A stretch of DNA of 64,000 bases. It comes from an uncultured Candidatus Saccharibacteria bacterium. GTDB lineage: Bacteria > Patescibacteriota > Minisyncoccia > UBA9983. The stretch is from assembly GCA_964372755.1 (NCBI GenBank), contig CAYJQX010000002.1, positions 74,287 to 138,286 on the forward strand, read 5' to 3'. Position numbers and translations under genes: made by a program. The notes under the pieces were generated by a model. That model searched no databases, was not told the DNA's origin, and saw nothing but the letters and a program-made list of their open reading frames with translations. This document shows, one piece after another, positions 1-64,000 of the stretch (positions are counted from its first letter, which is position 1; each line of letters starts with the position of its first letter).

Positions 1-11
1 AGAAAGAAGCG

Positions 12-242
12 ATGTTGGAGTATTGTGTGACAGTTGAGAACTTCTCATCCAGTTTAGGAAATATCGGATTGCAAGTGCAATTTTTGGATAAGGATGAAAA
101 TGTGCTTGCTGAAGTTGCAGACAACATCATAGACGTTCCAGGGAAGCGATCAAAAACGATTTACGGGTCTACTTTTGTATCAACTCAAATTTCGAAAGAA
201 GTGACGAGCGTTCAAGTCTCTGGTGTGCGATGGGGTCTCTGA
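12..242 (+). CDS. hypothetical protein (within integrated element)
   Basis: 76-aa ORF with coding-like composition. No recognisable motif. Confidence 0.25.
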   Translation: MLEYCVTVENFSSSLGNIGLQVQFLDKDENVLAEVADNIIDVPGKRSKTIYGSTFVSTQISKEVTSVQVSGVRWGL

Positions 243-587
243 TGATTTCACTCGTTTTGGATTGTTCTCACACTGTGTAAAGAAACTGGGCACAGCATGC
301 TTTCTGGGTAATAACACTAGGGGCGTAGGTACTTCGATGGTGCTGCAAAGTTCTGTGGTCCTATCTGAGACACTTTCAGTAAGAAGTTAATAGTTTATAT
401 ATCTTTGAGTCACCAAACACCCTCACAAGGGCGTTTTTTATTTTCTCCTGTGGATAACTCAAAAATGGCGAAATGGCTTAAACAAAGGTTTTTCTTTTTT
501 CTAAAAGTAGAGATGTATCTATATGCGTCTATAAAATTACACATCGTGCACGTTTCGGTGTCAAGAGTTACTGGGTAAGCTTGAAGA

Positions 588-776
588 ATGCAGTTTACGC
601 AAAGGTCGATTCAAAACTTTCAAAGATTGTATCTCCAGAATTTCGGTGAGCAACTTTCTGATGACGAAGCAAAACAGAAAGCGGAGTATCTCCTAGAAGT
701 TTACAGAATCATTTTTGGACTGCCAAGCGTTGAGGAGTTCTTTGACAACAAAATAGACGATGAAAAAGCGGAGTGA
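588..776 (+). CDS. hypothetical small protein, overlaps start of next gene by 17 nt
   Basis: 62-aa ORF directly upstream of and overlapping the 760 ORF, suggesting possible translational coupling. No motif. Confidence 0.3.
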   Translation: MQFTQRSIQNFQRLYLQNFGEQLSDDEAKQKAEYLLEVYRIIFGLPSVEEFFDNKIDDEKAE

Positions 777-1308
777 GTTAGTCACTATCTGGGAGTGTGT
801 GTCGAATATTCCCGGATGGTTAAGAGTGCTGTGGCTGACGAAGCTGTACACGGATGAAGAACTGGATGAGTTGGAACGGATTGACGATGAATTTCGTGCT
901 TTTGCCAGAGAGGCGGAAATCAAACATCGGAAGTGGTTGCGGGAGAATCTCCCTCGGACTACGGATGAGTGGCTGAAAATCTTTCCAGAGGCGAAACATC
1001 TGGTGAAGCCGGTCTCTCAACAACAGAAGAAATTCGATGAGCAGTTGGAAGTTGCTCGGAGCGTAGATCTGGAGTCGGTGGTTGAGCAGTATGTGGACTT
1101 GAAACGGAGCGGTGTGTATCGGTTGGTCGGGCTGTGTCCTTTCCACACTGAAAAGACACCCTCATTCGTCGTGTTCACGGACGAACCCCATTACTACTGT
1201 TTTGGGTGTCATGAGCACGGAGATGTCATCAAATTTATTAGACAAGTCGAAAAATTAACATTTAAGCAAGCCGTGAGTACCCTCTACAGGTTCTCACGGG
1301 GCGATTAA
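760..1308 (+). CDS. DnaG-type CHC2 zinc-finger domain protein (primase zinc-binding domain only)
   Basis: The C-terminal segment CPFHTEKTPSFVVFTDEPHYYCFGCHEHGDVIKFI is nearly identical in pattern to the zinc finger of the bona fide DnaG at 45063-46805 ([11 protein letters not shown]...CFGCQKSGD). There is no TOPRIM or catalytic domain. Confidence 0.6.
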   Translation: MKKRSELVTIWECVSNIPGWLRVLWLTKLYTDEELDELERIDDEFRAFAREAEIKHRKWLRENLPRTTDEWLKIFPEAKHLVKPVSQQQKKFDEQLEVARSVDLESVVEQYVDLKRSGVYRLVGLCPFHTEKTPSFVVFTDEPHYYCFGCHEHGDVIKFIRQVEKLTFKQAVSTLYRFSRGD

Positions 1309-1320
1309 AAAATTACAAAT

Positions 1321-2931
1321 ATGAGCAAAGATAAAAAATCGAAAGACGAAAATCCCATCAAGAAAATTGCGAAGGAAGAGAAGGTGAAAAAAGATGAGAC
1401 TGCTAAAAAACAAGAAGAGGGGCAGGATAAGTTCAGGGTTGGAGTGTCATATATTCTTCCAGACGAGTCTCCTGTCGAGATGATATACGATGAGGCAAAT
1501 CTCAAGACGAAGCTGGCAGTCTATAAGGACGGTGTAGTAACACTAGAAGACAAAATCAAGATTGCTGACAGTCTGTGGTTGGTTCCACTTCAACCAACCA
1601 ATAGTCTTCTTACAAAAAATTTCATCCTGTTTCCCTCGGAGGTCGGTGATTACATCGACAACAAAGCTCTCTATGAGGAGATTCGTTCATTCATAGATAG
1701 GTATGTTGAGCTTCCGACGGCGTTTCTGTCGGTTGCAACGGTGTATGTGATGATGAGTTGGCTGTACGATCGATTCTCGAATTGTCCCTACTTGAAGGTA
1801 TGCGGACTCTACGGAACTGGGAAGACACGAGTGTTGGAGGTCGTAGGTCACCTAGCGTATAAATCGATTCTAGCGGGAGGGTCAACGACTCCAGCGGCAT
1901 TGTTCCGAACACTCGATAGATACAACGGAAGTCTGATTTTCGATGAGGCCGATCTATCGAACATTGACACAAAAGACATCTTGCAAATTCTTAGGCAGGG
2001 GTACAACAAGAATTTTCCTGTGACGAGAATGGAGCCCTTACCGAATGGTGACTACCGAACTCGTACATTCGCGGTGTTTGGTCCAAAAGTAATGGCTTCT
2101 CAATCAAAATCAAATGACAATGCATTCGAAAGCAGATGTATGACTCAACACATGTATCCAGTCGTTGAAAATACGAGACCGATTGAGTTGAGTCCTCAAT
2201 TCAAAAAAGAAGCAATGAGTCTAAGAAACAAGTTGCTGATGTTCCGGTTTCGGAATCTCAACAATGTGGTTGTGGATGAAAAATCTGTTGACGCTATTAA
2301 GCTTCCTCGGTTGAAGCAGACAGGACTATCTGTGGTGACGATTGCGAAGATGGTGAGTAAGGCTGCGCTCGATGATGTGGTGGAGTTTCTGCTTGGGTAT
2401 GAAGTCGAGCTAGGTATCGAACAAGCGGATACTGTCGAAAACGATATTTTGCGTGCCGTCTTGGATCTTCTAACAGAAAGATACATTCAAGAGTCTGGAA
2501 AGATTCGAGTAGGTCATGATTTAGCGGAGAGGTTTAATAGCATGAGCTATGAAGATTACTCGGAAAGGAGGCCGTCGAGCATGTACAGTGTGATGTCGTC
2601 AACAACTCACAAAACATCTCCCAAGAAAATCGGGGCGTTTCTTCGTAGGATGGGTATTCGTGTTGAGCGGGACAATGGTGGTTTCTACATTCTGATTGCA
2701 AAGGAGTATCCCAAGATTCGGTTGCTGTCGAAGCGATACGGGCTTGAGAAGCTCTACACTCTTCCAGACGACATGAATCAGATTAAAGAAATAAAACCCA
2801 AGGTTCTGAGAAAGAAGAAGGAGGAGAAGATTGAGAAGAAAGTGGTGGAGCATACGCCGTTGTCCGACGAAGCGTACAAAGAGATATTCGGAGATGATTC
2901 GCTGTCAAAGGATTCTCCAATTCAAAGTTAA
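1321..2931 (+). CDS. P-loop NTPase, primase-associated/D5- or DUF3987-like replication ATPase (inferred)
   Basis: Walker A GLYGTGKT and Walker B LIFDEADL are present, with a Lys/Glu-rich N-terminus. The gene sits immediately downstream of the primase zinc-finger gene. Confidence 0.5.
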   Translation: MSKDKKSKDENPIKKIAKEEKVKKDETAKKQEEGQDKFRVGVSYILPDESPVEMIYDEANLKTKLAVYKDGVVTLEDKIKIADSLWLVPLQPTNSLLTKNFILFPSEVGDYIDNKALYEEIRSFIDRYVELPTAFLSVATVYVMMSWLYDRFSNCPYLKVCGLYGTGKTRVLEVVGHLAYKSILAGGSTTPAALFRTLDRYNGSLIFDEADLSNIDTKDILQILRQGYNKNFPVTRMEPLPNGDYRTRTFAVFGPKVMASQSKSNDNAFESRCMTQHMYPVVENTRPIELSPQFKKEAMSLRNKLLMFRFRNLNNVVVDEKSVDAIKLPRLKQTGLSVVTIAKMVSKAALDDVVEFLLGYEVELGIEQADTVENDILRAVLDLLTERYIQESGKIRVGHDLAERFNSMSYEDYSERRPSSMYSVMSSTTHKTSPKKIGAFLRRMGIRVERDNGGFYILIAKEYPKIRLLSKRYGLEKLYTLPDDMNQIKEIKPKVLRKKKEEKIEKKVVEHTPLSDEAYKEIFGDDSLSKDSPIQS

Positions 2932-3050
2932 CTTGTTAATGATGTTCACATTGAGATGAGTATAGTCACCTACTTTTGTCAGTGAGTGACTTCTCATTGT
3001 GAGAAGTTGTTAACACTCTGGGATTATTAACCTATACATATATAGAATAG

Positions 3051-3061
3051 TGTGGTATAAT
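3051..3061 (+). promoter_or_regulatory. extended -10 element TGGTATAAT
   Basis: tgTGGTATAAT in the AT-rich intergenic region upstream of the small ORF and recombinase. Confidence 0.25.
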
Positions 3062-3106
3062 ATATTTATGAAAATAAAGTATTTAAGCCATATTTTCTAA
3101 ATTGTA

Positions 3107-3277
3107 TGGATTTCGAGTCACTCAAAGATTGTGTAATCGTAGACATGATTGAGAAAGTCAAAAGAATGACTCGGGATGAACTTGAGAGACGGGTGATCGA
3201 TTTTGAATCTCGAAAAATCGAAACTCTCAAAACCTTAAATGAAGTAATAGATTATGGAAACAAAAACAAAACTTAGA
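3107..3277 (+). CDS. small hypothetical protein (56 aa), candidate recombination directionality factor or regulator
   Basis: ATG-initiated ORF absent from the track because it is under 60 aa (MDFESLKDCVIVDMIEKVKRMTRDELERRVIDFESRKIETLKTLNEVIDYGNKNKT). It overlaps the recombinase start. Confidence 0.25.
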
Positions 3278-4852
3278 TATGTAGCGTATGCTCGTAAGTC
3301 GACTGACCAGGAAGAGAAACAAATCACTTCCATTGAAGATCAGTTGCGGGAAATTGAGCGAATAGGTACAGGTTGTCACATCACAAAGAAACTCACGGAG
3401 AAGCGGACTGCTAAAACTCTCGGTCGTCCTGTTTTTGCTGAGATGTTGCAGTTGATACTGGATAAGAAAGTGGATGGGATAGTTTGTTGGAAGCTGAATC
3501 GGTTGGCGAGAAATCCAATAGACGGAGGGCAGATAATCTGGATGTTGCAAAATGGAGTCATCAAAGAAATCAGGACTGATGATGGTATCTATACTCCAGA
3601 GAGTGACATGATAATGCTTCACATCCACTTCGGGATGGCTCACCAGTTTAGTCTGAATCTCAGTAAAGATATCAAGAGAGGGTTGCAGGGTCGTCTTCGT
3701 GAGGGTGTTCGTCCCTCAATTGCCCCCATCGGGTACAAAAACAGCCAGTATCACATCAAACGGATGGAGGAAATCTTGGTTGATGAGGAGCGATTCCCAA
3801 AAGTAAGAAAGGTATTCGAGCTAATGCTTTCTGGGCAATACTCTCCCCTCAAGTTGGTTGAGATTGCGGATAAGCAACTTCATCTGGAGACAAGGGGGAC
3901 GAAGAAATGGCCAAGAAAAGCCATGAGCAAGTCGAATATGTATCGGGTTCTCACATCACCTTTCTACTACGGGGAATTTGAGTTTCCAGAGGGTAGTGGA
4001 AACTGGCATGTCGGGAAACATACACCCATGATTACCAGAGATGAGTATGACAAAATCCAATCTCTTCTTGGTCGTGAGGGTAGACCGAGACCGAAGACTC
4101 ACATCTTTGCGTACACTGGATTGATGCGGTGTGCGGGTTGCGGTGCAAGGATTACAGCTGAAGAAAAATGGAAGCACCAACAAAACGGAAACAGTCACCA
4201 CTACATCTACTATCGGTGTACTGGCAGTCAGGGTCCGGAGTGTACGGAGAAGTCGGTTGAGGTGAAAGTATTGGAGAAACAAATTGATGACTTCCTCTCC
4301 AAGATTCAAATCCCTCCAGAGTTCCATGAGTGGGCTGTTGAGGAGTTGAAGAAGCTCCATGAAAAAGAGAAGGGTGATAGAAACTCCTTGATTCTGAAGC
4401 ATGAACAGGAATACAAGGACTGTGTATTCAAGTTGGATCAGTTGATGGAGCTTCGGTTGGAGGGCAAAGTGTCGGAAGAAATGTTTTCTCAGAAAGAATC
4501 ACAACTCTTGAAGCAGAAGCAGGATTTGAAGCGGTTGATTGATGGAGATGATAAGCGGGTAGATGACTGGTTGGTTCGTCTTGAAAGCACCCTTACCTTT
4601 GCTGAGAGGGCTAGAGAGGAGTTTGCGAAGGGTGATATTGCGAAGAGAAGGCAAATTCTAACTGCTCTGGGTAGTGAGCATATCCTCAAAGACAGGGCAA
4701 TACATATTCAAACGGAAAAACCACTCCTTGTACTTCAAGAAGTGGTTTCCGTGAGCAATCAACTCTTAGATAAGTTAGAACCTCCCAAAAGTGTTGGAAA
4801 CAATGGGCGGATTAAACAAATCTATGCTGAAAGTTCATCAATGTGGACCTGA
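3254..4852 (+). CDS. large serine recombinase (integrase)
   Basis: N-terminal resolvase domain with catalytic Ser (YVAYARKSTDQEE...SIEDQ), a recombinase domain, and a zinc ribbon CAGCGARI...YRC. Length 532 aa. Confidence 0.8.
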   Translation: METKTKLRYVAYARKSTDQEEKQITSIEDQLREIERIGTGCHITKKLTEKRTAKTLGRPVFAEMLQLILDKKVDGIVCWKLNRLARNPIDGGQIIWMLQNGVIKEIRTDDGIYTPESDMIMLHIHFGMAHQFSLNLSKDIKRGLQGRLREGVRPSIAPIGYKNSQYHIKRMEEILVDEERFPKVRKVFELMLSGQYSPLKLVEIADKQLHLETRGTKKWPRKAMSKSNMYRVLTSPFYYGEFEFPEGSGNWHVGKHTPMITRDEYDKIQSLLGREGRPRPKTHIFAYTGLMRCAGCGARITAEEKWKHQQNGNSHHYIYYRCTGSQGPECTEKSVEVKVLEKQIDDFLSKIQIPPEFHEWAVEELKKLHEKEKGDRNSLILKHEQEYKDCVFKLDQLMELRLEGKVSEEMFSQKESQLLKQKQDLKRLIDGDDKRVDDWLVRLESTLTFAERAREEFAKGDIAKRRQILTALGSEHILKDRAIHIQTEKPLLVLQEVVSVSNQLLDKLEPPKSVGNNGRIKQIYAESSSMWT

Positions 4853-4916
4853 GGAGAGTCGAACTCCTGACCTTCGCTTTGCAAAAGCGCTGCTCTACCA
4901 ACTGAGCTACAGGCCC
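4844..4916 (-). tRNA. tRNA-Ala (anticodon UGC)
   Basis: Minus-strand cloverleaf GGGCCTG-TA-GCTCAGTTGGTAGAGC-A-GCGCT-TTTGCAA-AGCGA-AGGTC-AGGAG-TTCGACT-CTCCT-CAGGTCC-A. It shows the G3:U70 Ala identity pair. CCA is not encoded. Confidence 0.85.
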
Positions 4917-5100
4917 GATTTTTAGTTTACTAGATGTTAATTTAGTAAAAATACCAACAAAAACCACTAGCCTAGAATAGCTTTTTTAAAAGAGGGAGTA
5001 AAGAGCTTGTTTGACAATTTTTGTTAGAAAATGTACTTTGTCAGACAGACAAATCCCTTATTTCTTCATATTTCTTAAATCCACAAAAAAGGAGGAAAGG

Positions 5101-5463
5101 ATGTCATCGCGAAATAAACCTTTCGAACAAGGTTGTTTTGAGATGTGCCCTTGTGACATTGAAGAAATTCATGGGCACATAAGTTTTTTTGAGAAAAGCG
5201 AGTGTCTAGGAACACTGCCTCCGATTTTCTCCAAGAAGCGCGGTCTGGCTATAATTCAGAGCGCCTTATTAGCTCAAGAGATGACAAGAAAATGCGGGGA
5301 AAATATTTTACGGGAGATTATAGAATCTAATCTTCCGGAGGAAGAAACAGAAATGGATCGTAAAATAGGCATTATGCTTGGATTTCTCGGGATTTTTAGC
5401 AGTTTGATGGATCTTTTCCAAGACAAGGAGGAGAACAAAAAAGACTTCTCTATGTACAACTAA
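5101..5463 (+). CDS. hypothetical protein
   Basis: Strong SD AAAGGAGGAAAGG lies 2 nt upstream of ATG at 5101. The track ORF started earlier at a non-ATG codon. No motif. Confidence 0.4.
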   Translation: MSSRNKPFEQGCFEMCPCDIEEIHGHISFFEKSECLGTLPPIFSKKRGLAIIQSALLAQEMTRKCGENILREIIESNLPEEETEMDRKIGIMLGFLGIFSSLMDLFQDKEENKKDFSMYN

Positions 5464-5470
5464 AAAACTA

Positions 5471-5504
5471 AACGAGTCTCAGTCTGGGGACTCGTTTTTA
5501 TTTG
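5471..5504. terminator. bidirectional rho-independent terminator
   Basis: 8-bp stem aacgagtc/gactcgtt with a 10-nt loop, followed by TTTTTATTT. It lies between convergent genes. Confidence 0.5.
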
Positions 5505-6802
5505 TTCAAGACTTTAACGCTTGCCCCCAAATTATTTAATCTCTCTGCCAGATCTTCGTAACCCCGAGCGATAGAATACACGTTTCTCAAAATAGACGTG
5601 CCTTCGGAGGCAAGCATAGAAATTAAAATAATGGCGGCGGGACGCAAAGCGGGAGGACATACAATCTCTGTGGCTTTTAATTTTGTTGGCCCTTCTATGA
5701 AAACTCTGTGCGGATCGGCCAAAATTATATCGGCGCCTAATTTATTAAGCTCCATATAATAAATGGCACGATTTTCATAAACCCAATCATGGATAAGGGT
5801 TTTTCCCTTGGCTTGGGTAGCAATCGGCACAAAAAAAGGAAGATTATCTATATTTAGACCCGGATAAGGAAGAGGATGTATCTTTTCTTCCAAAGCTGTG
5901 AGCTTGGAAAATTTTGTTTCAATATCCACTAAATTCGTGCGCCCATTCAAAGATTTATATGGTTTTGAAATTTTATATTTAAAACCCATTTTTTCTATTT
6001 TCAAAAGTTCCAAAGACAAAAAATCTATGGGGCATCTTTCTATTTTGAAAGCCGAATTTGTCGTTGCGGCAATGGCTAGAAATAGCATGGATTCTATCGG
6101 GTCTTCGCTGGGAAAATAAACAATGTCTTTTTTGATTTCTTTCACTCCGTGAATTATCAAAGTAGACGTGCCGATACCCTCTATCTTTACACCCAAATCA
6201 GAGAGAAAAAAACACAATTCCTGAACCATATAATTTGATCCGGCAAAACGAATAGTGGATTTGCCCGAGATAAGCGCGGCGGCCATAATGGCGTTTTCCG
6301 TGGCCGTGTCTCCGGACTCATACATTGTTACTTCCGCTGGTTTCAGTTTTTTGACCCAAACATCGTAATCTTTGGAAGTCGCTTCTATTCTCACTCCGAA
6401 ATTTTCCAAAGCAAAAAGATGGGGGCGGACAGTCCGGCTCCCCAGCTTGCAACCCCCCGCTTGAGGAATTTTAAAAGAAGAAAAAAGATGGACCAGCGGC
6501 CCGAGAAAAAGAATGATGCTTCTGGTTTTTTCCGCCGAAACTCTGTTTATTCTGGCAAGAGAAATTTTTTTCGGCACAAAAACAGAAACATCGTTAGTGT
6601 TTTCCCATTTTACTTCCACGCCTATGCTTTGGAGGACTTCCATAATTCGGGAAACTTCTTCTATGCGAGGCATGTTTTTAAGCGTCGTTTGGCCCTTGTT
6701 TAAAAGAGAGGCGCAAAGCAAAACCACGGCCGCATTTTTTGAGGTTTTCGTAACAGCCGTACCGGTTAATTTTCTGCCTCCTTCAATCTGAAAATCCATA
6801 GC
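5498..6802 (-). CDS. murA: UDP-N-acetylglucosamine 1-carboxyvinyltransferase MurA
   Basis: EPT-fold protein of about 430 aa with the typical MurA N-terminus MDFQIEGGRKLTGTAVTKTSKNAAV. The start is taken at the internal Met that aligns with known MurA N-termini. The track ORF extends to 6853. Confidence 0.85.
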   Translation of the reverse strand, partial: AMDFQIEGGRKLTGTAVTKTSKNAAVVLLCASLLNKGQTTLKNMPRIEEVSRIMEVLQSIGVEVKWENTNDVSVFVPKKISLARINRVSAEKTRSIILFLGPLVHLFSSFKIPQAGGCKLGSRTVRPHLFALENFGVRIEATSKDYDVWVKKLKPAEVTMYESGDTATENAIMAAALISGKSTIRFAGSNYMVQELCFFLSDLGVKIEGIGTSTLIIHGVKEIKKDIVYFPSEDPIESMLFLAIAATTNSAFKIERCPIDFLSLELLKIEKMGFKYKISKPYKSLNGRTNLVDIETKFSKLTALEEKIHPLPYPGLNIDNLPFFVPIATQAKGKTLIHDWVYENRAIYYMELNKLGADIILADPHRVFIEGPTKLKATEIVCPPALRPAAIILISMLASEGTSILRNVYSIARGYEDLAERLNNLGASVKVLNK

Positions 6803-6840
6803 TACATAAGAGTAGCATTTTGTGCTATAGTCTTCAAATA

Positions 6841-7890
6841 ATGAGTTTTTCATATCTAAAGAAAGTTTCTCTCGCGAAACATTGCACCCTCCGCATTGGC
6901 GGGCAAGCTCGTTTTTTCTCTAAAATTAAATCCCAAAAAGATCTTCTAAAAGGCCTGCAATTTGCCAAAGAAAAAAAGATTCCTGTTTTTATTTTGGGGC
7001 ACGGCAGTAATGTCGTAATAAAAGACGGCGAATTCGCAGGTCTTGTTATGAAAATGGAAATCAAAGGAATGAAATTCTATAAAAATGGAGAAGCTAAGAT
7101 TGGAGCCGGTGTTTCTTGGGATAAATTCGTGGAAGAAGCGGTAAAAAGAAACCTCGGTGGCGCGGAATGCCTCTCTGCTATTCCCGGCACGGTAGGCACA
7201 GCGCCCGTTCAAAACATAGGCGCTTATGGGGTAGAGGTAGAAAGCATTATTAAGGAAGTCCATGCCATAGACAGAAATAATTTAAAAGAAGTCATTTTGC
7301 GAAAAAAAGATCTTGGGTTTGAGTACAGAAAAAGCATTTTTAATACGAAAAATAAAAATAGATATATTATTACAGAAGTAATTTTCGAGCTTATACCGGA
7401 AGGCAAGCCATATATTGTTTACGAAGACCTTATAAACTATTTTGCGGGTAAAAACCCAACTCTTCAGGAAGTGAGGGAAGCCGTTGTTGAAATAAGGACA
7501 AAGAAAGGCCACGTGGCCCCCGACTTTGTTAAAGCTTCGCCGAGCAAGCCCCTTATCCATCGGAGCGTCGGTTCTTTTTTTAAGAATCCGATTGTAACAA
7601 AAAAAGACTTTGAAAAAATAAAAGATAAGGTAAAAAATAAAAGTGGCAACTGGTTTTGGGAAACCGACAATAAGAAAATAAAAATTTCTGGCGCAAGACT
7701 GATAGAAGAGGCGGGGTTTGAAAAGGGCCAGATTTTTGGAAATGTGGGAATTTCCCCTTTTCATTCTCTAGTGCTCGTAACCTATAAAAACGCCACATCA
7801 TCGGAACTTTTGGATTTAGCCGATGAAATCCGTAAAAAAATAAAAAGCCGGTTCAATATCCAATTGGATATTGAACCGGAAATTATCTAG
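6841..7890 (+). CDS. murB: UDP-N-acetylenolpyruvoylglucosamine reductase MurB
   Basis: FAD-binding PCMH domain with ILGHGSNVVIKDG and a MurB C-terminal domain. It is divergent from murA. Confidence 0.8.
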   Translation: MSFSYLKKVSLAKHCTLRIGGQARFFSKIKSQKDLLKGLQFAKEKKIPVFILGHGSNVVIKDGEFAGLVMKMEIKGMKFYKNGEAKIGAGVSWDKFVEEAVKRNLGGAECLSAIPGTVGTAPVQNIGAYGVEVESIIKEVHAIDRNNLKEVILRKKDLGFEYRKSIFNTKNKNRYIITEVIFELIPEGKPYIVYEDLINYFAGKNPTLQEVREAVVEIRTKKGHVAPDFVKASPSKPLIHRSVGSFFKNPIVTKKDFEKIKDKVKNKSGNWFWETDNKKIKISGARLIEEAGFEKGQIFGNVGISPFHSLVLVTYKNATSSELLDLADEIRKKIKSRFNIQLDIEPEII

Positions 7891-7980
7891 CTTTTATTTT
7901 CTTTCCTCTTTATGGCTTTCTCCTTCGCCACAGAAGAGGACAATTCCGTTTTTCCGTGCAGTAATGCTTTATTTTGCCTT

Positions 7981-8013
7981 GGCCGGGATTTTTTCCCCGG
8001 CCGCATTTATATT
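7981..8013 (+). terminator. rho-independent terminator candidate after murB
   Basis: GC stem ggccggg/cccggcc with an 8-nt loop, followed by gcaTTTaTaTT. Confidence 0.4.
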
Positions 8014-8207
8014 CAAACACTTCAAAATTCAGTTGTTCGTGGGTATGGATTTGCCTTCTCTTATTACTTTTCCCCGGTTTTAAAATTCCCCGAGGCCTTG
8101 GAGCTCCATGATTAATCATGAGAAAATCTCCGTGGGTGAAGGTTTATAAATAAATCCAACAAGAGTCCTAGAGGGGATTATAGCAAAGAAAAAATTTCTT
8201 AAAAAGA

Positions 8208-9182
8208 CTACTTCCCACTCAAAGACAAAGAAACAATATGGTCAAGAAAGTGTTCTTGATTGGCTCCTACGGCGTCCAAAGCTTTTGGAAAAAGAGAAGA
8301 TGCCGTCATTCCCGGTAAAGTATTAATCTCCAGCGTATAAATATTCCCTCTTCTATCCACCATAAAATCCGTTCTGGAATAATGTCTGGCCCCGATAGAC
8401 TGATGAGCAAGGATGGCCGAGTGAGCCAGTTTTTTTCTTAAAACCTCGTCAATTTTTGCCGGACAAATTTCGACAGCAAAACCTCCATATTTGGCCTCAT
8501 AGTCAAAAAAAGATTTATTTTTATGGGGAATAATCTCCACCGCCGGCAAAGCATAATGTTTTTCTTCCCTGAAGTGGTCGATTACGCCACAGGTAAATTC
8601 CCTGCCAGAAATGGCTTCCTCTACCAAAATTTTTTTGGAAAATCCAAAGGCATGTTTGATGGACTCAATAAGTTCGGTAAAATTTTTGGCTAATTTTACA
8701 CCCAAGGAAGATCCTCCCGAGATAGGCTTGACCACCCAGTAGGGAGGCATATTTTTAAAAATGATTTTAGCCGATTCTTCAAGATCTTCCTCCTCTTCCA
8801 CCACTATACCCCTAGGAATCAAGAGACCGATATCTTCAAAAGCTTTCCTTGAAAAAATTTTATTCATCCCCAAAAACGAAGCATGGGACAGAGAACCGGT
8901 AAAAGGGATTTTATGGGTCTCCAATATCCTCTGCACTTCTCCGTCTTCTCCATATTTTCCGTGCAAAGCCACAAAAGCCACGTCAGACATTCTTAGAGCC
9001 TTCTCAGGCAAAACAGGCACATCCTTCAATGTCCACTCTCCGTTTTTACGAATTAGAATATCAAGCGGAGAATATTTTTTTGTTCGAGAAAAAGCGTCTA
9101 TTACAGATTGACCGCTTGCAAGAGAAACTTCGTGTTCAAATGAAGGGCCTCCGCGTAAAACTGCTACTCTCAATTGCGCCAT
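8208..9182 (-). CDS. ddl: D-alanine--D-alanine ligase
   Basis: N-terminus VAVLRGGPSFEHEVSLASGQSV and an ATP-grasp fold, about 320 aa. Confidence 0.85.
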   Translation of the reverse strand: MAQLRVAVLRGGPSFEHEVSLASGQSVIDAFSRTKKYSPLDILIRKNGEWTLKDVPVLPEKALRMSDVAFVALHGKYGEDGEVQRILETHKIPFTGSLSHASFLGMNKIFSRKAFEDIGLLIPRGIVVEEEEDLEESAKIIFKNMPPYWVVKPISGGSSLGVKLAKNFTELIESIKHAFGFSKKILVEEAISGREFTCGVIDHFREEKHYALPAVEIIPHKNKSFFDYEAKYGGFAVEICPAKIDEVLRKKLAHSAILAHQSIGARHYSRTDFMVDRRGNIYTLEINTLPGMTASSLFPKALDAVGANQEHFLDHIVSLSLSGK

Positions 9183-9188
9183 AGAAGT

Positions 9189-9959
9189 TTATTCTATCAT
9201 TTTTTTTGAAATCAAGGCGAGAAGAAAAAAAACAGAGGCGCTGACAACCATCATTGGTCCCGTTGGCAAAGAAAAGATATTCGCCAACAACATGCCCAGA
9301 GCAACGCTCAAAAGCCCAAAAATCATTGAGGTCCAAACATAATTTTTTATGCTATTGCTCACCATTCTTGAAGCCGTGGCTGGTATGATAAGTAGTGCCC
9401 CAACAAGCAACGCGCCGGCAAACTTTATGCCTAAAGCTACCATTATCCCTATTGAAACAAGGTATAAAAATTTATAGAAATTTGTTTTTATTCCTTCAGC
9501 TTTGGCTAGATCTTCCGAAAGAGTCAGAAGAGTTATTTTTTTAAAAATTGTTTTGACAATTATAAAAACAACCGATGAAAGAAGAATAATAAACACAGCT
9601 TCTTTCTTTCCTAGATTATCAATGTCGCCGATTAGAGCTTCTTCCAGCTCTTCGTGGGGAATAAAAAGCAAAGCAACCGCAAGGCTGGTGGTAAAAAGAA
9701 CTCCTATCAAAGCCTCAAAAGGAAGCCTTGTTCCTTTCTCTAACATCCAAATTATCACCACTCCTATTGCAAGAGAAAGCAGTGCTCCGCCGATAACATT
9801 AAAATCATAAAGAATGGCCAAAGCTACCCCCGGCAAAGCCACGTGCCCCAGGGCATCTCCAACTAAGGCCATGCGCTTGGTAATAAGCAAAGAACCCAGA
9901 TAACCGGAAACAACTCCGATAAATAAAGAGGCTGTTAAAATTAAAATGTTATTTTCCAT
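9189..9959 (-). CDS. ABC-3 family metal (Zn/Mn) transporter permease (ZnuB/MntB-like)
   Basis: Polytopic membrane protein carrying the signature ALVGDALGHVALPGVALAIL. Confidence 0.65.
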   Translation of the reverse strand: MENNILILTASLFIGVVSGYLGSLLITKRMALVGDALGHVALPGVALAILYDFNVIGGALLSLAIGVVIIWMLEKGTRLPFEALIGVLFTTSLAVALLFIPHEELEEALIGDIDNLGKKEAVFIILLSSVVFIIVKTIFKKITLLTLSEDLAKAEGIKTNFYKFLYLVSIGIMVALGIKFAGALLVGALLIIPATASRMVSNSIKNYVWTSMIFGLLSVALGMLLANIFSLPTGPMMVVSASVFFLLALISKKMIE

Positions 9960-10647
9960 TGTGGTTATGGCTGTAGAGAGAAATTTTCTCCCCGTAAAGC
10001 TTATGGAGCGTCTCTGGTGTTAACGCTATCTCCGGAGCGCCAAAACACACAGATTCTTTGTTTAAACATAAAACATTGTCCGCGAAAGAATGAACCACCG
10101 ATAAATCATGTGTAACTAGAATACTGGCCAAATTCTTTTCTTTGCTTATTCTTCCTAAAAGGGAGTAAATATCTTCTTCTCCCTTTGTGTCAATTCCCGA
10201 GGTAGGTTCGTCAAAAATTAGAATATCCGGATCACCCATCAAACTCCAAACGATCATCAACCGCTGGAATTCTCCGCCTGAAAGATTGGCTATCTTTTTC
10301 TTTAAAATTTTTTCGTCCAATCCCACTTCTTCCAGTTTTTCTTTCAAGAACTTATGGCTGTTGTTTTTTAAATTTAAAAATTCTAAAGAAGTTATCGGCA
10401 TTTCCGCTCCGGGTAAAAATCCTTGGGGGATATAAGAAGTTTTAATGTTTGTCTTCCACACGACTTCCCCGTTCTTTTTTGGCAGAAGATTTAAAATAGA
10501 TTTAATCAAAATAGATTTACCCGCTCCATTAGGACCAACGATCATTAGATTTTCTCCCTTTTTTATATCAAAAGAAATATTTTCAAGAATTGTTTCTCCT
10601 TGAATCATGACGGACAGATTTTTCACCGAGAGGATTGTATCTTTCAT
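9949..10647 (-). CDS. ABC transporter ATP-binding protein (ZnuC-like)
   Basis: Walker A GPNGAGKS, signature LSGGEFQRL and Walker B ILIFDEPTSGID. Confidence 0.75.
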   Translation of the reverse strand: MKDTILSVKNLSVMIQGETILENISFDIKKGENLMIVGPNGAGKSILIKSILNLLPKKNGEVVWKTNIKTSYIPQGFLPGAEMPITSLEFLNLKNNSHKFLKEKLEEVGLDEKILKKKIANLSGGEFQRLMIVWSLMGDPDILIFDEPTSGIDTKGEEDIYSLLGRISKEKNLASILVTHDLSVVHSFADNVLCLNKESVCFGAPEIALTPETLHKLYGEKISLYSHNHNGK

Positions 10648-10673
10648 GGGAACAAAGCTATCTTAACAAAAAT

Positions 10674-10711
10674 AAGCCCTTCTGCAAAAGCAGAGGGCTT
10701 ATTTTTTTCGC
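10674..10711. terminator. bidirectional rho-independent terminator downstream of RRM gene
   Basis: Stem ataagccc(t)tctgc/gcagagggcttat with T-runs on both strands. Confidence 0.45.
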
Positions 10712-10724
10712 AAAAACGGAAAGA

Positions 10725-11012
10725 TTAACGACGGTAAGGACGATCTCCGCCCCTTCTGTCATCATCAGACTTAGGTCGAGCCTCGTTAACAACGAGAGCT
10801 CTTCCGCCTGAATCCTTGCCGTTCATGGCTTGAACTGCTTCATCAGCCTCGGTATCGTCAGACATTTCAACAAAACCAAAACCTCTTGAGCGTCCAGTCA
10901 TGCGATCCATTACTACGGAAGCCGAAGTAATGGAAGAGTAGGCTGAGAAAAGCTCGCGCAATTCCTCATCCCGCACAGTGTAGGGAAGATTCCCCACGTA
11001 CAACTTCTTCAT
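10725..11012 (-). CDS. RRM-type RNA-binding protein
   Basis: RNP-2 LYVGNL and RNP-1 RGFGFVEM are present, with an RGG-like C-terminal tail. Confidence 0.7.
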   Translation of the reverse strand: MKKLYVGNLPYTVRDEELRELFSAYSSITSASVVMDRMTGRSRGFGFVEMSDDTEADEAVQAMNGKDSGGRALVVNEARPKSDDDRRGGDRPYRR

Positions 11013-11110
11013 GGCTATAACACTTAAAACTCTTTGTAGGAGACCTATCTTGAAGCCGTACGCGAAACTCGCAACCTCTTCCCAAGAACCCTACCAAGCT
11101 AATACATGGG

Positions 11111-11119
11111 AGTATAGCA
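11111..11119 (-). promoter_or_regulatory. extended -10 TGCTATACT for RRM gene, roughly 90-nt 5'UTR
   Basis: The minus strand reads tggTATGCTATACTccc. A long GC-richer leader follows. Confidence 0.3.
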
Positions 11120-11160
11120 TACCAATCAGAAAAAAGCAAGTGCAAAAAAATACCTGTGTA

Positions 11161-14100
11161 TTACCTCATTATTTCCTTCAAAGAACAATAATTGCATTTT
11201 GCGTCTCCGCACCTCTTATTTTGAAAAGATAAGCTCAAGATTTCGCCAGACACCTCTTTTATTTCTTTATTCACTTTTTCCGTATCCTCACCTGATACCA
11301 TAAATAATTCTTTTTTGTAATTCCCCCTCTCGTTTGGTTCAATGAAATCCACCTCCGCCGAAATCATTTTGTACTTTCCACCAGCATATTTATCCAATAA
11401 AATTTTATAAAATATAATCTGGCGTTTAATGTTGCCTTTTGAATTTTTTGTTTTTCCCTCTATCTCATTTCTGGATTTAGGAATACCAGTTTTATAATCA
11501 ACCACGTTTACTTCCAGTGAATCAGAGAGTATTTCTACTTTATCCAGCTTGCCGGTTAATCTAGTTCCTTCGGAAAAATCCACCCCCCTGATATCCAATT
11601 CCGTAAAAACCCTCGTGCGCCATTTGCCCTCGTATTCGTCGTAATATCCGGAAAGAGCGGATCGGCCTCTCTCAAGCGAAGCTTCATAATCCGCCTCCAA
11701 GATCGGCTGTTTATTCAAAGCGTCCTGAAACAAAGTGAGAAGAAATTCTTTACTTGCCACGCCACTGGAATTTAATTTCTGGAAAAATCCGGCCAAGCTT
11801 TCATGGATAGCCGTGCCATAGAGCTGATGCATTGCTTTGGCTTGAGGCAAACGAAGAAGGTTTACAAAAAAATATTTCCACGGGCATTCTAAATAATTGT
11901 TTAAACCTGTCACCGATAAACCGCGGGCAGAAAAAAGTTCCTTCACAAAAAATAAGTCTTTCTTTTTCGCGCTTTTTTTGGGTTCAAAAACAAAATCAAA
12001 GAAAGGATTCAGTCTCACCGTTTCGTCAAAATAATTCGTATCTTTTTTTTGGATTAATTCTTCCCGTATTTCCTGAATAAATCTTGACGGAAGCTTTTCT
12101 TCTCCCGTGTCGCTTCTCGAGGAATAAGAAATTGTTACCGTTTTTTTCGCTCTGGTTAGCGCCACATAGAATAGTCTTCTTTCATCGTCGTCGTTTATTT
12201 CATCAAGACCAATAAGATTGGTCTTGATTTCAGGAATCTTCAGGCTGTTTAAACGTCGGCGGTTTCCCCAATGCCCATCAAAGCATCTGACAATATAAAC
12301 ATAATCAAATTCCATTCCCTTTGATTTGTGAGCTGTTAAAAGTTTTACAGCCTGAAAATTTTTTGTTTGGTTTTTAGCCTTGATAGGAACATTGTGCTCG
12401 TAGAGAGTGTCGATATACAAAAGAAAATCCGCTAACTTATGATTCTTGTGTCTTTCAGAAACAGATTTTATTTCCTTAAAAAAAGCGTTGAGTTTTTCTA
12501 GGGCAGGTATGGGATTCTCCGAACTCATTATAGAGTTTAATATTTTCGATTCTTTAACTATTTTTTCAAAAAGCTCCGCCAAAGAATGGAATGAAGCATA
12601 TTTTTTGCATTTTGATAGAAATTTTATGTAAGAAACTATGGCTTTTTCATTTTTCAATCCTATTTTTTTCAAATTTTCCTCGCTGTTTAAAATTTTAAAA
12701 AACGACTTCCCTGTTTTTAAAGATTCTTGGCCTATAAAGGCTATATCACTCGGCTCGACTTCAAAAAAATCCACCAGAAGAGCGTTAGAGAGGTATTCAT
12801 CGTTATCCAGATTTTCTATTGCTTTCAATACAGAAACAATTTTTTTCACCCCCGCATCATGCAAAACATTCTCATCAGACTGGATAACGACGGGAATACC
12901 GGATCGTGAAAAAGTTGAGGCAAAGGAAAAAGCATCGGCATTATCCCTATAAATAACAGCCACATCAGGGAAAGATTCATCACCCTCCTCTAATTTTGTT
13001 TCCTCAATCAGTTTCTCGATATCTTTTACCAAAAAAAATCTTTCCGAAGCATCGGAATCAAAGCCTAAAATATTGATAGGATTCTCCTTCAGACCGGATA
13101 AAGCTTTTAACTTCTTTAAAGGCTTGGCAGAGTCAACATGCGGTTTGTTTTTCTCCGCCAAAGAATGAGCTGCGTCTAGTATTGTTTGGGTGGAGCGATA
13201 ATTGTCTTCTAAATAGATGATTTTTGCCGAAGGATAAAGTTTTTGGAATTCCAGAAAGTTATTCAAAGATGCCCCTTGAAATCTGAAAATGGCTTGTTTT
13301 TCGTCTCCGACAATAAAAATATTGGGATTTTCATGATAGCTGGATAAAAGCTCCAAGATTTTATTCTGGCCATTATTGGCGTCTTGATGTTCATCGGCTA
13401 AAAGATATTGATACTGTTCCTGCAACGAGAGAAGCAGGCTGGGATCCTTCTTTAAAGCTCGCACCACTTCTATGATCATGTCGTTATAATCGTAAAGTTT
13501 TTGCTCGGACAAAATTTTTTCATAATGGCGATAGGCCATAATCATTTCTTTCGACTTTTCAATTTGTTTCGCTTCCCGTTCATATTTCACCTTCATTTTA
13601 TTCTCCGATCCTTTTTTTGAACTAAAAATATCCGGGTTTGCCAAAAATTCCTTTTCAATTTCTGAGACACGCTTCTCTAATTCTTCTGTTTCAAGATTTT
13701 CTCTCTTCATCTCGTTTAATATCTGAAGAAAAGGTTTTACATAATAAAATCTATCGCCGTAGGGGGCTAGATGTTTAAAATTGGAATCCTCAATTATTTT
13801 TTTGATAATGGCAATTTGCTCTACTTCAGTGATATTTGTCGAGCCGATAATCTTGGGAAAATCCTCCGGGTAATCCTTTATGATTTTGTTGGCAAAACCA
13901 TGAAAGGTGAAAATAGATGCTCTGTAAGCCCTTGAGCCAATAATCTCCGCTAATCTTTTGCGCATGGAATAAACTCCGGAATCGGTAAAAGTCAATGCTA
14001 GAATAGATTCCGGTTCGGCATCGGTCATTTTTAAAATATTGGCAATACGCAAAGTGAGAATTTGTGTTTTTCCCGTGCCGGGGCCGGCAACAACCATCAC

Positions 14101-14184
14101 CGGTCCTTCGATAGTGTCCACCGCTTCCTGCTGACGCGGATTAAGTTTTGAGTATAAATATTCAAAAGAATTATCTCTTGCCAT
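11161..14184 (-). CDS. UvrD/PcrA-family helicase with C-terminal Fe-S PD-(D/E)xK nuclease domain (AddA/AddB/Cas4-like fusion)
   Basis: Walker A AGPGTGKTQ and UvrD helicase motifs. The C-terminus carries VVDYKTG (PD-D/ExK) and the Cys cluster C...CGDAKCNYC. Confidence 0.7.
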   Translation of the reverse strand: MARDNSFEYLYSKLNPRQQEAVDTIEGPVMVVAGPGTGKTQILTLRIANILKMTDAEPESILALTFTDSGVYSMRKRLAEIIGSRAYRASIFTFHGFANKIIKDYPEDFPKIIGSTNITEVEQIAIIKKIIEDSNFKHLAPYGDRFYYVKPFLQILNEMKRENLETEELEKRVSEIEKEFLANPDIFSSKKGSENKMKVKYEREAKQIEKSKEMIMAYRHYEKILSEQKLYDYNDMIIEVVRALKKDPSLLLSLQEQYQYLLADEHQDANNGQNKILELLSSYHENPNIFIVGDEKQAIFRFQGASLNNFLEFQKLYPSAKIIYLEDNYRSTQTILDAAHSLAEKNKPHVDSAKPLKKLKALSGLKENPINILGFDSDASERFFLVKDIEKLIEETKLEEGDESFPDVAVIYRDNADAFSFASTFSRSGIPVVIQSDENVLHDAGVKKIVSVLKAIENLDNDEYLSNALLVDFFEVEPSDIAFIGQESLKTGKSFFKILNSEENLKKIGLKNEKAIVSYIKFLSKCKKYASFHSLAELFEKIVKESKILNSIMSSENPIPALEKLNAFFKEIKSVSERHKNHKLADFLLYIDTLYEHNVPIKAKNQTKNFQAVKLLTAHKSKGMEFDYVYIVRCFDGHWGNRRRLNSLKIPEIKTNLIGLDEINDDDERRLFYVALTRAKKTVTISYSSRSDTGEEKLPSRFIQEIREELIQKKDTNYFDETVRLNPFFDFVFEPKKSAKKKDLFFVKELFSARGLSVTGLNNYLECPWKYFFVNLLRLPQAKAMHQLYGTAIHESLAGFFQKLNSSGVASKEFLLTLFQDALNKQPILEADYEASLERGRSALSGYYDEYEGKWRTRVFTELDIRGVDFSEGTRLTGKLDKVEILSDSLEVNVVDYKTGIPKSRNEIEGKTKNSKGNIKRQIIFYKILLDKYAGGKYKMISAEVDFIEPNERGNYKKELFMVSGEDTEKVNKEIKEVSGEILSLSFQNKRCGDAKCNYCSLKEIMR

Positions 14185-14193
14185 TTGCGAAGT

Positions 14194-14222
14194 AATTATA
14201 CATTAAAAAAACCGCTGAATCC
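14194..14222 (-). terminator. rho-independent terminator ending the upstream minus-strand operon
   Basis: 9-bp stem accgctgaa/ttcagcggt with loop tccc, followed by a 7-T run on the minus strand. Confidence 0.5.
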
Positions 14223-14236
14223 CTTCAGCGGTTGGT

Positions 14237-14530
14237 TTAGGATGATTCCTCAGTCATAAACTCGAGAGCTCTTCCTTTTTCCAATACGTATCCCCTTCGA
14301 CCATCCTTGGCCGTGAAAGGAAATACGACTTCCTTGTCTCGGAGGGGGAATTCCTCTCCGTTTTCGAAAACAAGCAAGGCCAACCCGGATACCGCCAAAT
14401 CATAGACGGCACACAGATGGCCTTTTTTCAGAGGCTCGGCCTCTAGAGATCTCTCCGCTGCTTTTCGTAACTGTGGTGAGATCTCAAACAGAGCCATATT
14501 CCCTCCTTTCTTGATCGGGTCTAGTTTCAT
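14237..14530 (-). CDS. hypothetical protein (GC-rich compared with neighbours)
   Basis: 97-aa ORF. Its likely start is the second Met (MALFEISPQL). No motif. Confidence 0.35.
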   Translation of the reverse strand: MKLDPIKKGGNMALFEISPQLRKAAERSLEAEPLKKGHLCAVYDLAVSGLALLVFENGEEFPLRDKEVVFPFTAKDGRRGYVLEKGRALEFMTEESS

Positions 14531-14555
14531 ACTATAATGTTATTTAAAAATAAAG

Positions 14556-15260
14556 TCAAGTGAGTACTTTAGCCTTTAAAACAAGTTTGTTTATGTAAGG
14601 CACTATTTCTCCATCTCTTGGCATATTACGACCAGCCGTCTCATATATCTCATGTTCGTCGTGACTCACTGTTTCTTTGGCATCTCCGAAATCTATTATA
14701 TAGACTACTCTCTCCTCTCCAACTATAAAAACATTTCGAGGATCCAAATCCCGATGATAAAGGCCGACATTATTTGCAATCTTAATCTGTTTACTTAGAT
14801 CTTGGGTAATCCTTAGCCATTCTTGACTGCTAATTTTTACAGAGTGAGATAACATGTCCGAGATCAAACTACTTAAATCTTGCCCTTCTAAAAACTCCAT
14901 AGCTATGTGCTCGTTAACACTTCCTTCCTTCTTCCACCAACGTGAAAAGGCCATTGGCATCGGCACCCTGACTCCGGCATCATAAAAACGGCTTTGCAAC
15001 TCATACTCTCTCTCAAGAGTGTTCGCCGACTTACCCTCTGAGTGAATAGTTTTCATGCAAATTCTTTCAGGAATAGATTCGTCTGAAGCTATCCATATTT
15101 CACCAGACTTACCTTGGTCTATGTGCCTTCTTCTATCAAATTGACTCTCCAAGACCTCTGCGTTACGAAAGAGTTGCTCTAAGGTTTCGTTTTTTATCCC
15201 CCTTTTTTCGCTTCTTGGAGATATGTTAGTTATGTGGTCAGGGTATCTTTCTAAAGTCAT
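14556..15260 (-). CDS. atypical protein-kinase-like protein (short C-lobe; Kdo/RIO/Bud32-like architecture)
   Basis: GKSGEIW glycine loop, CMK lysine, catalytic loop YHRDLDPRNVFI and IIDFGDA. The protein ends about 40 aa after the DFG motif. Confidence 0.5.
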   Translation of the reverse strand: MTLERYPDHITNISPRSEKRGIKNETLEQLFRNAEVLESQFDRRRHIDQGKSGEIWIASDESIPERICMKTIHSEGKSANTLEREYELQSRFYDAGVRVPMPMAFSRWWKKEGSVNEHIAMEFLEGQDLSSLISDMLSHSVKISSQEWLRITQDLSKQIKIANNVGLYHRDLDPRNVFIVGEERVVYIIDFGDAKETVSHDEHEIYETAGRNMPRDGEIVPYINKLVLKAKVLT

Positions 15261-15262
15261 CT

Positions 15263-15736
15263 TTAAAAAAGTTTTGTTAAGTAAAAAGCTAAGAAGATTA
15301 TGCCCGCTTGCATTGCCGGGCCGATTAAAAAACGACCGTTAAAATGTTTCTTGGCATGGATCCACATATGAAATTTTTGCAAAAAAAGAGGATGTTTTGT
15401 CTTCCAGTAAACAAATTGCAAGATATCCGGCGCAATACCTCCCAAAGCCCCGAAAACAACCGGCCAAGAAAAAGAAAAAAGCAGAAGCGGCAAAATTATT
15501 CCAGCAGAAAAGTCCAACCCTATTTTCAGGATACTGAGAAAATTTTTTCTTCCGAGAGAAAATTCTTTTTGGAGCGGATCGGCTTTTTTTTCCGTGGAGA
15601 TATGATAATCCCAATGAGGAATCATATCCATCAGAAAATGGCTGAAGAAGCCGAAGACAAAAGCCAAGTAAGGATTGGCTGTAAACAAAACTTTGGCTAA
15701 AGCCCCGCCAATGAATCCGTGTGTCACTAAAATCAT
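15263..15736 (-). CDS. membrane-bound metal-dependent hydrolase-like protein (YdjM/DUF457-like)
   Basis: Small polytopic protein containing HFLMDMIPHWDYH. Confidence 0.4.
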   Translation of the reverse strand: MILVTHGFIGGALAKVLFTANPYLAFVFGFFSHFLMDMIPHWDYHISTEKKADPLQKEFSLGRKNFLSILKIGLDFSAGIILPLLLFSFSWPVVFGALGGIAPDILQFVYWKTKHPLFLQKFHMWIHAKKHFNGRFLIGPAMQAGIIFLAFYLTKLF

Positions 15737-16350
15737 GTCTTACTTTTTTTAAATCCGTGAACAAATTCGCGGAAAACCGGAATTAACGACAAAAAGATAA
15801 TACCAAATATTATAGGCAGAAGATATTTATCAATATTCGGAACAAAAGATCCTAAAGAATAACCTAAAATTATAAGACCGAATGACCAAACAAATCCACC
15901 AATGACGTTGTAAGTAAAAAAAGTTTTATAAGGCATAGAACCGACACCGGCCAAGATTGGAGCGAAGGTTCTTATTATAGGTATAAACCTCGCTAAAATA
16001 ATGGTTTTTTTTCCATGTTTTTCATAAAAATGCTGGGCGCGGGAAATATGGTCTTTATGAAAAAAGAAGGAATCTTCCCGGGTAAAAATTTTTATTCCCA
16101 CTCTTCGGCCGAAAGTATAGCCCACATTGTCACCCAAAACGGCAGCCAAAAAAACAAGAGGAGTGAGGAGATAAACATTTAAAAAACCTTGAGACGCCAA
16201 AAGCCCGGCGGTAAAAAGCAAGGAATCACCGGGCAGAAAGAAACCGAAAAAAAGACCCGATTCCACAAAAACCACAACAAAAATACCCAAAATTCCTAAG
16301 GCGTTTATCAAGTTCACCGGATCCAAAATCAAAAGAAAGTCTTTAAACAT
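15733..16350 (-). CDS. DedA family membrane protein
   Basis: FLPGDSLLFTAGLL DedA signature. Confidence 0.7.
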   Translation of the reverse strand: MFKDFLLILDPVNLINALGILGIFVVVFVESGLFFGFFLPGDSLLFTAGLLASQGFLNVYLLTPLVFLAAVLGDNVGYTFGRRVGIKIFTREDSFFFHKDHISRAQHFYEKHGKKTIILARFIPIIRTFAPILAGVGSMPYKTFFTYNVIGGFVWSFGLIILGYSLGSFVPNIDKYLLPIIFGIIFLSLIPVFREFVHGFKKSKT

Positions 16351-16359
16351 TATTTCCTG

Positions 16360-17058
16360 TTATTCGATCAAAAAAGCTTTGTTGATAGAAATGGCCTGTA
16401 CCGGTCTGTCGCTTGGCCCGACCTCGCTTAAAGCAATCGCATCCACCACTTCAAAACCGGAAATCACTTTTCCAAAAATAGTGTAGTTGTGAGGCAACGG
16501 ATAATCTTTATGCATTATGAAAAACTGGCTTCCGTTGGTATTGGGACCGGAATTGGCCATAGCCACTACTCCCTTTTTATAACCCTCTTTGGCGCTTGGA
16601 GTTGTAGGATCAAGCTCGTCGGCAAATTGGTATCCGGGACCGCCTGTGCCACAAGGGCCGGAGGGAATTTTGGATGAGTCTGCCAAATTGCCGCAATTAG
16701 GATCTCCTCCTTGTATCATAAATCCGCTGATTATCCGATGAAATGTTAAACCGTTATAAAAACCTTTCTTTATCAGATCGCGAAAATTTTCCGCGGTCTT
16801 TGGAGCGTCTTTATCGTACAGTTCAATTTTTATTGAACCCAGATTAGTTTCCAAAACAGCCATGTTTTCTTTTGCTTTGTTCTGCTCTTCCATATTGTTT
16901 GTTTGCGTGTCTATGTTTATATTATTTGAAGTGTTAATTTCTTGGGCGCTCTCCACAACGCCCCCCGTCTCTTCCTTTGGGGAATTTTTATAAGCCAGAA
17001 GACTTATCGCGCCAAAACCTCCTATCAAAATAACTGCCAAAATAATTTTTTTAATCAT
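16360..17058 (-). CDS. peptidyl-prolyl cis-trans isomerase, cyclophilin type (membrane-anchored or secreted)
   Basis: FHRIISGFMIQGGDP motif with an N-terminal TM/signal segment. Confidence 0.8.
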   Translation of the reverse strand: MIKKIILAVILIGGFGAISLLAYKNSPKEETGGVVESAQEINTSNNINIDTQTNNMEEQNKAKENMAVLETNLGSIKIELYDKDAPKTAENFRDLIKKGFYNGLTFHRIISGFMIQGGDPNCGNLADSSKIPSGPCGTGGPGYQFADELDPTTPSAKEGYKKGVVAMANSGPNTNGSQFFIMHKDYPLPHNYTIFGKVISGFEVVDAIALSEVGPSDRPVQAISINKAFLIE

Positions 17059-17084
17059 AAAGAATCAACTATGTAACTGATATT

Positions 17085-18950
17085 CTATATCTTTCCAAGC
17101 TTTTTGGCTAATTTTTCAGTTTCTTCCAAAAAAGATTTTGTTTCTTCTATTCCCGTTTTCCAGAAATTGGGTTCTTCGATATTTAAACCAACGTCAAAGA
17201 AAATTTCTTGCGGGGATTTAGAGGTTCCTGCTGAAAAAATTTCTTTTGTCTGATTAATAAAATCTTTATCTTTTTTCACTCTCAACTGAAGGGCTTTTGA
17301 AATAAGCAATCCGCTTACATACGAATAAACATAGAAAAAATTACGGAAATGACTCCAATAAACCCACCAATTTTCCACTCCATCTCCTAATTCCACTGAG
17401 GAACCTAAATAATTTTCCATATGTTTCAAAAAAAGCTTGTTTATTTCTCTTCCAGAAACAAAACCTTTTTTTCTGAAGAGAAGATGCAGTTCCCTCTCAA
17501 AATTATACGCGGCTGTTTGCCTGAAAATAGTGGCCATATCGTCATCAAGTTTTGCCACCATCAAGGCCAGCCTTGTTTCCTCATCCACTTCTTGTCCGAG
17601 TTTTGCCAACACAAAATCTTCCATAAAAGTGCTCGCCACCTCCGCAATCGCCAAACTGGTATCGCAATTTAGGGCATTCTGCTTTTTTCGCATCAGTTCG
17701 TTATTGATGGCGTGCCCGGCTTCATGGGAGAGAGTCAGCACATCATGAAGACGATTGGTGTGATTTAATAAAATATAGGTCGGCAGTTTCGGAAGCGAGT
17801 GAGCGCAAAAAGCTCCGCTTGATTTCCCTTTTTTTGGAAAAACGTCAATTCTGCCTTCCGAATTAAGTTTTTCCAATATTTGAGAAAATTCTCCGTCCAT
17901 TTCTCGAAAAACTTTATTCACAAGATTAAAGGATTTTTTGTAATCGTATTTTTGGTTTGCTTTCCCGTAAGTCATGGCCCTTTCGTGATAAGCCAATTTT
18001 TTGACTTTAAAAAGCCGGGCTTTAAGTGAATAAAATCTGTGAGCAACAGAAAAATTCGCTGTCACCGTTTTTATTAAAGTGTCAACTATCTTAGTATCAA
18101 TATCGTCGGAGAGATGGCGGCCGGCATCGGGGCGAGTAAACCCTCGTAAATTATCTTCTGTTTTTTTGTAAAGAAGAATAGAATTCATTTCCGCAACAGC
18201 CATTTCGGATTTTTCTTCCATTATTTTTGTTACTTCCTTGTTTGCCTCGTCTCTTGTTTTTTTATCCTTGTCCGTGATCAAATTCAAAAGTTCTGAAAAA
18301 GAAAAAACTTTCTTTTTGTTTTTTACGGATGCTAATTTTCTTGTTTCTTTGGCCAGAGCGCCCTCTGTCATTATTGTCCAGTTTTCATAGGCGGGGGTTT
18401 CCATCAAAGAAAGAAGGTTTTCTTCTTTCTCGGATAAAAGATATTTTGCTTCGGCAAAAATCCTTTCAAGATAATGCCTGTATGGGAAAAGCGGCGCATA
18501 GGAGAGAAATTTTTGCTGGATTTGGGAATCGATTTTTGACAAACGGAGAGAAAAAAACCTGATTGAATTAGACAAATGTTTGGCTCTCTCTAGCGCTTGC
18601 TGATAACCGGCTTTGATTTCCGTATTTTCTTGATTTTCTTCGAATCTAAGAGAAAAATAATAAACCTCCCTGCTGTGCGCTCCATATTCCCTTTTCCATC
18701 TCTCGTATTCATTCAAAGCTTCAAGAAGGGCCTCCGGATTATATAGATAATCTTCTCGTTCTTTCCATTTTTTGATAAACGCTTCAGTTCTCTTTTCTGT
18801 TTCCAACCTCAATTTTTTGAAGTTTAAGCCTTTGTCGTTTTTTACGACATCGGAAAAATCCCACAAGGTTTTAACTTTTATCTCTGTTTTTTTATTTTCT
18901 TTTTTATTCTTCATAGGCGTCAATGAGTATAACAAAAAAAATCCTCTCAA
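17085..18950 (-). CDS. pepF: oligoendopeptidase F (M3B family)
   Basis: HEAGHA zinc motif. About 600 aa. Confidence 0.7.
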   Translation of the reverse strand: MRGFFLLYSLTPMKNKKENKKTEIKVKTLWDFSDVVKNDKGLNFKKLRLETEKRTEAFIKKWKEREDYLYNPEALLEALNEYERWKREYGAHSREVYYFSLRFEENQENTEIKAGYQQALERAKHLSNSIRFFSLRLSKIDSQIQQKFLSYAPLFPYRHYLERIFAEAKYLLSEKEENLLSLMETPAYENWTIMTEGALAKETRKLASVKNKKKVFSFSELLNLITDKDKKTRDEANKEVTKIMEEKSEMAVAEMNSILLYKKTEDNLRGFTRPDAGRHLSDDIDTKIVDTLIKTVTANFSVAHRFYSLKARLFKVKKLAYHERAMTYGKANQKYDYKKSFNLVNKVFREMDGEFSQILEKLNSEGRIDVFPKKGKSSGAFCAHSLPKLPTYILLNHTNRLHDVLTLSHEAGHAINNELMRKKQNALNCDTSLAIAEVASTFMEDFVLAKLGQEVDEETRLALMVAKLDDDMATIFRQTAAYNFERELHLLFRKKGFVSGREINKLFLKHMENYLGSSVELGDGVENWWVYWSHFRNFFYVYSYVSGLLISKALQLRVKKDKDFINQTKEIFSAGTSKSPQEIFFDVGLNIEEPNFWKTGIEETKSFLEETEKLAKKLGKI

Positions 18951-18980
18951 GCGACACCTTGCTTTGAGAGGATTGTTTTT

Positions 18981-19310
18981 TTACGGCGCGTGGTCATATA
19001 GTCCGCGCGCGCTCTTCTCCTTCGCCTCAAATACCTTGAGAAGGCGAAGGGCTTCGCGGTCATCTACTCTCCGGAATCTCCGTCCGGAAAGCTCTCTTCT
19101 TTTCCGAAGGAAGTTTTTTATCTTCTCTTCCGTTTCGGAAAAAAGAAAACCCGCTGTTTCAAACTCTTCCTGAGCAAGGATGTTGAGACATCCCGCCCAG
19201 CGAACCCATACCCTAGGGGTGGCCGGGTTATTTATGAGATCAGAAAAATAATCCCCCAGCTGATTTTTCAACGCTAAATAAGCCATCTCCCACCTCCTTA
19301 CATACATCAC
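18981..19310 (-). CDS. hypothetical protein (GC-rich)
   Basis: 109-aa ORF with no motif. Its composition is atypical for the backbone. Confidence 0.3.
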   Translation of the reverse strand: MMYVRRWEMAYLALKNQLGDYFSDLINNPATPRVWVRWAGCLNILAQEEFETAGFLFSETEEKIKNFLRKRRELSGRRFRRVDDREALRLLKVFEAKEKSARGLYDHAP

Positions 19311-19393
19311 CTTAAAAATTTGATAAACGAAAGGAGCAGATATCTGTCCTCTATTATATCACAAAAGAAAACAAAGTCAAAAATAACTTGAAA

Positions 19394-20122
19394 TCAGACT
19401 ACTTTAGGGTTAGAAAAAGCAATCTGTCCCCTCGGGGAGACAACCAACCGTCTTTTGGCCCTTGTTTCTATATCGGCAACAATTCTTACTCTCAAATCGG
19501 AAAAAAGAAAATCCAGAAAAAATGCCCTTCCTTCCACAACCACTGCTCGCGAACCAAGCTCGTTTCTTTTTAGCCTTTCAATTTCATTTTTTATAAACCT
19601 CAAAACAATTCCTTGTGAGGTTTTCGCCACATTGGGCACTTCCTTGTTTACTGCCTCTGTCCTTAACTCTCTGGCAAAAGTTTTTGCTATTTCTTGATCT
19701 CTGTAAAGACAAACAATTTCTTTGTCGACAACGAAATAACTTAATTCGGAAATTATCTCTTCCACATTTTCACCCGATAATTTCCGAAAAGTAAGAAATC
19801 TGAAAATTTCCCCCGCGGAAAAAACTACCCCGCCTAATTTTTCCGCCAAAACTCTGGCTGTCGAGCTTTTCCCGACGCCAGAGAGGCCTTCAACCGAAAT
19901 TACCTCCGGCCTAATATTTATTCCGTTTATTCTTTTTTTAATTTCATCGACTACATTTTCCACTCCGTCAATCCGGCCTCCGTCAATTTCTATAAAATTT
20001 AAAGGTTTAAAAAAAATAAACCCTTCTTGTAAAAGTCGGGTTCTTACTTCTTGATCCATAGCCAAATCTTTCCTGTCGCGTTCCAAAATTTCTTCTTTTA
20101 TTTTTTCTATCTCTTGAGACAC
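19394..20122 (-). CDS. cytidylate kinase-like P-loop kinase
   Basis: P-loop GLSGVGKSS and VVVEGRAFFLDFLFSDLRVRIVADIETRAKRR, resembling the Cmk VVDGRDIGT...KIFLTAS..RA.RR signature. The true start is probably internal to the track ORF. Confidence 0.5.
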   Translation of the reverse strand: MSQEIEKIKEEILERDRKDLAMDQEVRTRLLQEGFIFFKPLNFIEIDGGRIDGVENVVDEIKKRINGINIRPEVISVEGLSGVGKSSTARVLAEKLGGVVFSAGEIFRFLTFRKLSGENVEEIISELSYFVVDKEIVCLYRDQEIAKTFARELRTEAVNKEVPNVAKTSQGIVLRFIKNEIERLKRNELGSRAVVVEGRAFFLDFLFSDLRVRIVADIETRAKRRLVVSPRGQIAFSNPKVV

Positions 20123-20197
20123 TAAAGATAATTGTACTATATTTCTTTGCCGAAAGAAAACCGGCAGAAGTGAATTATCCTTCTGCCGGCAAAAATT

Positions 20198-20557
20198 TCA
20201 TTTTTTTGATTCTCCGCAATAAGCGTCAAAGCGAGAACTTCCTTTCATGGGAATTCCAAGCCCAGTGCGAAAAACAGGCAACGGACGAGGATCCTTTTTC
20301 TGATTCAAGCGACCCTGAAGATATCGGTGGGACCTCTCCCTCAAAGCCTTCACCCGCTCATTCCAAAGTTTTTGGGGGATTTTTTTCTTTATCACACTTA
20401 AGCCATGCCGACTAATACCAAAAAATTTGCAGATTTCTGCATTAGTCATCAGTTTCCCTTCCATTCTGCCTTTTTGTTCTTTACAGAGGAGAAATTCTTG
20501 GATTTCTTCAGTTACGTATTCAATGATACGGGAACAAAATTCTTTGTTCTCTTCCAT
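20198..20557 (-). CDS. hypothetical protein with HTH-like segment
   Basis: MTNAEICKFFGISRHGLSVIKKK resembles a helix-turn-helix. Confidence 0.3.
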   Translation of the reverse strand: MEENKEFCSRIIEYVTEEIQEFLLCKEQKGRMEGKLMTNAEICKFFGISRHGLSVIKKKIPQKLWNERVKALRERSHRYLQGRLNQKKDPRPLPVFRTGLGIPMKGSSRFDAYCGESKK

Positions 20558-20625
20558 TTTTATACGCCTTTCTTTGTCTGGTTAAAAAATGAAAGAACGA
20601 TGGCCTGACAAGAAAAATAACATTT

Positions 20626-21051
20626 CTAATCTTCATTTACAAGATCTCTTTTATTTTGAACTAGCCAAGAAAATATAAAAATATTTGTAGCCGTCATGAG
20701 AGAGATAAGGCAATACAGGCATAATTCTTTTATCACAAAAATTTGAAGATACAAAAAATACAAAGAGGTTAAAAAACCGGCCAAAGTCAAAATAAACACG
20801 GCTTTCTCCAGTATTTGCCGCTTAAAAAAAATAAAGACGCAAAAAACCAAAACGATAAAATAAAAAAGAAGACCCAGCAGAGCCACCGGCACGCCAAAAA
20901 AAACAGCATACTGGCTGTTTAAAACAACATCACAGCCCTCCAAAACAGAACAGACAACATTTTGATTTTCAAAATGTTTGTAAGTCAGATACAGAGAATC
21001 TGTTAGTCCGGCCAAAACAAAGCAAATCCGCAAAATTTGATATTTTACCAT
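20626..21051 (-). CDS. vitamin K epoxide reductase (VKOR) family membrane protein
   Basis: 4-5 TM segments with a Cys pair in the first loop (CSVLEGC) and a CLYC CXXC motif at a TM start. Confidence 0.5.
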   Translation of the reverse strand: MVKYQILRICFVLAGLTDSLYLTYKHFENQNVVCSVLEGCDVVLNSQYAVFFGVPVALLGLLFYFIVLVFCVFIFFKRQILEKAVFILTLAGFLTSLYFLYLQIFVIKELCLYCLISLMTATNIFIFSWLVQNKRDLVNED

Positions 21052-21074
21052 TATTTATTTTTTCTCTCACAAAA

Positions 21075-21287
21075 TTACTGAATGCCCTTTTCTGGCTCTT
21101 CAATGGGCACGGAGTGTTCATGGTCTGGGCCTCCTGTATGATCTAAGTCAAAAGCGCCCATATGATTTCCGTCTTCACAATGGCAAAGAGAAAGCTCTTC
21201 TCCCCTCCTACCACATGTCTCATTCCCGCAAACTTTCAAAGAATCGGACTCTCCCTTACAGCCCCCTGTGCATATGTAGTGTTCCAT
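21075..21287 (-). CDS. small Cys/His-rich putative metal-binding protein
   Basis: 70 aa containing 8 Cys and a His-rich tail (CTGGCKGESDSLKVCGNETCG...CHCEDGNH...HTGGPDHEH). Confidence 0.3.
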   Translation of the reverse strand: MEHYICTGGCKGESDSLKVCGNETCGRRGEELSLCHCEDGNHMGAFDLDHTGGPDHEHSVPIEEPEKGIQ

Positions 21288-21333
21288 AAATCTTATTTAA
21301 AAATATTTATCCTGCTAATAAGCCAACCTTTTG

Positions 21334-22992
21334 TTAATTTTTTGCATTTTTGTCCAAAAATTCAAGGTTTTCCATGATGGTGCGACTATCTACTTTTTTA
21401 TGCGGATTAAAAATGTTTTCCGGATCAAAAATTTTTTTCGTTCCCGCAAAAATATTATACATTTTTTCTCCGAACATTTCCTTAAGAAAAGGCGTGCGAA
21501 TAAGCCCGTCATTGTGTTCAGCCGACATAGAGCCTCCGAAGGAAAAAACCAAATTCGTGACTTCTCCCATCAGTTTAGAAATAATATCTTTCGCGTTTGA
21601 GTCGCTCGTTCTCATTAAGGGGATAATGTGGAAATTGCCGTCTCCCACATGGCCAGCTACTGTGTAGGTAAGTTCTTGTTTTTCCAGAATCCCGTAAAGT
21701 TTTGGCAAAAATTCCCCGAGTTTATCCGGAGAAATAATAATATCGTCTATAAAAGGAGCCGTTCTCAACCCTTTGATATGCTTTCTCAAAAGGTTAAAAC
21801 TCTCTCGTCTCATCGCCCAATATTTGCTGGCTTCCCACGCGCTTTTAGTTGTTTTAGACTCTAAGTTTAGATCCGCGAGTTTTTCTCTGGCTTCTTCGGC
21901 CAATTGGTAGGCTTCTTCTCCTGTCTTAGCCGTAAATTCAGCCATTAAAACCATCTCCGGCAACCCGCCCTTTATAGCCATCCAAAATTCAGGCAGAAAC
22001 TTAAGCCCTAAGGTAAAAAGGTTTCCTGACATGTGCTTAATAAGTTCTGGTACAAACCTCAACGCCACCGAAAAAGTATGCTTATCATAGGATTCAAAAC
22101 TTTCGGGGGTTTTTGAAAGCACTCTGGAGGTCACTTCCGGCAAAATTTTCAAATCATTTAAAAAAATAACCAGCATTCTTGAATGATTTTCCGGATTAAC
22201 GAGGCGGAATTTTATCTCCGTGATAATTCCCAGAGTCCCCTGTGAACCAACAATCAATTTAGCTAAATTAAAAGTTTTCTTTTCTTTGTTGGAAACATTC
22301 CAAAGATAATAACCGGACGAGTTTTTAGAAACTCTCGGCTTTTTTTCTTGGATAAAATCTTTATTTTCATCTATCAAGGAATAAATCTCGCGATAAATTT
22401 GCCCTTCAAGAGTATTCAGCGATTTTTTTCTTTCTAATTCAGGCAGACTCAAAGAACTGAAGGTGTATTCTTCTCCATCCATACAAATCATCTTCACGGC
22501 CAAAAGATAATCTTCCGTCTTGCCATAGCGGAGAGTTTTTTCTCCGCCCGAATTATTAGCCACCATTCCTCCGACCGTGCAAATTTCCCTTGAAGCAGGA
22601 TAACTTGGAAGGAAAAGGTTCTTCTTGCGGGTTTCTTTGTCAAAATCACGGTAAAAAACACCCGGTTGAACAATCGCGTAATCGTTCCCCACTTCTTTTA
22701 TTTTGTTCATATACTTCGTCATATCGACAACCAGAGAGTCGGTAAGAGGGCCTCCGGTCATATCTGTACCTCCGGAACGAGCTGTTAAGGAAAAGTTCCC
22801 GCCTTCCTTGTTGGCTTTTTTGACGTTTAAGACAAGGGTTTTGATATCTTCACTATCTTTTGGCGCAAAAATTCCTTTTGGAAGAACAAAAAATAAACTT
22901 GCGTCTCTAGCGTATTTTTCTAAATCTTTTTCTGTAAAATAAAAATCTCCCCGAAAAGACTCTCTTAAAATATTGAGGAATTTCTCTTCCAT
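21334..22992 (-). CDS. FAD-linked oxidase (GlcD/D-lactate dehydrogenase family)
   Basis: FAD_binding_4 PCMH domain followed by the FAD-oxidase C-terminal domain. 552 aa. Confidence 0.7.
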   Translation of the reverse strand: MEEKFLNILRESFRGDFYFTEKDLEKYARDASLFFVLPKGIFAPKDSEDIKTLVLNVKKANKEGGNFSLTARSGGTDMTGGPLTDSLVVDMTKYMNKIKEVGNDYAIVQPGVFYRDFDKETRKKNLFLPSYPASREICTVGGMVANNSGGEKTLRYGKTEDYLLAVKMICMDGEEYTFSSLSLPELERKKSLNTLEGQIYREIYSLIDENKDFIQEKKPRVSKNSSGYYLWNVSNKEKKTFNLAKLIVGSQGTLGIITEIKFRLVNPENHSRMLVIFLNDLKILPEVTSRVLSKTPESFESYDKHTFSVALRFVPELIKHMSGNLFTLGLKFLPEFWMAIKGGLPEMVLMAEFTAKTGEEAYQLAEEAREKLADLNLESKTTKSAWEASKYWAMRRESFNLLRKHIKGLRTAPFIDDIIISPDKLGEFLPKLYGILEKQELTYTVAGHVGDGNFHIIPLMRTSDSNAKDIISKLMGEVTNLVFSFGGSMSAEHNDGLIRTPFLKEMFGEKMYNIFAGTKKIFDPENIFNPHKKVDSRTIMENLEFLDKNAKN

Positions 22993-23069
22993 GTCTTCTT
23001 AATTATATCAGAAAAACCTAAAACAGCCCCAAACGGGCTGTTTTAGGTTGAAAAAATTGAAAAAACAAA

Positions 23070-23288
23070 TTACATTTTTTTCATCCCGGAATCACAGTCC
23101 TTGCAACGTCCTTTGTGGGTAGCAAGGTCGTAAAGAGCAGAAACACCGACAAGAATATAAATGGTTTTTGCCGCCATGCCTGTCATACCATCAGGCAGGT
23201 AGCTTCCAATTTCCATTCCTAGAAGGCCAAAAGCCAACCAATTCAATCCTCCAATTATAAGAAGAATGGAAGTAATTTTATGCATCAT
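23070..23288 (-). CDS. DUF378 family small membrane protein
   Basis: LLIIGGLNWLAFGL...YILVGVSALY pattern. Confidence 0.5.
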   Translation of the reverse strand: MMHKITSILLIIGGLNWLAFGLLGMEIGSYLPDGMTGMAAKTIYILVGVSALYDLATHKGRCKDCDSGMKKM

Positions 23289-23384
23289 TTTTTTATAAAA
23301 ACAAAATTTAAAAATTGTTAAAGAGTCGACCTTCTCACTTCTTTATTATACATCTGAAGAAATCCAAAAAGAAAAGTTTATGTT

Positions 23385-23417
23385 AATAAAAAAACCGTCC
23401 GGATTTTGTCCGGACGG
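23385..23417 (-). terminator. rho-independent terminator
   Basis: 9-bp stem ccgtccgga/tccggacgg followed by an 8-T run on the minus strand. Confidence 0.5.
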
Positions 23418-23426
23418 GAAGTTGTC

Positions 23427-24317
23427 TCATATCTCTTTCACTCCACGAAAATCAAGGGTGGCGATTCTCTCCCCCGTTCCCCCAATCCTTTCGGAAAAGA
23501 TTTTGTCTTCCGGAATCATGTGATTGTCAAAAACATATTCGGCGTCTTTCTGGTCATATGGAACCGAAGGGGAAAAAGGCATCTGGGTTACCGTAAGTTG
23601 TCCCAAAAGACCTCCGGACAAAAAAGACCCGAGCCCTTTTCTGCCTCCCTCATAACGGATGTTTTTTTCTTTCCCTAGAGATTGGATAAATGCTTGCGTG
23701 TCCAAAATTTCCTCTCCAAAAGAGTAAACCTCTGCCCGTCCGAATCTTCCGTTCGGAAACTTCTCCTTTTTCGTTTTTTCATTGGTTACGACAAAAACGG
23801 GAGATTTACCCGTGTAAAAAATCAAAGCGTTGGGATTTAGCTCTCCTGAGTTAGTCATGAAATAAACGCCAGGATATTCTTCTTTTCCAAGAGATTTTCT
23901 CAAAGAAGACATTTCTTCTCTTATTTCATTAAACTCTTTCATTTGAGGATAACCAAAAACAGTCTGGAAGCCCCAGCCAGTGGTATTTGGCTCAGCGTTT
24001 ACGGTGCCGGCCGTGAGGATAATAAAATCGGCAAAAACCCTACCGAGCGAGAGAGTAAAAGCGTCGGCTTTGGAATTTTGGGCGATAACTTCCGGTCCGT
24101 ACCCTTTTACGGAGTAAATACCTTCTTTGCTTATCACGTAACTTGAAGAAACGGCCTCAGGCACAAAAAAATAATCTCCTCCGTATATCTCTTTCAAAAG
24201 CGCCGGCAAAGATACTTGAGAGAATTTTTTTGAACCGTAAACGGGCTCTTTAAGAAGAGTCATTTTCATCTCCGAAATTTGTTTTTGTTGGTCAGGCATT
24301 TTTTCCTCCGCAAACAT
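23427..24317 (-). CDS. RibD C-terminal-domain (dihydrofolate reductase-like) family protein
   Basis: ADFIILTAGTVNAEPNTTG resembles the DAILVGAGTVRADNP motif of the RibD reductase domain. Confidence 0.35.
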   Translation of the reverse strand: MFAEEKMPDQQKQISEMKMTLLKEPVYGSKKFSQVSLPALLKEIYGGDYFFVPEAVSSSYVISKEGIYSVKGYGPEVIAQNSKADAFTLSLGRVFADFIILTAGTVNAEPNTTGWGFQTVFGYPQMKEFNEIREEMSSLRKSLGKEEYPGVYFMTNSGELNPNALIFYTGKSPVFVVTNEKTKKEKFPNGRFGRAEVYSFGEEILDTQAFIQSLGKEKNIRYEGGRKGLGSFLSGGLLGQLTVTQMPFSPSVPYDQKDAEYVFDNHMIPEDKIFSERIGGTGERIATLDFRGVKEI

Positions 24318-24394
24318 TGTGGTTGTTTTTATTATTCATAGAACTCTCCAGAGAAAAAGATTATGTTATAGGATTGTAAGAGTCAAGCCAAGTT

Positions 24395-24592
24395 TTACTC
24401 GCCTTTTGGCACGATTAGGCTGGCAACAATGTAAGCCATAATTCCGCCGACAAAACCGGTAAAAGCGGTGGCCACTATCCAAACAACCCTAACAAGTATC
24501 GGATCTATGCCGAAATATTCTCCCAATCCACCCAAGAGACCAAAAATTTTTTTATTTTTTTGACTTAAAAAGATTTTTTTGTGATGCTCCAT
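24395..24592 (-). CDS. PspC domain protein
   Basis: KKIFGLLGGLGEYFGIDPILVRVVWIVATAFTGFVGGIMAYIVASLIVP. Confidence 0.6.
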   Translation of the reverse strand: MEHHKKIFLSQKNKKIFGLLGGLGEYFGIDPILVRVVWIVATAFTGFVGGIMAYIVASLIVPKGE

Positions 24593-24609
24593 AGTGCCTA
24601 TATTATAGC

Positions 24610-24657
24610 ATAAGAATCAAAAAATTACCTCTTTTGAGGTAATTTTTTGATTCTTAT
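24610..24657. promoter_or_regulatory. perfect 22-bp-arm inverted repeat abutting the pspC -10 (operator or U-less terminator)
   Basis: ataagaatcaaaaaattacctc-tttt-gaggtaattttttgattcttat. On the minus strand TATAAT begins 3 nt after the hairpin and the pspC ATG lies 9 nt past the -10. Confidence 0.4.
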
Positions 24658-24774
24658 TTGCCCGCCTTTTTTGGTTTCTTTTTTTCTTTTCTGCGAGAAT
24701 CATTTCCCTTGGCCATAATACTTATTTAAGTCTTGAGCTTATAATAACTAATATTATACAGGTTCCGGTTATTT

Positions 24775-25341
24775 TTATAAAAGCTCGCCTGTTAATTCTT
24801 TTACACCTGTCTTTTCTTTTGCCGATAAATAAATAATTTTGTGTTCGGCAAATATTTTTTCTATTTGCTCCATTTGTTTCTGGCGTTCACTTTTTTTGAG
24901 CTTATCGATTTTATTAGCCACAATAACTATTTCCTTCTTTGTCTCTTTGAGATTTTCCAAAACTTCCAGGTCTGCCGTGGTTCCTCCCAAAAAAGCGTCT
25001 ATGATTAGAAAAATTTTTTTCTGGTCATATCCTGATTCAAACAAATACCATCTTATAAGTTTACGGGTTTTTTCTCTTTCTTTAAGAGAGGTTTTGGCAT
25101 AACCGTATCCTGGCAAATCGACTAAGTAAAAAGAGTCATTCACCAGATAAAAATTTATCTCCGCCGTCCGCCCAGGATAAGAGCTTGTCTTTGCTAAATT
25201 TTTTTGATTCAGAAGGGTATTAATAAGGCTGGATTTACCGACGTTAGATCTGCCGACAAAAGCCACTTGAGGAATTTTGTTTTCAAAAATCTTATTGGAG
25301 CCAATGATTCCCCGCACAAATTTAGCCGAGGTTATCTTCAT
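24775..25341 (-). CDS. engB: ribosome biogenesis GTPase YsxC/EngB
   Basis: G1 GRSNVGKSSLIN with G3 and G4 motifs. Confidence 0.8.
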   Translation of the reverse strand: MKITSAKFVRGIIGSNKIFENKIPQVAFVGRSNVGKSSLINTLLNQKNLAKTSSYPGRTAEINFYLVNDSFYLVDLPGYGYAKTSLKEREKTRKLIRWYLFESGYDQKKIFLIIDAFLGGTTADLEVLENLKETKKEIVIVANKIDKLKKSERQKQMEQIEKIFAEHKIIYLSAKEKTGVKELTGELL

Positions 25342-25364
25342 TTGATTTTATTTTGTTTTTTAAT

Positions 25365-25697
25365 TTATTCTTTTTTCTTGTCCAACTTATCAAGGCCAAT
25401 TACCTTGACTCCGAAATAAACCACTCCCGCTATGACCATAAAATCTATCAGGGTATTTATGAAATCTCCGTACATAATCTTGGCCGAACCAATTTGAAAA
25501 TAAGCTTCTTTAAGGCCTCCGGCTAATCCCAAAACCACTCCCAAAAGAGGATTAACAATATCGGTAATAACAGCCGTCACCACTTTTGACACAGCTCCAC
25601 CTAAAATAAAACCGACGGCCAAACCCACCACCCCCTGCTCCCTGATAAATTTAAGAAATCCTTGCATATGTTTATATTGAAGCAATTTGTCCCGCAT
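25365..25697 (-). CDS. mscL: large-conductance mechanosensitive channel
   Basis: FKEFIMRGNVVDLAVGVIIG-like N-terminus (FLKFIREQGVVGLAVGFILGGA). Confidence 0.8.
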   Translation of the reverse strand: MRDKLLQYKHMQGFLKFIREQGVVGLAVGFILGGAVSKVVTAVITDIVNPLLGVVLGLAGGLKEAYFQIGSAKIMYGDFINTLIDFMVIAGVVYFGVKVIGLDKLDKKKE

Positions 25698-26574
25698 TTT
25701 CTTTTTTTAATTCTATGGAAAATTGGCAATTCTTTGAGCAAAAAACGCCTTCTTTTTTTGTGCAATTTTCACAAGATAAAAAATGTAAGTGACAAAAATT
25801 ATTAGCGCAATTTACATAGTTTTCCGTTTTTTCTCCGCATAATCTGCACTCTCCGATTATTGTTCTCTCTCCTCCGAAGTTAATAACCACTCTCTGGTCA
25901 AAAGTATAGAGGGTGCCCAAAAAATCTTTGCCCGGATAACTCTCCATATAGCTGTGAATGCCACCATCAAGCTGATAAACCTTTTTAAAGCCTTTATTCA
26001 ATAAATAAGCAGACATTTTTTCACATCTCACTCCGCCGGTGCAAACAGTAAGGATTGTTTTTTCTTTTATTGGTTCAATTTTTGAAACTGCTTTCGGCAG
26101 GTCTCTTGAAGCTTTCATGCCCAAATCTATGGCGTTGGCGAAATGTCCGGAGGCATATTCATAATCATTTCTCATATCCACCACGACAAAATCCTTATTA
26201 TTTTGATACCACGAGCGCAGTTCTTGAGGAGTAATTTTTTCGGCTGTTTTCATCCTCGGATCGGCTTCTTTGCTTGGAATTTGTGTTCCCACTATTTCGT
26301 TGCGAACTTTGACAGAAAGTTTAGGAAAAGTTTTTCCGTCTCCTTTGCTTTTTTTAACTTGAATATCTCTGAATTTCTCTTCAGAGACAAGCCAGAGAAG
26401 AAATTTTTCTATCTCGGATTCTAAACCTTCCAAAGTAACGTTAAAACCTTCTTCGGAAACAATAACGCGTCCTTTTAAATTAAGTTTTTGGCATAGCACG
26501 CGAATATCTCCCGAAATTTTTTCAGGATCGGCGATAGTGATGTATTTATAAAAAAGTATAACCAAGTAATTCAT
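25672..26574 (-). CDS. rhodanese-domain tRNA uridine(34) hydroxylase TrhO (UPF0176/YceA)
   Basis: Rhodanese active-site segment CTGGVRCEK with a Cys-rich C-terminus. Confidence 0.65.
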   Translation of the reverse strand: MNYLVILFYKYITIADPEKISGDIRVLCQKLNLKGRVIVSEEGFNVTLEGLESEIEKFLLWLVSEEKFRDIQVKKSKGDGKTFPKLSVKVRNEIVGTQIPSKEADPRMKTAEKITPQELRSWYQNNKDFVVVDMRNDYEYASGHFANAIDLGMKASRDLPKAVSKIEPIKEKTILTVCTGGVRCEKMSAYLLNKGFKKVYQLDGGIHSYMESYPGKDFLGTLYTFDQRVVINFGGERTIIGECRLCGEKTENYVNCANNFCHLHFLSCENCTKKEGVFCSKNCQFSIELKKENAGQIASI

Positions 26575-26641
26575 CTCTTTATAGGGAGAATAGCACGAAT
26601 TTTTGGATTATTCCAGTTTCAAAATAAATTTTTCTTCCCGA

Positions 26642-27244
26642 TTAAAAGATTATATTTCTTAACTTTTTTCTAAGAAGAAAATATTGAGGGGTTGTTTGGG
26701 AAACCAATTTCCAAAATTCAGGCGAATGATTAAATTCCTTCAAATGACACAATTCATGAACCACTATATAATCCCTGATTTCACTCGGAAGAAAGATAAG
26801 TTTGTAATTAAAATTTAAATTCCTGTTTTTAGAACAGCTCCCCCATCTTGTTTTCTGGTTCCCTACGCTTATGGCCTTATATTCGTAGTGATAAAATTTA
26901 TTGAAATACTCCACTCTCTCCCTAATCAAATCCAAGGCATTTTTCTTTTTTGCCAAAAAATTTTTCCTCGTATATTTGCTTTTGTTTCTATAAGAAAATG
27001 TTTTTACAAGATCAAGTTTTTTTATAATCCACGAGGTTTTTTTGACAAGAAAATCTTCCACTATGCTTTCCTTTATATTTTTCGGGCAACTTACCAAAAG
27101 AAGTTTTCTGGGACGAACCGTAAGTCGTATATTTCTGGCTCTGTCGTTTAAACGCAACAAATATTCTATTTTTTTGCCGCCAATTTGAATTTCCTTCTTT
27201 TTTAATTGGAACATGATATTAAAAATTACTGCTCCAAAAACCAA
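26642..27244 (-). CDS. YgjP-like (DUF45) metal-dependent hydrolase
   Basis: VVHELCHLKEFNHSPEFWKLV HExxH-type motif. Confidence 0.5.
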   Translation of the reverse strand: MVFGAVIFNIMFQLKKKEIQIGGKKIEYLLRLNDRARNIRLTVRPRKLLLVSCPKNIKESIVEDFLVKKTSWIIKKLDLVKTFSYRNKSKYTRKNFLAKKKNALDLIRERVEYFNKFYHYEYKAISVGNQKTRWGSCSKNRNLNFNYKLIFLPSEIRDYIVVHELCHLKEFNHSPEFWKLVSQTTPQYFLLRKKLRNIIF

Positions 27245-28034
27245 AATTTTTTCCGACTTTTCTATATCTTCCGATTTTTGTTCGATGGATAGAAAACGCC
27301 AATCCGCAAGATTTTAATTTTTCGGCAATCATTGGAGCAAGAGAACGTATATAAGTGCCTGTGCCAACGACTACTCCAAATTTCAGAATTTGAAACTCGG
27401 CTCTTTCTTTAAGAAAAAAAGTTTGCCAGTTTTTAATCACTTCATCTTTTCTAAAATCATTCTCCGGTCTTGATTTTTTAGCAGATATTTTTAAAAGATT
27501 GATTTTATCAATAATTCTTCTTTCTAATTGGCTTGCATCCAAAAAATAAGATTCCAAAAAAGTTATTTTTTTTATCTTTATGGAAGTATAGGGAATATCT
27601 TCTTTTTTCATGCTTTTTTGAAGCGCGTGCCAAAATAAAGGCTTGCCTTTAAAAACTTTTGATGAGAAAACAGGATATGGTATCCGGTGTTTTCCAAGAA
27701 AAGATTGACCCGCCTCATGAGCCTCCTCTATGCTTGTATCTTTTTTGGAATCGGCAGAACAATTACAAACCAGACCAAGCACATCTCCTGTGTCGCTTTT
27801 TACTCCTAAGAGAATTTCAAATTCATATTCTTTATCCAGATTGTCATATTTCTTTCTTTTCTTGCACTCTTCTCCGGACAAGATCAAAAGCTTGCCGGAA
27901 GCCATTGGATCTAGACGTCCGGCATAAGTAAGTGGCAAATCTTTATACTCAATATTGTTTGATTTAAAAGTTAGAAGAGCCTGCAGGGGCGTTTCTCCCA
28001 CTAATTTTTCTATCACAAAAAACTTTCGTCTCAT
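27219..28034 (-). CDS. tRNA pseudouridine synthase TruB-like (with insertion)
   Basis: Catalytic AGRLDPMASGKLLIL and a later GTGTYIRSLAPMIAEKL motif. Confidence 0.5.
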   Translation of the reverse strand: MRRKFFVIEKLVGETPLQALLTFKSNNIEYKDLPLTYAGRLDPMASGKLLILSGEECKKRKKYDNLDKEYEFEILLGVKSDTGDVLGLVCNCSADSKKDTSIEEAHEAGQSFLGKHRIPYPVFSSKVFKGKPLFWHALQKSMKKEDIPYTSIKIKKITFLESYFLDASQLERRIIDKINLLKISAKKSRPENDFRKDEVIKNWQTFFLKERAEFQILKFGVVVGTGTYIRSLAPMIAEKLKSCGLAFSIHRTKIGRYRKVGKNFGFWSSNF

Positions 28035-29014
28035 TTTAGGTTCTTTAAAAAATTTTCCGTTATTTCCTCCACCTCGCTTGCGTTTTTGGCTTCCAACAAT
28101 TGGCTTCTTAATTCTTTTGAGCCGTCAAAACCCGCAACATAAGCCTTATAATGTTTTTTCATTATCGCAAAACTTTTTATATCTCCGAGCTTTTTTTCAA
28201 AAAGACGCGTATGTTCCATCATCACTTTCAATTTATCTCTCGTTTTGATTTCTTCTTTTTTAATTTTCCTATCAAACAACCAAGGATTGCCGAAAATAGC
28301 CCTGCCTAGCATCACTCCGTCGCATCCCGATTCTTTAATTTTTTTTTCTCCATCTTCTAAATCCAAAACATCGCCGTTACCAATTATTTTAGTACCCAAA
28401 CCACTAGCAAGCTCCAGGATACGAGGCATTAGTTCCCAGTGAGCTGGCACAAGAGACATTTCCTTTCGAGTACGAAGATGGACAGTTAAAGCCGGTAGCC
28501 CTAAAGACAGCAACTCGGCAATCCATTCTTCGGTTTGGTCTTTATTGTAACCAATACGGGTTTTAACAGAAACAGGTAAACCACCTCCACCTTTTATTGC
28601 TGACTCGATAATTTTCTTGGCAAGAGTCGGATTTTTTATCATCGCTGCGCCAGATAATTGTTTTTCTATACTTCTATCTGGACAACCCATGTTGATATCA
28701 ATACCGTCAAAACCAAGATTTTTTACAATGGCCGAGGCTTCTTCCATTTTTTCCGGATTACTGCCGAATAATTGAGCCACAATCGGTCGCTCATTCTCGG
28801 TGTATTCTAAATCGCGTCTTAAAACTTCCCTACCAGCGCTCGCTAAACCATCGGCGGAAACAAACTCAGTCCAAAAAACATCTGGCCCGCCGTAAGACTG
28901 GCCATGCGCGCTGTATTTTGCGATAAGCTCCCGAAAAGCCGTGTCGGTCACATCCGCCAGTGGAGCCAGCACAAAAAACGGCTTTTTTATTTTTTCCCAG
29001 AAACCAATATTCAT
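28031..29014 (-). CDS. tRNA-dihydrouridine synthase
   Basis: VLAPLADVTDTAFREL and IDINMGCP Dus signatures. Confidence 0.8.
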   Translation of the reverse strand: MNIGFWEKIKKPFFVLAPLADVTDTAFRELIAKYSAHGQSYGGPDVFWTEFVSADGLASAGREVLRRDLEYTENERPIVAQLFGSNPEKMEEASAIVKNLGFDGIDINMGCPDRSIEKQLSGAAMIKNPTLAKKIIESAIKGGGGLPVSVKTRIGYNKDQTEEWIAELLSLGLPALTVHLRTRKEMSLVPAHWELMPRILELASGLGTKIIGNGDVLDLEDGEKKIKESGCDGVMLGRAIFGNPWLFDRKIKKEEIKTRDKLKVMMEHTRLFEKKLGDIKSFAIMKKHYKAYVAGFDGSKELRSQLLEAKNASEVEEITENFLKNLK

Positions 29015-29052
29015 ATTCCCAAAGGTATCATAAAAAATGATAGAATAAGAAG

Positions 29053-30258
29053 GTGAAGAAAAATAAAACGCAAAAATATCTTTTATTTGTGGTTATTTTC
29101 ATTGGAGGCTTTTTTCTTTTCTCCAATGAAAAAATATTAGCCGAAAGAACCGCCAAAACTACCGCTCCCCTTGAAATAGCCGGCTGGGTGCCTTATTGGC
29201 GCACAGCCACAGGCACAGAGGACGCCATTGCCCACATAGATTCTTTCAAAGAAATAAGCCCCTTCGGCTACACAGTAAAAAAAGACGGTTCTCTTTATGA
29301 CGCCATGAATATAGAAAGCGAACCTTGGCAGAATTTAATAAAAAAAGCCAAAGAAAAAAAAGTAAGGGTAATACCTACCGTGATGTGGAGTGATACCGAA
29401 AATATAGATAAAGTTTTACGGGATCCCGTGCTTAGAAAAAACCATATTACCGCAATAATGGCTATGGTTGGTAAACATAATTTTGACGGCGTAGACATAG
29501 ACTATGAAAGCAAGAAAGCCGAGACAAAAAACTATTTTTCTCTATTTTTGAAAGAACTGTACAAGGCGGCGGGTAAAAAATTTGTTATTTGCACGATAGA
29601 ACCGCGCACTCCGCTTATCGACAGATTTAATGTCATTCCCAAAGATATCGCTTTTGCAAACGATTATGCAGAGATAAATAAATATTGCGATCGAGTGCGT
29701 ATCATGGCTTATGACCAAAGACGGATAGATCTGCGTTTAAATGAGAAAATCACCGGCCTGTATAGCCCGGTTGCCGATGTTAGGTGGGTGGAAAAAGTGA
29801 TTCGTCTGGCCATGAAAGAAATAGACAAGAAAAAAATTGTTATCGGCATCCCCACCTATGGCTACGAATACAAAGTAACACCACTGGAGAAAGGTTTTTC
29901 TTATGATCTTCTTTGGTCATTCAATCCCCGATACGGTTTGGATATTGCCAACCAATACAAAATTACTCCCACCAGAAATGAGGCCAACGAATTAAGTCTG
30001 GCCTATATTCCAATAGTCAGTGGACAAGCAATGGAAAAAGAAAACGCCCGTGAGATCTCCGACGATGCAATTAGTTTGTCTTCAAATAAATCTGAGACAA
30101 CGAAAAATTATGGTCCTTCTTTCAATCTAATGTGGTGGAGCGACGCCAAAGCCATAAAAACCAAGGTGGACTTGGCTAAAAAACTTGGCGTGCGAGGAGT
30201 GGCAATATTCAAAATAGACGGTGGCGAAGATCCGGCGATGTGGGATATCCTCAAATAG
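29053..30258 (+). CDS. glycoside hydrolase family 18 domain protein (membrane-anchored)
   Basis: FDGVDIDYE (DxxDxDxE) catalytic motif with an N-terminal TM segment. Confidence 0.55.
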   Translation: MKKNKTQKYLLFVVIFIGGFFLFSNEKILAERTAKTTAPLEIAGWVPYWRTATGTEDAIAHIDSFKEISPFGYTVKKDGSLYDAMNIESEPWQNLIKKAKEKKVRVIPTVMWSDTENIDKVLRDPVLRKNHITAIMAMVGKHNFDGVDIDYESKKAETKNYFSLFLKELYKAAGKKFVICTIEPRTPLIDRFNVIPKDIAFANDYAEINKYCDRVRIMAYDQRRIDLRLNEKITGLYSPVADVRWVEKVIRLAMKEIDKKKIVIGIPTYGYEYKVTPLEKGFSYDLLWSFNPRYGLDIANQYKITPTRNEANELSLAYIPIVSGQAMEKENAREISDDAISLSSNKSETTKNYGPSFNLMWWSDAKAIKTKVDLAKKLGVRGVAIFKIDGGEDPAMWDILK

Positions 30259-30278
30259 GAAAAGATGTATAATCTGAT

Positions 30279-30824
30279 TTGATGAACAAAAAAGAAATTG
30301 CGGTCTTGGGCGGGGGATGTTTTTGGTGCACGGAGGCGGTTTTTAAAATGCTAAAAGGAGTTATTTCCGTTTCCTCGGGTTACGCCGGAGGGAAAACAAA
30401 AAATCCGACCTATGAGGAAGTTTCCCTCGGCAACACAGGTCATGCCGAAGTAATAAGAATAGAATATGATCCTTCTCTTGTCTCATACAAAACTTTACTT
30501 ACCGTTTTTTTTGGTTCACACGACCCGACGACACTAAACAGGCAAGGCGCGGATGTGGGCTCGCAGTATCGTTCCGTGATATTCTATTCAACGGATGACC
30601 AGAAAAAAGAATCGGAAGATTTTATTAAAGATATAAATAATTCTAATCTCAGTGGATCCCCGATTATTACTGAAATTTCCCCCCTTGAGGTCTTTTATCC
30701 GGCCGAAGATTACCACCAAAATTATTATGAAAACAACAAACAGGCCGGCTATTGCCAGATTGTCATCAATCCAAAATTAGAAAAAGTAAAAAAAGAATTC
30801 GCGCGGTTATTAAATAATCAATGA
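30279..30824 (+). CDS. msrA: peptide methionine-S-sulfoxide reductase MsrA
   Basis: GGGCFWCTEAVF active site. Confidence 0.85.
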   Translation: MMNKKEIAVLGGGCFWCTEAVFKMLKGVISVSSGYAGGKTKNPTYEEVSLGNTGHAEVIRIEYDPSLVSYKTLLTVFFGSHDPTTLNRQGADVGSQYRSVIFYSTDDQKKESEDFIKDINNSNLSGSPIITEISPLEVFYPAEDYHQNYYENNKQAGYCQIVINPKLEKVKKEFARLLNNQ

Positions 30825-30845
30825 TAGACGTCCGACGTCTATCAT
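30821..30845. repeat. perfect 12-1-12 palindrome overlapping msrA stop codon (copy 1 of 2)
   Basis: atgatagacgtc-c-gacgtctatcat. A near-identical copy lies at 59435-59461. Confidence 0.6.
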
Positions 30846-30863
30846 AAGTCAATCGTAAAAAAT

Positions 30864-31262
30864 ATGAACAATAAAAATATACCAAAGACAGAGGGTGAGT
30901 GGATGAGTAAACTCTCTGAAGAGGAATATAAAGTTTTAAGGCAAAAAGGAACAGAAGCGCCTTTTTCCGGAGAATATGTTCACGAAAAAAGTAGAGGCAC
31001 TTATAATTGCAAGGCTTGCGGTAATCCCCTCTTTTCATCTGATTCAAAGTTTGACTCGAGCACCGGCTGGCCGTCTTTTGATCAAGCCCTCCCGGGAGCT
31101 ACCAAGCAAGTGGAAGATAATTCCCACGGCATGAGGCGCACGGAGGTCGTTTGCGCCAAATGCGATTCCCATCTCGGCCATGTCTTTGACGACGGACCAA
31201 AGACTACCGGCAAGCGATATTGCATGAATTCCGTCTGTTTAGATTTAGAGAAAAATAATTAA
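30864..31262 (+). CDS. msrB: peptide methionine-R-sulfoxide reductase MsrB
   Basis: Two CxxC pairs plus the GWPSF...HLGHVF motif. Confidence 0.85.
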   Translation: MNNKNIPKTEGEWMSKLSEEEYKVLRQKGTEAPFSGEYVHEKSRGTYNCKACGNPLFSSDSKFDSSTGWPSFDQALPGATKQVEDNSHGMRRTEVVCAKCDSHLGHVFDDGPKTTGKRYCMNSVCLDLEKNN

Positions 31263-32548
31263 TGGAACTAAAAATGAAGAAAATATATTTAAATAGCATA
31301 TTATTCATTGTTATCCCTTGTCTTTTTTTGATACCTTATTATTTTGTTGCTAGCGAAGAAATTGAAGAAACTTTAGATCCTGCTGAAAATATAAAAAAAT
31401 ATTTTCGCCAAGATCTTTCCGAACCAGAATATAGCTCCCCTGATATATATGAAGGTCTTTCACCAGAAGACAAGGAAGCAATAGGAAGTTTCGAAAACTT
31501 TTTTCCCGGATTATCGGAGTTATCAAAAATGCTTTCCGGCAGTGATTTTTGTTACACCTTTTCAAAAAATATCAAGGTACAAAACTCTGAGACAGATAAT
31601 TATGACTGGGCCTCGCTAGATCCAGATATTATTGCCTTAACTTCAGCTCTAGAAGTTTTGGGACTATATAAAGGAGGTCTTCGTTCTTCTGACCAATCAT
31701 GGATAACGGATTCGACAAAGGAGCAACCTGTACCAGATTTTTCCTTTCATCGCAAAAGTCCTCTCGTAGAAGCCGCGATAAAATTTCAAAAACAATATGG
31801 TAACCTTGATTCTCAAGACGGCAATGTTGGGCCAAAAAGCATAAAGAAGCTAAACCAGTTGTTTAAATGCGATGATCCTCTGCGAATAGCCAGAAGGCGG
31901 GTAGCCATCTCTGAATTTTATCAGACAATTTTAGGGAAGATTCCAAGTGAAGAAAGAATTATCGAACTGGCTAAGGGCGATATTTCTATCAATGAATTAC
32001 AAAGAGAACTTCTTTTAACAGAAAAAGGTCAGACCTTTTTCAAAAAAATTTCCCAGTCTTCAAAAAAGCCCGCGCTCCAAATAGTGACACCAAAAGATAA
32101 CGAAGAAATGGAGATAGGTTCTATCCAGCTCCTCAGTTGGCTCTCATATAACACCCAAGGAATTCCGCTTTCCATAGAAATTTTCAGTCAAGAAGAAAAT
32201 AAAACTTATATTATCCAAGATAAAATCTACCATAATGGTTCTTTTATCTGGAACATAAATCAAACTCTTGACAACAAAATTATTAAGCCAGGTTACTATA
32301 TTCTCTTCATCTCCCACTATGATAAAAATGGAGAAAGATTTGCTTTATCCAGTAAAAATATACTTTTGAAAGATGTTCAGAGACCTGAACCAAAGACAGA
32401 TAATTTATTCAAAAAAATTTTCCAGAAAATCTCTGGGACTGAAAACCAAAAAGAAGAACAAAATCCACTTGAGCAAAACACTAATGTTTCTTTTTTCAAA
32501 AAAATTTTGAACGTAATATCTACCCCATTTAGATGGTTTGGTTTGTAG
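31262..32548 (+). CDS. secreted/membrane-anchored hypothetical protein with putative peptidoglycan-binding domain
   Basis: N-terminal TM segment. AIKFQKQYGNLDSQDGNVGPKSIKKL resembles PG_binding_1. Confidence 0.4.
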   Translation: MELKMKKIYLNSILFIVIPCLFLIPYYFVASEEIEETLDPAENIKKYFRQDLSEPEYSSPDIYEGLSPEDKEAIGSFENFFPGLSELSKMLSGSDFCYTFSKNIKVQNSETDNYDWASLDPDIIALTSALEVLGLYKGGLRSSDQSWITDSTKEQPVPDFSFHRKSPLVEAAIKFQKQYGNLDSQDGNVGPKSIKKLNQLFKCDDPLRIARRRVAISEFYQTILGKIPSEERIIELAKGDISINELQRELLLTEKGQTFFKKISQSSKKPALQIVTPKDNEEMEIGSIQLLSWLSYNTQGIPLSIEIFSQEENKTYIIQDKIYHNGSFIWNINQTLDNKIIKPGYYILFISHYDKNGERFALSSKNILLKDVQRPEPKTDNLFKKIFQKISGTENQKEEQNPLEQNTNVSFFKKILNVISTPFRWFGL

Positions 32549-32567
32549 GTAAAATATTTTACCTACA
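32544..32567. repeat. perfect 24-nt palindrome overlapping stop codon of 31262-32548
   Basis: tgtaggtaaaat|attttacctaca. Confidence 0.4.
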
Positions 32568-32604
32568 TGCAATGATTGTTTTGGAGATAAAAATGTTTGT
32601 ACCT

Positions 32605-34044
32605 TTAGAGCCCTTTTAATTTATCCAGACTTAGAAGCATCTCCCATGTATTGCCTTTGTCGTTAGACTTCCAAACACGCGCTTGGTCGGCATTTATATA
32701 GATGACACCGTTGTCAACCGGATCAAAGACTATGTTCGATACTCTATGGTCGTTGGTGACACCCCGCGGAAGCTTCCCGACAACACTCCATGTTTTTCCG
32801 CCATCAAGACTTTCAAAAAGATCATTTGGTTGCGCGTGAATATTTATTCCTATTAAACGCATGCCGTTTTTGTCGTGCGGATCGTATCGCGCAAAATTTA
32901 CCATCATATTGCTCGGCTCCTTGAGCGTGCCGTCAACCGAATAATAAACTTTGTCTGTATTATCTTTGCTTGCCATCAAATAAAAATGGTTTAGGTTTGA
33001 TGGCGAAACATCCAGATTTCTTATTCCGATACCAATCGTGCTGTCCATTTTTATCCATGTTCGTCCGGAATCGTTAGTTTCCAAAAATCCCCACTGTTCT
33101 TTTGTGGTTTTTTTATCAATATTTGTCCCGGACGGTAGTCCAAAAGTGGCAAGCCGGAGTTTTTTGGGATTTTGCGCGTCAATAAAAATTCCAGGGACCC
33201 TTAGGTTCTCAAAAAATCCCGTAGGGAGCTCTTCCCATGTTTTACCGCCATTTATTGTTTTATACAAAACTCCTTTTGAGACAAACATCTTTCCTTTGTC
33301 CGGACCATCCATGCCTTGTGGCATAGATGATGTTGTAACATAAACTATAGCCGTATTTGTTGGGTCTATAATAACGCTTTCCGTATAAGCGCTCATCTCG
33401 CTCGTGAATAACTGGCGCCATGTCGCACCACGATCCAAACTTTCAGATAGCCCTCCAAGACCTTCTCCCACTCTTCCGGGCGCACTGCCACCTGGCGCCA
33501 GAAGGCGATCGGGGTTTGAGGAATCTATGTATAGATGAAAACGAAGCTCATGGCAAGGTTTGGACGAATCATCATTTTTCGGCAACCCCTTGAGTCCTTT
33601 TCCCGAAAAAACCCAGGCATTTCCGCCGTCGATGCTTTTGTAAAGACCCTTGTACTCTACATTAATGTACATCTCCTTATTGTTCTTTGGATTTATTACA
33701 AAAGTTTTCTCGGTTCTATAGTTGTCGAAACCTAATCTAGGGTAGCAGTTGACTGGATAGCCTTGAACAATATCACTGTTTGATGTCGTTTGAGGTTTAT
33801 CGGAAAAAGACATTTTATTGTCGGGCATAACCGATTCTGGAACATCTTTGTGTCTCCCGCTTTCTTCAATATCCTGGATATTTCCAAAAATATCTTGCGA
33901 CTCATCTGTTGTTTTATCTTTTTTTTCTTTTATATCTTCTGTTGTTTGATTTGAAGAATGAAAACTGCCCGCCCAAAAAACGGCAACAGCAATTAATATT
34001 CCCGCAATTAAAACAGAAGTGAGACCTTTAATAACTCTAATCAT
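32605..34044 (-). CDS. BNR/Asp-box repeat beta-propeller protein (sialidase/Ycf48-like), membrane-anchored
   Basis: Six SxDxGxTW-type repeats (DGGNAW, DRGATW, NGGKTW, DSGRTW, DGGKTW, DKGNTW). Confidence 0.55.
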   Translation of the reverse strand: MIRVIKGLTSVLIAGILIAVAVFWAGSFHSSNQTTEDIKEKKDKTTDESQDIFGNIQDIEESGRHKDVPESVMPDNKMSFSDKPQTTSNSDIVQGYPVNCYPRLGFDNYRTEKTFVINPKNNKEMYINVEYKGLYKSIDGGNAWVFSGKGLKGLPKNDDSSKPCHELRFHLYIDSSNPDRLLAPGGSAPGRVGEGLGGLSESLDRGATWRQLFTSEMSAYTESVIIDPTNTAIVYVTTSSMPQGMDGPDKGKMFVSKGVLYKTINGGKTWEELPTGFFENLRVPGIFIDAQNPKKLRLATFGLPSGTNIDKKTTKEQWGFLETNDSGRTWIKMDSTIGIGIRNLDVSPSNLNHFYLMASKDNTDKVYYSVDGTLKEPSNMMVNFARYDPHDKNGMRLIGINIHAQPNDLFESLDGGKTWSVVGKLPRGVTNDHRVSNIVFDPVDNGVIYINADQARVWKSNDKGNTWEMLLSLDKLKGL

Positions 34045-34076
34045 TCAATTAAAATGTCCGACTCAAGTTAATTATT

Positions 34077-34712
34077 TTATTGCCCATACCACTGACGATA
34101 CCAACTTCGCATGGAATTGATCTCTCTGGTTTGAGCATCGATGATATTTTTTGCAAGCTGTTTCATTTCGGCACGATCAGTAGTACGCTCAAGCATTTGT
34201 GCCATCATTACTGCCGTTTGATGATGAGGAACCATTTTTTCAATGAATACTTTATCAAAATAGACAGCAGTCTTCAGTGATTCAATGTCTGTAGTGTCTC
34301 CCATCATACCCATATGGATCACTCCAGAACCCATGCCGTGGCTCGTTCCTGAGAATACATCCGGTACGTCATTGTCGAACCAGTTTTTGTACCATTCTCG
34401 CATTTGCGCGATTTCTTCGCTCTGTGTTCTTTTGATATCTTGCGCCAGGCTTCTGATTTCCTGATACTTAGATTTTTCTAGAGCAATTTCAGCCATAGTT
34501 ATCGCGTCTTCATGATGCGGAATCATTTGTTCGATAAAATGGGAATCGATCGCCCCCATCATCTGGTTTCCGCCCGTTATGTTATTGGGACCCATCATCG
34601 GGTTCCGATAACTCATCATTCCACCCCACATTGGCGTAATAAGCCAAGTAATAATAAATCCAATAAGCACACCGACCAAACCTGATACTAAATTTTCATT
34701 TTTCATATTCAT
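34077..34712 (-). CDS. DUF305 family protein
   Basis: Two repeats containing MIPHHEDAITMA and MVPHHQTAVMMAQ. Confidence 0.55.
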   Translation of the reverse strand: MNMKNENLVSGLVGVLIGFIITWLITPMWGGMMSYRNPMMGPNNITGGNQMMGAIDSHFIEQMIPHHEDAITMAEIALEKSKYQEIRSLAQDIKRTQSEEIAQMREWYKNWFDNDVPDVFSGTSHGMGSGVIHMGMMGDTTDIESLKTAVYFDKVFIEKMVPHHQTAVMMAQMLERTTDRAEMKQLAKNIIDAQTREINSMRSWYRQWYGQ

Positions 34713-34880
34713 ATTTTAACACATTTAAATTTTAATGATTCAAGATTGTCTGTTGTTCGTATAGAACTAATAATTGGTTACAGAAATATCATTTTTAGTT
34801 TGTACCCTAATGTATTAAAGACCTTCTGAACGTCATAAAAGTCCAGCTTCTAAAAACATAATATTAACAGCGGGAAAAAA

Positions 34881-35303
34881 CTACGGCGTCAGTTTCTCCA
34901 CTATTTTCTTAGTTATAAGTTTTTGTATTTCTTCTGTGGAAAGACTTAAAAGATCAACACCGCTTAAATCAATATCATTGATCGTCAAGTCGTATTCGCC
35001 GAGCTGTTTGGCAATTTCTTGTTGAATCACCTGCATTCTCACTTCAGAGGCCGTCGGCGTGCCTTTGATTTTGTAATCGTCTGGGTTAAGGCCCGCCTTT
35101 TCAATTTCTTTGTTTGTCACGTATTCCCGTACGTTCCAGGGAGCCACTCCTCTTAAATCGTAGTCATCGGGATTAAGCCCTGCTTTGATAATCCTCTCTC
35201 GAATAATCTCCTGCGCGATTTTGTCGTAAACAGGTAGCCCAAAATAAACTATAAATCCAACAAGCACAAGGACACCAACCGTATACAAAATCTTTTTTTT
35301 CAT
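34881..35303 (-). CDS. hypothetical membrane-anchored protein with internal repeat
   Basis: N-terminal TM segment. AGLNPDDY(D/K)..G is repeated twice. Confidence 0.35.
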   Translation of the reverse strand: MKKKILYTVGVLVLVGFIVYFGLPVYDKIAQEIIRERIIKAGLNPDDYDLRGVAPWNVREYVTNKEIEKAGLNPDDYKIKGTPTASEVRMQVIQQEIAKQLGEYDLTINDIDLSGVDLLSLSTEEIQKLITKKIVEKLTP

Positions 35304-35337
35304 AAAAAAAATTATATTACTTTGATAATATATATGT

Positions 35338-36540
35338 TTAGCGAGTTTTTAATAACTTTTCCGCATTTTTGTGCGCAAATCTTTCTTGCACGGAAGGGTC
35401 AAGACGTCCGATGAAAGCTCTTGAATATTCTTCTATGAGCGCGCTTATTTCCTTATCGTAATGCGGTCTAAATTGACGATCCGTCTCATACAGGAAACGC
35501 TCTGGATATGCCTCAATCACGTCTTTAGACCAACTAACACCCCGCTCCACGCTTTCACTTAACTTAGATTTTAGGTGTGGCAGTAATTCCTCTTTAGGTA
35601 CAGCCGTACCCATGTGTCTCTTCAACCACCCGTATGTTGGAAAATTTCCGCGAATAGAATAGTAGACGTTATCATTATTTGCGATAAGCTCCTTCAGCCA
35701 CTCGCGATTATCTATAACTGGCGCATTACCACCTTCGCTTATATGGTCCATGCCATGAAAAATAAATATTACATCGTTATATCGCTGGACGATTTTCTCC
35801 ACGTCGGCTTTGTGGTGGTTGAAAGGATGCATCATCACGATAAGATTGTATTCCCGCGCAAGGTCGAGCAGGGCGAGCACGTACGGATCGTCCGGCTCTT
35901 TTCCATCAAACATCTTTAGCTCTCCCATACCACTGAAGAGACCAGGATTTTCTTCAAGCGCTTTTTTGATCGAGCTCACACTGGGGTCGATGACAGAATT
36001 TATCATCGTCGGCATAAGAAAATGGACAATCATTCCCGGATACTGTTTCTCTATTTCTTTGGCTTTGTTAACTTCCGCATTCACTGAAAACTTGGTAAGC
36101 AGATGGAAACCATACACGCGCGATGTTCCCTCACGTCCCAAAAGACAATCAAGATATTTGAGATCCAATTCGCTATCCCACGCTGGTGTCGGTTGGCCAA
36201 CCTTTATTGAAGCCTCGCTAACAGCTTTTGAAGCAGTAGGGAGGTGCAAGTGAGAGTCTAGAAGCTCTCCGTCATAATAAGGCCCCGCCTCCATAGTTGG
36301 AGAAAAAGAAGGCGGACAAGCTCTGGTCTGATTTAAACCAAGAGAATTTTGTAATATATTTTTGTTATCGTTATTTGTGAAAAAGAAAATTCCAATACTT
36401 ATTATAACAACTATCACAATAATGCCTATAATCTTTTTTTTCGCAACGCCCATTAGATAGAGTATATCAATACTTAATATAGAGATCAAAATACAACTAC
36501 AAAAAATAATCCCCGTCTGGTGTTGTACTAAAAAAATCAA
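35338..36540 (-). CDS. amidohydrolase-like metal-dependent hydrolase (membrane-anchored)
   Basis: DSHLHL metal-binding motif. The likely true start is internal (MGVAKKK... as a signal anchor). Confidence 0.35.
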   Translation of the reverse strand: MIFLVQHQTGIIFCSCILISILSIDILYLMGVAKKKIIGIIVIVVIISIGIFFFTNNDNKNILQNSLGLNQTRACPPSFSPTMEAGPYYDGELLDSHLHLPTASKAVSEASIKVGQPTPAWDSELDLKYLDCLLGREGTSRVYGFHLLTKFSVNAEVNKAKEIEKQYPGMIVHFLMPTMINSVIDPSVSSIKKALEENPGLFSGMGELKMFDGKEPDDPYVLALLDLAREYNLIVMMHPFNHHKADVEKIVQRYNDVIFIFHGMDHISEGGNAPVIDNREWLKELIANNDNVYYSIRGNFPTYGWLKRHMGTAVPKEELLPHLKSKLSESVERGVSWSKDVIEAYPERFLYETDRQFRPHYDKEISALIEEYSRAFIGRLDPSVQERFAHKNAEKLLKTR

Positions 36541-36555
36541 TTGGTCAATTTCTCT

Positions 36556-36586
36556 GCAATGTCAAACACCGAGTGTTTGACATTGC
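36556..36586. promoter_or_regulatory. perfect 14-bp-arm inverted repeat with symmetric TTGACA boxes in a divergent intergenic region
   Basis: gcaatgtcaaacac-cga-gtgtttgacattgc. Confidence 0.4.
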
Positions 36587-36626
36587 AACGCAACTTTTTA
36601 CTTAACTGCGTGTTATAAATAATATA

Positions 36627-37376
36627 ATGACTGACAATGTGTCCATAAAAGTATTGGCCGTTGCCGTTGTAGGCGGTGTTTGTTTTGTGGCGAGCCTTCT
36701 TGTAATGGGGCTTACGGCCGAGAGGCAAGACAGGGCTAAAGAGGCTCAAGAAGAAATCGCAAGAGGTTGGGGAGAACGCCAAACTTTTGTCGGGCCATTG
36801 CTTGTCGCGGAGACGCCTGTGATACAAGGCGCGCAAACCCACATTGAGAAGGCGTACGTCCTTCCAAAAACTTTGCGCTACGAAACGACACTGGTCCCGG
36901 AAATACGTTCCCGCGGTATCTTTAGATCGGTGGTTTACACAAGTAAAGTCAAAGTATCGGGTGAATTCTCCGCTGATGACATGCGCACGCTAACATTGAG
37001 CGGCATTCGCATCGCCACACTCGCGGTGGTACGAGTACATCCAATCCAGTATCTTCTTGTTGGTTCGGCACTTGCGCTCTTTTATCTTCTCCTGCTCTCC
37101 CTTGCAGAACAGATCGGGTTTATGTTGGCTTATCTCCTGTCCACTATTACTACAGCTTTCCTTATAACCGCCTACAGTTCATTTGTTTTGAAAAGCAGCC
37201 GACGCGCCTTCCCTATTTTTGCGCTTCTCGCCGTACTCTACGCTTACCTTTACTTTATTCTTGGTCTCGAAGATTACTCGCTCCTCGCTGGCTCGATCTT
37301 CCTCTTTTTGCTTATCGCCACGATAATGTATTCAACTCGCAACACAGAGTGGTTTACATTGGGAAAGAAAGAGTAG
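36627..37376 (+). CDS. hypothetical membrane protein (CreD-like?)
   Basis: N- and C-terminal hydrophobic segments. Weak resemblance only. Confidence 0.3.
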   Translation: MTDNVSIKVLAVAVVGGVCFVASLLVMGLTAERQDRAKEAQEEIARGWGERQTFVGPLLVAETPVIQGAQTHIEKAYVLPKTLRYETTLVPEIRSRGIFRSVVYTSKVKVSGEFSADDMRTLTLSGIRIATLAVVRVHPIQYLLVGSALALFYLLLLSLAEQIGFMLAYLLSTITTAFLITAYSSFVLKSSRRAFPIFALLAVLYAYLYFILGLEDYSLLAGSIFLFLLIATIMYSTRNTEWFTLGKKE

Positions 37377-37377
37377 A

Positions 37378-37872
37378 CTACTGACTAGCTTTTTCTAGAT
37401 GGGCGATATTAAGCTTTGTCATCTCAAGCATGACTTTCATGACTGCCTCGGCTTTAATTGGATCGGGGTCAGTCAATAGCTTATCGAGCACGTTTGGGAC
37501 AATCTGCCAGGTAACGCCGAATTTATCGTAATCTATCCAGCCGCATTGGCCGGTCTTCCCGCCTTCGGAGAGTTTGTCCCAAAAGTAATCTATTTCTTCT
37601 TGTGTTTTACAACTGACTATAAATGAGGTGGCTGGGCTAAATTTAAATATCGATCCGCCATTGAGGCCGAGAAAGCTCTGGCCGTCCATCTCAAATTCCA
37701 CGGTTAACACCGAACCTTCCGGCTGGCCGGAGGCTTTTGCCGAAGATTCGCTATAATGTAAAATCTTGCCGATCTTGGCACTACGTCCACCCTCGGTAAA
37801 AACCTTTACATAAAAATTGGCCGCTTCCTCGGCTTTGTTATCAAACCATAAGCATGCGGTGATATTGGACAT
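37378..37872 (-). CDS. VOC superfamily protein, PhnB/3-demethylubiquinone-9 3-methyltransferase-like domain
   Basis: ITACLWFDNKAEEAANFYVKVF N-terminal signature. Confidence 0.65.
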   Translation of the reverse strand: MSNITACLWFDNKAEEAANFYVKVFTEGGRSAKIGKILHYSESSAKASGQPEGSVLTVEFEMDGQSFLGLNGGSIFKFSPATSFIVSCKTQEEIDYFWDKLSEGGKTGQCGWIDYDKFGVTWQIVPNVLDKLLTDPDPIKAEAVMKVMLEMTKLNIAHLEKASQ

Positions 37873-37877
37873 AGTGT

Positions 37878-38342
37878 TTATTTCTTTTCCTCCTTGCCCG
37901 CCACAGCTTCAGCGTCGGCGGGGTGATAGTTAACCATCCACCGAATGCCGAATTTATCCGTACACATACCAAAGTAATCACCCCAAAACTGCATGGCCAT
38001 GGGCATTGTTACCTTGCCTCCTTCGGATAATAAGCCGAACATGCGGTCTGCCTCTTCCTTGCTGTCCGGATGGAGCGACACATGGATTTGCGTGCCCATG
38101 ATCACGGTATTGTCCTGCCCCTCTGGCGCATCGGAGATCATAAGCGTATCGTTGCCGATCTGAAAACCGGCGTGGATAATGCGCTCCCCGCCTGATTCCG
38201 AAAGTTTTGGCATACCCTCTTGCGGAGGCATGTCTTTAAACTTTGAAACAGATGACGGCTCACTCTTAAAAACTTTTTTATACAACTCAATGGCCTGCGC
38301 GGCCGTGCCGGGGAGCGTGAGATATGGGTTGAGTTTTGTCAT
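37878..38342 (-). CDS. VOC superfamily protein, PhnB-like
   Basis: KLNPYLTLPGTAAQAIELYKKVF. Confidence 0.6.
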   Translation of the reverse strand: MTKLNPYLTLPGTAAQAIELYKKVFKSEPSSVSKFKDMPPQEGMPKLSESGGERIIHAGFQIGNDTLMISDAPEGQDNTVIMGTQIHVSLHPDSKEEADRMFGLLSEGGKVTMPMAMQFWGDYFGMCTDKFGIRWMVNYHPADAEAVAGKEEKK

Positions 38343-38409
38343 GGTTCGATTTTACTCACCATGACCCTGAGTGTTAATCGAAGGGTCATATTTTTGTAGT
38401 TAATGTTAT

Positions 38410-38925
38410 TTACTTTTTATTTTCGACGTATTTTTTGAAATTATCCAAAATTGCCTGCCAGCCCTGGCGTTGCATTTCTTCCGAGTTTTCGTTTTCCGGA
38501 TCAAAGGTAGTGGTAATCTGCACGCCCTCCGGTGTTTCTTTTCCGCCAAAGGCGGATCCGCCTTTGGCGGAAAATTCAACTTTCACATGCCGTTTCATTC
38601 CTTTCTCGCCTTTGAGGGACAGAGATTCATCCATATCATACTCAATCAGCTCATTTTCTCGAACTACGATGTAAGTTCCTGTGAAATCAAAGCCCTCCGC
38701 CTGCCCTGAGCCTGCTTGCGGTGAGCCTGTCGAACCAGTCGAAGGGTCTTTCGCTTGCATCCGCGTCTTGAATTTTCCTCCCACGCGCAGGTCATTCTCC
38801 GCGCTTGGTGCCTCCCAATCGTCGGAAGCAAATGCCCAGCCAGTAATGTGCTCCGGCTTGTTCCAACATTCCCACACTTTTGCTATGGGTGCTTTTACAA
38901 CAGTTTGTATGGTAATGGGATTCAT
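38410..38925 (-). CDS. SRPBCC (AHSA1/Aha1-like) domain protein carrying a Gly/Ser/Gln insertion
   Basis: ITIQTVVKAPIAKVWECWNKPEHITGW. The insertion encodes STGSTGSPQAGSGQAEG. Confidence 0.6.
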   Translation of the reverse strand: MNPITIQTVVKAPIAKVWECWNKPEHITGWAFASDDWEAPSAENDLRVGGKFKTRMQAKDPSTGSTGSPQAGSGQAEGFDFTGTYIVVRENELIEYDMDESLSLKGEKGMKRHVKVEFSAKGGSAFGGKETPEGVQITTTFDPENENSEEMQRQGWQAILDNFKKYVENKK

Positions 38926-39003
38926 ATTTTTTAATAAGTTACTATTTCGCCGCGCAACCCTCCTTCGCTTCCACCTTCGCCAAGGCTTCGGCGGACAAGA
39001 AAG

Positions 39004-41385
39004 CTATGGACGGGCACAGTACAGATCATTGATCCGTTTGGTCGTGGTGCGGTAAACGTAGCCCGTGCCTTTTTGGATTGCCCAGGGACCGAGAACAATA
39101 CCGGAATGCTTTTCTTGGAACGCTCGGACAGCGGCATCGGTCGCATCATCAAAGATGCCATTTACCTGCACGCTGGTAAATCCTTCCTGCTCGAGGAGAA
39201 ATGATTGCAGTTTACTTACTTCCACCGGATCGTTATTCGCGCCCTTTCTCATGAACTGGGTGATATGTGCTCGGCAGAAATTTTCGGTGTCCGCGCAAAC
39301 AGTGACATGTTCTTTCACCACAATACGCTTGGGAATGTTTTCAGTTGTGGCCGGATTTGTCCAGAGCGTTATATCTTTTTCCATTTCACCGTCACCCAGA
39401 ATCTGCAGATGTACCACGTACCGCGCGCCAACTTGCGAATCCATTACGGTGGCGATAAACGAGCGGTGGCCTTCGTCATTTACTCGTACCGCTAAATCAT
39501 TAAAATCATTGTCCGTGCCAAGCTCAAAATCATAACGGATCACCGCGTCGGCAATCACCGTCTTTTTTGCTGATTTCGCGCTCGTGAACACCGTGCCATT
39601 CGGGCTTACGACATAGACTTTGTATCCAATCTCGGCTGGAGTATAACAGCTCTCGCTATATGGACTGGAATCAAGCCGACTTAAGATGCCATCCCCATCG
39701 TCCTCATTGTCGGCCACGTCTTTCTTGCCGTCCTTATCCAAGTCGCGGATATTGGATTCTTTGTAATCCGGCAGGGTGTCCTTGTCAGTATCGCCTTTCT
39801 CGTTTTTGGTCAGGATATTATCCCGGTCGTCATCGGTATCCAGATAATCCGGAATGCCGTCGCGGTCGGTATCTATGGGCGAGATGTAATAATATCCGCC
39901 TCCACCTCTCGAAGACCCTGAGCTTGTCGAAGGGCTCCCGCCACTTTCAGTTATGGTTGGCACGGTGTCACCGTCATCATCGCTATCTGCGTTGTTGGTA
40001 AGGCCGTCTTGGTCGCTGTCTACATCGTTTGGCTCCTCAAAATCGGGGATTGAATCGCCGTCCGTGTCGTCATCGAGCACGCTGCCGTCGTTGTTGGTGT
40101 CTTCCTTTTTGGTCGGTATACCGTCCCCATCATCATCCGGATCAAGCGCGTTAGGAATGCCGTCGTTATCAGTATCAACAACAGCTTCATCTACGGCAGT
40201 GTCCGTATCAGAAGTATCGGTAATTACTTCATCAATTGTAGACACTGTATCGCCATCGTCATCGGGGTCGCTTACGTTGGGAGTTCCATCTTTGTCAGTG
40301 TCGGTAGTATTGGGCTCAAGGTAGTTTGGAACGGTATCGCTATCAGTATCGGTCGCTACAGGATCGGTCGAAGCCGTTTCTTCGCCTGCAGTGAGAATCG
40401 CATCGCCGTCATCGTTTGAATCTAAATAGTTTGGCGCGCCGTCGTTATCGGTATCAACCGGCTCTACAGGATTATTCGTAACCGTGCCGTCGTCAATCGT
40501 CGGCACGGTGTCACCGTCATCATCCGGATCGAGGTTATTGGTTGTGCCGTCACCATCCGTGTCGGTCGTGTTCGGCTCAAGATAATCAGGCACGGAGTCC
40601 GCATCCGTATCTACAATGGTCTCCTCCGTGGAAGTAGAAGTTGTTGTGTCTGGAGTAGTCGTAGCTGTTCCGTCTGTTGTCGATGTAGAAGTGGCTTGCC
40701 CTGAGCCTGCTTGCGGTGAATTTATCGAAGGGGTGTTTTCCGTTTCGGTGGGAATACCGTCGCCGTCGTCATCAGGATCGAGGTAGTTAGGGGTGCCGTC
40801 GCCGTCAGTGTCAGGGAGCGGCTCGGGGTCAGTGATGTTAGCTTCAGGACTCGATTCTTCTGTAACCCCAGTACCAATCTCTTCGGTATCCGATACGCCG
40901 TCTCCGTCGGAGTCAGTTGCAATCGGCTCCGTAGCTGTTTCCACTTCGGTGGTAAAGGTATGACTGCAGGAGCTTGCCTTGTTGCCGGCCGGATCAGTCG
41001 CATGAATACAGTAGTGATAAGTGGTATTCGGAGAAAGTCCGGTAAGCATCGCAGTATGGGCAAGAAGTGCTGTCACCGGCAAAGATGCCGACTGGCCGTA
41101 GGCATTGGTAGCACCATATTCGAGAGTAGAAACTGCTGCCTCGTCGGTTGACCAAACAATAGTGACTTCATTTATACCAACAGATGTCACGGCGACGCCA
41201 GAAATAATCGGGGCGGTAGTATCAGCCGGAGCAACTATTTCCTCTGTTGGATCAACTTCAGGCGCCGGTGCAAGTTGCGCTGCTACAGGCGAGACATTAA
41301 AAAAGACGAGGGAAAAGATTGTAAAAATGCTAAAGATTTTTATTGTCATAAATTTATCTTTCCCAAATTTTATCATCGGGAGCAA
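39004..41385 (-). CDS. large secreted surface protein: FN3-like domain, about 8 thrombospondin-type-3-like Ca-binding Asp repeats, C-terminal peptidoglycan-binding domain
   Basis: Signal/TM at the N-terminus. Repeats of D(T/S)DxDGxPN(Y/A)LDPDDDGDG(I/T)P. The C-terminus KLQSFLLEQEGFTSVQVNGIFDDATDAAVRAFQ resembles PG_binding_1. Confidence 0.6.
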   Translation of the reverse strand: MLPMIKFGKDKFMTIKIFSIFTIFSLVFFNVSPVAAQLAPAPEVDPTEEIVAPADTTAPIISGVAVTSVGINEVTIVWSTDEAAVSTLEYGATNAYGQSASLPVTALLAHTAMLTGLSPNTTYHYCIHATDPAGNKASSCSHTFTTEVETATEPIATDSDGDGVSDTEEIGTGVTEESSPEANITDPEPLPDTDGDGTPNYLDPDDDGDGIPTETENTPSINSPQAGSGQATSTSTTDGTATTTPDTTTSTSTEETIVDTDADSVPDYLEPNTTDTDGDGTTNNLDPDDDGDTVPTIDDGTVTNNPVEPVDTDNDGAPNYLDSNDDGDAILTAGEETASTDPVATDTDSDTVPNYLEPNTTDTDKDGTPNVSDPDDDGDTVSTIDEVITDTSDTDTAVDEAVVDTDNDGIPNALDPDDDGDGIPTKKEDTNNDGSVLDDDTDGDSIPDFEEPNDVDSDQDGLTNNADSDDDGDTVPTITESGGSPSTSSGSSRGGGGYYYISPIDTDRDGIPDYLDTDDDRDNILTKNEKGDTDKDTLPDYKESNIRDLDKDGKKDVADNEDDGDGILSRLDSSPYSESCYTPAEIGYKVYVVSPNGTVFTSAKSAKKTVIADAVIRYDFELGTDNDFNDLAVRVNDEGHRSFIATVMDSQVGARYVVHLQILGDGEMEKDITLWTNPATTENIPKRIVVKEHVTVCADTENFCRAHITQFMRKGANNDPVEVSKLQSFLLEQEGFTSVQVNGIFDDATDAAVRAFQEKHSGIVLGPWAIQKGTGYVYRTTTKRINDLYCARP
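39650..40950. repeat. intragenic imperfect tandem repeats encoding the Asp-rich modules
   Basis: Reiterated gatccggatgatgacgg.../ccgtcatcatc... units visible in the sequence. Confidence 0.5.
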
Positions 41386-41743
41386 AATCTACTTGATACT
41401 CTGGTATGCCAAGCGAAATGCCATAGCGTTTTGCTTCGTCATATTGTTCTTTGCTTTTTCGGTCTATGAAAAAAACTTTATCGCGGAAAATAATGTAATG
41501 ATGAGTGTCATTTTTGAAATCAGCATACCAGTTATGCTCGGAATCTAGTGCTTTACTAATTTTTTCCGCAACACTACCAACTTGGTTTTCTGGAATTTCA
41601 ACAGTGTGCAAAGTCCATTGTTTTATCCACGGAGTTTTATGTTCCTCCACGACTTCCTCAACTTTGGTCTCCAAAATTTTAACATCTTTGAGAATGTCTT
41701 TATCTTCTAAACTTTCTTCAATTATTACGCCTTTGTAGTTCAT
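41354..41743 (-). CDS. hypothetical protein
   Basis: 129-aa ORF overlapping the upstream surface-protein gene by 32 nt (operon-like). Confidence 0.3.
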   Translation of the reverse strand: MNYKGVIIEESLEDKDILKDVKILETKVEEVVEEHKTPWIKQWTLHTVEIPENQVGSVAEKISKALDSEHNWYADFKNDTHHYIIFRDKVFFIDRKSKEQYDEAKRYGISLGIPEYQVDFAPDDKIWER

Positions 41744-41819
41744 AGTGTTTATTTTTTCGCAATGGCTTCCATTTTGAGAAGCTTCTTGGCTACTAGCATG
41801 GATTACATAAGATTATTTT

Positions 41820-42530
41820 TTACTTGTCCTGAGCTTGTTGAAGGGTCGCTCGATATTCACGATTAATCCCAAAAACAAGAAATAAAACAGTGCTTCCAAA
41901 AAGGATCCCTGTGACATTTAAAAGAAAGATATACCCGGCTCGAATAGCCAAATCGTTGGCCGGATCAAAGAGGCCGATGCCGGTAGCGACCAGGGGCGGC
42001 ATCAACGATACCGCGATTCCGATTCCGGTCATAGCCGATCCGACTTTTGAGCGGATGAGACCGTAGGCGGCTATCGCGCCGGAGACAACAGCAATAAGAA
42101 GATCGAAGAAAACATTTGGAAAGAAAGAAATAAGCACGCGCTCTGCCGTCTCGAAATTACTCTTTACAAAAAGTGAGAAAAGACCGCCCACTACAATGGC
42201 AAGAACTATGGCGATAACGAGCATAGAAAATGCCCGCAGGAAAAGTTTTCCATCTCCGGCGACAGTGGCAAGGCCCAAAGAAAGAATCGGGTATGCGAGC
42301 GGAGCGACGATCATGCTCGCGATGAGTATCGGAATACTGTCGACCAATATTCCGGAGGCGGCAAGAATGATTGCGCCGATGACCAAAAGATAAAAGTCTC
42401 TGTCTGGGACGGTATTCTCCAGAAGGTCTTTAACCGCTTGCTGTTTGTTATCTTTTAAAAATGACCGTGGAGCGTATATAAATTTCACCCATTCAGTATA
42501 GCATCCCAGTGTCGGTTTTAAAATAAACAC
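41820..42530 (-). CDS. DUF389-like hydrophobic membrane protein
   Basis: Pattern LLVIGAIILAASGILVDSIPILIASMIVAPLAYPI. Confidence 0.4.
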   Translation of the reverse strand: MFILKPTLGCYTEWVKFIYAPRSFLKDNKQQAVKDLLENTVPDRDFYLLVIGAIILAASGILVDSIPILIASMIVAPLAYPILSLGLATVAGDGKLFLRAFSMLVIAIVLAIVVGGLFSLFVKSNFETAERVLISFFPNVFFDLLIAVVSGAIAAYGLIRSKVGSAMTGIGIAVSLMPPLVATGIGLFDPANDLAIRAGYIFLLNVTGILFGSTVLFLVFGINREYRATLQQAQDK

Positions 42531-42556
42531 CAGCTTTCGCTGATGCTCATCCTATC

Positions 42557-42891
42557 TGGCTCCCGAGGTAGGATTCGAACCTACGACCAACTCGTTACAC
42601 TTATTCCTAATTTTCATTAGGGCGTGGACTATATCATGTTCCGACAATTTTATCGGAACCAAGGCGCTTCCCTATCGACCCCTCAATAAATTTCGGGGTA
42701 AAAAGGTACTCCCATAAAGGGATAGTCTCTACACCTGCCTTTGCTAAAAAATTTAGCAAAAGATTGGCTCGGGATCGTCTCGTCTTATTTAGACAGGGAT
42801 TTCCCCGAATTCACCTTGTTTTTCAATTCGCCTTGCGACGGAAAGCTGCGTAACTTCACAGCGAGCTGCTCTACCGCTGAGCTACTCGGGA
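42557..42891 (-). tRNA. tRNA-Asn (GUU) interrupted by a group I intron; exons 42858-42891 and 42557-42597, CCA encoded
   Basis: 5' exon TCCCGAG-TA-GCTC-AGCGGTA-GAGC-A-GCTCG-CTGT. 3' exon TAA-CGAGT-TGGTC-GTAGG-TTCGAAT-CCTAC-CTCGGGA-G-CCA. Mature anticodon loop CUGUUAA, with the U1:A72 and G73 features typical of Asn. Confidence 0.75.
42598..42857 (-). ncRNA. group I intron (260 nt, no ORF) in the anticodon loop between positions 35 and 36
   Basis: P1: exon GCUGU pairs with the IGS GCAGC, with U.G at the splice site. P10: GUUA pairs with exon UAAC. The intron ends in G. R-like GUAGAGACUA and S-like AUGAUAUAGUCC elements would form P7. P-like AAUUCGGGGAAAUCCC and Q-like GAUCCCGAGCC elements are present. 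Confidence 0.75.
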
Positions 42892-43004
42892 ATATTTATC
42901 TTTTCAAAGAACAATGAAATTATAGCTTAAAACGATTCTTAATCAAGTTAATTTAGTCTATTTAGAGGCCCTTTTTGGGGCTATCCACAACAAGAAAAAA
43001 CTCT

Positions 43005-43032
43005 ATTGAAAATTGACTTCACAAGTATATAA
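43005..43032 (+). promoter_or_regulatory. promoter TTGAAA-N16-TATAAT for SRPBCC gene (near-leaderless)
   Basis: The -10 ends 10 nt before the ATG at 43043. No SD is visible. Confidence 0.35.
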
Positions 43033-43042
43033 TTACTTCACT

Positions 43043-43441
43043 ATGAAAACAAAAACAATAAAACAGACGGCTGTTTTTAAAGCTAGTCCGCTTGAAGTTT
43101 ATGAAGCTTTGATGGACTCAAAAAAACACGCCAAACTTACAGGCGAACCGGCGAAAATAAGCCAGAAGGAAGGAGGAGCGTTCAGCACTTATTCCGGATA
43201 TGCCACAGGCAAAAACATCAAACTCACCCCGGGAAAAATCATCGTCCAAGAGTGGCGAGCCAGCGACTGGCCGGAAAAACATTACTCCGAAATTTCTTTT
43301 GAATTTAAAAAAGAAGGCAAAAACACGAAAATGACTTTTGTCCAAAAAGGAATACCGGCTGAGAAATGCGAAGACATCAAAAAAGGATGGAAAGACTACT
43401 ACTGGGAGCCGATGAAAAAAATGCTTGAAGATAAAAAATAA
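43043..43441 (+). CDS. SRPBCC (AHSA1-like) domain protein
   Basis: IKQTAVFKASPLEVYEALMDSKKHAKLTG. The track ORF began at a TTG inside the promoter, so ATG 43043 is used here. Confidence 0.6.
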   Translation: MKTKTIKQTAVFKASPLEVYEALMDSKKHAKLTGEPAKISQKEGGAFSTYSGYATGKNIKLTPGKIIVQEWRASDWPEKHYSEISFEFKKEGKNTKMTFVQKGIPAEKCEDIKKGWKDYYWEPMKKMLEDKK

Positions 43442-43454
43442 ACACAAAAAATAT

Positions 43455-43496
43455 CCCGTGTCTTCCAGAGAAAATAAGACACGGGATTTTTTTATT
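43455..43496. terminator. rho-independent terminator (bidirectional)
   Basis: 10-bp stem cccgtgtctt/aagacacggg followed by ATTTTTTTATT. Confidence 0.55.
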
Positions 43497-43498
43497 GT

Positions 43499-43702
43499 TC
43501 ACAGCATATCCTCCTCTTCGCCTTCAACGGGCAAAAATCTGCTGATGGTCGCTTGCCCCCAAATCCTGCGATCGTCTTCCATTTCAAAATTCAGTAAAAC
43601 ATCTACGGGGCATTGCAATTTAACCAAATCAAAGGCTTTGCGAGAGAGATTATTTAGAATAACTCTCTTATGTTTTCCGTCCTCCACAAGGATAGCGCGC
43701 AT
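43499..43702 (-). CDS. hypothetical small protein
   Basis: 67-aa ORF with no motif. Confidence 0.3.
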   Translation of the reverse strand: MRAILVEDGKHKRVILNNLSRKAFDLVKLQCPVDVLLNFEMEDDRRIWGQATISRFLPVEGEEEDML

Positions 43703-43788
43703 ATTTTTCTCCTTTCTTGGAAAAAGAACAAAGAAACGCTCCTGAGAACAATTATAGTTCTTTTTTAGAAACTCTCAAAGAAAAAATC

Positions 43789-45063
43789 TTAGTAATTTTC
43801 CAGTCTGTGGATTTTTTCGTGGAGGCGGATTTTTTCTATGGCTTTGGCCTCAATCTGGCGAATACGCTCGCGGGTCACGCCAAACTCCTTGCCTACTTCT
43901 TCCAAGGTATAAGTCACCCCGTCGCCCAAACCAAAACGCATTTTTAATATCTTATACTCCTTCGGGGTCAGATCGTTCATAATGTCTTCTATCTGGCTAG
44001 CCAAAAGAGACTGGGCCACCTGTTGGGAAGGCGAGAGAATTTTATCTTCTTTGATAAATTCTCCCAAAGTGGAATCTTCTTCGTCGTCCCCCACCGGAGT
44101 TTCCAAAGATACGGTATCCTGATCTATTTTTTGGATCTGATGAATCTTGTCCACGTCCATATTCATTTCGGTGGCGATTTCCTCCGGCATCGGATCGCGC
44201 CCTAAATCTTGCGTTAACCTTCTGTAAACTCTTTTATATTTGGAAATTGTCTCCACCATATGCACAGGGATGCGGATGGTTTTGGCCTGATCGGCAATAG
44301 CCCGAGTGATGGCTTGGCGAATCCACCAAGTGGCATAAGTGGAAAATTTATAACCCTTGCGCCAATCAAATTTCTCGACCGCGCGAAACAAACCAAAATT
44401 ACCTTCTTGGATTAAATCAAGGATGGTGAGATCGGGGCTTCTCCCCACATATTTTTTACCAATAGAAACAACGAGGCGAAGATTGGCCTTGACCAACAAA
44501 TTTTTGGCTTCTTCATCTCCAAGCTCGATTCTCTTGGCCAGCTCTTTTTCTTGAGCGGCTTTGATAAGAGGATACTTGCCTATTTCCCGAAGATAAGCCT
44601 GCACCGCATCGAGAGATTGCTTATCGAGGTTTATTTCATCATACCGGCTTACAACACCACCTTCCCCTTTCTTCTTGTCTCCAACAACATCCAAAAGCTC
44701 CTTCCCTTCCAATACATCAATACTGGCTTCTTGGAAACGATCGTAAATGTTTTCCAAAAAAAGAATATCTTCCTCGATTCTAGGAAATTCTTTCAGGATT
44801 TCGCTGTAAGTCACAAAGCCTCTGGTTTTCCCTTTTTTCAGCAAAAGCTGGATTTGTTCTTCTAAAATTTCAGCCTTGCTTTTTTTCTTCTCCTTTAAAA
44901 CTTTAACTTTAGGAGGAGGAGATATTTTTTTCTTCGGTTTTAGAATTTTCTTTTTGGCTGAAATTTTTATCTTTCTCTTTGTCTTAAAATTTTTCTTTTT
45001 GACCTTCACTTTTTTGGATTTTAAAATTTTCCCTTTTTTTGTTTTCTTTTTATTTTTTTTCAT
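43789..45063 (-). CDS. rpoD: RNA polymerase sigma-70 factor RpoD with about 60-aa poly-Lys N-terminal extension
   Basis: Region 2 [16 protein letters not shown] and regions 3 and 4 are present. The N-terminus is [24 protein letters not shown]... Confidence 0.85.
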
Positions 45064-46805
45064 TATTTAGAAAGATTGTTTAATTTTTTAATAAGTTCAC
45101 CGGTTTTTTGCAATAAAAATTTTATATCTTCTTCAGCTTGCCGATTTTCGGCCAATCTGATTTTATGTTCTGTTTCTATAAGCTCCTCCCGAATTGCTTC
45201 TTTCTCCGCCTCTTTATCTAAATTAACGATTTCCCGTATCAAATTATTTGAACTCATGCCCTGATAAGCAATCTCGGCCTCAAAAACAACACGAGAAAGT
45301 ATGCCGTTGTCATTTTGATAAGAAGAAAAATCATCTTTTCTTTTATTGAAAATTTCTTCCCTTTTAGCCTTCACTTCCTCGTCTTCAATATTTTCCAAAA
45401 ACATCAAAAGCCCAAAGAGGCGATCGAGCAAAACCGAATATCTTCGAGAGGGGCCATTTGGAGCAGACTCTGTCTTTGCCTCGGATGTTTTAACATCCGT
45501 CGAGTGAAAATCACGCCTGGTACTTTTTTTGACTTCGGCCCAAATGGAGTCTTCTCCCAAGCCGAGTCTCCCGGCGATTTGCTTAACATAATATGCCGTA
45601 TCCATAGAATTTTCAAGGAAAGCAAGATAAGGGATCACCAGTTCCCTCACTTTTTTTATCAGAATTTGCTTGTCTTTGTGCTCTTCTTCAAGTTGATTCA
45701 AATAAAAAATGATGAAGTCCTCCGGATTAGAAACCGCTTTTTTCCATTCTTCTGGATTGTTTTTCGCAATATCAGCCGGATCTTGCCCCTTTGGCAATAC
45801 CACCGCTTTCACGAAAAAACCTTTGGCAATTGCTAATTCAATGCCTCTCTTCGATGCCTCAAAGCCCGCTTTGTCTCCGTCAAAAGCTATCAATAAATTA
45901 GAGGTTAGTCTTTTTATATTCTCCAAGTGATTTTCTGTGAGAGCCGTGCCGGAAACGGCCACCGCGTTTTTTACGCCTGCTTGATGAGACATAATAACGT
46001 CCATCTGCCCTTCCACTAAAACACAAAAATCATCCGTGCGAATGGCTTGCTTGGCCAAATCAAAGCCATAAAGCACTCTGGATTTGTCGTAGAGAATGGT
46101 TTGCGGAGAATTAATATATTTACCTCCTGTCTCCTCCACACTTTGCGACAAATCTTCTTTTTTTCCCGCGGAAACAAAAATCCTTCCGCTAAAACCCACA
46201 ATTTGCCCGGAACCGTTTTTAAGCGGAAACATAATGCGAGAACGAAATCTGTCATACCAGCCCTTGGGGCTTTTTATAATCATACCCGATTTTTCCAGAG
46301 CCTCTCTGCGTTTACCGCGAACAACAAGATATTCTAGTAAATTTCTCCACCCGTCTGGAGCGAATCCTATTCCGAATTCTTTGGCTGATTCTCCCGTTAC
46401 TCCGCGAGATTTTAAATAATCCACCACCTGTGTATTCTTGGTTAGTTGAATTCGAAAAAATTTCTCGCTTTCGTCCAAAATTTCCCGCAATTCCGAAGTT
46501 TCTCCTTTCGCTTCTTGTTCGGTAAAGCTAATCTCCACCCCCGCGCGAGAAGAGAGCACTTTTAAAGCTTCGCTAAAATCCAAGCCCTCCATTTCCATGA
46601 CAAAAGAAAAAATATCGCCAGATTTCTGACATCCAAAACAATGAAAAGACTCCCTTGTCGGCGAGACAAAAAAAGAAGGCGTTTTTTCATTATGAAAAGG
46701 ACAAACAGCTTTGTAATTGGAGCCGGCTTTTTGAAGCTTTAGATAGCTCGAAACGACATCGACAATGCCAAGACGAGATTTTATCTGTTCAACATGAGAA
46801 GACAT
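45063..46805 (-). CDS. dnaG: DNA primase DnaG
   Basis: CHC2 zinc finger [11 protein letters not shown]...CFGC, a TOPRIM domain ([14 protein letters not shown]), and a 1-nt overlap with rpoD. Confidence 0.85.
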
Positions 46806-46916
46806 AAAGGTATTTAATACCGATCTAGAAAAAATACGCGATAAAAAAGATCAAAACGATATGGCTATTCCGGAGTATAGGCTCCTTCTATTTTGCAATT
46901 GAATCTTCTTTTCCGT

Positions 46917-49900
46917 TTATTTTTCTTCTACCACCTCCTCTCTTGTTACGGCTGATTTTTTAAATCCCGTTCCCGCTGGAATAAGGCGTCCAATGATAAC
47001 ATTTTCCCTAATGCCACGAAGTTTGTCTTCCCCGCCGGATAAAGCAGTACGAATAAGTATTCTTGTCGTGTCTTGGAAAGAAGCCGCGGAGAGAAAACTT
47101 GAGGTATACAACGAAACTTTACTGATCGGCAAAACAAGTTGAATGGCCTTAGCTTCAGTTTTACCATTTTCTCTAGCTTCTTCGTTTTCTTCACGCAACT
47201 CCATTTCATCCGCAATATCGCCTTTATTGAATTTTGTTTCTCCTTCTTCCCTGATACGGAAACGGGAAAACATCTTTCGAATAATAACCTCCAAGTGTTT
47301 TTCATTGATGGTGGCTCCCTGCATGGAATAAACTTTACCGATTTCGTTTAAAATGTAATCTTCTGCTTTTTCTTTTCCCGCAATAGCGAAGTAATTTTTT
47401 ATTTCCACGGAACCGTCTGTAAGAAGGTCGCCTTTTTTGATTAAATCACCTTTTTTGACAACAATAGTGCGTCCGTAAGCGATAGCATATTCTTCTGTTT
47501 CCTTTTTTTCTTTTGTTGGATCATTCAAGAGGATAGTGATTTTTCTGTTTTCACGGTCTTTGTCGTCCACTTCCAAAATTGTTCCGTCGTGTTCGCATAT
47601 AACTGCCGGATTTTTTATATTCCTCAATTCAAAAATTTCTTCCACGCGAGGAAGACCCATTGTAATATCACCGCCACCGGCAATACCGCCCGTGTGGAAG
47701 GTACGCAAAGTAAGCTGAGTACCCGGCTCACCAATAGCTTGAGCCGCCACCACTCCGACAGCAGCGCCAATTTTAACTTTTTTCTTATATGCCATGTCGT
47801 AGCCATAGCATTTTATACAAACTCCTCTTAGAGATTTGCAGGAGATCGGAGAAAAAATGCTGATAAACTTAAGGGATTTATCCGCTTCTATTTCTTTTGC
47901 GTCATAAATGGTAAGAAGGTGGCCTTTTTTGAATTTTAAAATATCCTCCGCCAGCACTCTCCCTTCAAGTCGGGTAGAAAGTTTTTTGCCATACATTTCC
48001 ACCTGTTCTCTCTGAATTACAATGCCTTTCTTTTCGAGACAATCTTCTTCAACCACAATAACGTCATCGGCCACATTGACCAATCGGCGGGTAAGATAAC
48101 CCGCTTTAGCTGTCTTCAAAGCTGTGTCCGCTTCACCTTTTCTCGCGCCGTGAGTGGTAATAAAGTATTCAAGCACGCTTAAGCCTTCTTTATAAGAAGA
48201 GAGGACGGGAAAATCTATAATGCGTCCGGAAGGGTTGACCATAAGACCTTTCATGCCAGCCATCTGGCCGACCTGCGCCCAAGTACCGCGCGCGCCGGAG
48301 GAAACCATCTCGCTTACAGACCCCATCGAATCAAGCGCTTTCGGCACCAGAGCTTCTATTTTATTTTTCGCCTCTTGCCATATTTCAATAAACTTGCTGT
48401 ATCTTTCATGGCGCGTGATAAGACCTTCGTCAAAATTGTTTTCCAACTTCTCCATTTCTTTTTGGGCGCTCGCGATAATTTCCGGTTTTTCAACAGGCAA
48501 TTGAAGATCGTCCATACCCCAGGTGATGGCTGATCTTGTCGCATAGCGAAAACCAAATTCCTTAATTTTATCCAAAAAAGGAGGAATTATTTTTGCGTCA
48601 TAACTCTCTATCATCAAAGAAACAATGTTTTCTAGGGCTTTTTTATTTAATTCTTCATTGATATAGGAAAAATCATCGGGAAAAACGGTGTTAAAAAGCA
48701 AACGGCCCACAGTTGTTTCAATGATATCTCCTTCAATTTTTTTGTATTTATCGGTCTTTGGTTTTAAGACTTTGATTTTTGCCCGAATATCCACCTCTCT
48801 AAAGTCGTACCCCAAAATAGCTTCGTTGGGAGAAGAAAAATATCTACCCTCACCCTTGGCTCCGGGTTTTTCTTTCATCATCCAAAAACAGCCTACGATA
48901 ATTTCACGAGAAGGATTCACGATCGGATCACCGCTACCTGGGCGCAAAAGGTTGTTTGAAGAAGCAATAATTTCTTTGGCTTCTTTCTGCGCTTCTTCGG
49001 AAAGCGGAAGATGTATGGCCATCTGGTCCCCGTCAAAGTCCGCGTTAAAAGCGGTACAAACAAGCGGATGAAGCTGAATAGCGTTGCCTTCAATAAGAAG
49101 AGGCTGGAAAGCCTGAATACCCATTCTATGCAAAGTAGGCGCTCTGTTTAGAAGAACAAATTTGTTTTTTATCACTTCCTCCAAAATAGCCCAGACTTCC
49201 GGTATTCCTTCTTCCATAAGACGCGTGGCTCCGCGAATATTATAGGCCAATTCATTTTTTAAAAGTTTTGAAATAACAAAAGGTTTAAAAAGTTCTAGAG
49301 CCATATGCTTAGGCAAACCGCACTGATTCATCTTGAGTTCGGGTCCAACAACGATAACCGAGCGGCCAGAATAATCAACACGCTTTCCAAGCAAGTTCTG
49401 GCGAAAACGCCCGTGCTTGCCTTTTAACATATCCGCAAGCGATTTAAGCGGTCTTCTTTGCGCTTGGCTGGTAGCCACATTTTGGCCGTGCCTGATGGAA
49501 TTATCGATAAGCGCGTCCACCGCTTCTTGCAAAATACGCTTCTCGTTCCTGCAAATGACTTCCGGCGCGCGGATCTCCACTAATTTTTTCAAGCGGTTGT
49601 TTCTGTTGATAACTCTTCTGTATAAATCATTCACATCGGAAGTAGCGTGCCTTCCTCCTTCCAAAGCCACCATCGGACGCAAAGCCGGCGGGATAACGGG
49701 AATAACACTCATAAACATCCACTCCGGTCTGACGAGAGAAGTGCGCATCGCCCGCAAAAGATTCATTCTCTTTAGAGCCTTAGGTTTTTCCGCCGTGCTG
49801 GCTGTCTCGTATAAGCCTTTTACCTCCTCATACATTTTTTCGAGGTTTAAATTTTTGAAAATTTGAAACAACGCCTCGGCGCCAATACCCACCTCAAAAA

Positions 49901-50540
49901 TATCCGCGTATTTAAGACTCAAGTGGTAATAGTCGGCTTCGTTTAGGACTTTATAAAGACGAATGTCTTCAAGTTCGTTTTTGGTTCTCACATAAGAAGC
50001 CTTAAGCTCATCTTTGGCTTCTTTGGTTTCCATCATTTTTATTTTCGTCTTGTATTCCGTTTCAAGATTTTTGAGATACTCGGCTCTTGGCTCTTCGCTT
50101 ACTTTGGTGATGATATAGCCGGTAAAATAAACCACGCGTTCAACATCGGCCATGGTTAAGTCCAACATCAAGCCGATTCTGCTTGGAATTCCCCGCACAA
50201 ACCAGATATGCGCCACCGGAGTAGCTAAGGCGATATGCCCCATTCGCTCTCTTCGCACAATTGATCGAGTTACTTCCACGCCACACTTTTCACAAATGAT
50301 TCCCCGATAACGGATTTTTCTATACTTTCCGCAATAACATTCATAATCTTTTTCCGGACCAAAAATGCGTTCGTCAAACAAACCGTTTCTTTCGGCCCTT
50401 TGCGTGCGATAATTTATAGTTTCCGGCTTGGTGACTTCGCCATGAGACCAACCTAAAATCCTCTCCGGTGAGGCCAATTTTAAAAGTATGGATTTAAAAT
50501 CCGTTACTTTCGTATCCATTGTTGCTTGTTCTTTGCTCAT
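46917..50540 (-). CDS. rpoC: DNA-directed RNA polymerase subunit beta'
   Basis: NADFDGDQM catalytic motif and zinc-binding Cys clusters. 1207 aa. Confidence 0.9.
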   Translation of the reverse strand: MSKEQATMDTKVTDFKSILLKLASPERILGWSHGEVTKPETINYRTQRAERNGLFDERIFGPEKDYECYCGKYRKIRYRGIICEKCGVEVTRSIVRRERMGHIALATPVAHIWFVRGIPSRIGLMLDLTMADVERVVYFTGYIITKVSEEPRAEYLKNLETEYKTKIKMMETKEAKDELKASYVRTKNELEDIRLYKVLNEADYYHLSLKYADIFEVGIGAEALFQIFKNLNLEKMYEEVKGLYETASTAEKPKALKRMNLLRAMRTSLVRPEWMFMSVIPVIPPALRPMVALEGGRHATSDVNDLYRRVINRNNRLKKLVEIRAPEVICRNEKRILQEAVDALIDNSIRHGQNVATSQAQRRPLKSLADMLKGKHGRFRQNLLGKRVDYSGRSVIVVGPELKMNQCGLPKHMALELFKPFVISKLLKNELAYNIRGATRLMEEGIPEVWAILEEVIKNKFVLLNRAPTLHRMGIQAFQPLLIEGNAIQLHPLVCTAFNADFDGDQMAIHLPLSEEAQKEAKEIIASSNNLLRPGSGDPIVNPSREIIVGCFWMMKEKPGAKGEGRYFSSPNEAILGYDFREVDIRAKIKVLKPKTDKYKKIEGDIIETTVGRLLFNTVFPDDFSYINEELNKKALENIVSLMIESYDAKIIPPFLDKIKEFGFRYATRSAITWGMDDLQLPVEKPEIIASAQKEMEKLENNFDEGLITRHERYSKFIEIWQEAKNKIEALVPKALDSMGSVSEMVSSGARGTWAQVGQMAGMKGLMVNPSGRIIDFPVLSSYKEGLSVLEYFITTHGARKGEADTALKTAKAGYLTRRLVNVADDVIVVEEDCLEKKGIVIQREQVEMYGKKLSTRLEGRVLAEDILKFKKGHLLTIYDAKEIEADKSLKFISIFSPISCKSLRGVCIKCYGYDMAYKKKVKIGAAVGVVAAQAIGEPGTQLTLRTFHTGGIAGGGDITMGLPRVEEIFELRNIKNPAVICEHDGTILEVDDKDRENRKITILLNDPTKEKKETEEYAIAYGRTIVVKKGDLIKKGDLLTDGSVEIKNYFAIAGKEKAEDYILNEIGKVYSMQGATINEKHLEVIIRKMFSRFRIREEGETKFNKGDIADEMELREENEEARENGKTEAKAIQLVLPISKVSLYTSSFLSAASFQDTTRILIRTALSGGEDKLRGIRENVIIGRLIPAGTGFKKSAVTREEVVEEK

Positions 50541-50573
50541 ATGATTGTTTCTTTTTAGATTTTAGGGAAAATT

Positions 50574-53500
50574 TTAACGTCTTCTGTCATTAAAATTATC
50601 TCTCTCTTCGGGCGACCTTTCTATAAGATCTTTAAGCTCCACATCCAAGCCAATACCTTTCATTTCGTTTAATAGCACCTGAAAAACCGCCGGCAAATTT
50701 GGACTTTTGAAATTTTCTCCGCGGATAATAGAGTCATAAGCGGCTACGCGTCCCGTAATATCATCGGATTTGATTGTAAGCATTTCTTGCAAAATGTGCG
50801 CCGCGCCATAGCCTTCAAGAGCCCACACTTCCATCTCTCCAAAACGCTGGCCGCCTTCCTGAGCTTTTCCGCCCAACGGCTGTTGGGTAATCAAAGAATA
50901 CGGGCCGATGGATCGCATATGAATCTTGTCTTCCACCATATGATCCAATTTCATCATATACATCACACCTACGGTAACAGGCTGTTCAAAAGCTTCGCCT
51001 GTGAGACCGTCATAAATTTTTCTCTTACCGGATTCTGGCAATCCGGCTTCTTTAAGTTCTGCTTTAATTTCCTCTTCCGTCACCCCGGATAAGACCGGCG
51101 TGATTGCTTGGTAATTTAGAGTTTGGGCGGCGATACCGAGATGAGTCTCTAAAATTTGACCAATGTTCATGCGAGAAGCCACACCAAGAGGATTTAAAAT
51201 AACATCAACAGGCGTTCCATCTTCCAAATAAGGCATATCCTGTTCTGGCACAATTCTTGAAATAACACCTTTGTTGCCATGACGTCCGGAAAGTTTATCT
51301 CCCACGGAAACATCCCTAATTTGGGCAATTTCTACTTGAATTTGTTTCAAAATACCCGGCTCTAATTTGTCTCCTCTTTCTTCGGAGAAAACTTTCACCC
51401 CTACCACGCGTCCGCGTTTACCATGATCCAAGCGAAGAGAAGTATCTTTCACGTCCAGAGCTTTTTCACCGAAGATGGATCGCAGAAGACGCTCCTCCGG
51501 CGTTAACTCCACTTCTCCTTTAGGAGAAATTTTTCCCACAAGAATATCGCCTTCCTCCACATAAGCGCCAATACGGACAATGCCTTCTTCATCCAAGTCT
51601 TTCAGTTTTTCCTCACCAACGTTTGGAATGTCGTAAGTGTTGATTTCCGGCCCGAGTTTTGTGTCACGGACATTGACCGTGAATTCTTCAATGCGCACGG
51701 AACTAAACTTGCTTTTCTTCAGAAGCCTTTCGGAAATAATAATAGCGTCTTCAAAATTGTATCCGCGCCACGCCATAAAAGCCACCAAAACATTCTGCCC
51801 CAGAGCCATCTGACCTTCTTCGGAAGAATAATTATCGCTTAAAGCTTGTCCTTTTTTTACTTTTTGACCAATGGAAACAGAAGGCCGCTGATGCATCACT
51901 GTAAAAGCGTTGGTGCGCATAAAATTTATAAGATTATAAGTGTGAGTTTTGCCAGACTCACCTTTTACCACAACCTTAGTGCCGTCTAAACCGACAACCT
52001 CTCCGTCTTCTTCACAAATGGTAAGCCGGCCGGTGTCTCGCGCCGCTTTTCCTTCTATCCCAGTTGCGACAATAGGCGCTTCAGGAGAAATACAAGGCAC
52101 GGCTTGTTTCTGCATGTTCGAACCCATCAACGCTCTCGTAGCGTCATCGTGTTCCAGAAAAGGAATCATGCTCGTTGCCACACTAAAAGCCTGATTGGTA
52201 GAAACATCCATGTAGTCAATCTTTTCTCTTTCCATAAGACCCGGTTTGGACTGCACCCTCGCTTCCACTTTCAGATCCAGAATTTCTTTGGTTTTCGGAT
52301 CGACATTTATACCCGCATGGGCAATATTATGTTTACCCTCATCAAGAGCGTTAAGATAAACTATTTCATCCGTAACAATTTTATTCTTCACTTTGCGATA
52401 AGGAGTTTCCAAAATGCCATATTTATTTAAGCGGGCATAATTGGAAAAATGAATAACCAAACCGATGTTCGGACCTTCCGGTGTTTCAATCGGACAAATA
52501 CGCCCATAATGAGAAACGTGCACATCGCGCACTTCAAAACCAGCGCGACCGCGAGATAAACCGCCGGGACCAAGCGCGGATAATCTTCGCAAATGCTCGA
52601 GTTCGTCCAGAATATTTTTTTGACTCATAAATTGCGAGAGCTGGTTGGTGGCAAAAAATTCTTTAACCACAGCGGAAAAAGGCCTGTTGTTTACAAGTTG
52701 AGTCGGAGAAAGGGTTTCTGGCTCCAAAGTAGACATTCTGTCTTGAATGTTTTTCTTCATGCGCACCATACCCACGCGAAGCCTTTGTTGAAGAAGCTCG
52801 CCTACGCCTCTCACGCGCCTTGAACCAAGATGATCAATATCGTCGGGCTCTGAGGCGGAATTATTATTCAAACTTATTATCTCTGAAATAGTGGCAATCA
52901 AATCTTCCAAAGTAATAACTCGAGAAGCCTCTTCTATCTTATTTAAAGGAAAACCCAGACGATGATTAACTCTATAACGGCCAGCTTCAGAAAAATCGTA
53001 ATGACTGAAGCTGAACATGTCGTCTAGATAACTTTTTGCGTTTTCATAAGTCGCCATTTCCCCCGGACGAATACGGCGATATATTTCAATATAAGATTCT
53101 TCAGTCCCTTTGGCTAAATCTTTTTCAAGCGTTTTAGAAATAAATTCTACCTCTCCTTTATCTACTTTAGAAAAAAGAGATTTCATTTTATCAGCGCTCT
53201 CTACTCCAAACATCCGCAGAAGCGAAGTAACGGCTATTTTTCTTTTTCTGTCGATTCTCGCATAAATGGCTCCGTCCGGATTTGTTTCAAATTCTATCCA
53301 AGCTCCACGGGCAGGAATAATTTTCGCGCCAAAATATTTTCGTCCATTAGTGATAGTTGCCGTAAAATAAACGCCATAAGAACGCGCCAACTGAGGAACA
53401 ATCACTCTTTCAATGCCGTTTATGACAAAAGATCCGTGTGATGTCATGACAGGAAAATCAGCCAGAAAAACCTCCTGTTCTTTACCATGCTTGATACTTT

Positions 53501-53780
53501 TATTTGTCAGACGCACTCTTATTTTAAGAGGAGCTTCATAAGAAAGATTATTTTTCTTGGCGTAATATTCGTCAAACTTAGCCTCGCCCACGGAATAATC
53601 TAGAAATTCCAAAGTGAATTCTTTTCCCGCATAATCTTCAATTGGAGAAAATTCTTTAAACAATTCTCCCAATCCTTCCTTTATAAGCCACTTATAAGAA
53701 TCCAGTTGGGTTTCTGTAAGGTTAGGGTAAGGGATACCCGGCTCTTTGTATCGAGAAAATGTTTTTTGTCGCATACACAA
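50574..53780 (-). CDS. rpoB: DNA-directed RNA polymerase subunit beta
   Basis: Conserved beta-subunit blocks throughout. 1068 aa (compact). Confidence 0.9.
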   Translation of the reverse strand: MCMRQKTFSRYKEPGIPYPNLTETQLDSYKWLIKEGLGELFKEFSPIEDYAGKEFTLEFLDYSVGEAKFDEYYAKKNNLSYEAPLKIRVRLTNKSIKHGKEQEVFLADFPVMTSHGSFVINGIERVIVPQLARSYGVYFTATITNGRKYFGAKIIPARGAWIEFETNPDGAIYARIDRKRKIAVTSLLRMFGVESADKMKSLFSKVDKGEVEFISKTLEKDLAKGTEESYIEIYRRIRPGEMATYENAKSYLDDMFSFSHYDFSEAGRYRVNHRLGFPLNKIEEASRVITLEDLIATISEIISLNNNSASEPDDIDHLGSRRVRGVGELLQQRLRVGMVRMKKNIQDRMSTLEPETLSPTQLVNNRPFSAVVKEFFATNQLSQFMSQKNILDELEHLRRLSALGPGGLSRGRAGFEVRDVHVSHYGRICPIETPEGPNIGLVIHFSNYARLNKYGILETPYRKVKNKIVTDEIVYLNALDEGKHNIAHAGINVDPKTKEILDLKVEARVQSKPGLMEREKIDYMDVSTNQAFSVATSMIPFLEHDDATRALMGSNMQKQAVPCISPEAPIVATGIEGKAARDTGRLTICEEDGEVVGLDGTKVVVKGESGKTHTYNLINFMRTNAFTVMHQRPSVSIGQKVKKGQALSDNYSSEEGQMALGQNVLVAFMAWRGYNFEDAIIISERLLKKSKFSSVRIEEFTVNVRDTKLGPEINTYDIPNVGEEKLKDLDEEGIVRIGAYVEEGDILVGKISPKGEVELTPEERLLRSIFGEKALDVKDTSLRLDHGKRGRVVGVKVFSEERGDKLEPGILKQIQVEIAQIRDVSVGDKLSGRHGNKGVISRIVPEQDMPYLEDGTPVDVILNPLGVASRMNIGQILETHLGIAAQTLNYQAITPVLSGVTEEEIKAELKEAGLPESGKRKIYDGLTGEAFEQPVTVGVMYMMKLDHMVEDKIHMRSIGPYSLITQQPLGGKAQEGGQRFGEMEVWALEGYGAAHILQEMLTIKSDDITGRVAAYDSIIRGENFKSPNLPAVFQVLLNEMKGIGLDVELKDLIERSPEERDNFNDRRR

Positions 53781-54146
53781 ATTTTATCCCCTGCGTCTCA
53801 AGAACAAGACCAGAGGCATATTTATTTTTTATAATGGATTATTTTTTAGACGATTGAGGCAAAATTTTTTTCTTTTATACTCCAGTGCAATTTCTATATT
53901 TTAGAGGCCACAGAAATGTTACCAGAATACGTCCGGCCGAGTTTTTAATATGTAAACAAGACAAATGGGTGGCCGGGCTTTAAAACCAATAAAAGTCCCT
54001 TTTTCTGCCGAAACTCAATCATTCAGGTACGCCCCGCATTATACACGGATATTTTTTGCTGTCAAATGTCAATATATAGGATGTGGATAAGCCATATTAG
54101 CTTTGGTGTTTTGAAAACCTCTGCGAGCTCGGCTGGAGCGAGCACG

Positions 54147-54180
54147 AGGAATTTATAAGCCAGAAAAATATCCGCGTTTT
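54147..54180 (-). promoter_or_regulatory. repeated upstream element, copy A (about 370 nt upstream of rpoB)
   Basis: aggaatttataagccagaaaaatatccgcgtttt, about 30 of 34 identical to copy B. The minus strand contains TATAAAT. Confidence 0.3.
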
Positions 54181-54283
54181 TAAAACATTGAAACTAAAAC
54201 TAAGGAAACAGTGGGTTAAACCCCGATAAATTTGTACTTGCTTGGAGTGCCCGTTTATATATTACTCTCGCTAAGTATAAAAG

Positions 54284-55351
54284 TTATTTAAACAACTTGC
54301 CTGCCTCTTCCCAAAAATCAGATCGGCCGTTTATTTTTTCGTAATACCACCATTCGGCTCCCCAAAGATATTGAGATTCAAAACCGGCTCTCTTGGCAAA
54401 AGCGATTATTTCCCGAAATCTTTCCATATTCATCACTTTTCTTGTTTCGGAAAAATTTGTTTCAACAATAGGTTTCAAAAGCCAAGGTTCGGCCGAAAGC
54501 TCGATAAGAATCTTCGGTTTATTGTCATAAAAAATATCCATCAAGTTTTGTTTAATTTTGAAAAAGGAAGGAGGGACAGGATACCGAATCGGCCCAAGAT
54601 AATGGCTCCAAACATAGAGATACATAGAGGTTCCAAAAGCATCTCCTAATTTATAAGGTTTATACCATCTACCAAACTCTCCGCTGTCTGTAATAAGAAT
54701 CGGATGATTTGGGTCTGTTTTGCGGACTAAATCAATTTCCCTCTTTATATAATCCTCTTTCGTGAGAGGTTTATCTATATCCTTCTCGCAATGGTATTTT
54801 CCAAAAAATCCCAAGAAAAATTCGTTTTCTACTTGCCAGTACTCTAGATTGGAATAATTTTTATACCTGTTTACCACTGCTTCCACGTATCGAAAAATTC
54901 TTTTTTCTTTTTCCTCCGCTGTCAGCCCTCTGGCCCACTCCGGTTCATGGCATTCCGGCCAACTCGGCAGTCTTCTCCCTACTGCCAAAATAACTTCGGC
55001 ATTTTTTTCTCTCGCCTTATTCATTTGATAATCCAATTCCGCAAAAGAAAATACCCCGTCTTTGGGTTCTATCATCGGCCAATGAGCCACCAGACGAAAC
55101 TTTCTCACGCCTAATTCATTTAAAATAGCGTCGTAAGTTTTTTTCCAATCCAAGTTTAATTCTTCCGCCCTAAATTTAGAAAAAGACACCCCATAACTAA
55201 ATGTTTCTGGGTTTTTCCTTATTGAGAGGAATACAACCAACAAAACAAAAAGGCCTATTGCATAAACGATTTTCCTCTTCAAACCTTTTTTCTTTCTTTG
55301 TTTTTTAATATCCGCCATTTTGTTGAAAAAGGAGAAGGAAACCAAAAACAA
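54284..55351 (-). CDS. glycoside hydrolase, clan GH-A (GH5/cellulase-like) TIM-barrel protein, membrane-anchored
   Basis: VRKFRLVAHWPMIEPKDGVFSF... and WQVENEF (an NE(P)-type acid/base motif). Confidence 0.4.
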   Translation of the reverse strand: MFLVSFSFFNKMADIKKQRKKKGLKRKIVYAIGLFVLLVVFLSIRKNPETFSYGVSFSKFRAEELNLDWKKTYDAILNELGVRKFRLVAHWPMIEPKDGVFSFAELDYQMNKAREKNAEVILAVGRRLPSWPECHEPEWARGLTAEEKEKRIFRYVEAVVNRYKNYSNLEYWQVENEFFLGFFGKYHCEKDIDKPLTKEDYIKREIDLVRKTDPNHPILITDSGEFGRWYKPYKLGDAFGTSMYLYVWSHYLGPIRYPVPPSFFKIKQNLMDIFYDNKPKILIELSAEPWLLKPIVETNFSETRKVMNMERFREIIAFAKRAGFESQYLWGAEWWYYEKINGRSDFWEEAGKLFK

Positions 55352-56237
55352 TAAAAATTGTAGCTATTATTTTATAGAAAAAAAAGTTTCTCGGGTGGGT
55401 AACTCTCCCATCATAATCTCTTTTCTCATGGACTGTTTCAAAATATTCCGACATGTATTTTGGAAAAAAATGAGCTAAAGCCAACAAAAAAACAAATTGC
55501 ATGCCTCCTAAAGCGTTTACTATCGGCGCCGAAGATAATTTTATTGCGGTAAGAGAAAGAAAAGATGCGCCTCCTGCTATAATCTTGTTTAAAAATACCA
55601 AAGAGGTTGTGCCACGTTTTGTTGTTTTCAAGGCTTTGACAATAATTCTCCTATTTAGAGGAATAGCCAAGAGAAGGAGGGCGCCTAAGACATTGGCCAT
55701 TCGCGACCAAAAAAAAGCATTCGCAAAAGTTGTCATTTCAAAAAGCAGTTTAAGAAAAACTGAAGAATAGCCAAAAAATATTCCTGCTATCAGCACATAA
55801 ACAATGGATTTCTTACTGAATCTAAAATAAGACATCAAAGCTGTCCCAAAAACAAGAAGAAAGAAAGCCAACGGATTGAAATGGACAGAGATTGTATTTA
55901 ATAAAAATTTGCCAAAAAATAAAGCCGATAAAGCCGACATAGCGCCTAAAACGGGCGCAACATCGGAAGCATCGGAAATTTGCAGGGATTTATAAAAATA
56001 AATTATGGAAATCATGTATCCGAATCCCACAACCAACGATATCGCAAGAACGGTAAAAGAAGGCAAGGTCACCGAACCAAATGGAACCATCACTAAAACC
56101 ACTCCGGAGAGAATACCAATATAAAAAGCGTAAACTTCCGACCGACCGATAGCGCGAGGTCCAACCAAATATTTATCAAGCAAAACAACAAAGGCCCCAA
56201 GCAAGTTCGCGATTAAAACCAGATAGAGCCAAGTCAT
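55305..56237 (-). CDS. polytopic membrane protein (DMT/EamA-like transporter)
   Basis: About 10 predicted TM helices. It lies between two GH genes. Confidence 0.4.
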   Translation of the reverse strand: MTWLYLVLIANLLGAFVVLLDKYLVGPRAIGRSEVYAFYIGILSGVVLVMVPFGSVTLPSFTVLAISLVVGFGYMISIIYFYKSLQISDASDVAPVLGAMSALSALFFGKFLLNTISVHFNPLAFFLLVFGTALMSYFRFSKKSIVYVLIAGIFFGYSSVFLKLLFEMTTFANAFFWSRMANVLGALLLLAIPLNRRIIVKALKTTKRGTTSLVFLNKIIAGGASFLSLTAIKLSSAPIVNALGGMQFVFLLALAHFFPKYMSEYFETVHEKRDYDGRVTHPRNFFFYKIIATIFIVFGFLLLFQQNGGY

Positions 56238-57401
56238 CTATGATATTATAGCGTTTTCTTTAATAATTTTCGTGTAAAACTCTGAAGAGGGTCGCGGGAT
56301 TCTTTCCAACGTTTCGTAATTTACTTCGGCCAGTCCAAAACGAGGGCCAAAACCTTCCGCCCACTCATAATTGTCAATCAAAGACCAGTACAAATATCCT
56401 TTTATATCCACGCCTTTTTGAATCGCATTCCAAACAGCTTCCAAATGATTCTTTATAAAATCCGTTCTTAGCTTGTCCGAAGAATCGGCCAAGCCGTTTT
56501 CTGTCACATAAATCGGTTTCCCGTATTTGCTTGCTTCCAAAAGGACACTAACCAATCCGTCCGGCGTAATAGGCCAGCTCATATCCGTCCTCGCTCCCAC
56601 ATAGGCCAAACCAAAAATTTTTTGGAAATAGTAATTAATGCCAATAAAATCCAGCTCGTTTTGAGTGGCCTCCAGAAATTTTTTATTCCATATGGCTCGA
56701 GAAATTTTTGCCAAAAAAACATTCAACGGATTCCAGTTAGCCTTAAAATCCATATTATTTTTAGCTATTCCGATTTGGAGCCGAGAATGCACGGATTTCA
56801 TTTCTTTGTAGGCCAACCGGTGAGCCAAGATCAAATTATTTACTACGCGCCAAAATTTAAATGGATTCTTTTTAAAAGGAGGCCAGGTGCCTCTCAAATA
56901 CCCATTTGAAGAATAAACCATCGGCTCATTAATGGTAAGCCAGTAAAGAGCTTCTTCGCCAAGCTCTTCCACCACTTTTTTGGCGTAACGAGCAAAAATT
57001 TCTGGAGCCTCGGGGTTCAAAAACCCTCCCTTTTTGGAAAACCACAAAGGCAGAGTGAAATGCCAAATAGTGACAAATGGGCGAATGCTTCTCTCTCGCA
57101 AAGCCGTCAAAACCGCTCGGTAATGATGAAAGGCTTCTATGCTAAATTGTCCTTCTTCCGGTTCTATGCGCGACCACTCCAAAGAAAGGCGATGAGCGTT
57201 GTGCCCCATATTTTTAGCCAAGTCAAAATCTTTTTCATACAAACGATATTGGTCGGCTCCCTGACCCGCTTTCGGCACTCTGCCCTCGCGCGAGGCTTCC
57301 GCCCAATCGTTATTTTCTATTCCACCCTCCACCTGGAAAGAGGCGGTCGATGCCCCCCAGAGAAAACCATTTGGAAATTTTTTTATTTTATTTTCGTCCA
57401 T
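56238..57401 (-). CDS. GH1 family beta-glucosidase
   Basis: NGFLWGASTASFQVEG N-terminal signature and the YVTENG nucleophile motif. Confidence 0.8.
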   Translation of the reverse strand: MDENKIKKFPNGFLWGASTASFQVEGGIENNDWAEASREGRVPKAGQGADQYRLYEKDFDLAKNMGHNAHRLSLEWSRIEPEEGQFSIEAFHHYRAVLTALRERSIRPFVTIWHFTLPLWFSKKGGFLNPEAPEIFARYAKKVVEELGEEALYWLTINEPMVYSSNGYLRGTWPPFKKNPFKFWRVVNNLILAHRLAYKEMKSVHSRLQIGIAKNNMDFKANWNPLNVFLAKISRAIWNKKFLEATQNELDFIGINYYFQKIFGLAYVGARTDMSWPITPDGLVSVLLEASKYGKPIYVTENGLADSSDKLRTDFIKNHLEAVWNAIQKGVDIKGYLYWSLIDNYEWAEGFGPRFGLAEVNYETLERIPRPSSEFYTKIIKENAIIS

Positions 57402-58119
57402 TTTTTTCTCTCCACTCGTTAATTTTTTTATGGTCTCCGCTCATCAGAACTTTTGGCACGACATATTTTCTGTTGTTCCATTCAAAAACCTCCGGCCGAG
57501 TATATTGCGATATGCCGAATCCTCCCACTTGGCCTTGTTGGCTCCGCGGGACAAGTCCTTTATTGTTCTTGTATCTATTTTCTTCGATTGATTCTTCGTT
57601 ACCAAGCACCCCTTTGATGTGGCGAGAGACGGCATCTGTCATTACCACCGCCGGCAATTCCCCGCCGGTTAGGACATATGGTCCTATAGAGATTTCTTCC
57701 GCCTTTAAAATTTTTTTTACTCTCGCATCCACTCCCTCATATCTCCCGGCAATAAAAATAAAGTTGTCATATTTTTTCGCCCAATTTTTTGCCAACTCTT
57801 TTGTGAATTGTTTCCCTGTTGCAGAAGTTAGAACTATTTTGGTTTTTGCTTGCCCCGCGAAGCTCTTTGAGCGAAGTGGGGTTACATTTTTTAAAGCGGT
57901 TTCTACCGCTTTTAATATCGGTTCCGCCTTCATCACCATCCCCGGACCTCCTCCAAAAGGCTTGTCGTCTGTCACCCTGTGTTTATCTTCGGTAAAATTT
58001 CGTGGATTTAAAATATCAAAAGAAAGCAGACCTCCCTCCTCGGCTCTCTTTAAAATAGAAGACTTTAAATAACCTTCGATAGACTCTGGAAACAACGTGA
58101 TAATGGCAAATTTTTTCAT
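57388..58119 (-). CDS. trmD: tRNA (guanine37-N1)-methyltransferase
   Basis: Typical TrmD N-terminus FAIITLFPE, about 240 aa. Confidence 0.85.
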   Translation of the reverse strand: MKKFAIITLFPESIEGYLKSSILKRAEEGGLLSFDILNPRNFTEDKHRVTDDKPFGGGPGMVMKAEPILKAVETALKNVTPLRSKSFAGQAKTKIVLTSATGKQFTKELAKNWAKKYDNFIFIAGRYEGVDARVKKILKAEEISIGPYVLTGGELPAVVMTDAVSRHIKGVLGNEESIEENRYKNNKGLVPRSQQGQVGGFGISQYTRPEVFEWNNRKYVVPKVLMSGDHKKINEWREKNGRK

Positions 58120-58264
58120 TAAGTATAATAGTCTAATGCCTATGATTTAGAGGTGTATTTAATCTCTAGTCTTAAAGTCTCCATATAAGCCCCTAGAAAA
58201 ACAATTGCGTCTTCGACTCCGAGGTCGCTCAGACTCGAGGAGAGCGTGACTGACGCGAGTGTTA

Positions 58265-58298
58265 GGAATTATAAGCCAAAAAAATATCCGTGTTTCTC
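58265..58298 (-). promoter_or_regulatory. repeated upstream element, copy B (about 150 nt upstream of trmD)
   Basis: aggaattataagccaaaaaaatatccgtgtttct. The minus strand contains a perfect TATAAT. Confidence 0.3.
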
Positions 58299-58334
58299 GG
58301 AGCTTATGTAAAATAAACCCCATAGAGAAAAATA

Positions 58335-58378
58335 TCAACAAAAACAAAACCCACGCTACTATAGTGTAGCATGGGTTT
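58335..58378 (-). terminator. rho-independent terminator after KH-domain gene
   Basis: 12-bp stem (1 mismatch) aacccacgctac/gtagcatgggtt followed by a T-run on the minus strand. Confidence 0.5.
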
Positions 58379-58446
58379 CTGCTTGTTTAAAACAAAATTT
58401 TGTATTCTTTCGCGTAGTTTCGCGTTTAGTTCGCAAGTTTCGCGTC

Positions 58447-58755
58447 CTAAATCTTCAAGTCCTCCATTGCTTCATCAACGGTTTTGATCTGACGCTCCAC
58501 TCTCCCCCCTTCTGGTTCCTCAATCTTCAGATTTACTCGAGCGTTGTTTTTCATTCCAACCACTCGAAGTAGGGTGCGGATAGCCTTTGCCGTATTACCG
58601 CTTCGACCGATAATCTTGCCCATATCGGCAGGATCGAGGCGAAGAGTAATTAAAACTCCCATCTCATCAACCTTGCGGTCAATCATAACCTTATCGGGGT
58701 TATCAACAAGAGCTTTAACGACATATTCCAAGAACTCTTTATCGTGTTCAACCAT
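58447..58755 (-). CDS. KH-domain RNA-binding protein (YlqC/UPF0109-like)
   Basis: GKIIGRSGNTAKAIRTLL KH motif. It sits in the rpsP operon context. Confidence 0.7.
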   Translation of the reverse strand: MVEHDKEFLEYVVKALVDNPDKVMIDRKVDEMGVLITLRLDPADMGKIIGRSGNTAKAIRTLLRVVGMKNNARVNLKIEEPEGGRVERQIKTVDEAMEDLKI

Positions 58756-58796
58756 TTTTCTGAAATTCTAAAGATACCCTGTTAAATTTTAACAAC

Positions 58797-59120
58797 CTAA
58801 GCAGTTTCGACCGGTACTCTACCCTGCTTGCTCAAATTCTTTGCTTTGATTCTATCATGAAAAAGCACATCTCTCTTCTTTCCTTCCAACACGCCTTGTT
58901 TTATCAAAAGATTGTGCACGGTATCGGAGAGTTTGGCGCCTTTTCCCATCCATTCTTTGATTTTTTCTGTTTTTAAAATTGGTTCGCCTTTTTGGGCATT
59001 GTAAGAACCGAGATTTTCGTTAAAAGCTCCGCTCTTTGTGGATTTTCTAGAATCAATAAGAGCAACCCGATAGCTCGGGTCGTGTTTTTTACCTATTCTT
59101 TGTAAGCGGATCATCAACAT
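58797..59120 (-). CDS. rpsP: 30S ribosomal protein S16
   Basis: MIRLQRIGKKHDPSYRV... typical S16 N-terminus. The start is probably at the MIRL Met. Confidence 0.8.
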   Translation of the reverse strand: MLMIRLQRIGKKHDPSYRVALIDSRKSTKSGAFNENLGSYNAQKGEPILKTEKIKEWMGKGAKLSDTVHNLLIKQGVLEGKKRDVLFHDRIKAKNLSKQGRVPVETA

Positions 59121-59132
59121 AATTGTTCTATC

Positions 59133-59161
59133 ATACTAGCAGATGGAGAAATGAGTGTCAA
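59133..59161 (-). promoter_or_regulatory. promoter TTGACA-N17-TAGTAT for rpsP operon
   Basis: Read on the minus strand. It follows the upstream terminator. Confidence 0.35.
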
Positions 59162-59191
59162 AAAAAACAGCCCCGATTCTTGGTCGGGACT
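59161..59191 (-). terminator. rho-independent terminator of small upstream ORF
   Basis: 8-bp stem agtcccga/tcggggct followed by 8 T on the minus strand. Confidence 0.45.
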
Positions 59192-59211
59192 GGGAGTAAC
59201 ACTCGTCATTA

Positions 59212-59379
59212 TCATTTTCGAAAATACCGTTTAAACATGGCCCAGAGTGTTATCTGGTTGTAGTAAATCGGTATATTACCACGATCACCAGAAGATTGTC
59301 GCCTGTCTGCTTCAAAACCAACTCTTTCGAGAGTTTCTATAAACTCTCGCGTTACAGGCTTCTCTTCTACAGTATCCAT
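59212..59379 (-). CDS. small hypothetical protein (55 aa) with strong SD
   Basis: AAAGGAGGTGAGTATCTTATG. The sequence is MDTVEEKPVTREFIETLERVGFEADRRQSSGDRGNIPIYYNQITLWAMFKRYFRK, with its own terminator. Absent from the track because it is under 60 aa. Confidence 0.35.
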   Translation of the reverse strand: MDTVEEKPVTREFIETLERVGFEADRRQSSGDRGNIPIYYNQITLWAMFKRYFRK

Positions 59380-59434
59380 AAGATACTCACCTCCTTTCTG
59401 TTTACAATAATACTACTTGTTATTTTACTAGTCC

Positions 59435-59461
59435 AATGAGAGACGTCGGACGTCTCTCATT
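59435..59461. repeat. perfect 13-1-13 palindrome overlapping stop codon of the pterin dehydratase gene (copy 2 of 2)
   Basis: aatgagagacgtc-g-gacgtctctcatt, in the same orientation relative to the gene as the msrA copy. Confidence 0.6.
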
Positions 59462-59795
59462 GAGGTAATTTCGTCAATTCGTCAATCTTGGAGGCTAAAA
59501 TAAAATCATTATGCGACAAACCCCCAACCGCGTGCGTCCAGAGGTCAATTGTCACTTTGTTATAAAAAATATGGATATCGGGATGATGCCCCTCGGCTTC
59601 GGCCACCTCCGCCACTTTGTTTACAAAAACCATCGCTTCTTTAAAATCTTTAAACCGAAAATTTTTAAAGATTTTTCTGTATTCTTCCGTTTCCCAACTT
59701 TGTATTTGAGTCATCAATTCCTCTACCTCGTTATGATTTAACGCATCTCCCCCTTCCTCACACGGCACACAATGTTTGTTTTTTAAATCGTTCAT
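59457..59795 (-). CDS. pterin-4a-carbinolamine dehydratase (PCD/DCoH)
   Basis: EGHHPD motif. About 110 aa. Confidence 0.8.
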   Translation of the reverse strand: MNDLKNKHCVPCEEGGDALNHNEVEELMTQIQSWETEEYRKIFKNFRFKDFKEAMVFVNKVAEVAEAEGHHPDIHIFYNKVTIDLWTHAVGGLSHNDFILASKIDELTKLPQ

Positions 59796-59804
59796 AAGAA
59801 AATT

Positions 59805-60080
59805 CTAATAAACTTCGTTGTGAGTACCTATATCTATAAAGATAGCAGTAATACTGTTAAGAAAAATGAATTTTATTCTGTAGTGATAATCAATCCAAAA
59901 GGCCCACGACTCTTTATCTTTTCCGTGGAGTTTGTGAGTTCGTAGACGAGGGTCAAAAGCGTTTGTTTTAAAAATAATTTCTTTCTTTTCCGCTTGCTTT
60001 ACAATTTGTTTTGGCAAACGAGAGAGGTGTTTCAAAAAACGAGCAGAATAATCTACTTTAGCGATTACTCTTTCGGTCAT
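59805..60080 (-). CDS. type II toxin, RelE/ParE superfamily
   Basis: C-terminal ...HKLHGKDKESWAFWIDYHYRIKFIFLNSITAIFIDIGTHNEVY matches the RelE/ParE pattern. It overlaps the upstream antitoxin gene by 23 nt. Confidence 0.55.
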   Translation of the reverse strand: MTERVIAKVDYSARFLKHLSRLPKQIVKQAEKKEIIFKTNAFDPRLRTHKLHGKDKESWAFWIDYHYRIKFIFLNSITAIFIDIGTHNEVY

Positions 60081-60318
60081 AAATTTTTAACGCTTCCTTG
60101 ATTGAACCTGCTTTAATAGTTTTTCCATCACGGTAATCTTTCAACGCTTGCTTTACCTCTCTGTCTAATTTCAAGGCATCTTTGCCGGTGAGATAATAAG
60201 TAGGAATCGCTTGCTCTTGAAGCTTTTGATATTCTTTAATAGACAAAATAACTAAACCGCCAGATTTTTGAACTTTGTTTTTTGATATATTTATTGAGTT
60301 TTTAAAAGTTGTACTCAT
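60058..60318 (-). CDS. type II antitoxin (Phd/YefM-like)
   Basis: 86 aa. LVILSIKEYQKLQEQA is a Phd/YefM-like segment. The gene lies upstream of and overlapping the toxin. Confidence 0.45.
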   Translation of the reverse strand: MSTTFKNSINISKNKVQKSGGLVILSIKEYQKLQEQAIPTYYLTGKDALKLDREVKQALKDYRDGKTIKAGSIKEALKIYDRKSNR

Positions 60319-60412
60319 GATGTTTTTATATTAACACTTTTTAGTCTTTGGGGCAAACACCCCGCTTTTGATAATTCGCGTCATTCGTGTTCATTTGCGT
60401 ATTGGTGTCGGA

Positions 60413-62631
60413 TTACCCTCTCCCTGCATAGGTCTCCGCTTCTTCAAACTTTATTGATAATAATTTGGAAACACTGTCCGCCCCCATGGTCACGCCATAC
60501 AAAATTCCCGCTTGCTTCATTGTTTCGCGATTATGGGTGATAACAATCAGTTGGGTTTTCTGAGAAAGATTTTTGAGAGTCTCTCCGTATCTTTTGGAAT
60601 TTGCTTCGTCTAATGCTGCGTCTGTTTCGTCTAAAATCAAAAATGGAGGAGGGTTTACTTGGGTCATAGCAAAGAGAACGGCAATGGAAGTAAGAGCCCT
60701 TTCCCCGCCAGAGAGCATTTGCAATGAACTTATCTTTTTTCGAGAAAAACTCACAGCTATTTCTACCCCTTCTTCTTCTTTATTCTCTTCTTCCAAATCA
60801 TTATCTTCATGTAAGTTTTCGGAATCTTTCTTCTTTTTCTTCAAAGAAGAAATTTTTAGTTCGGCTCTTCCGCCATTGAACATTCCACCGAAAAACTCTC
60901 CCAGTCCGGCATTGATTTTATTTACCCCTTCTCCAAATTCTAAATCCACCTTTTCTCCTAATTCCGCCATCATTTTTTCTAACTCCTCATCAGTCTCGCG
61001 AAGGTCGTGGAGTTCCTTTTCCAAAAACTCGTCTCTCTTTTTTACATCTTCATATTCACGCACGGTTTCTTCTCCGATACCTCCCAAATCCTCTAATTTT
61101 ATTTTAATCCGCTCTATTTTTCCCCGCAAAGTTTCTCTTTCCCCAGCAGAAAATTTTCTTAAAAGTACGGATTCCGGGCAAGCAGGTTTTTCTCCCAAGA
61201 TAGCTTTGGCAATTTCGGCATCTCTTGTAAATTCACTGAGTTTAAATAAGTATTTTTCTTCCTCGTATTCAAAAAGTTTTAGCGAATTTCTAAGGTCGCT
61301 TAAGCGGATCTCCAGATTTGTTTTGTTTTTTTCCATAGATAAAATATCTGCTTCTTTTTTAGCAATCGCGGTAAGAAAAAAATTAATTTCCTCAGAGAGC
61401 AACACAAGCCCTTTTTTCACTTCGTCGCTTTCTTTTTTTAACTTCTCCAGAGAATCGTTAAGTTCCAACAGATTCGGCATTCCCGCTTCTTTGGAAACCA
61501 TACCTATTTTTTCTTTTATTTCTTTCAGGGCTGTTTTTAGACCCTCCGCCAATTTTCTGATTTCCGAAAAATCGGAAGTAAACAGCATACTCTCCAAAGA
61601 TTTTTCTATTTTTTCTAAAAATCCGCGCACGCTTGAAACCGGCAAAACATCGGGAGTTCCGGCATTTTGGCCCCTTTTCGTCTCCAGCTCTACCATTCCT
61701 TCAAACCTTCCAGCTTCTCTTTCTATGGAAATCTCCCGAGCTCTCAAATCCAATCTCATATTCTCTTTTTCCTTCAAAACTTCCTTCATTTTGTCTATTT
61801 CTTTTGAGGCGTGAATAGAAAGCGATTGTCCGGCAGTATCTCTCAACTCTCTTTCCAGTCTAGCGATTTCATATTCCGGTTTTATTTTTTTCTCGTCTAT
61901 TTGTTTTCTTAAAGATTTTATCTCCTCCTCTTCCTTAGCCAGATATTCTCCGTATAAGAATTTAAGATTTTCTTTTACAGAAATAGCTTCTTCCGCTTTT
62001 CCTATTTGGCGTTTCAAAAAATTAAGGTGAGGCTGGATTTCTCTTTTCACCGCTTCTACCTTATCCATATTTTCCCTTGTTTTTTTAAGCTTCCGAAAAG
62101 CTTCCTCTTTTTTCATTTCATATAAGGTCAAACCCAGAGCGTCCTCAATCATCTGCCTTCTTTCTTTTGGATTGGCATTTAAAATCCTGTCTGATTCGCC
62201 TTGGCTTATAATATGATGCCCCGAAGCCCCCAGTCCGACATGGCTCATCAAATCCAAAACATCCTTCAAGCGGACAACTGAATTGTTCAAAGAATATTCG
62301 TTCACGCCATCGCGATAAACGGTGCGAGTAACAATAACTTCTTCAAATTCCACAGGGAAAATTTTTTCACCATTATCAAAAACCAAAGAAACAGAGGCCT
62401 TACTGCTTCTTGGCAGTGTGGAAGAGCCGTTCCAGATCAAATCTTCGCCTTTTTTGCCACGAAGAGATTTCATGGATTGCTCGCCCAAAACCCAGCGAAC
62501 GGCCTCGGCTACATTGGATTTTCCAGAACCATTTGGACCGACGATAGCAGAAACAGGAGCATCAAAATCGAGCTTTGTATTTTTAGCAAAGGATTTAAAG
62601 CCGTTTAATTCAAGACGCTTAAGACGCATTT
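60413..62631 (-). CDS. smc: chromosome segregation SMC-family ATPase, compact (about 740 aa)
   Basis: N-terminus MRLKRLELNGFKSFAKNTKLDFDAPVSAIVGPNGSGKSN...WVLGEQS. C-terminus LSGGERALTSIAVLFA...LILDETDAALD. No obvious hinge domain. Confidence 0.6.
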
Positions 62632-62664
62632 GAGAACTTCTCTTTTGGATTTTTAAAAACCGTT

Positions 62665-63591
62665 TTAGTTTTTTGTTTTTCCTACCTGCCAACAATTAAT
62701 AAGATGTCTAAATTGATCCTCGTACCCATCAGTAAAAATCAATCCTTTATTCTCACTTAATTCAGACATAACGTTTTGTCTAGCCCCTATAGGTATTTTT
62801 TCTCCTAAATTTTTATTGTACCTCAGCCAGGACACTCTTTTTCCGCAGGGATTATTAATCTCCGTTGCACTTATAATACCGACAACATGACCGCGAACTC
62901 CAAAAAGGTGCATAAGTTCATGGGAAATAATTATGTTATTCCCCGCGTCAGAATAGTAAATATTTGACGCTGGTATAACCATAGCATCATTACCAACCAA
63001 AGCGTATCCCCGGAACCACCGACTGATTCCAAGAACTTTTTCAAAAACTCCATCAACCACAAAAATAGTCACTCCGTCTTTTTTTGGAGGATAAGATTTA
63101 AGAATCAACCCGTCTTGTACGCCAATTTCGAAGTGATAAAAGAAAGGATCAGCCACTTTTTTCACATTTCGCAAATATAATTCAAGAGATCCTTTAAAGT
63201 TTTTGTTTGTTTCTTCAATATAAAAGCGCAGGTTTTCCTCGGTCAAAGGCTCTTTAGCATCAGGACCTTCTTTAAATTTATCCGTGTGGAAAATAAAGAT
63301 ATCCACGGGTATTTTTTCAGTTTTTTTCTCGCTCGAAATGAAACTTGTTCCAAAAGAAGAAAAGCATTTCTCTTTCTTTGTTTGATCCCAATCACAAAAC
63401 AATCCTTGTTTTTCTGCATCCTTACAACTACTTGCCTCTGTAAATTCGGAACAAGAGATGGATAGCACAACATTACTCGTTAAATGAGCTGGATCAATAG
63501 CCCCGTATCGCCAATTTTCAAAAAAAGTAAATCCTCCAAAAATTATGATGATTGCTGATATTGCAATAATATACCCACGATATTTAGCCAT
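62665..63591 (-). CDS. membrane-anchored putative zinc metallopeptidase (HExxH)
   Basis: N-terminal TM segment and an ISHELMHLFG motif. Confidence 0.4.
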   Translation of the reverse strand: MAKYRGYIIAISAIIIIFGGFTFFENWRYGAIDPAHLTSNVVLSISCSEFTEASSCKDAEKQGLFCDWDQTKKEKCFSSFGTSFISSEKKTEKIPVDIFIFHTDKFKEGPDAKEPLTEENLRFYIEETNKNFKGSLELYLRNVKKVADPFFYHFEIGVQDGLILKSYPPKKDGVTIFVVDGVFEKVLGISRWFRGYALVGNDAMVIPASNIYYSDAGNNIIISHELMHLFGVRGHVVGIISATEINNPCGKRVSWLRYNKNLGEKIPIGARQNVMSELSENKGLIFTDGYEDQFRHLINCWQVGKTKN

Positions 63592-63630
63592 TTATTTTAT
63601 ATTTAAAATCTAATAAAAAATAAGCGTAGA

Positions 63631-64000
63631 CTATACCCAACCTTTTGCGGCAAGTCCGTTTCGCGCGGCATCGGTTTCCGCTTCTTGTTTAGAAGAACCA
63701 ACTCCCTCCGCGATTATTTCATCTCCTAAATAAACACCAATAGTAAAATTTTTGGCATGATCCGGACCAGACTCAGAAATAACTTTATAAGAAGGAGTTA
63801 TTCCCGACATCTCTTGGGCTTTCTCTTGAAACAGACTTTTAGCATCCACCCAAAGTTTTTTCTCATCGACATCGGTAATTCTGGGAATCAAAAAATTCTC
63901 AATGAAAATTTTTGCCTCATCATATCCTTTATCTAAAAAAATAGCCCCCACTACGGCCTCAAAAGTATTAGCCAGAATAAATTGTCTTGCTTTGCCCGTA
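63631..64000 (-). CDS. rnc: ribonuclease III (C-terminal part; gene continues beyond window end)
   Basis: End of the RNase III domain (GAIFLDKGYD) plus the dsRBD KNFTIGVYLGDEIIAEGVGSSKQEAETDAA. The ORF is open to the window edge. Confidence 0.7.
   Translation of the reverse strand, partial: TGKARQFILANTFEAVVGAIFLDKGYDEAKIFIENFLIPRITDVDEKKLWVDAKSLFQEKAQEMSGITPSYKVISESGPDHAKNFTIGVYLGDEIIAEGVGSSKQEAETDAARNGLAAKGWV

Follow-up and report, generated by a model that had tools for sequence, protein, structure and literature searches.

A tRNA-Asn(GUU) gene split at position 35/36 by a 260-nt group I intron on a Patescibacteria contig

The split tRNA-Asn gene and its genomic surroundings

The window, by which we mean the whole 64-kb stretch of DNA analysed here (G+C ~40%), carries on its minus strand a split tRNA-Asn gene at 42891..42557, composed of a 34-nt exon 1 (42891-42858), a 260-nt intron (42857-42598) and a 41-nt exon 2 (42597-42557). 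The initial annotation had given these coordinates and lengths correctly and had left the strand unstated. Exon 1 (UCCCGAG UA GCUC AGCGGUA GAGC A GCUCG CUGU) supplies tRNA positions 1-35, comprising the acceptor 5' strand, the D arm, the anticodon stem 5' strand and the loop nucleotides C32, U33, G34 and U35. Exon 2 (UAA CGAGU UGGUC GUAGG UUCGAAU CCUAC CUCGGGA G CCA, that is, UAACGAG...GGGAGCCA) supplies positions 36-76, comprising U36, A37 and A38, the anticodon stem 3' strand, the variable loop, the T arm, the acceptor 3' strand, G73 and an encoded CCA. The intervening segment starts with GAAGUUACGCAGC and ends with ...AAUAAGUG (full run, GAAGUUACGCAGC ... AGGAAUAAGUG), and was assigned as a group I intron on the basis of its RF00028 score, fold, covariation and an ORF check.

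When the two exons were joined, the resulting 75-mer formed a regular cloverleaf that ARAGORN called as tRNA-Asn(GTT), with U1:A72, G73, the anticodon loop CUGUUAA and CCA, exactly as had been predicted from the exons in the initial annotation. The spliced 75-mer was 93.3% identical, without gaps and over 75/75 nt, to the annotated intron-less tRNA-Asn of Caulobacter phage CcrSC, and all of its annotated top matches were tRNA-Asn. Run with default settings on the 64-kb window, ARAGORN did not call the split gene. The sole other tRNA found in the window by ARAGORN and Rfam was a tRNA-Ala at 4843-4916 (4844-4916 in Rfam), and the earlier remark that only one tRNA-Asn is visible holds within these 64 kb. 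A promoter-like site (TTGATT-16 nt-TATAAT; 42919..42946, minus strand) matched the consensus at 10/12 positions and ended ~28 nt upstream of tRNA position 1; to judge from its motifs, it would be expected to function as a promoter.

The same-strand neighbours of the split gene are rpoC, dnaG and an rpoD-like gene. Named homologues of the window DnaG were labelled Patescibacteria group, Parcubacteria, Paceibacterota and Terrybacteria, and these names place the host as a Parcubacteria/Paceibacteria-like member of Patescibacteria. An NCBI entry identical to this DnaG sits on a contig of 140,085 bp. The closest relative by DnaG (76% identity) was a 6.5-kb contig in which synteny stopped short of the tRNA position; this contig contained no group I match and no tRNA, and it does not bear on whether the relative has the intron. 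Two other reading frames of the window showed features of their own. The RpoD-like sigma factor (43789-45063, minus strand) carries an extremely lysine-rich extension of ~70 residues at its N-terminus, and its translation had no exact match on record. A 793-aa ORF (39004-41385, minus strand) has a signal-like N-terminus and many DTDxDGxPNxLDPDDDGD-type repeats, which look calcium-binding by eye and are unrelated to the tRNA finding; it lies within a rise in G+C at 38000-42000 (47-49% vs ~40% elsewhere).

Published examples and relatives in species-representative genomes

The number of intron-interrupted tRNA types in bacteria was raised from 4 to 21 by exon-based mapping (Williams 2020, bioRxiv 10.1101/2020.01.27.920355). 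Group I introns at position 35/36 of Patescibacteria tRNA-Asn(GUU) were described by Nakagawa, Amikura, Omae and Suzuki (mSystems 2026, PMC13011429; preprint July 2025, bioRxiv 10.1101/2025.07.03.662931), and that paper equates the 'Asn.4Ug' type of the earlier catalogue with these introns. From 95 complete Patescibacteria genomes, the authors recovered 15 tRNA-Asn(GUU) genes with a 35/36 group I intron, which had a mean size of 257 bp, carried HNH genes in some copies, and were assigned to subgroup IA, subgroup-specific covariance models being used for subgroup assignment (PMC13011429). In the same study, 81% of bacterial tRNA introns belonged to subgroup IC, whereas none of the Patescibacteria ones did, and the intron of GCA_016700035.1 self-spliced in vitro precisely at 35/36, with an omega-G-to-C change as the negative control. 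In alignment A2, which combined the window gene with three sequences from Table S3 of that paper, one of them this experimentally spliced copy, all four aligned end to end with 71% mean column identity and identical junctions. The host tRNA-Asn(GUU) and the 35/36 insertion site named in the initial annotation were thus borne out by homologues, for one of which splicing experiments have been published.

Species-representative genomes were scanned with one pattern (GATATAGTC, 15-45 nt, GTAA, 13 nt, GGTTCGAATCC). At least 120 species-level genomes matched, and their titles were almost all those of Patescibacteria MAGs. The matches listed included Parcubacteria, Paceibacterota, Saccharibacteria, Microgenomates, Uhrbacteria, Kaiserbacteria and Doudnabacteria, together with some labelled otherwise by their depositors. 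The pattern leaves out published GAGATAGTCC variants, and the family is therefore larger than the scan shows. All 88 resolvable loci (window counted) contained the same split gene, in which exon 1 ends in CTGT, the intron ends in G and exon 2 starts with TAA; this agreement is partly by construction, since the scan or the extraction itself selected for complementary acceptor and anticodon stems, for an exon ending in CTGT and for the G|TAA junction, and TGT/CTGT was required when locating exon 1 in relatives. A locus was counted as resolvable when it had enough upstream DNA; most of the others were truncated by the end of the locus or of the contig. No intron-less tRNA-Asn was found near the split gene in the 120 loci listed. 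The initial annotation had considered an intron at position 35/36 of tRNA-Asn(GUU) unusual, a view that is out of date given the published class (Williams 2020; PMC13011429) and the breadth of the scan. The observation is real and belongs to an already known class that is common in Patescibacteria, so it is ordinary for such an organism.

The introns fell into two size classes, one of 185-353 nt (62 loci) and one of 519-640 nt (26 loci). Between the window intron and the others listed, only conserved core segments aligned, at ~70-100% identity, and there is accordingly no close relative of the window intron among the 120 matches listed. The longer introns, 26/88 loci, carry a ~300-nt insert, which in many of them sits upstream of the guide sequence, in the P1 loop. 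In most long introns a protein of 100-135 aa with HNH-like motifs is encoded by the insert; of three insert proteins scanned against Pfam, one cleared the cut-off for HNH and the other two scored slightly under it. The insert genes look frame-shifted or truncated in several copies, which suggests decay of the endonuclease gene. Eleven of the loci listed come from MAGs titled 'uncultured Gammaproteobacteria' or 'Bdellovibrionales' that carry the split tRNA-Asn. Such titles probably reflect mislabelling by depositors or pipelines, or errors in binning, and not true occurrences outside Patescibacteria.

Architecture and covariation of the intron

The initial annotation had proposed a search with the Rfam Intron_gpI model. 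This model (RF00028), whose gathering score is 50, matched 42869-42605(-) with 72.8 bits (E 1.5e-16), and the whole model was covered (positions 1-253 of 253). The match is far above chance. It was one of only two gathering-level Rfam matches in the 64 kb, the other being the tRNA-Ala. The minimum free energy of the intron had a z of -3.45 and was more stable than all 200 dinucleotide shuffles, and the centroid fold yielded P2, P3, P4, P5, P6/6a, P7.1, P7.2, P8 and P9. No homing-endonuclease ORF was found in the window intron; its longest ORF has only 41 codons, and we therefore conclude that it carries no homing endonuclease gene.

Alignment A1, made up of the window gene and 54 short relatives, served to count covariation over the pairs of the structure drawn from the window sequence. 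Standard pairs occupied 87.7% of cells, compared to 69.1% in column shuffles and 35-42% when partners were slid by 1-3 columns, and 0/500 shuffles reached the observed paired fraction. The covariation score was 0.421, compared to 0.136 in shuffles, and again 0/500 shuffles reached it. Part of the invariance in the relatives was imposed by the search: GATATAGTC and GGTTCGAATCC stood in the scan pattern, and the invariance of GAUAUAGUC was likewise imposed by it. AGAGACTA and GCAG were invariant though not selected for.

The P1 5' strand (42857..42862, minus strand, as are all elements below) consists of exon GCUGU and intron G+1, and the U at the 5' splice site is U35 (42858). Its 3' strand is the internal guide sequence CGCAGC (42845..42850), in which the G at 42849 pairs with U35. 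P1 was paired in 98.5% of cells, with four pairs invariant and the intron +1 pair covarying (GC 28, CG 11, AU 10). The P1 of GCUGU with GCAGC and a U.G at the splice site, as first proposed, is present, and both this U35.G wobble and the GCAG motif were invariant in 55/55 aligned sequences.

Downstream of P1, the P2 hairpin (CGUC-GCAA-GGCG with a GNRA loop; 42829..42840) was 96.8% paired with compensatory changes at 4/4 pairs. The P3 5' strand CAAGGUG (42812..42818) pairs with the 3' strand CGCCUUG (42660..42666), which was supported by the covariation count; P3 was 90.9% paired with double changes at 4/7 pairs. P4 (UCGGGG/UCCCGA) encloses P5 (GUCU...AGAC) at 42769..42808, and was 99.5-100% paired with compensatory, both-side changes at 5/6 pairs. 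P5 was taken from the centroid fold; it is weak in the window copy and aligned poorly across relatives (58.9% paired in the MAFFT alignment). P6 (GCC/GGU) and P6a, an 11-bp hairpin, together span 42733..42768 and both covary, with 95.2% and 82.5% pairing and both-side changes at 2/3 and 11/11 pairs, respectively.

The catalytic core agreed with the R- and S-like elements AGAGACUA and GAUAUAGUCC that had been proposed to form P7. J6/7 and the P7 5' strand, AGAGACUA (42723..42730), were invariant in 55/55 sequences and absent from the search pattern. J8/7 and the P7 3' strand, GAUAUAGUCC (42626..42635), were read from the sequence and agree with the Rfam consensus; UAGUC pairs with GACUA, and the invariance of GAUAUAGUCC among relatives follows from the search pattern. 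P7 was 100% paired and never varies, with no both-side changes. The P7.1 hairpin (UCCC-UUUAU-GGGA; 42710..42722) was 97.8% paired with double changes at 3/4 pairs. The extended P7.2 hairpin (42670..42706) was only 44.6% paired in the MAFFT alignment, a poor value traced to misaligned length-variable hairpins. P7.2 was instead assigned by per-sequence folding of relatives: the segment between P7.1 and P3' formed a single hairpin in 69/70 relatives with P7.1 (mean z -3.95). The P8 hairpin (42638..42659) was 79.7% paired on the unrefined MAFFT alignment with double changes at 6/7 pairs, and the P9 hairpin (CCUAAU-GAAA-AUUAGG; 42606..42621) was 80.3% paired with double changes at 6/6 pairs. The last intron nucleotide, the omega-G at 42598, is present as the initial annotation had stated. 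It is a G in 88/88 loci, but G was required by the search pattern and only the window's own G counts as an independent observation.

The P10 helix GUUA:UAAC fared less well. A candidate P10 strand GUUA at 42851..42854, complementary to UAAC of exon 2 (42597-42594), is present in the window as had been claimed. Among the 88 relatives, a Watson-Crick P10 of at least 3 bp beside the guide sequence occurred in 19% of loci, compared to 20% of shuffled segments, which is not above chance. P10 was therefore treated as unproven. Many group I introns can do without this helix.

In the Michel and Westhof classification, subgroup IA is marked by two additional hairpins between P7 and P3'. The presence of P7.1 and P7.2 in that position thus indicates a subgroup IA architecture, and the predicted structure supports assignment of the window intron to subgroup IA, in agreement with the IA assignment in PMC13011429. 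A minority form without P7.1 and P7.2 was observed in 8/55 sequences of A1. In these introns, GAUACC follows directly after AGAGACUA, and the P3 and P6 sequences differ (UUUGGGAUAAC...). The 35/36 site is thus shared by two or more structural lineages of the intron.

Predicted splicing, alternative readings and known systems

We conclude, with a probability of roughly 93%, that the locus is a functional Patescibacteria gene for tRNA-Asn(GUU), split at 35/36 by a 260-nt ORF-less IA group I intron. By analogy with the homologue assayed in vitro, the window intron would be expected to self-splice at 35/36. In the mechanism we propose, the promoter-like site at 42946-42919 would probably drive transcription of the split gene, and the intron would fold into P1-P9 with P7.1 and P7.2. 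An exogenous guanosine bound in P7 would attack after U35, held in a U.G wobble with the GCAGC guide; the terminal G (42598) would then occupy the guanosine site, and U35, through its freed 3'-OH, would attack the 3' splice site. Ligation of CUGU to UAA would restore the loop CUGUUAA, and RNase P and 3' trimming would complete the tRNA.

The same DNA can be read as tRNA-Thr(UGU) with an intron at 33/34, with boundaries 2 nt upstream, GUGAAG...AAUAAG removed and the loop CUUGUAA. When intron search is switched on, ARAGORN reports just this, tRNA-Thr(TGT) with a 33/34 intron, because the dinucleotides GU (5' junction) and UG (3' junction) permit a 2-nt slide. The intron of the Thr reading is likewise 260 nt long and likewise ends in G. 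The 5' splice site of group I introns follows the U of a U.G wobble, whereas the Thr reading puts the splice after U33, which pairs with A in P1; it is U35 whose wobble is conserved. U1:A72 and G73 were found in all 88 resolvable loci, whereas the one ordinary tRNA-Thr(UGU) in the fetched loci has G1:C72 and U73. The 35/36 junction yields the ungapped match at 93% identity to an annotated intron-less tRNA-Asn. Nakagawa et al. (PMC13011429) document the same Thr(UGU) mis-annotation by ARAGORN and tFind, and sequencing of the in vitro product of a homologue showed them the 35/36 junction. With U33 paired to A, U1:A72, G73 and best matches to tRNA-Asn, the Thr reading is effectively refuted. In spliced reads, the junction CUGUUAAC would correspond to Asn at 35/36 and CUUGUAAC to the Thr reading.

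Two further explanations accept the Asn identity and dispute the state of the gene or of its intron. The split gene might be a decaying or redundant copy whose intron no longer splices, with an intron-less tRNA-Asn elsewhere doing the decoding. The window is 64 kb of a larger genome, the P5 of this copy is weak and P10 is not conserved, all of which leave some room for such decay. However, every stem of the tRNA is intact, CCA is encoded, the core motifs GCAG, AGAGACUA, GAUAUAGUCC and omega-G agree with the family consensus, and a good promoter-like site lies upstream; in the complete published Patescibacteria genomes with this intron, moreover, standard tools find no other tRNA-Asn (PMC13011429). 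We consider such a decaying or redundant copy extremely unlikely. Recent invasion by an active mobile element through endonuclease-mediated homing would fit the 26/88 loci whose insert mostly encodes an HNH-like protein, but the window copy has no ORF above 41 codons and no near-identical intron occurred among the 120 loci listed. Occupation of one site across many Patescibacteria classes fits long vertical retention with repeated loss of the endonuclease gene, and recent homing is accordingly very unlikely here. The preferred reading thus remains a functional tRNA-Asn(GUU) gene with an ORF-less intron.

The split gene may be the sole tRNA-Asn of the genome, and it is plausible that all Asn decoding depends on splicing. 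Were it the sole tRNA-Asn, GTP-dependent self-splicing might further gate the supply of tRNA-Asn and link nucleotide or energy status to translation at the RNA level. We regard this proposal as unlikely; Nakagawa et al. (PMC13011429) raised a regulatory role of this kind as speculation only. A practical consequence concerns annotation. Default ARAGORN misses the gene and its intron search mis-names it tRNA-Thr, so that the genome would seem to be without tRNA-Asn and would score as less complete; a completeness estimate based on tRNA counts would wrongly give tRNA-Asn as absent from this MAG.

The window copy shares with the Patescibacteria tRNA-Asn 35/36 introns of PMC13011429 the host tRNA, the anticodon, the site, the CUGU|...G|UAA boundaries, the U.G/GCAG P1, the AGAGACUA and GAUAUAGUCC core, P7.1 and P7.2 (IA), the size class, the phylum and even the ARAGORN mis-call as Thr(UGU) at 33/34. 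It has a weak P5 and a P7.2 that exceeds in length that of most relatives, and nothing in it differs in kind. It lies on a contig of an incomplete MAG, whereas the published set was drawn from the 95 complete genomes. It adds one more case to the published pattern in which genome-reduced Patescibacteria retain a self-splicing ribozyme in an essential tRNA gene. The scan, which found at least 120 loci with a strict search pattern, suggests that such genes occur more often than the 15 cases reported from 95 complete genomes would imply, and thus adds to the extent of the phenomenon, not its kind.

Other kinds of tRNA intron fit the locus less well. The archaeal or eukaryal tRNA intron is short and lies at 37/38, in a bulge-helix-bulge motif cleaved by a splicing endonuclease, whereas the 260-nt insert here sits at 35/36 in a bacterial host and has the complete core of a group I ribozyme. 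The classical bacterial tRNA group I introns belong to subgroup IC3 and include those of cyanobacterial and plastid tRNA-Leu(UAA) at 34/35 and of tRNA-fMet at 33/34; the tRNA introns of Azoarcus and Agrobacterium were reportedly described by Reinhold-Hurek and Shub in 1992. [quoted passage not shown] It differs from them in host tRNA and site, and is IA with P7.1 and P7.2 where the classical ones are IC. An IC-type tRNA intron (Leu(UAA) 34/35, fMet 33/34 or Arg 36/37, with a core without P7.1/P7.2) does not describe a locus with tRNA-Asn, position 35/36 and both extra hairpins. The group I introns with LAGLIDADG endonucleases in the rRNA of Patescibacteria (CPR) share the phylum and the ribozyme class with the window intron, and both contribute to the large number of introns in these reduced genomes. 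The CPR rRNA introns are hosted by rRNA and are often long and ORF-bearing, whereas the ORF-bearing relatives of the window intron encode HNH-type proteins.
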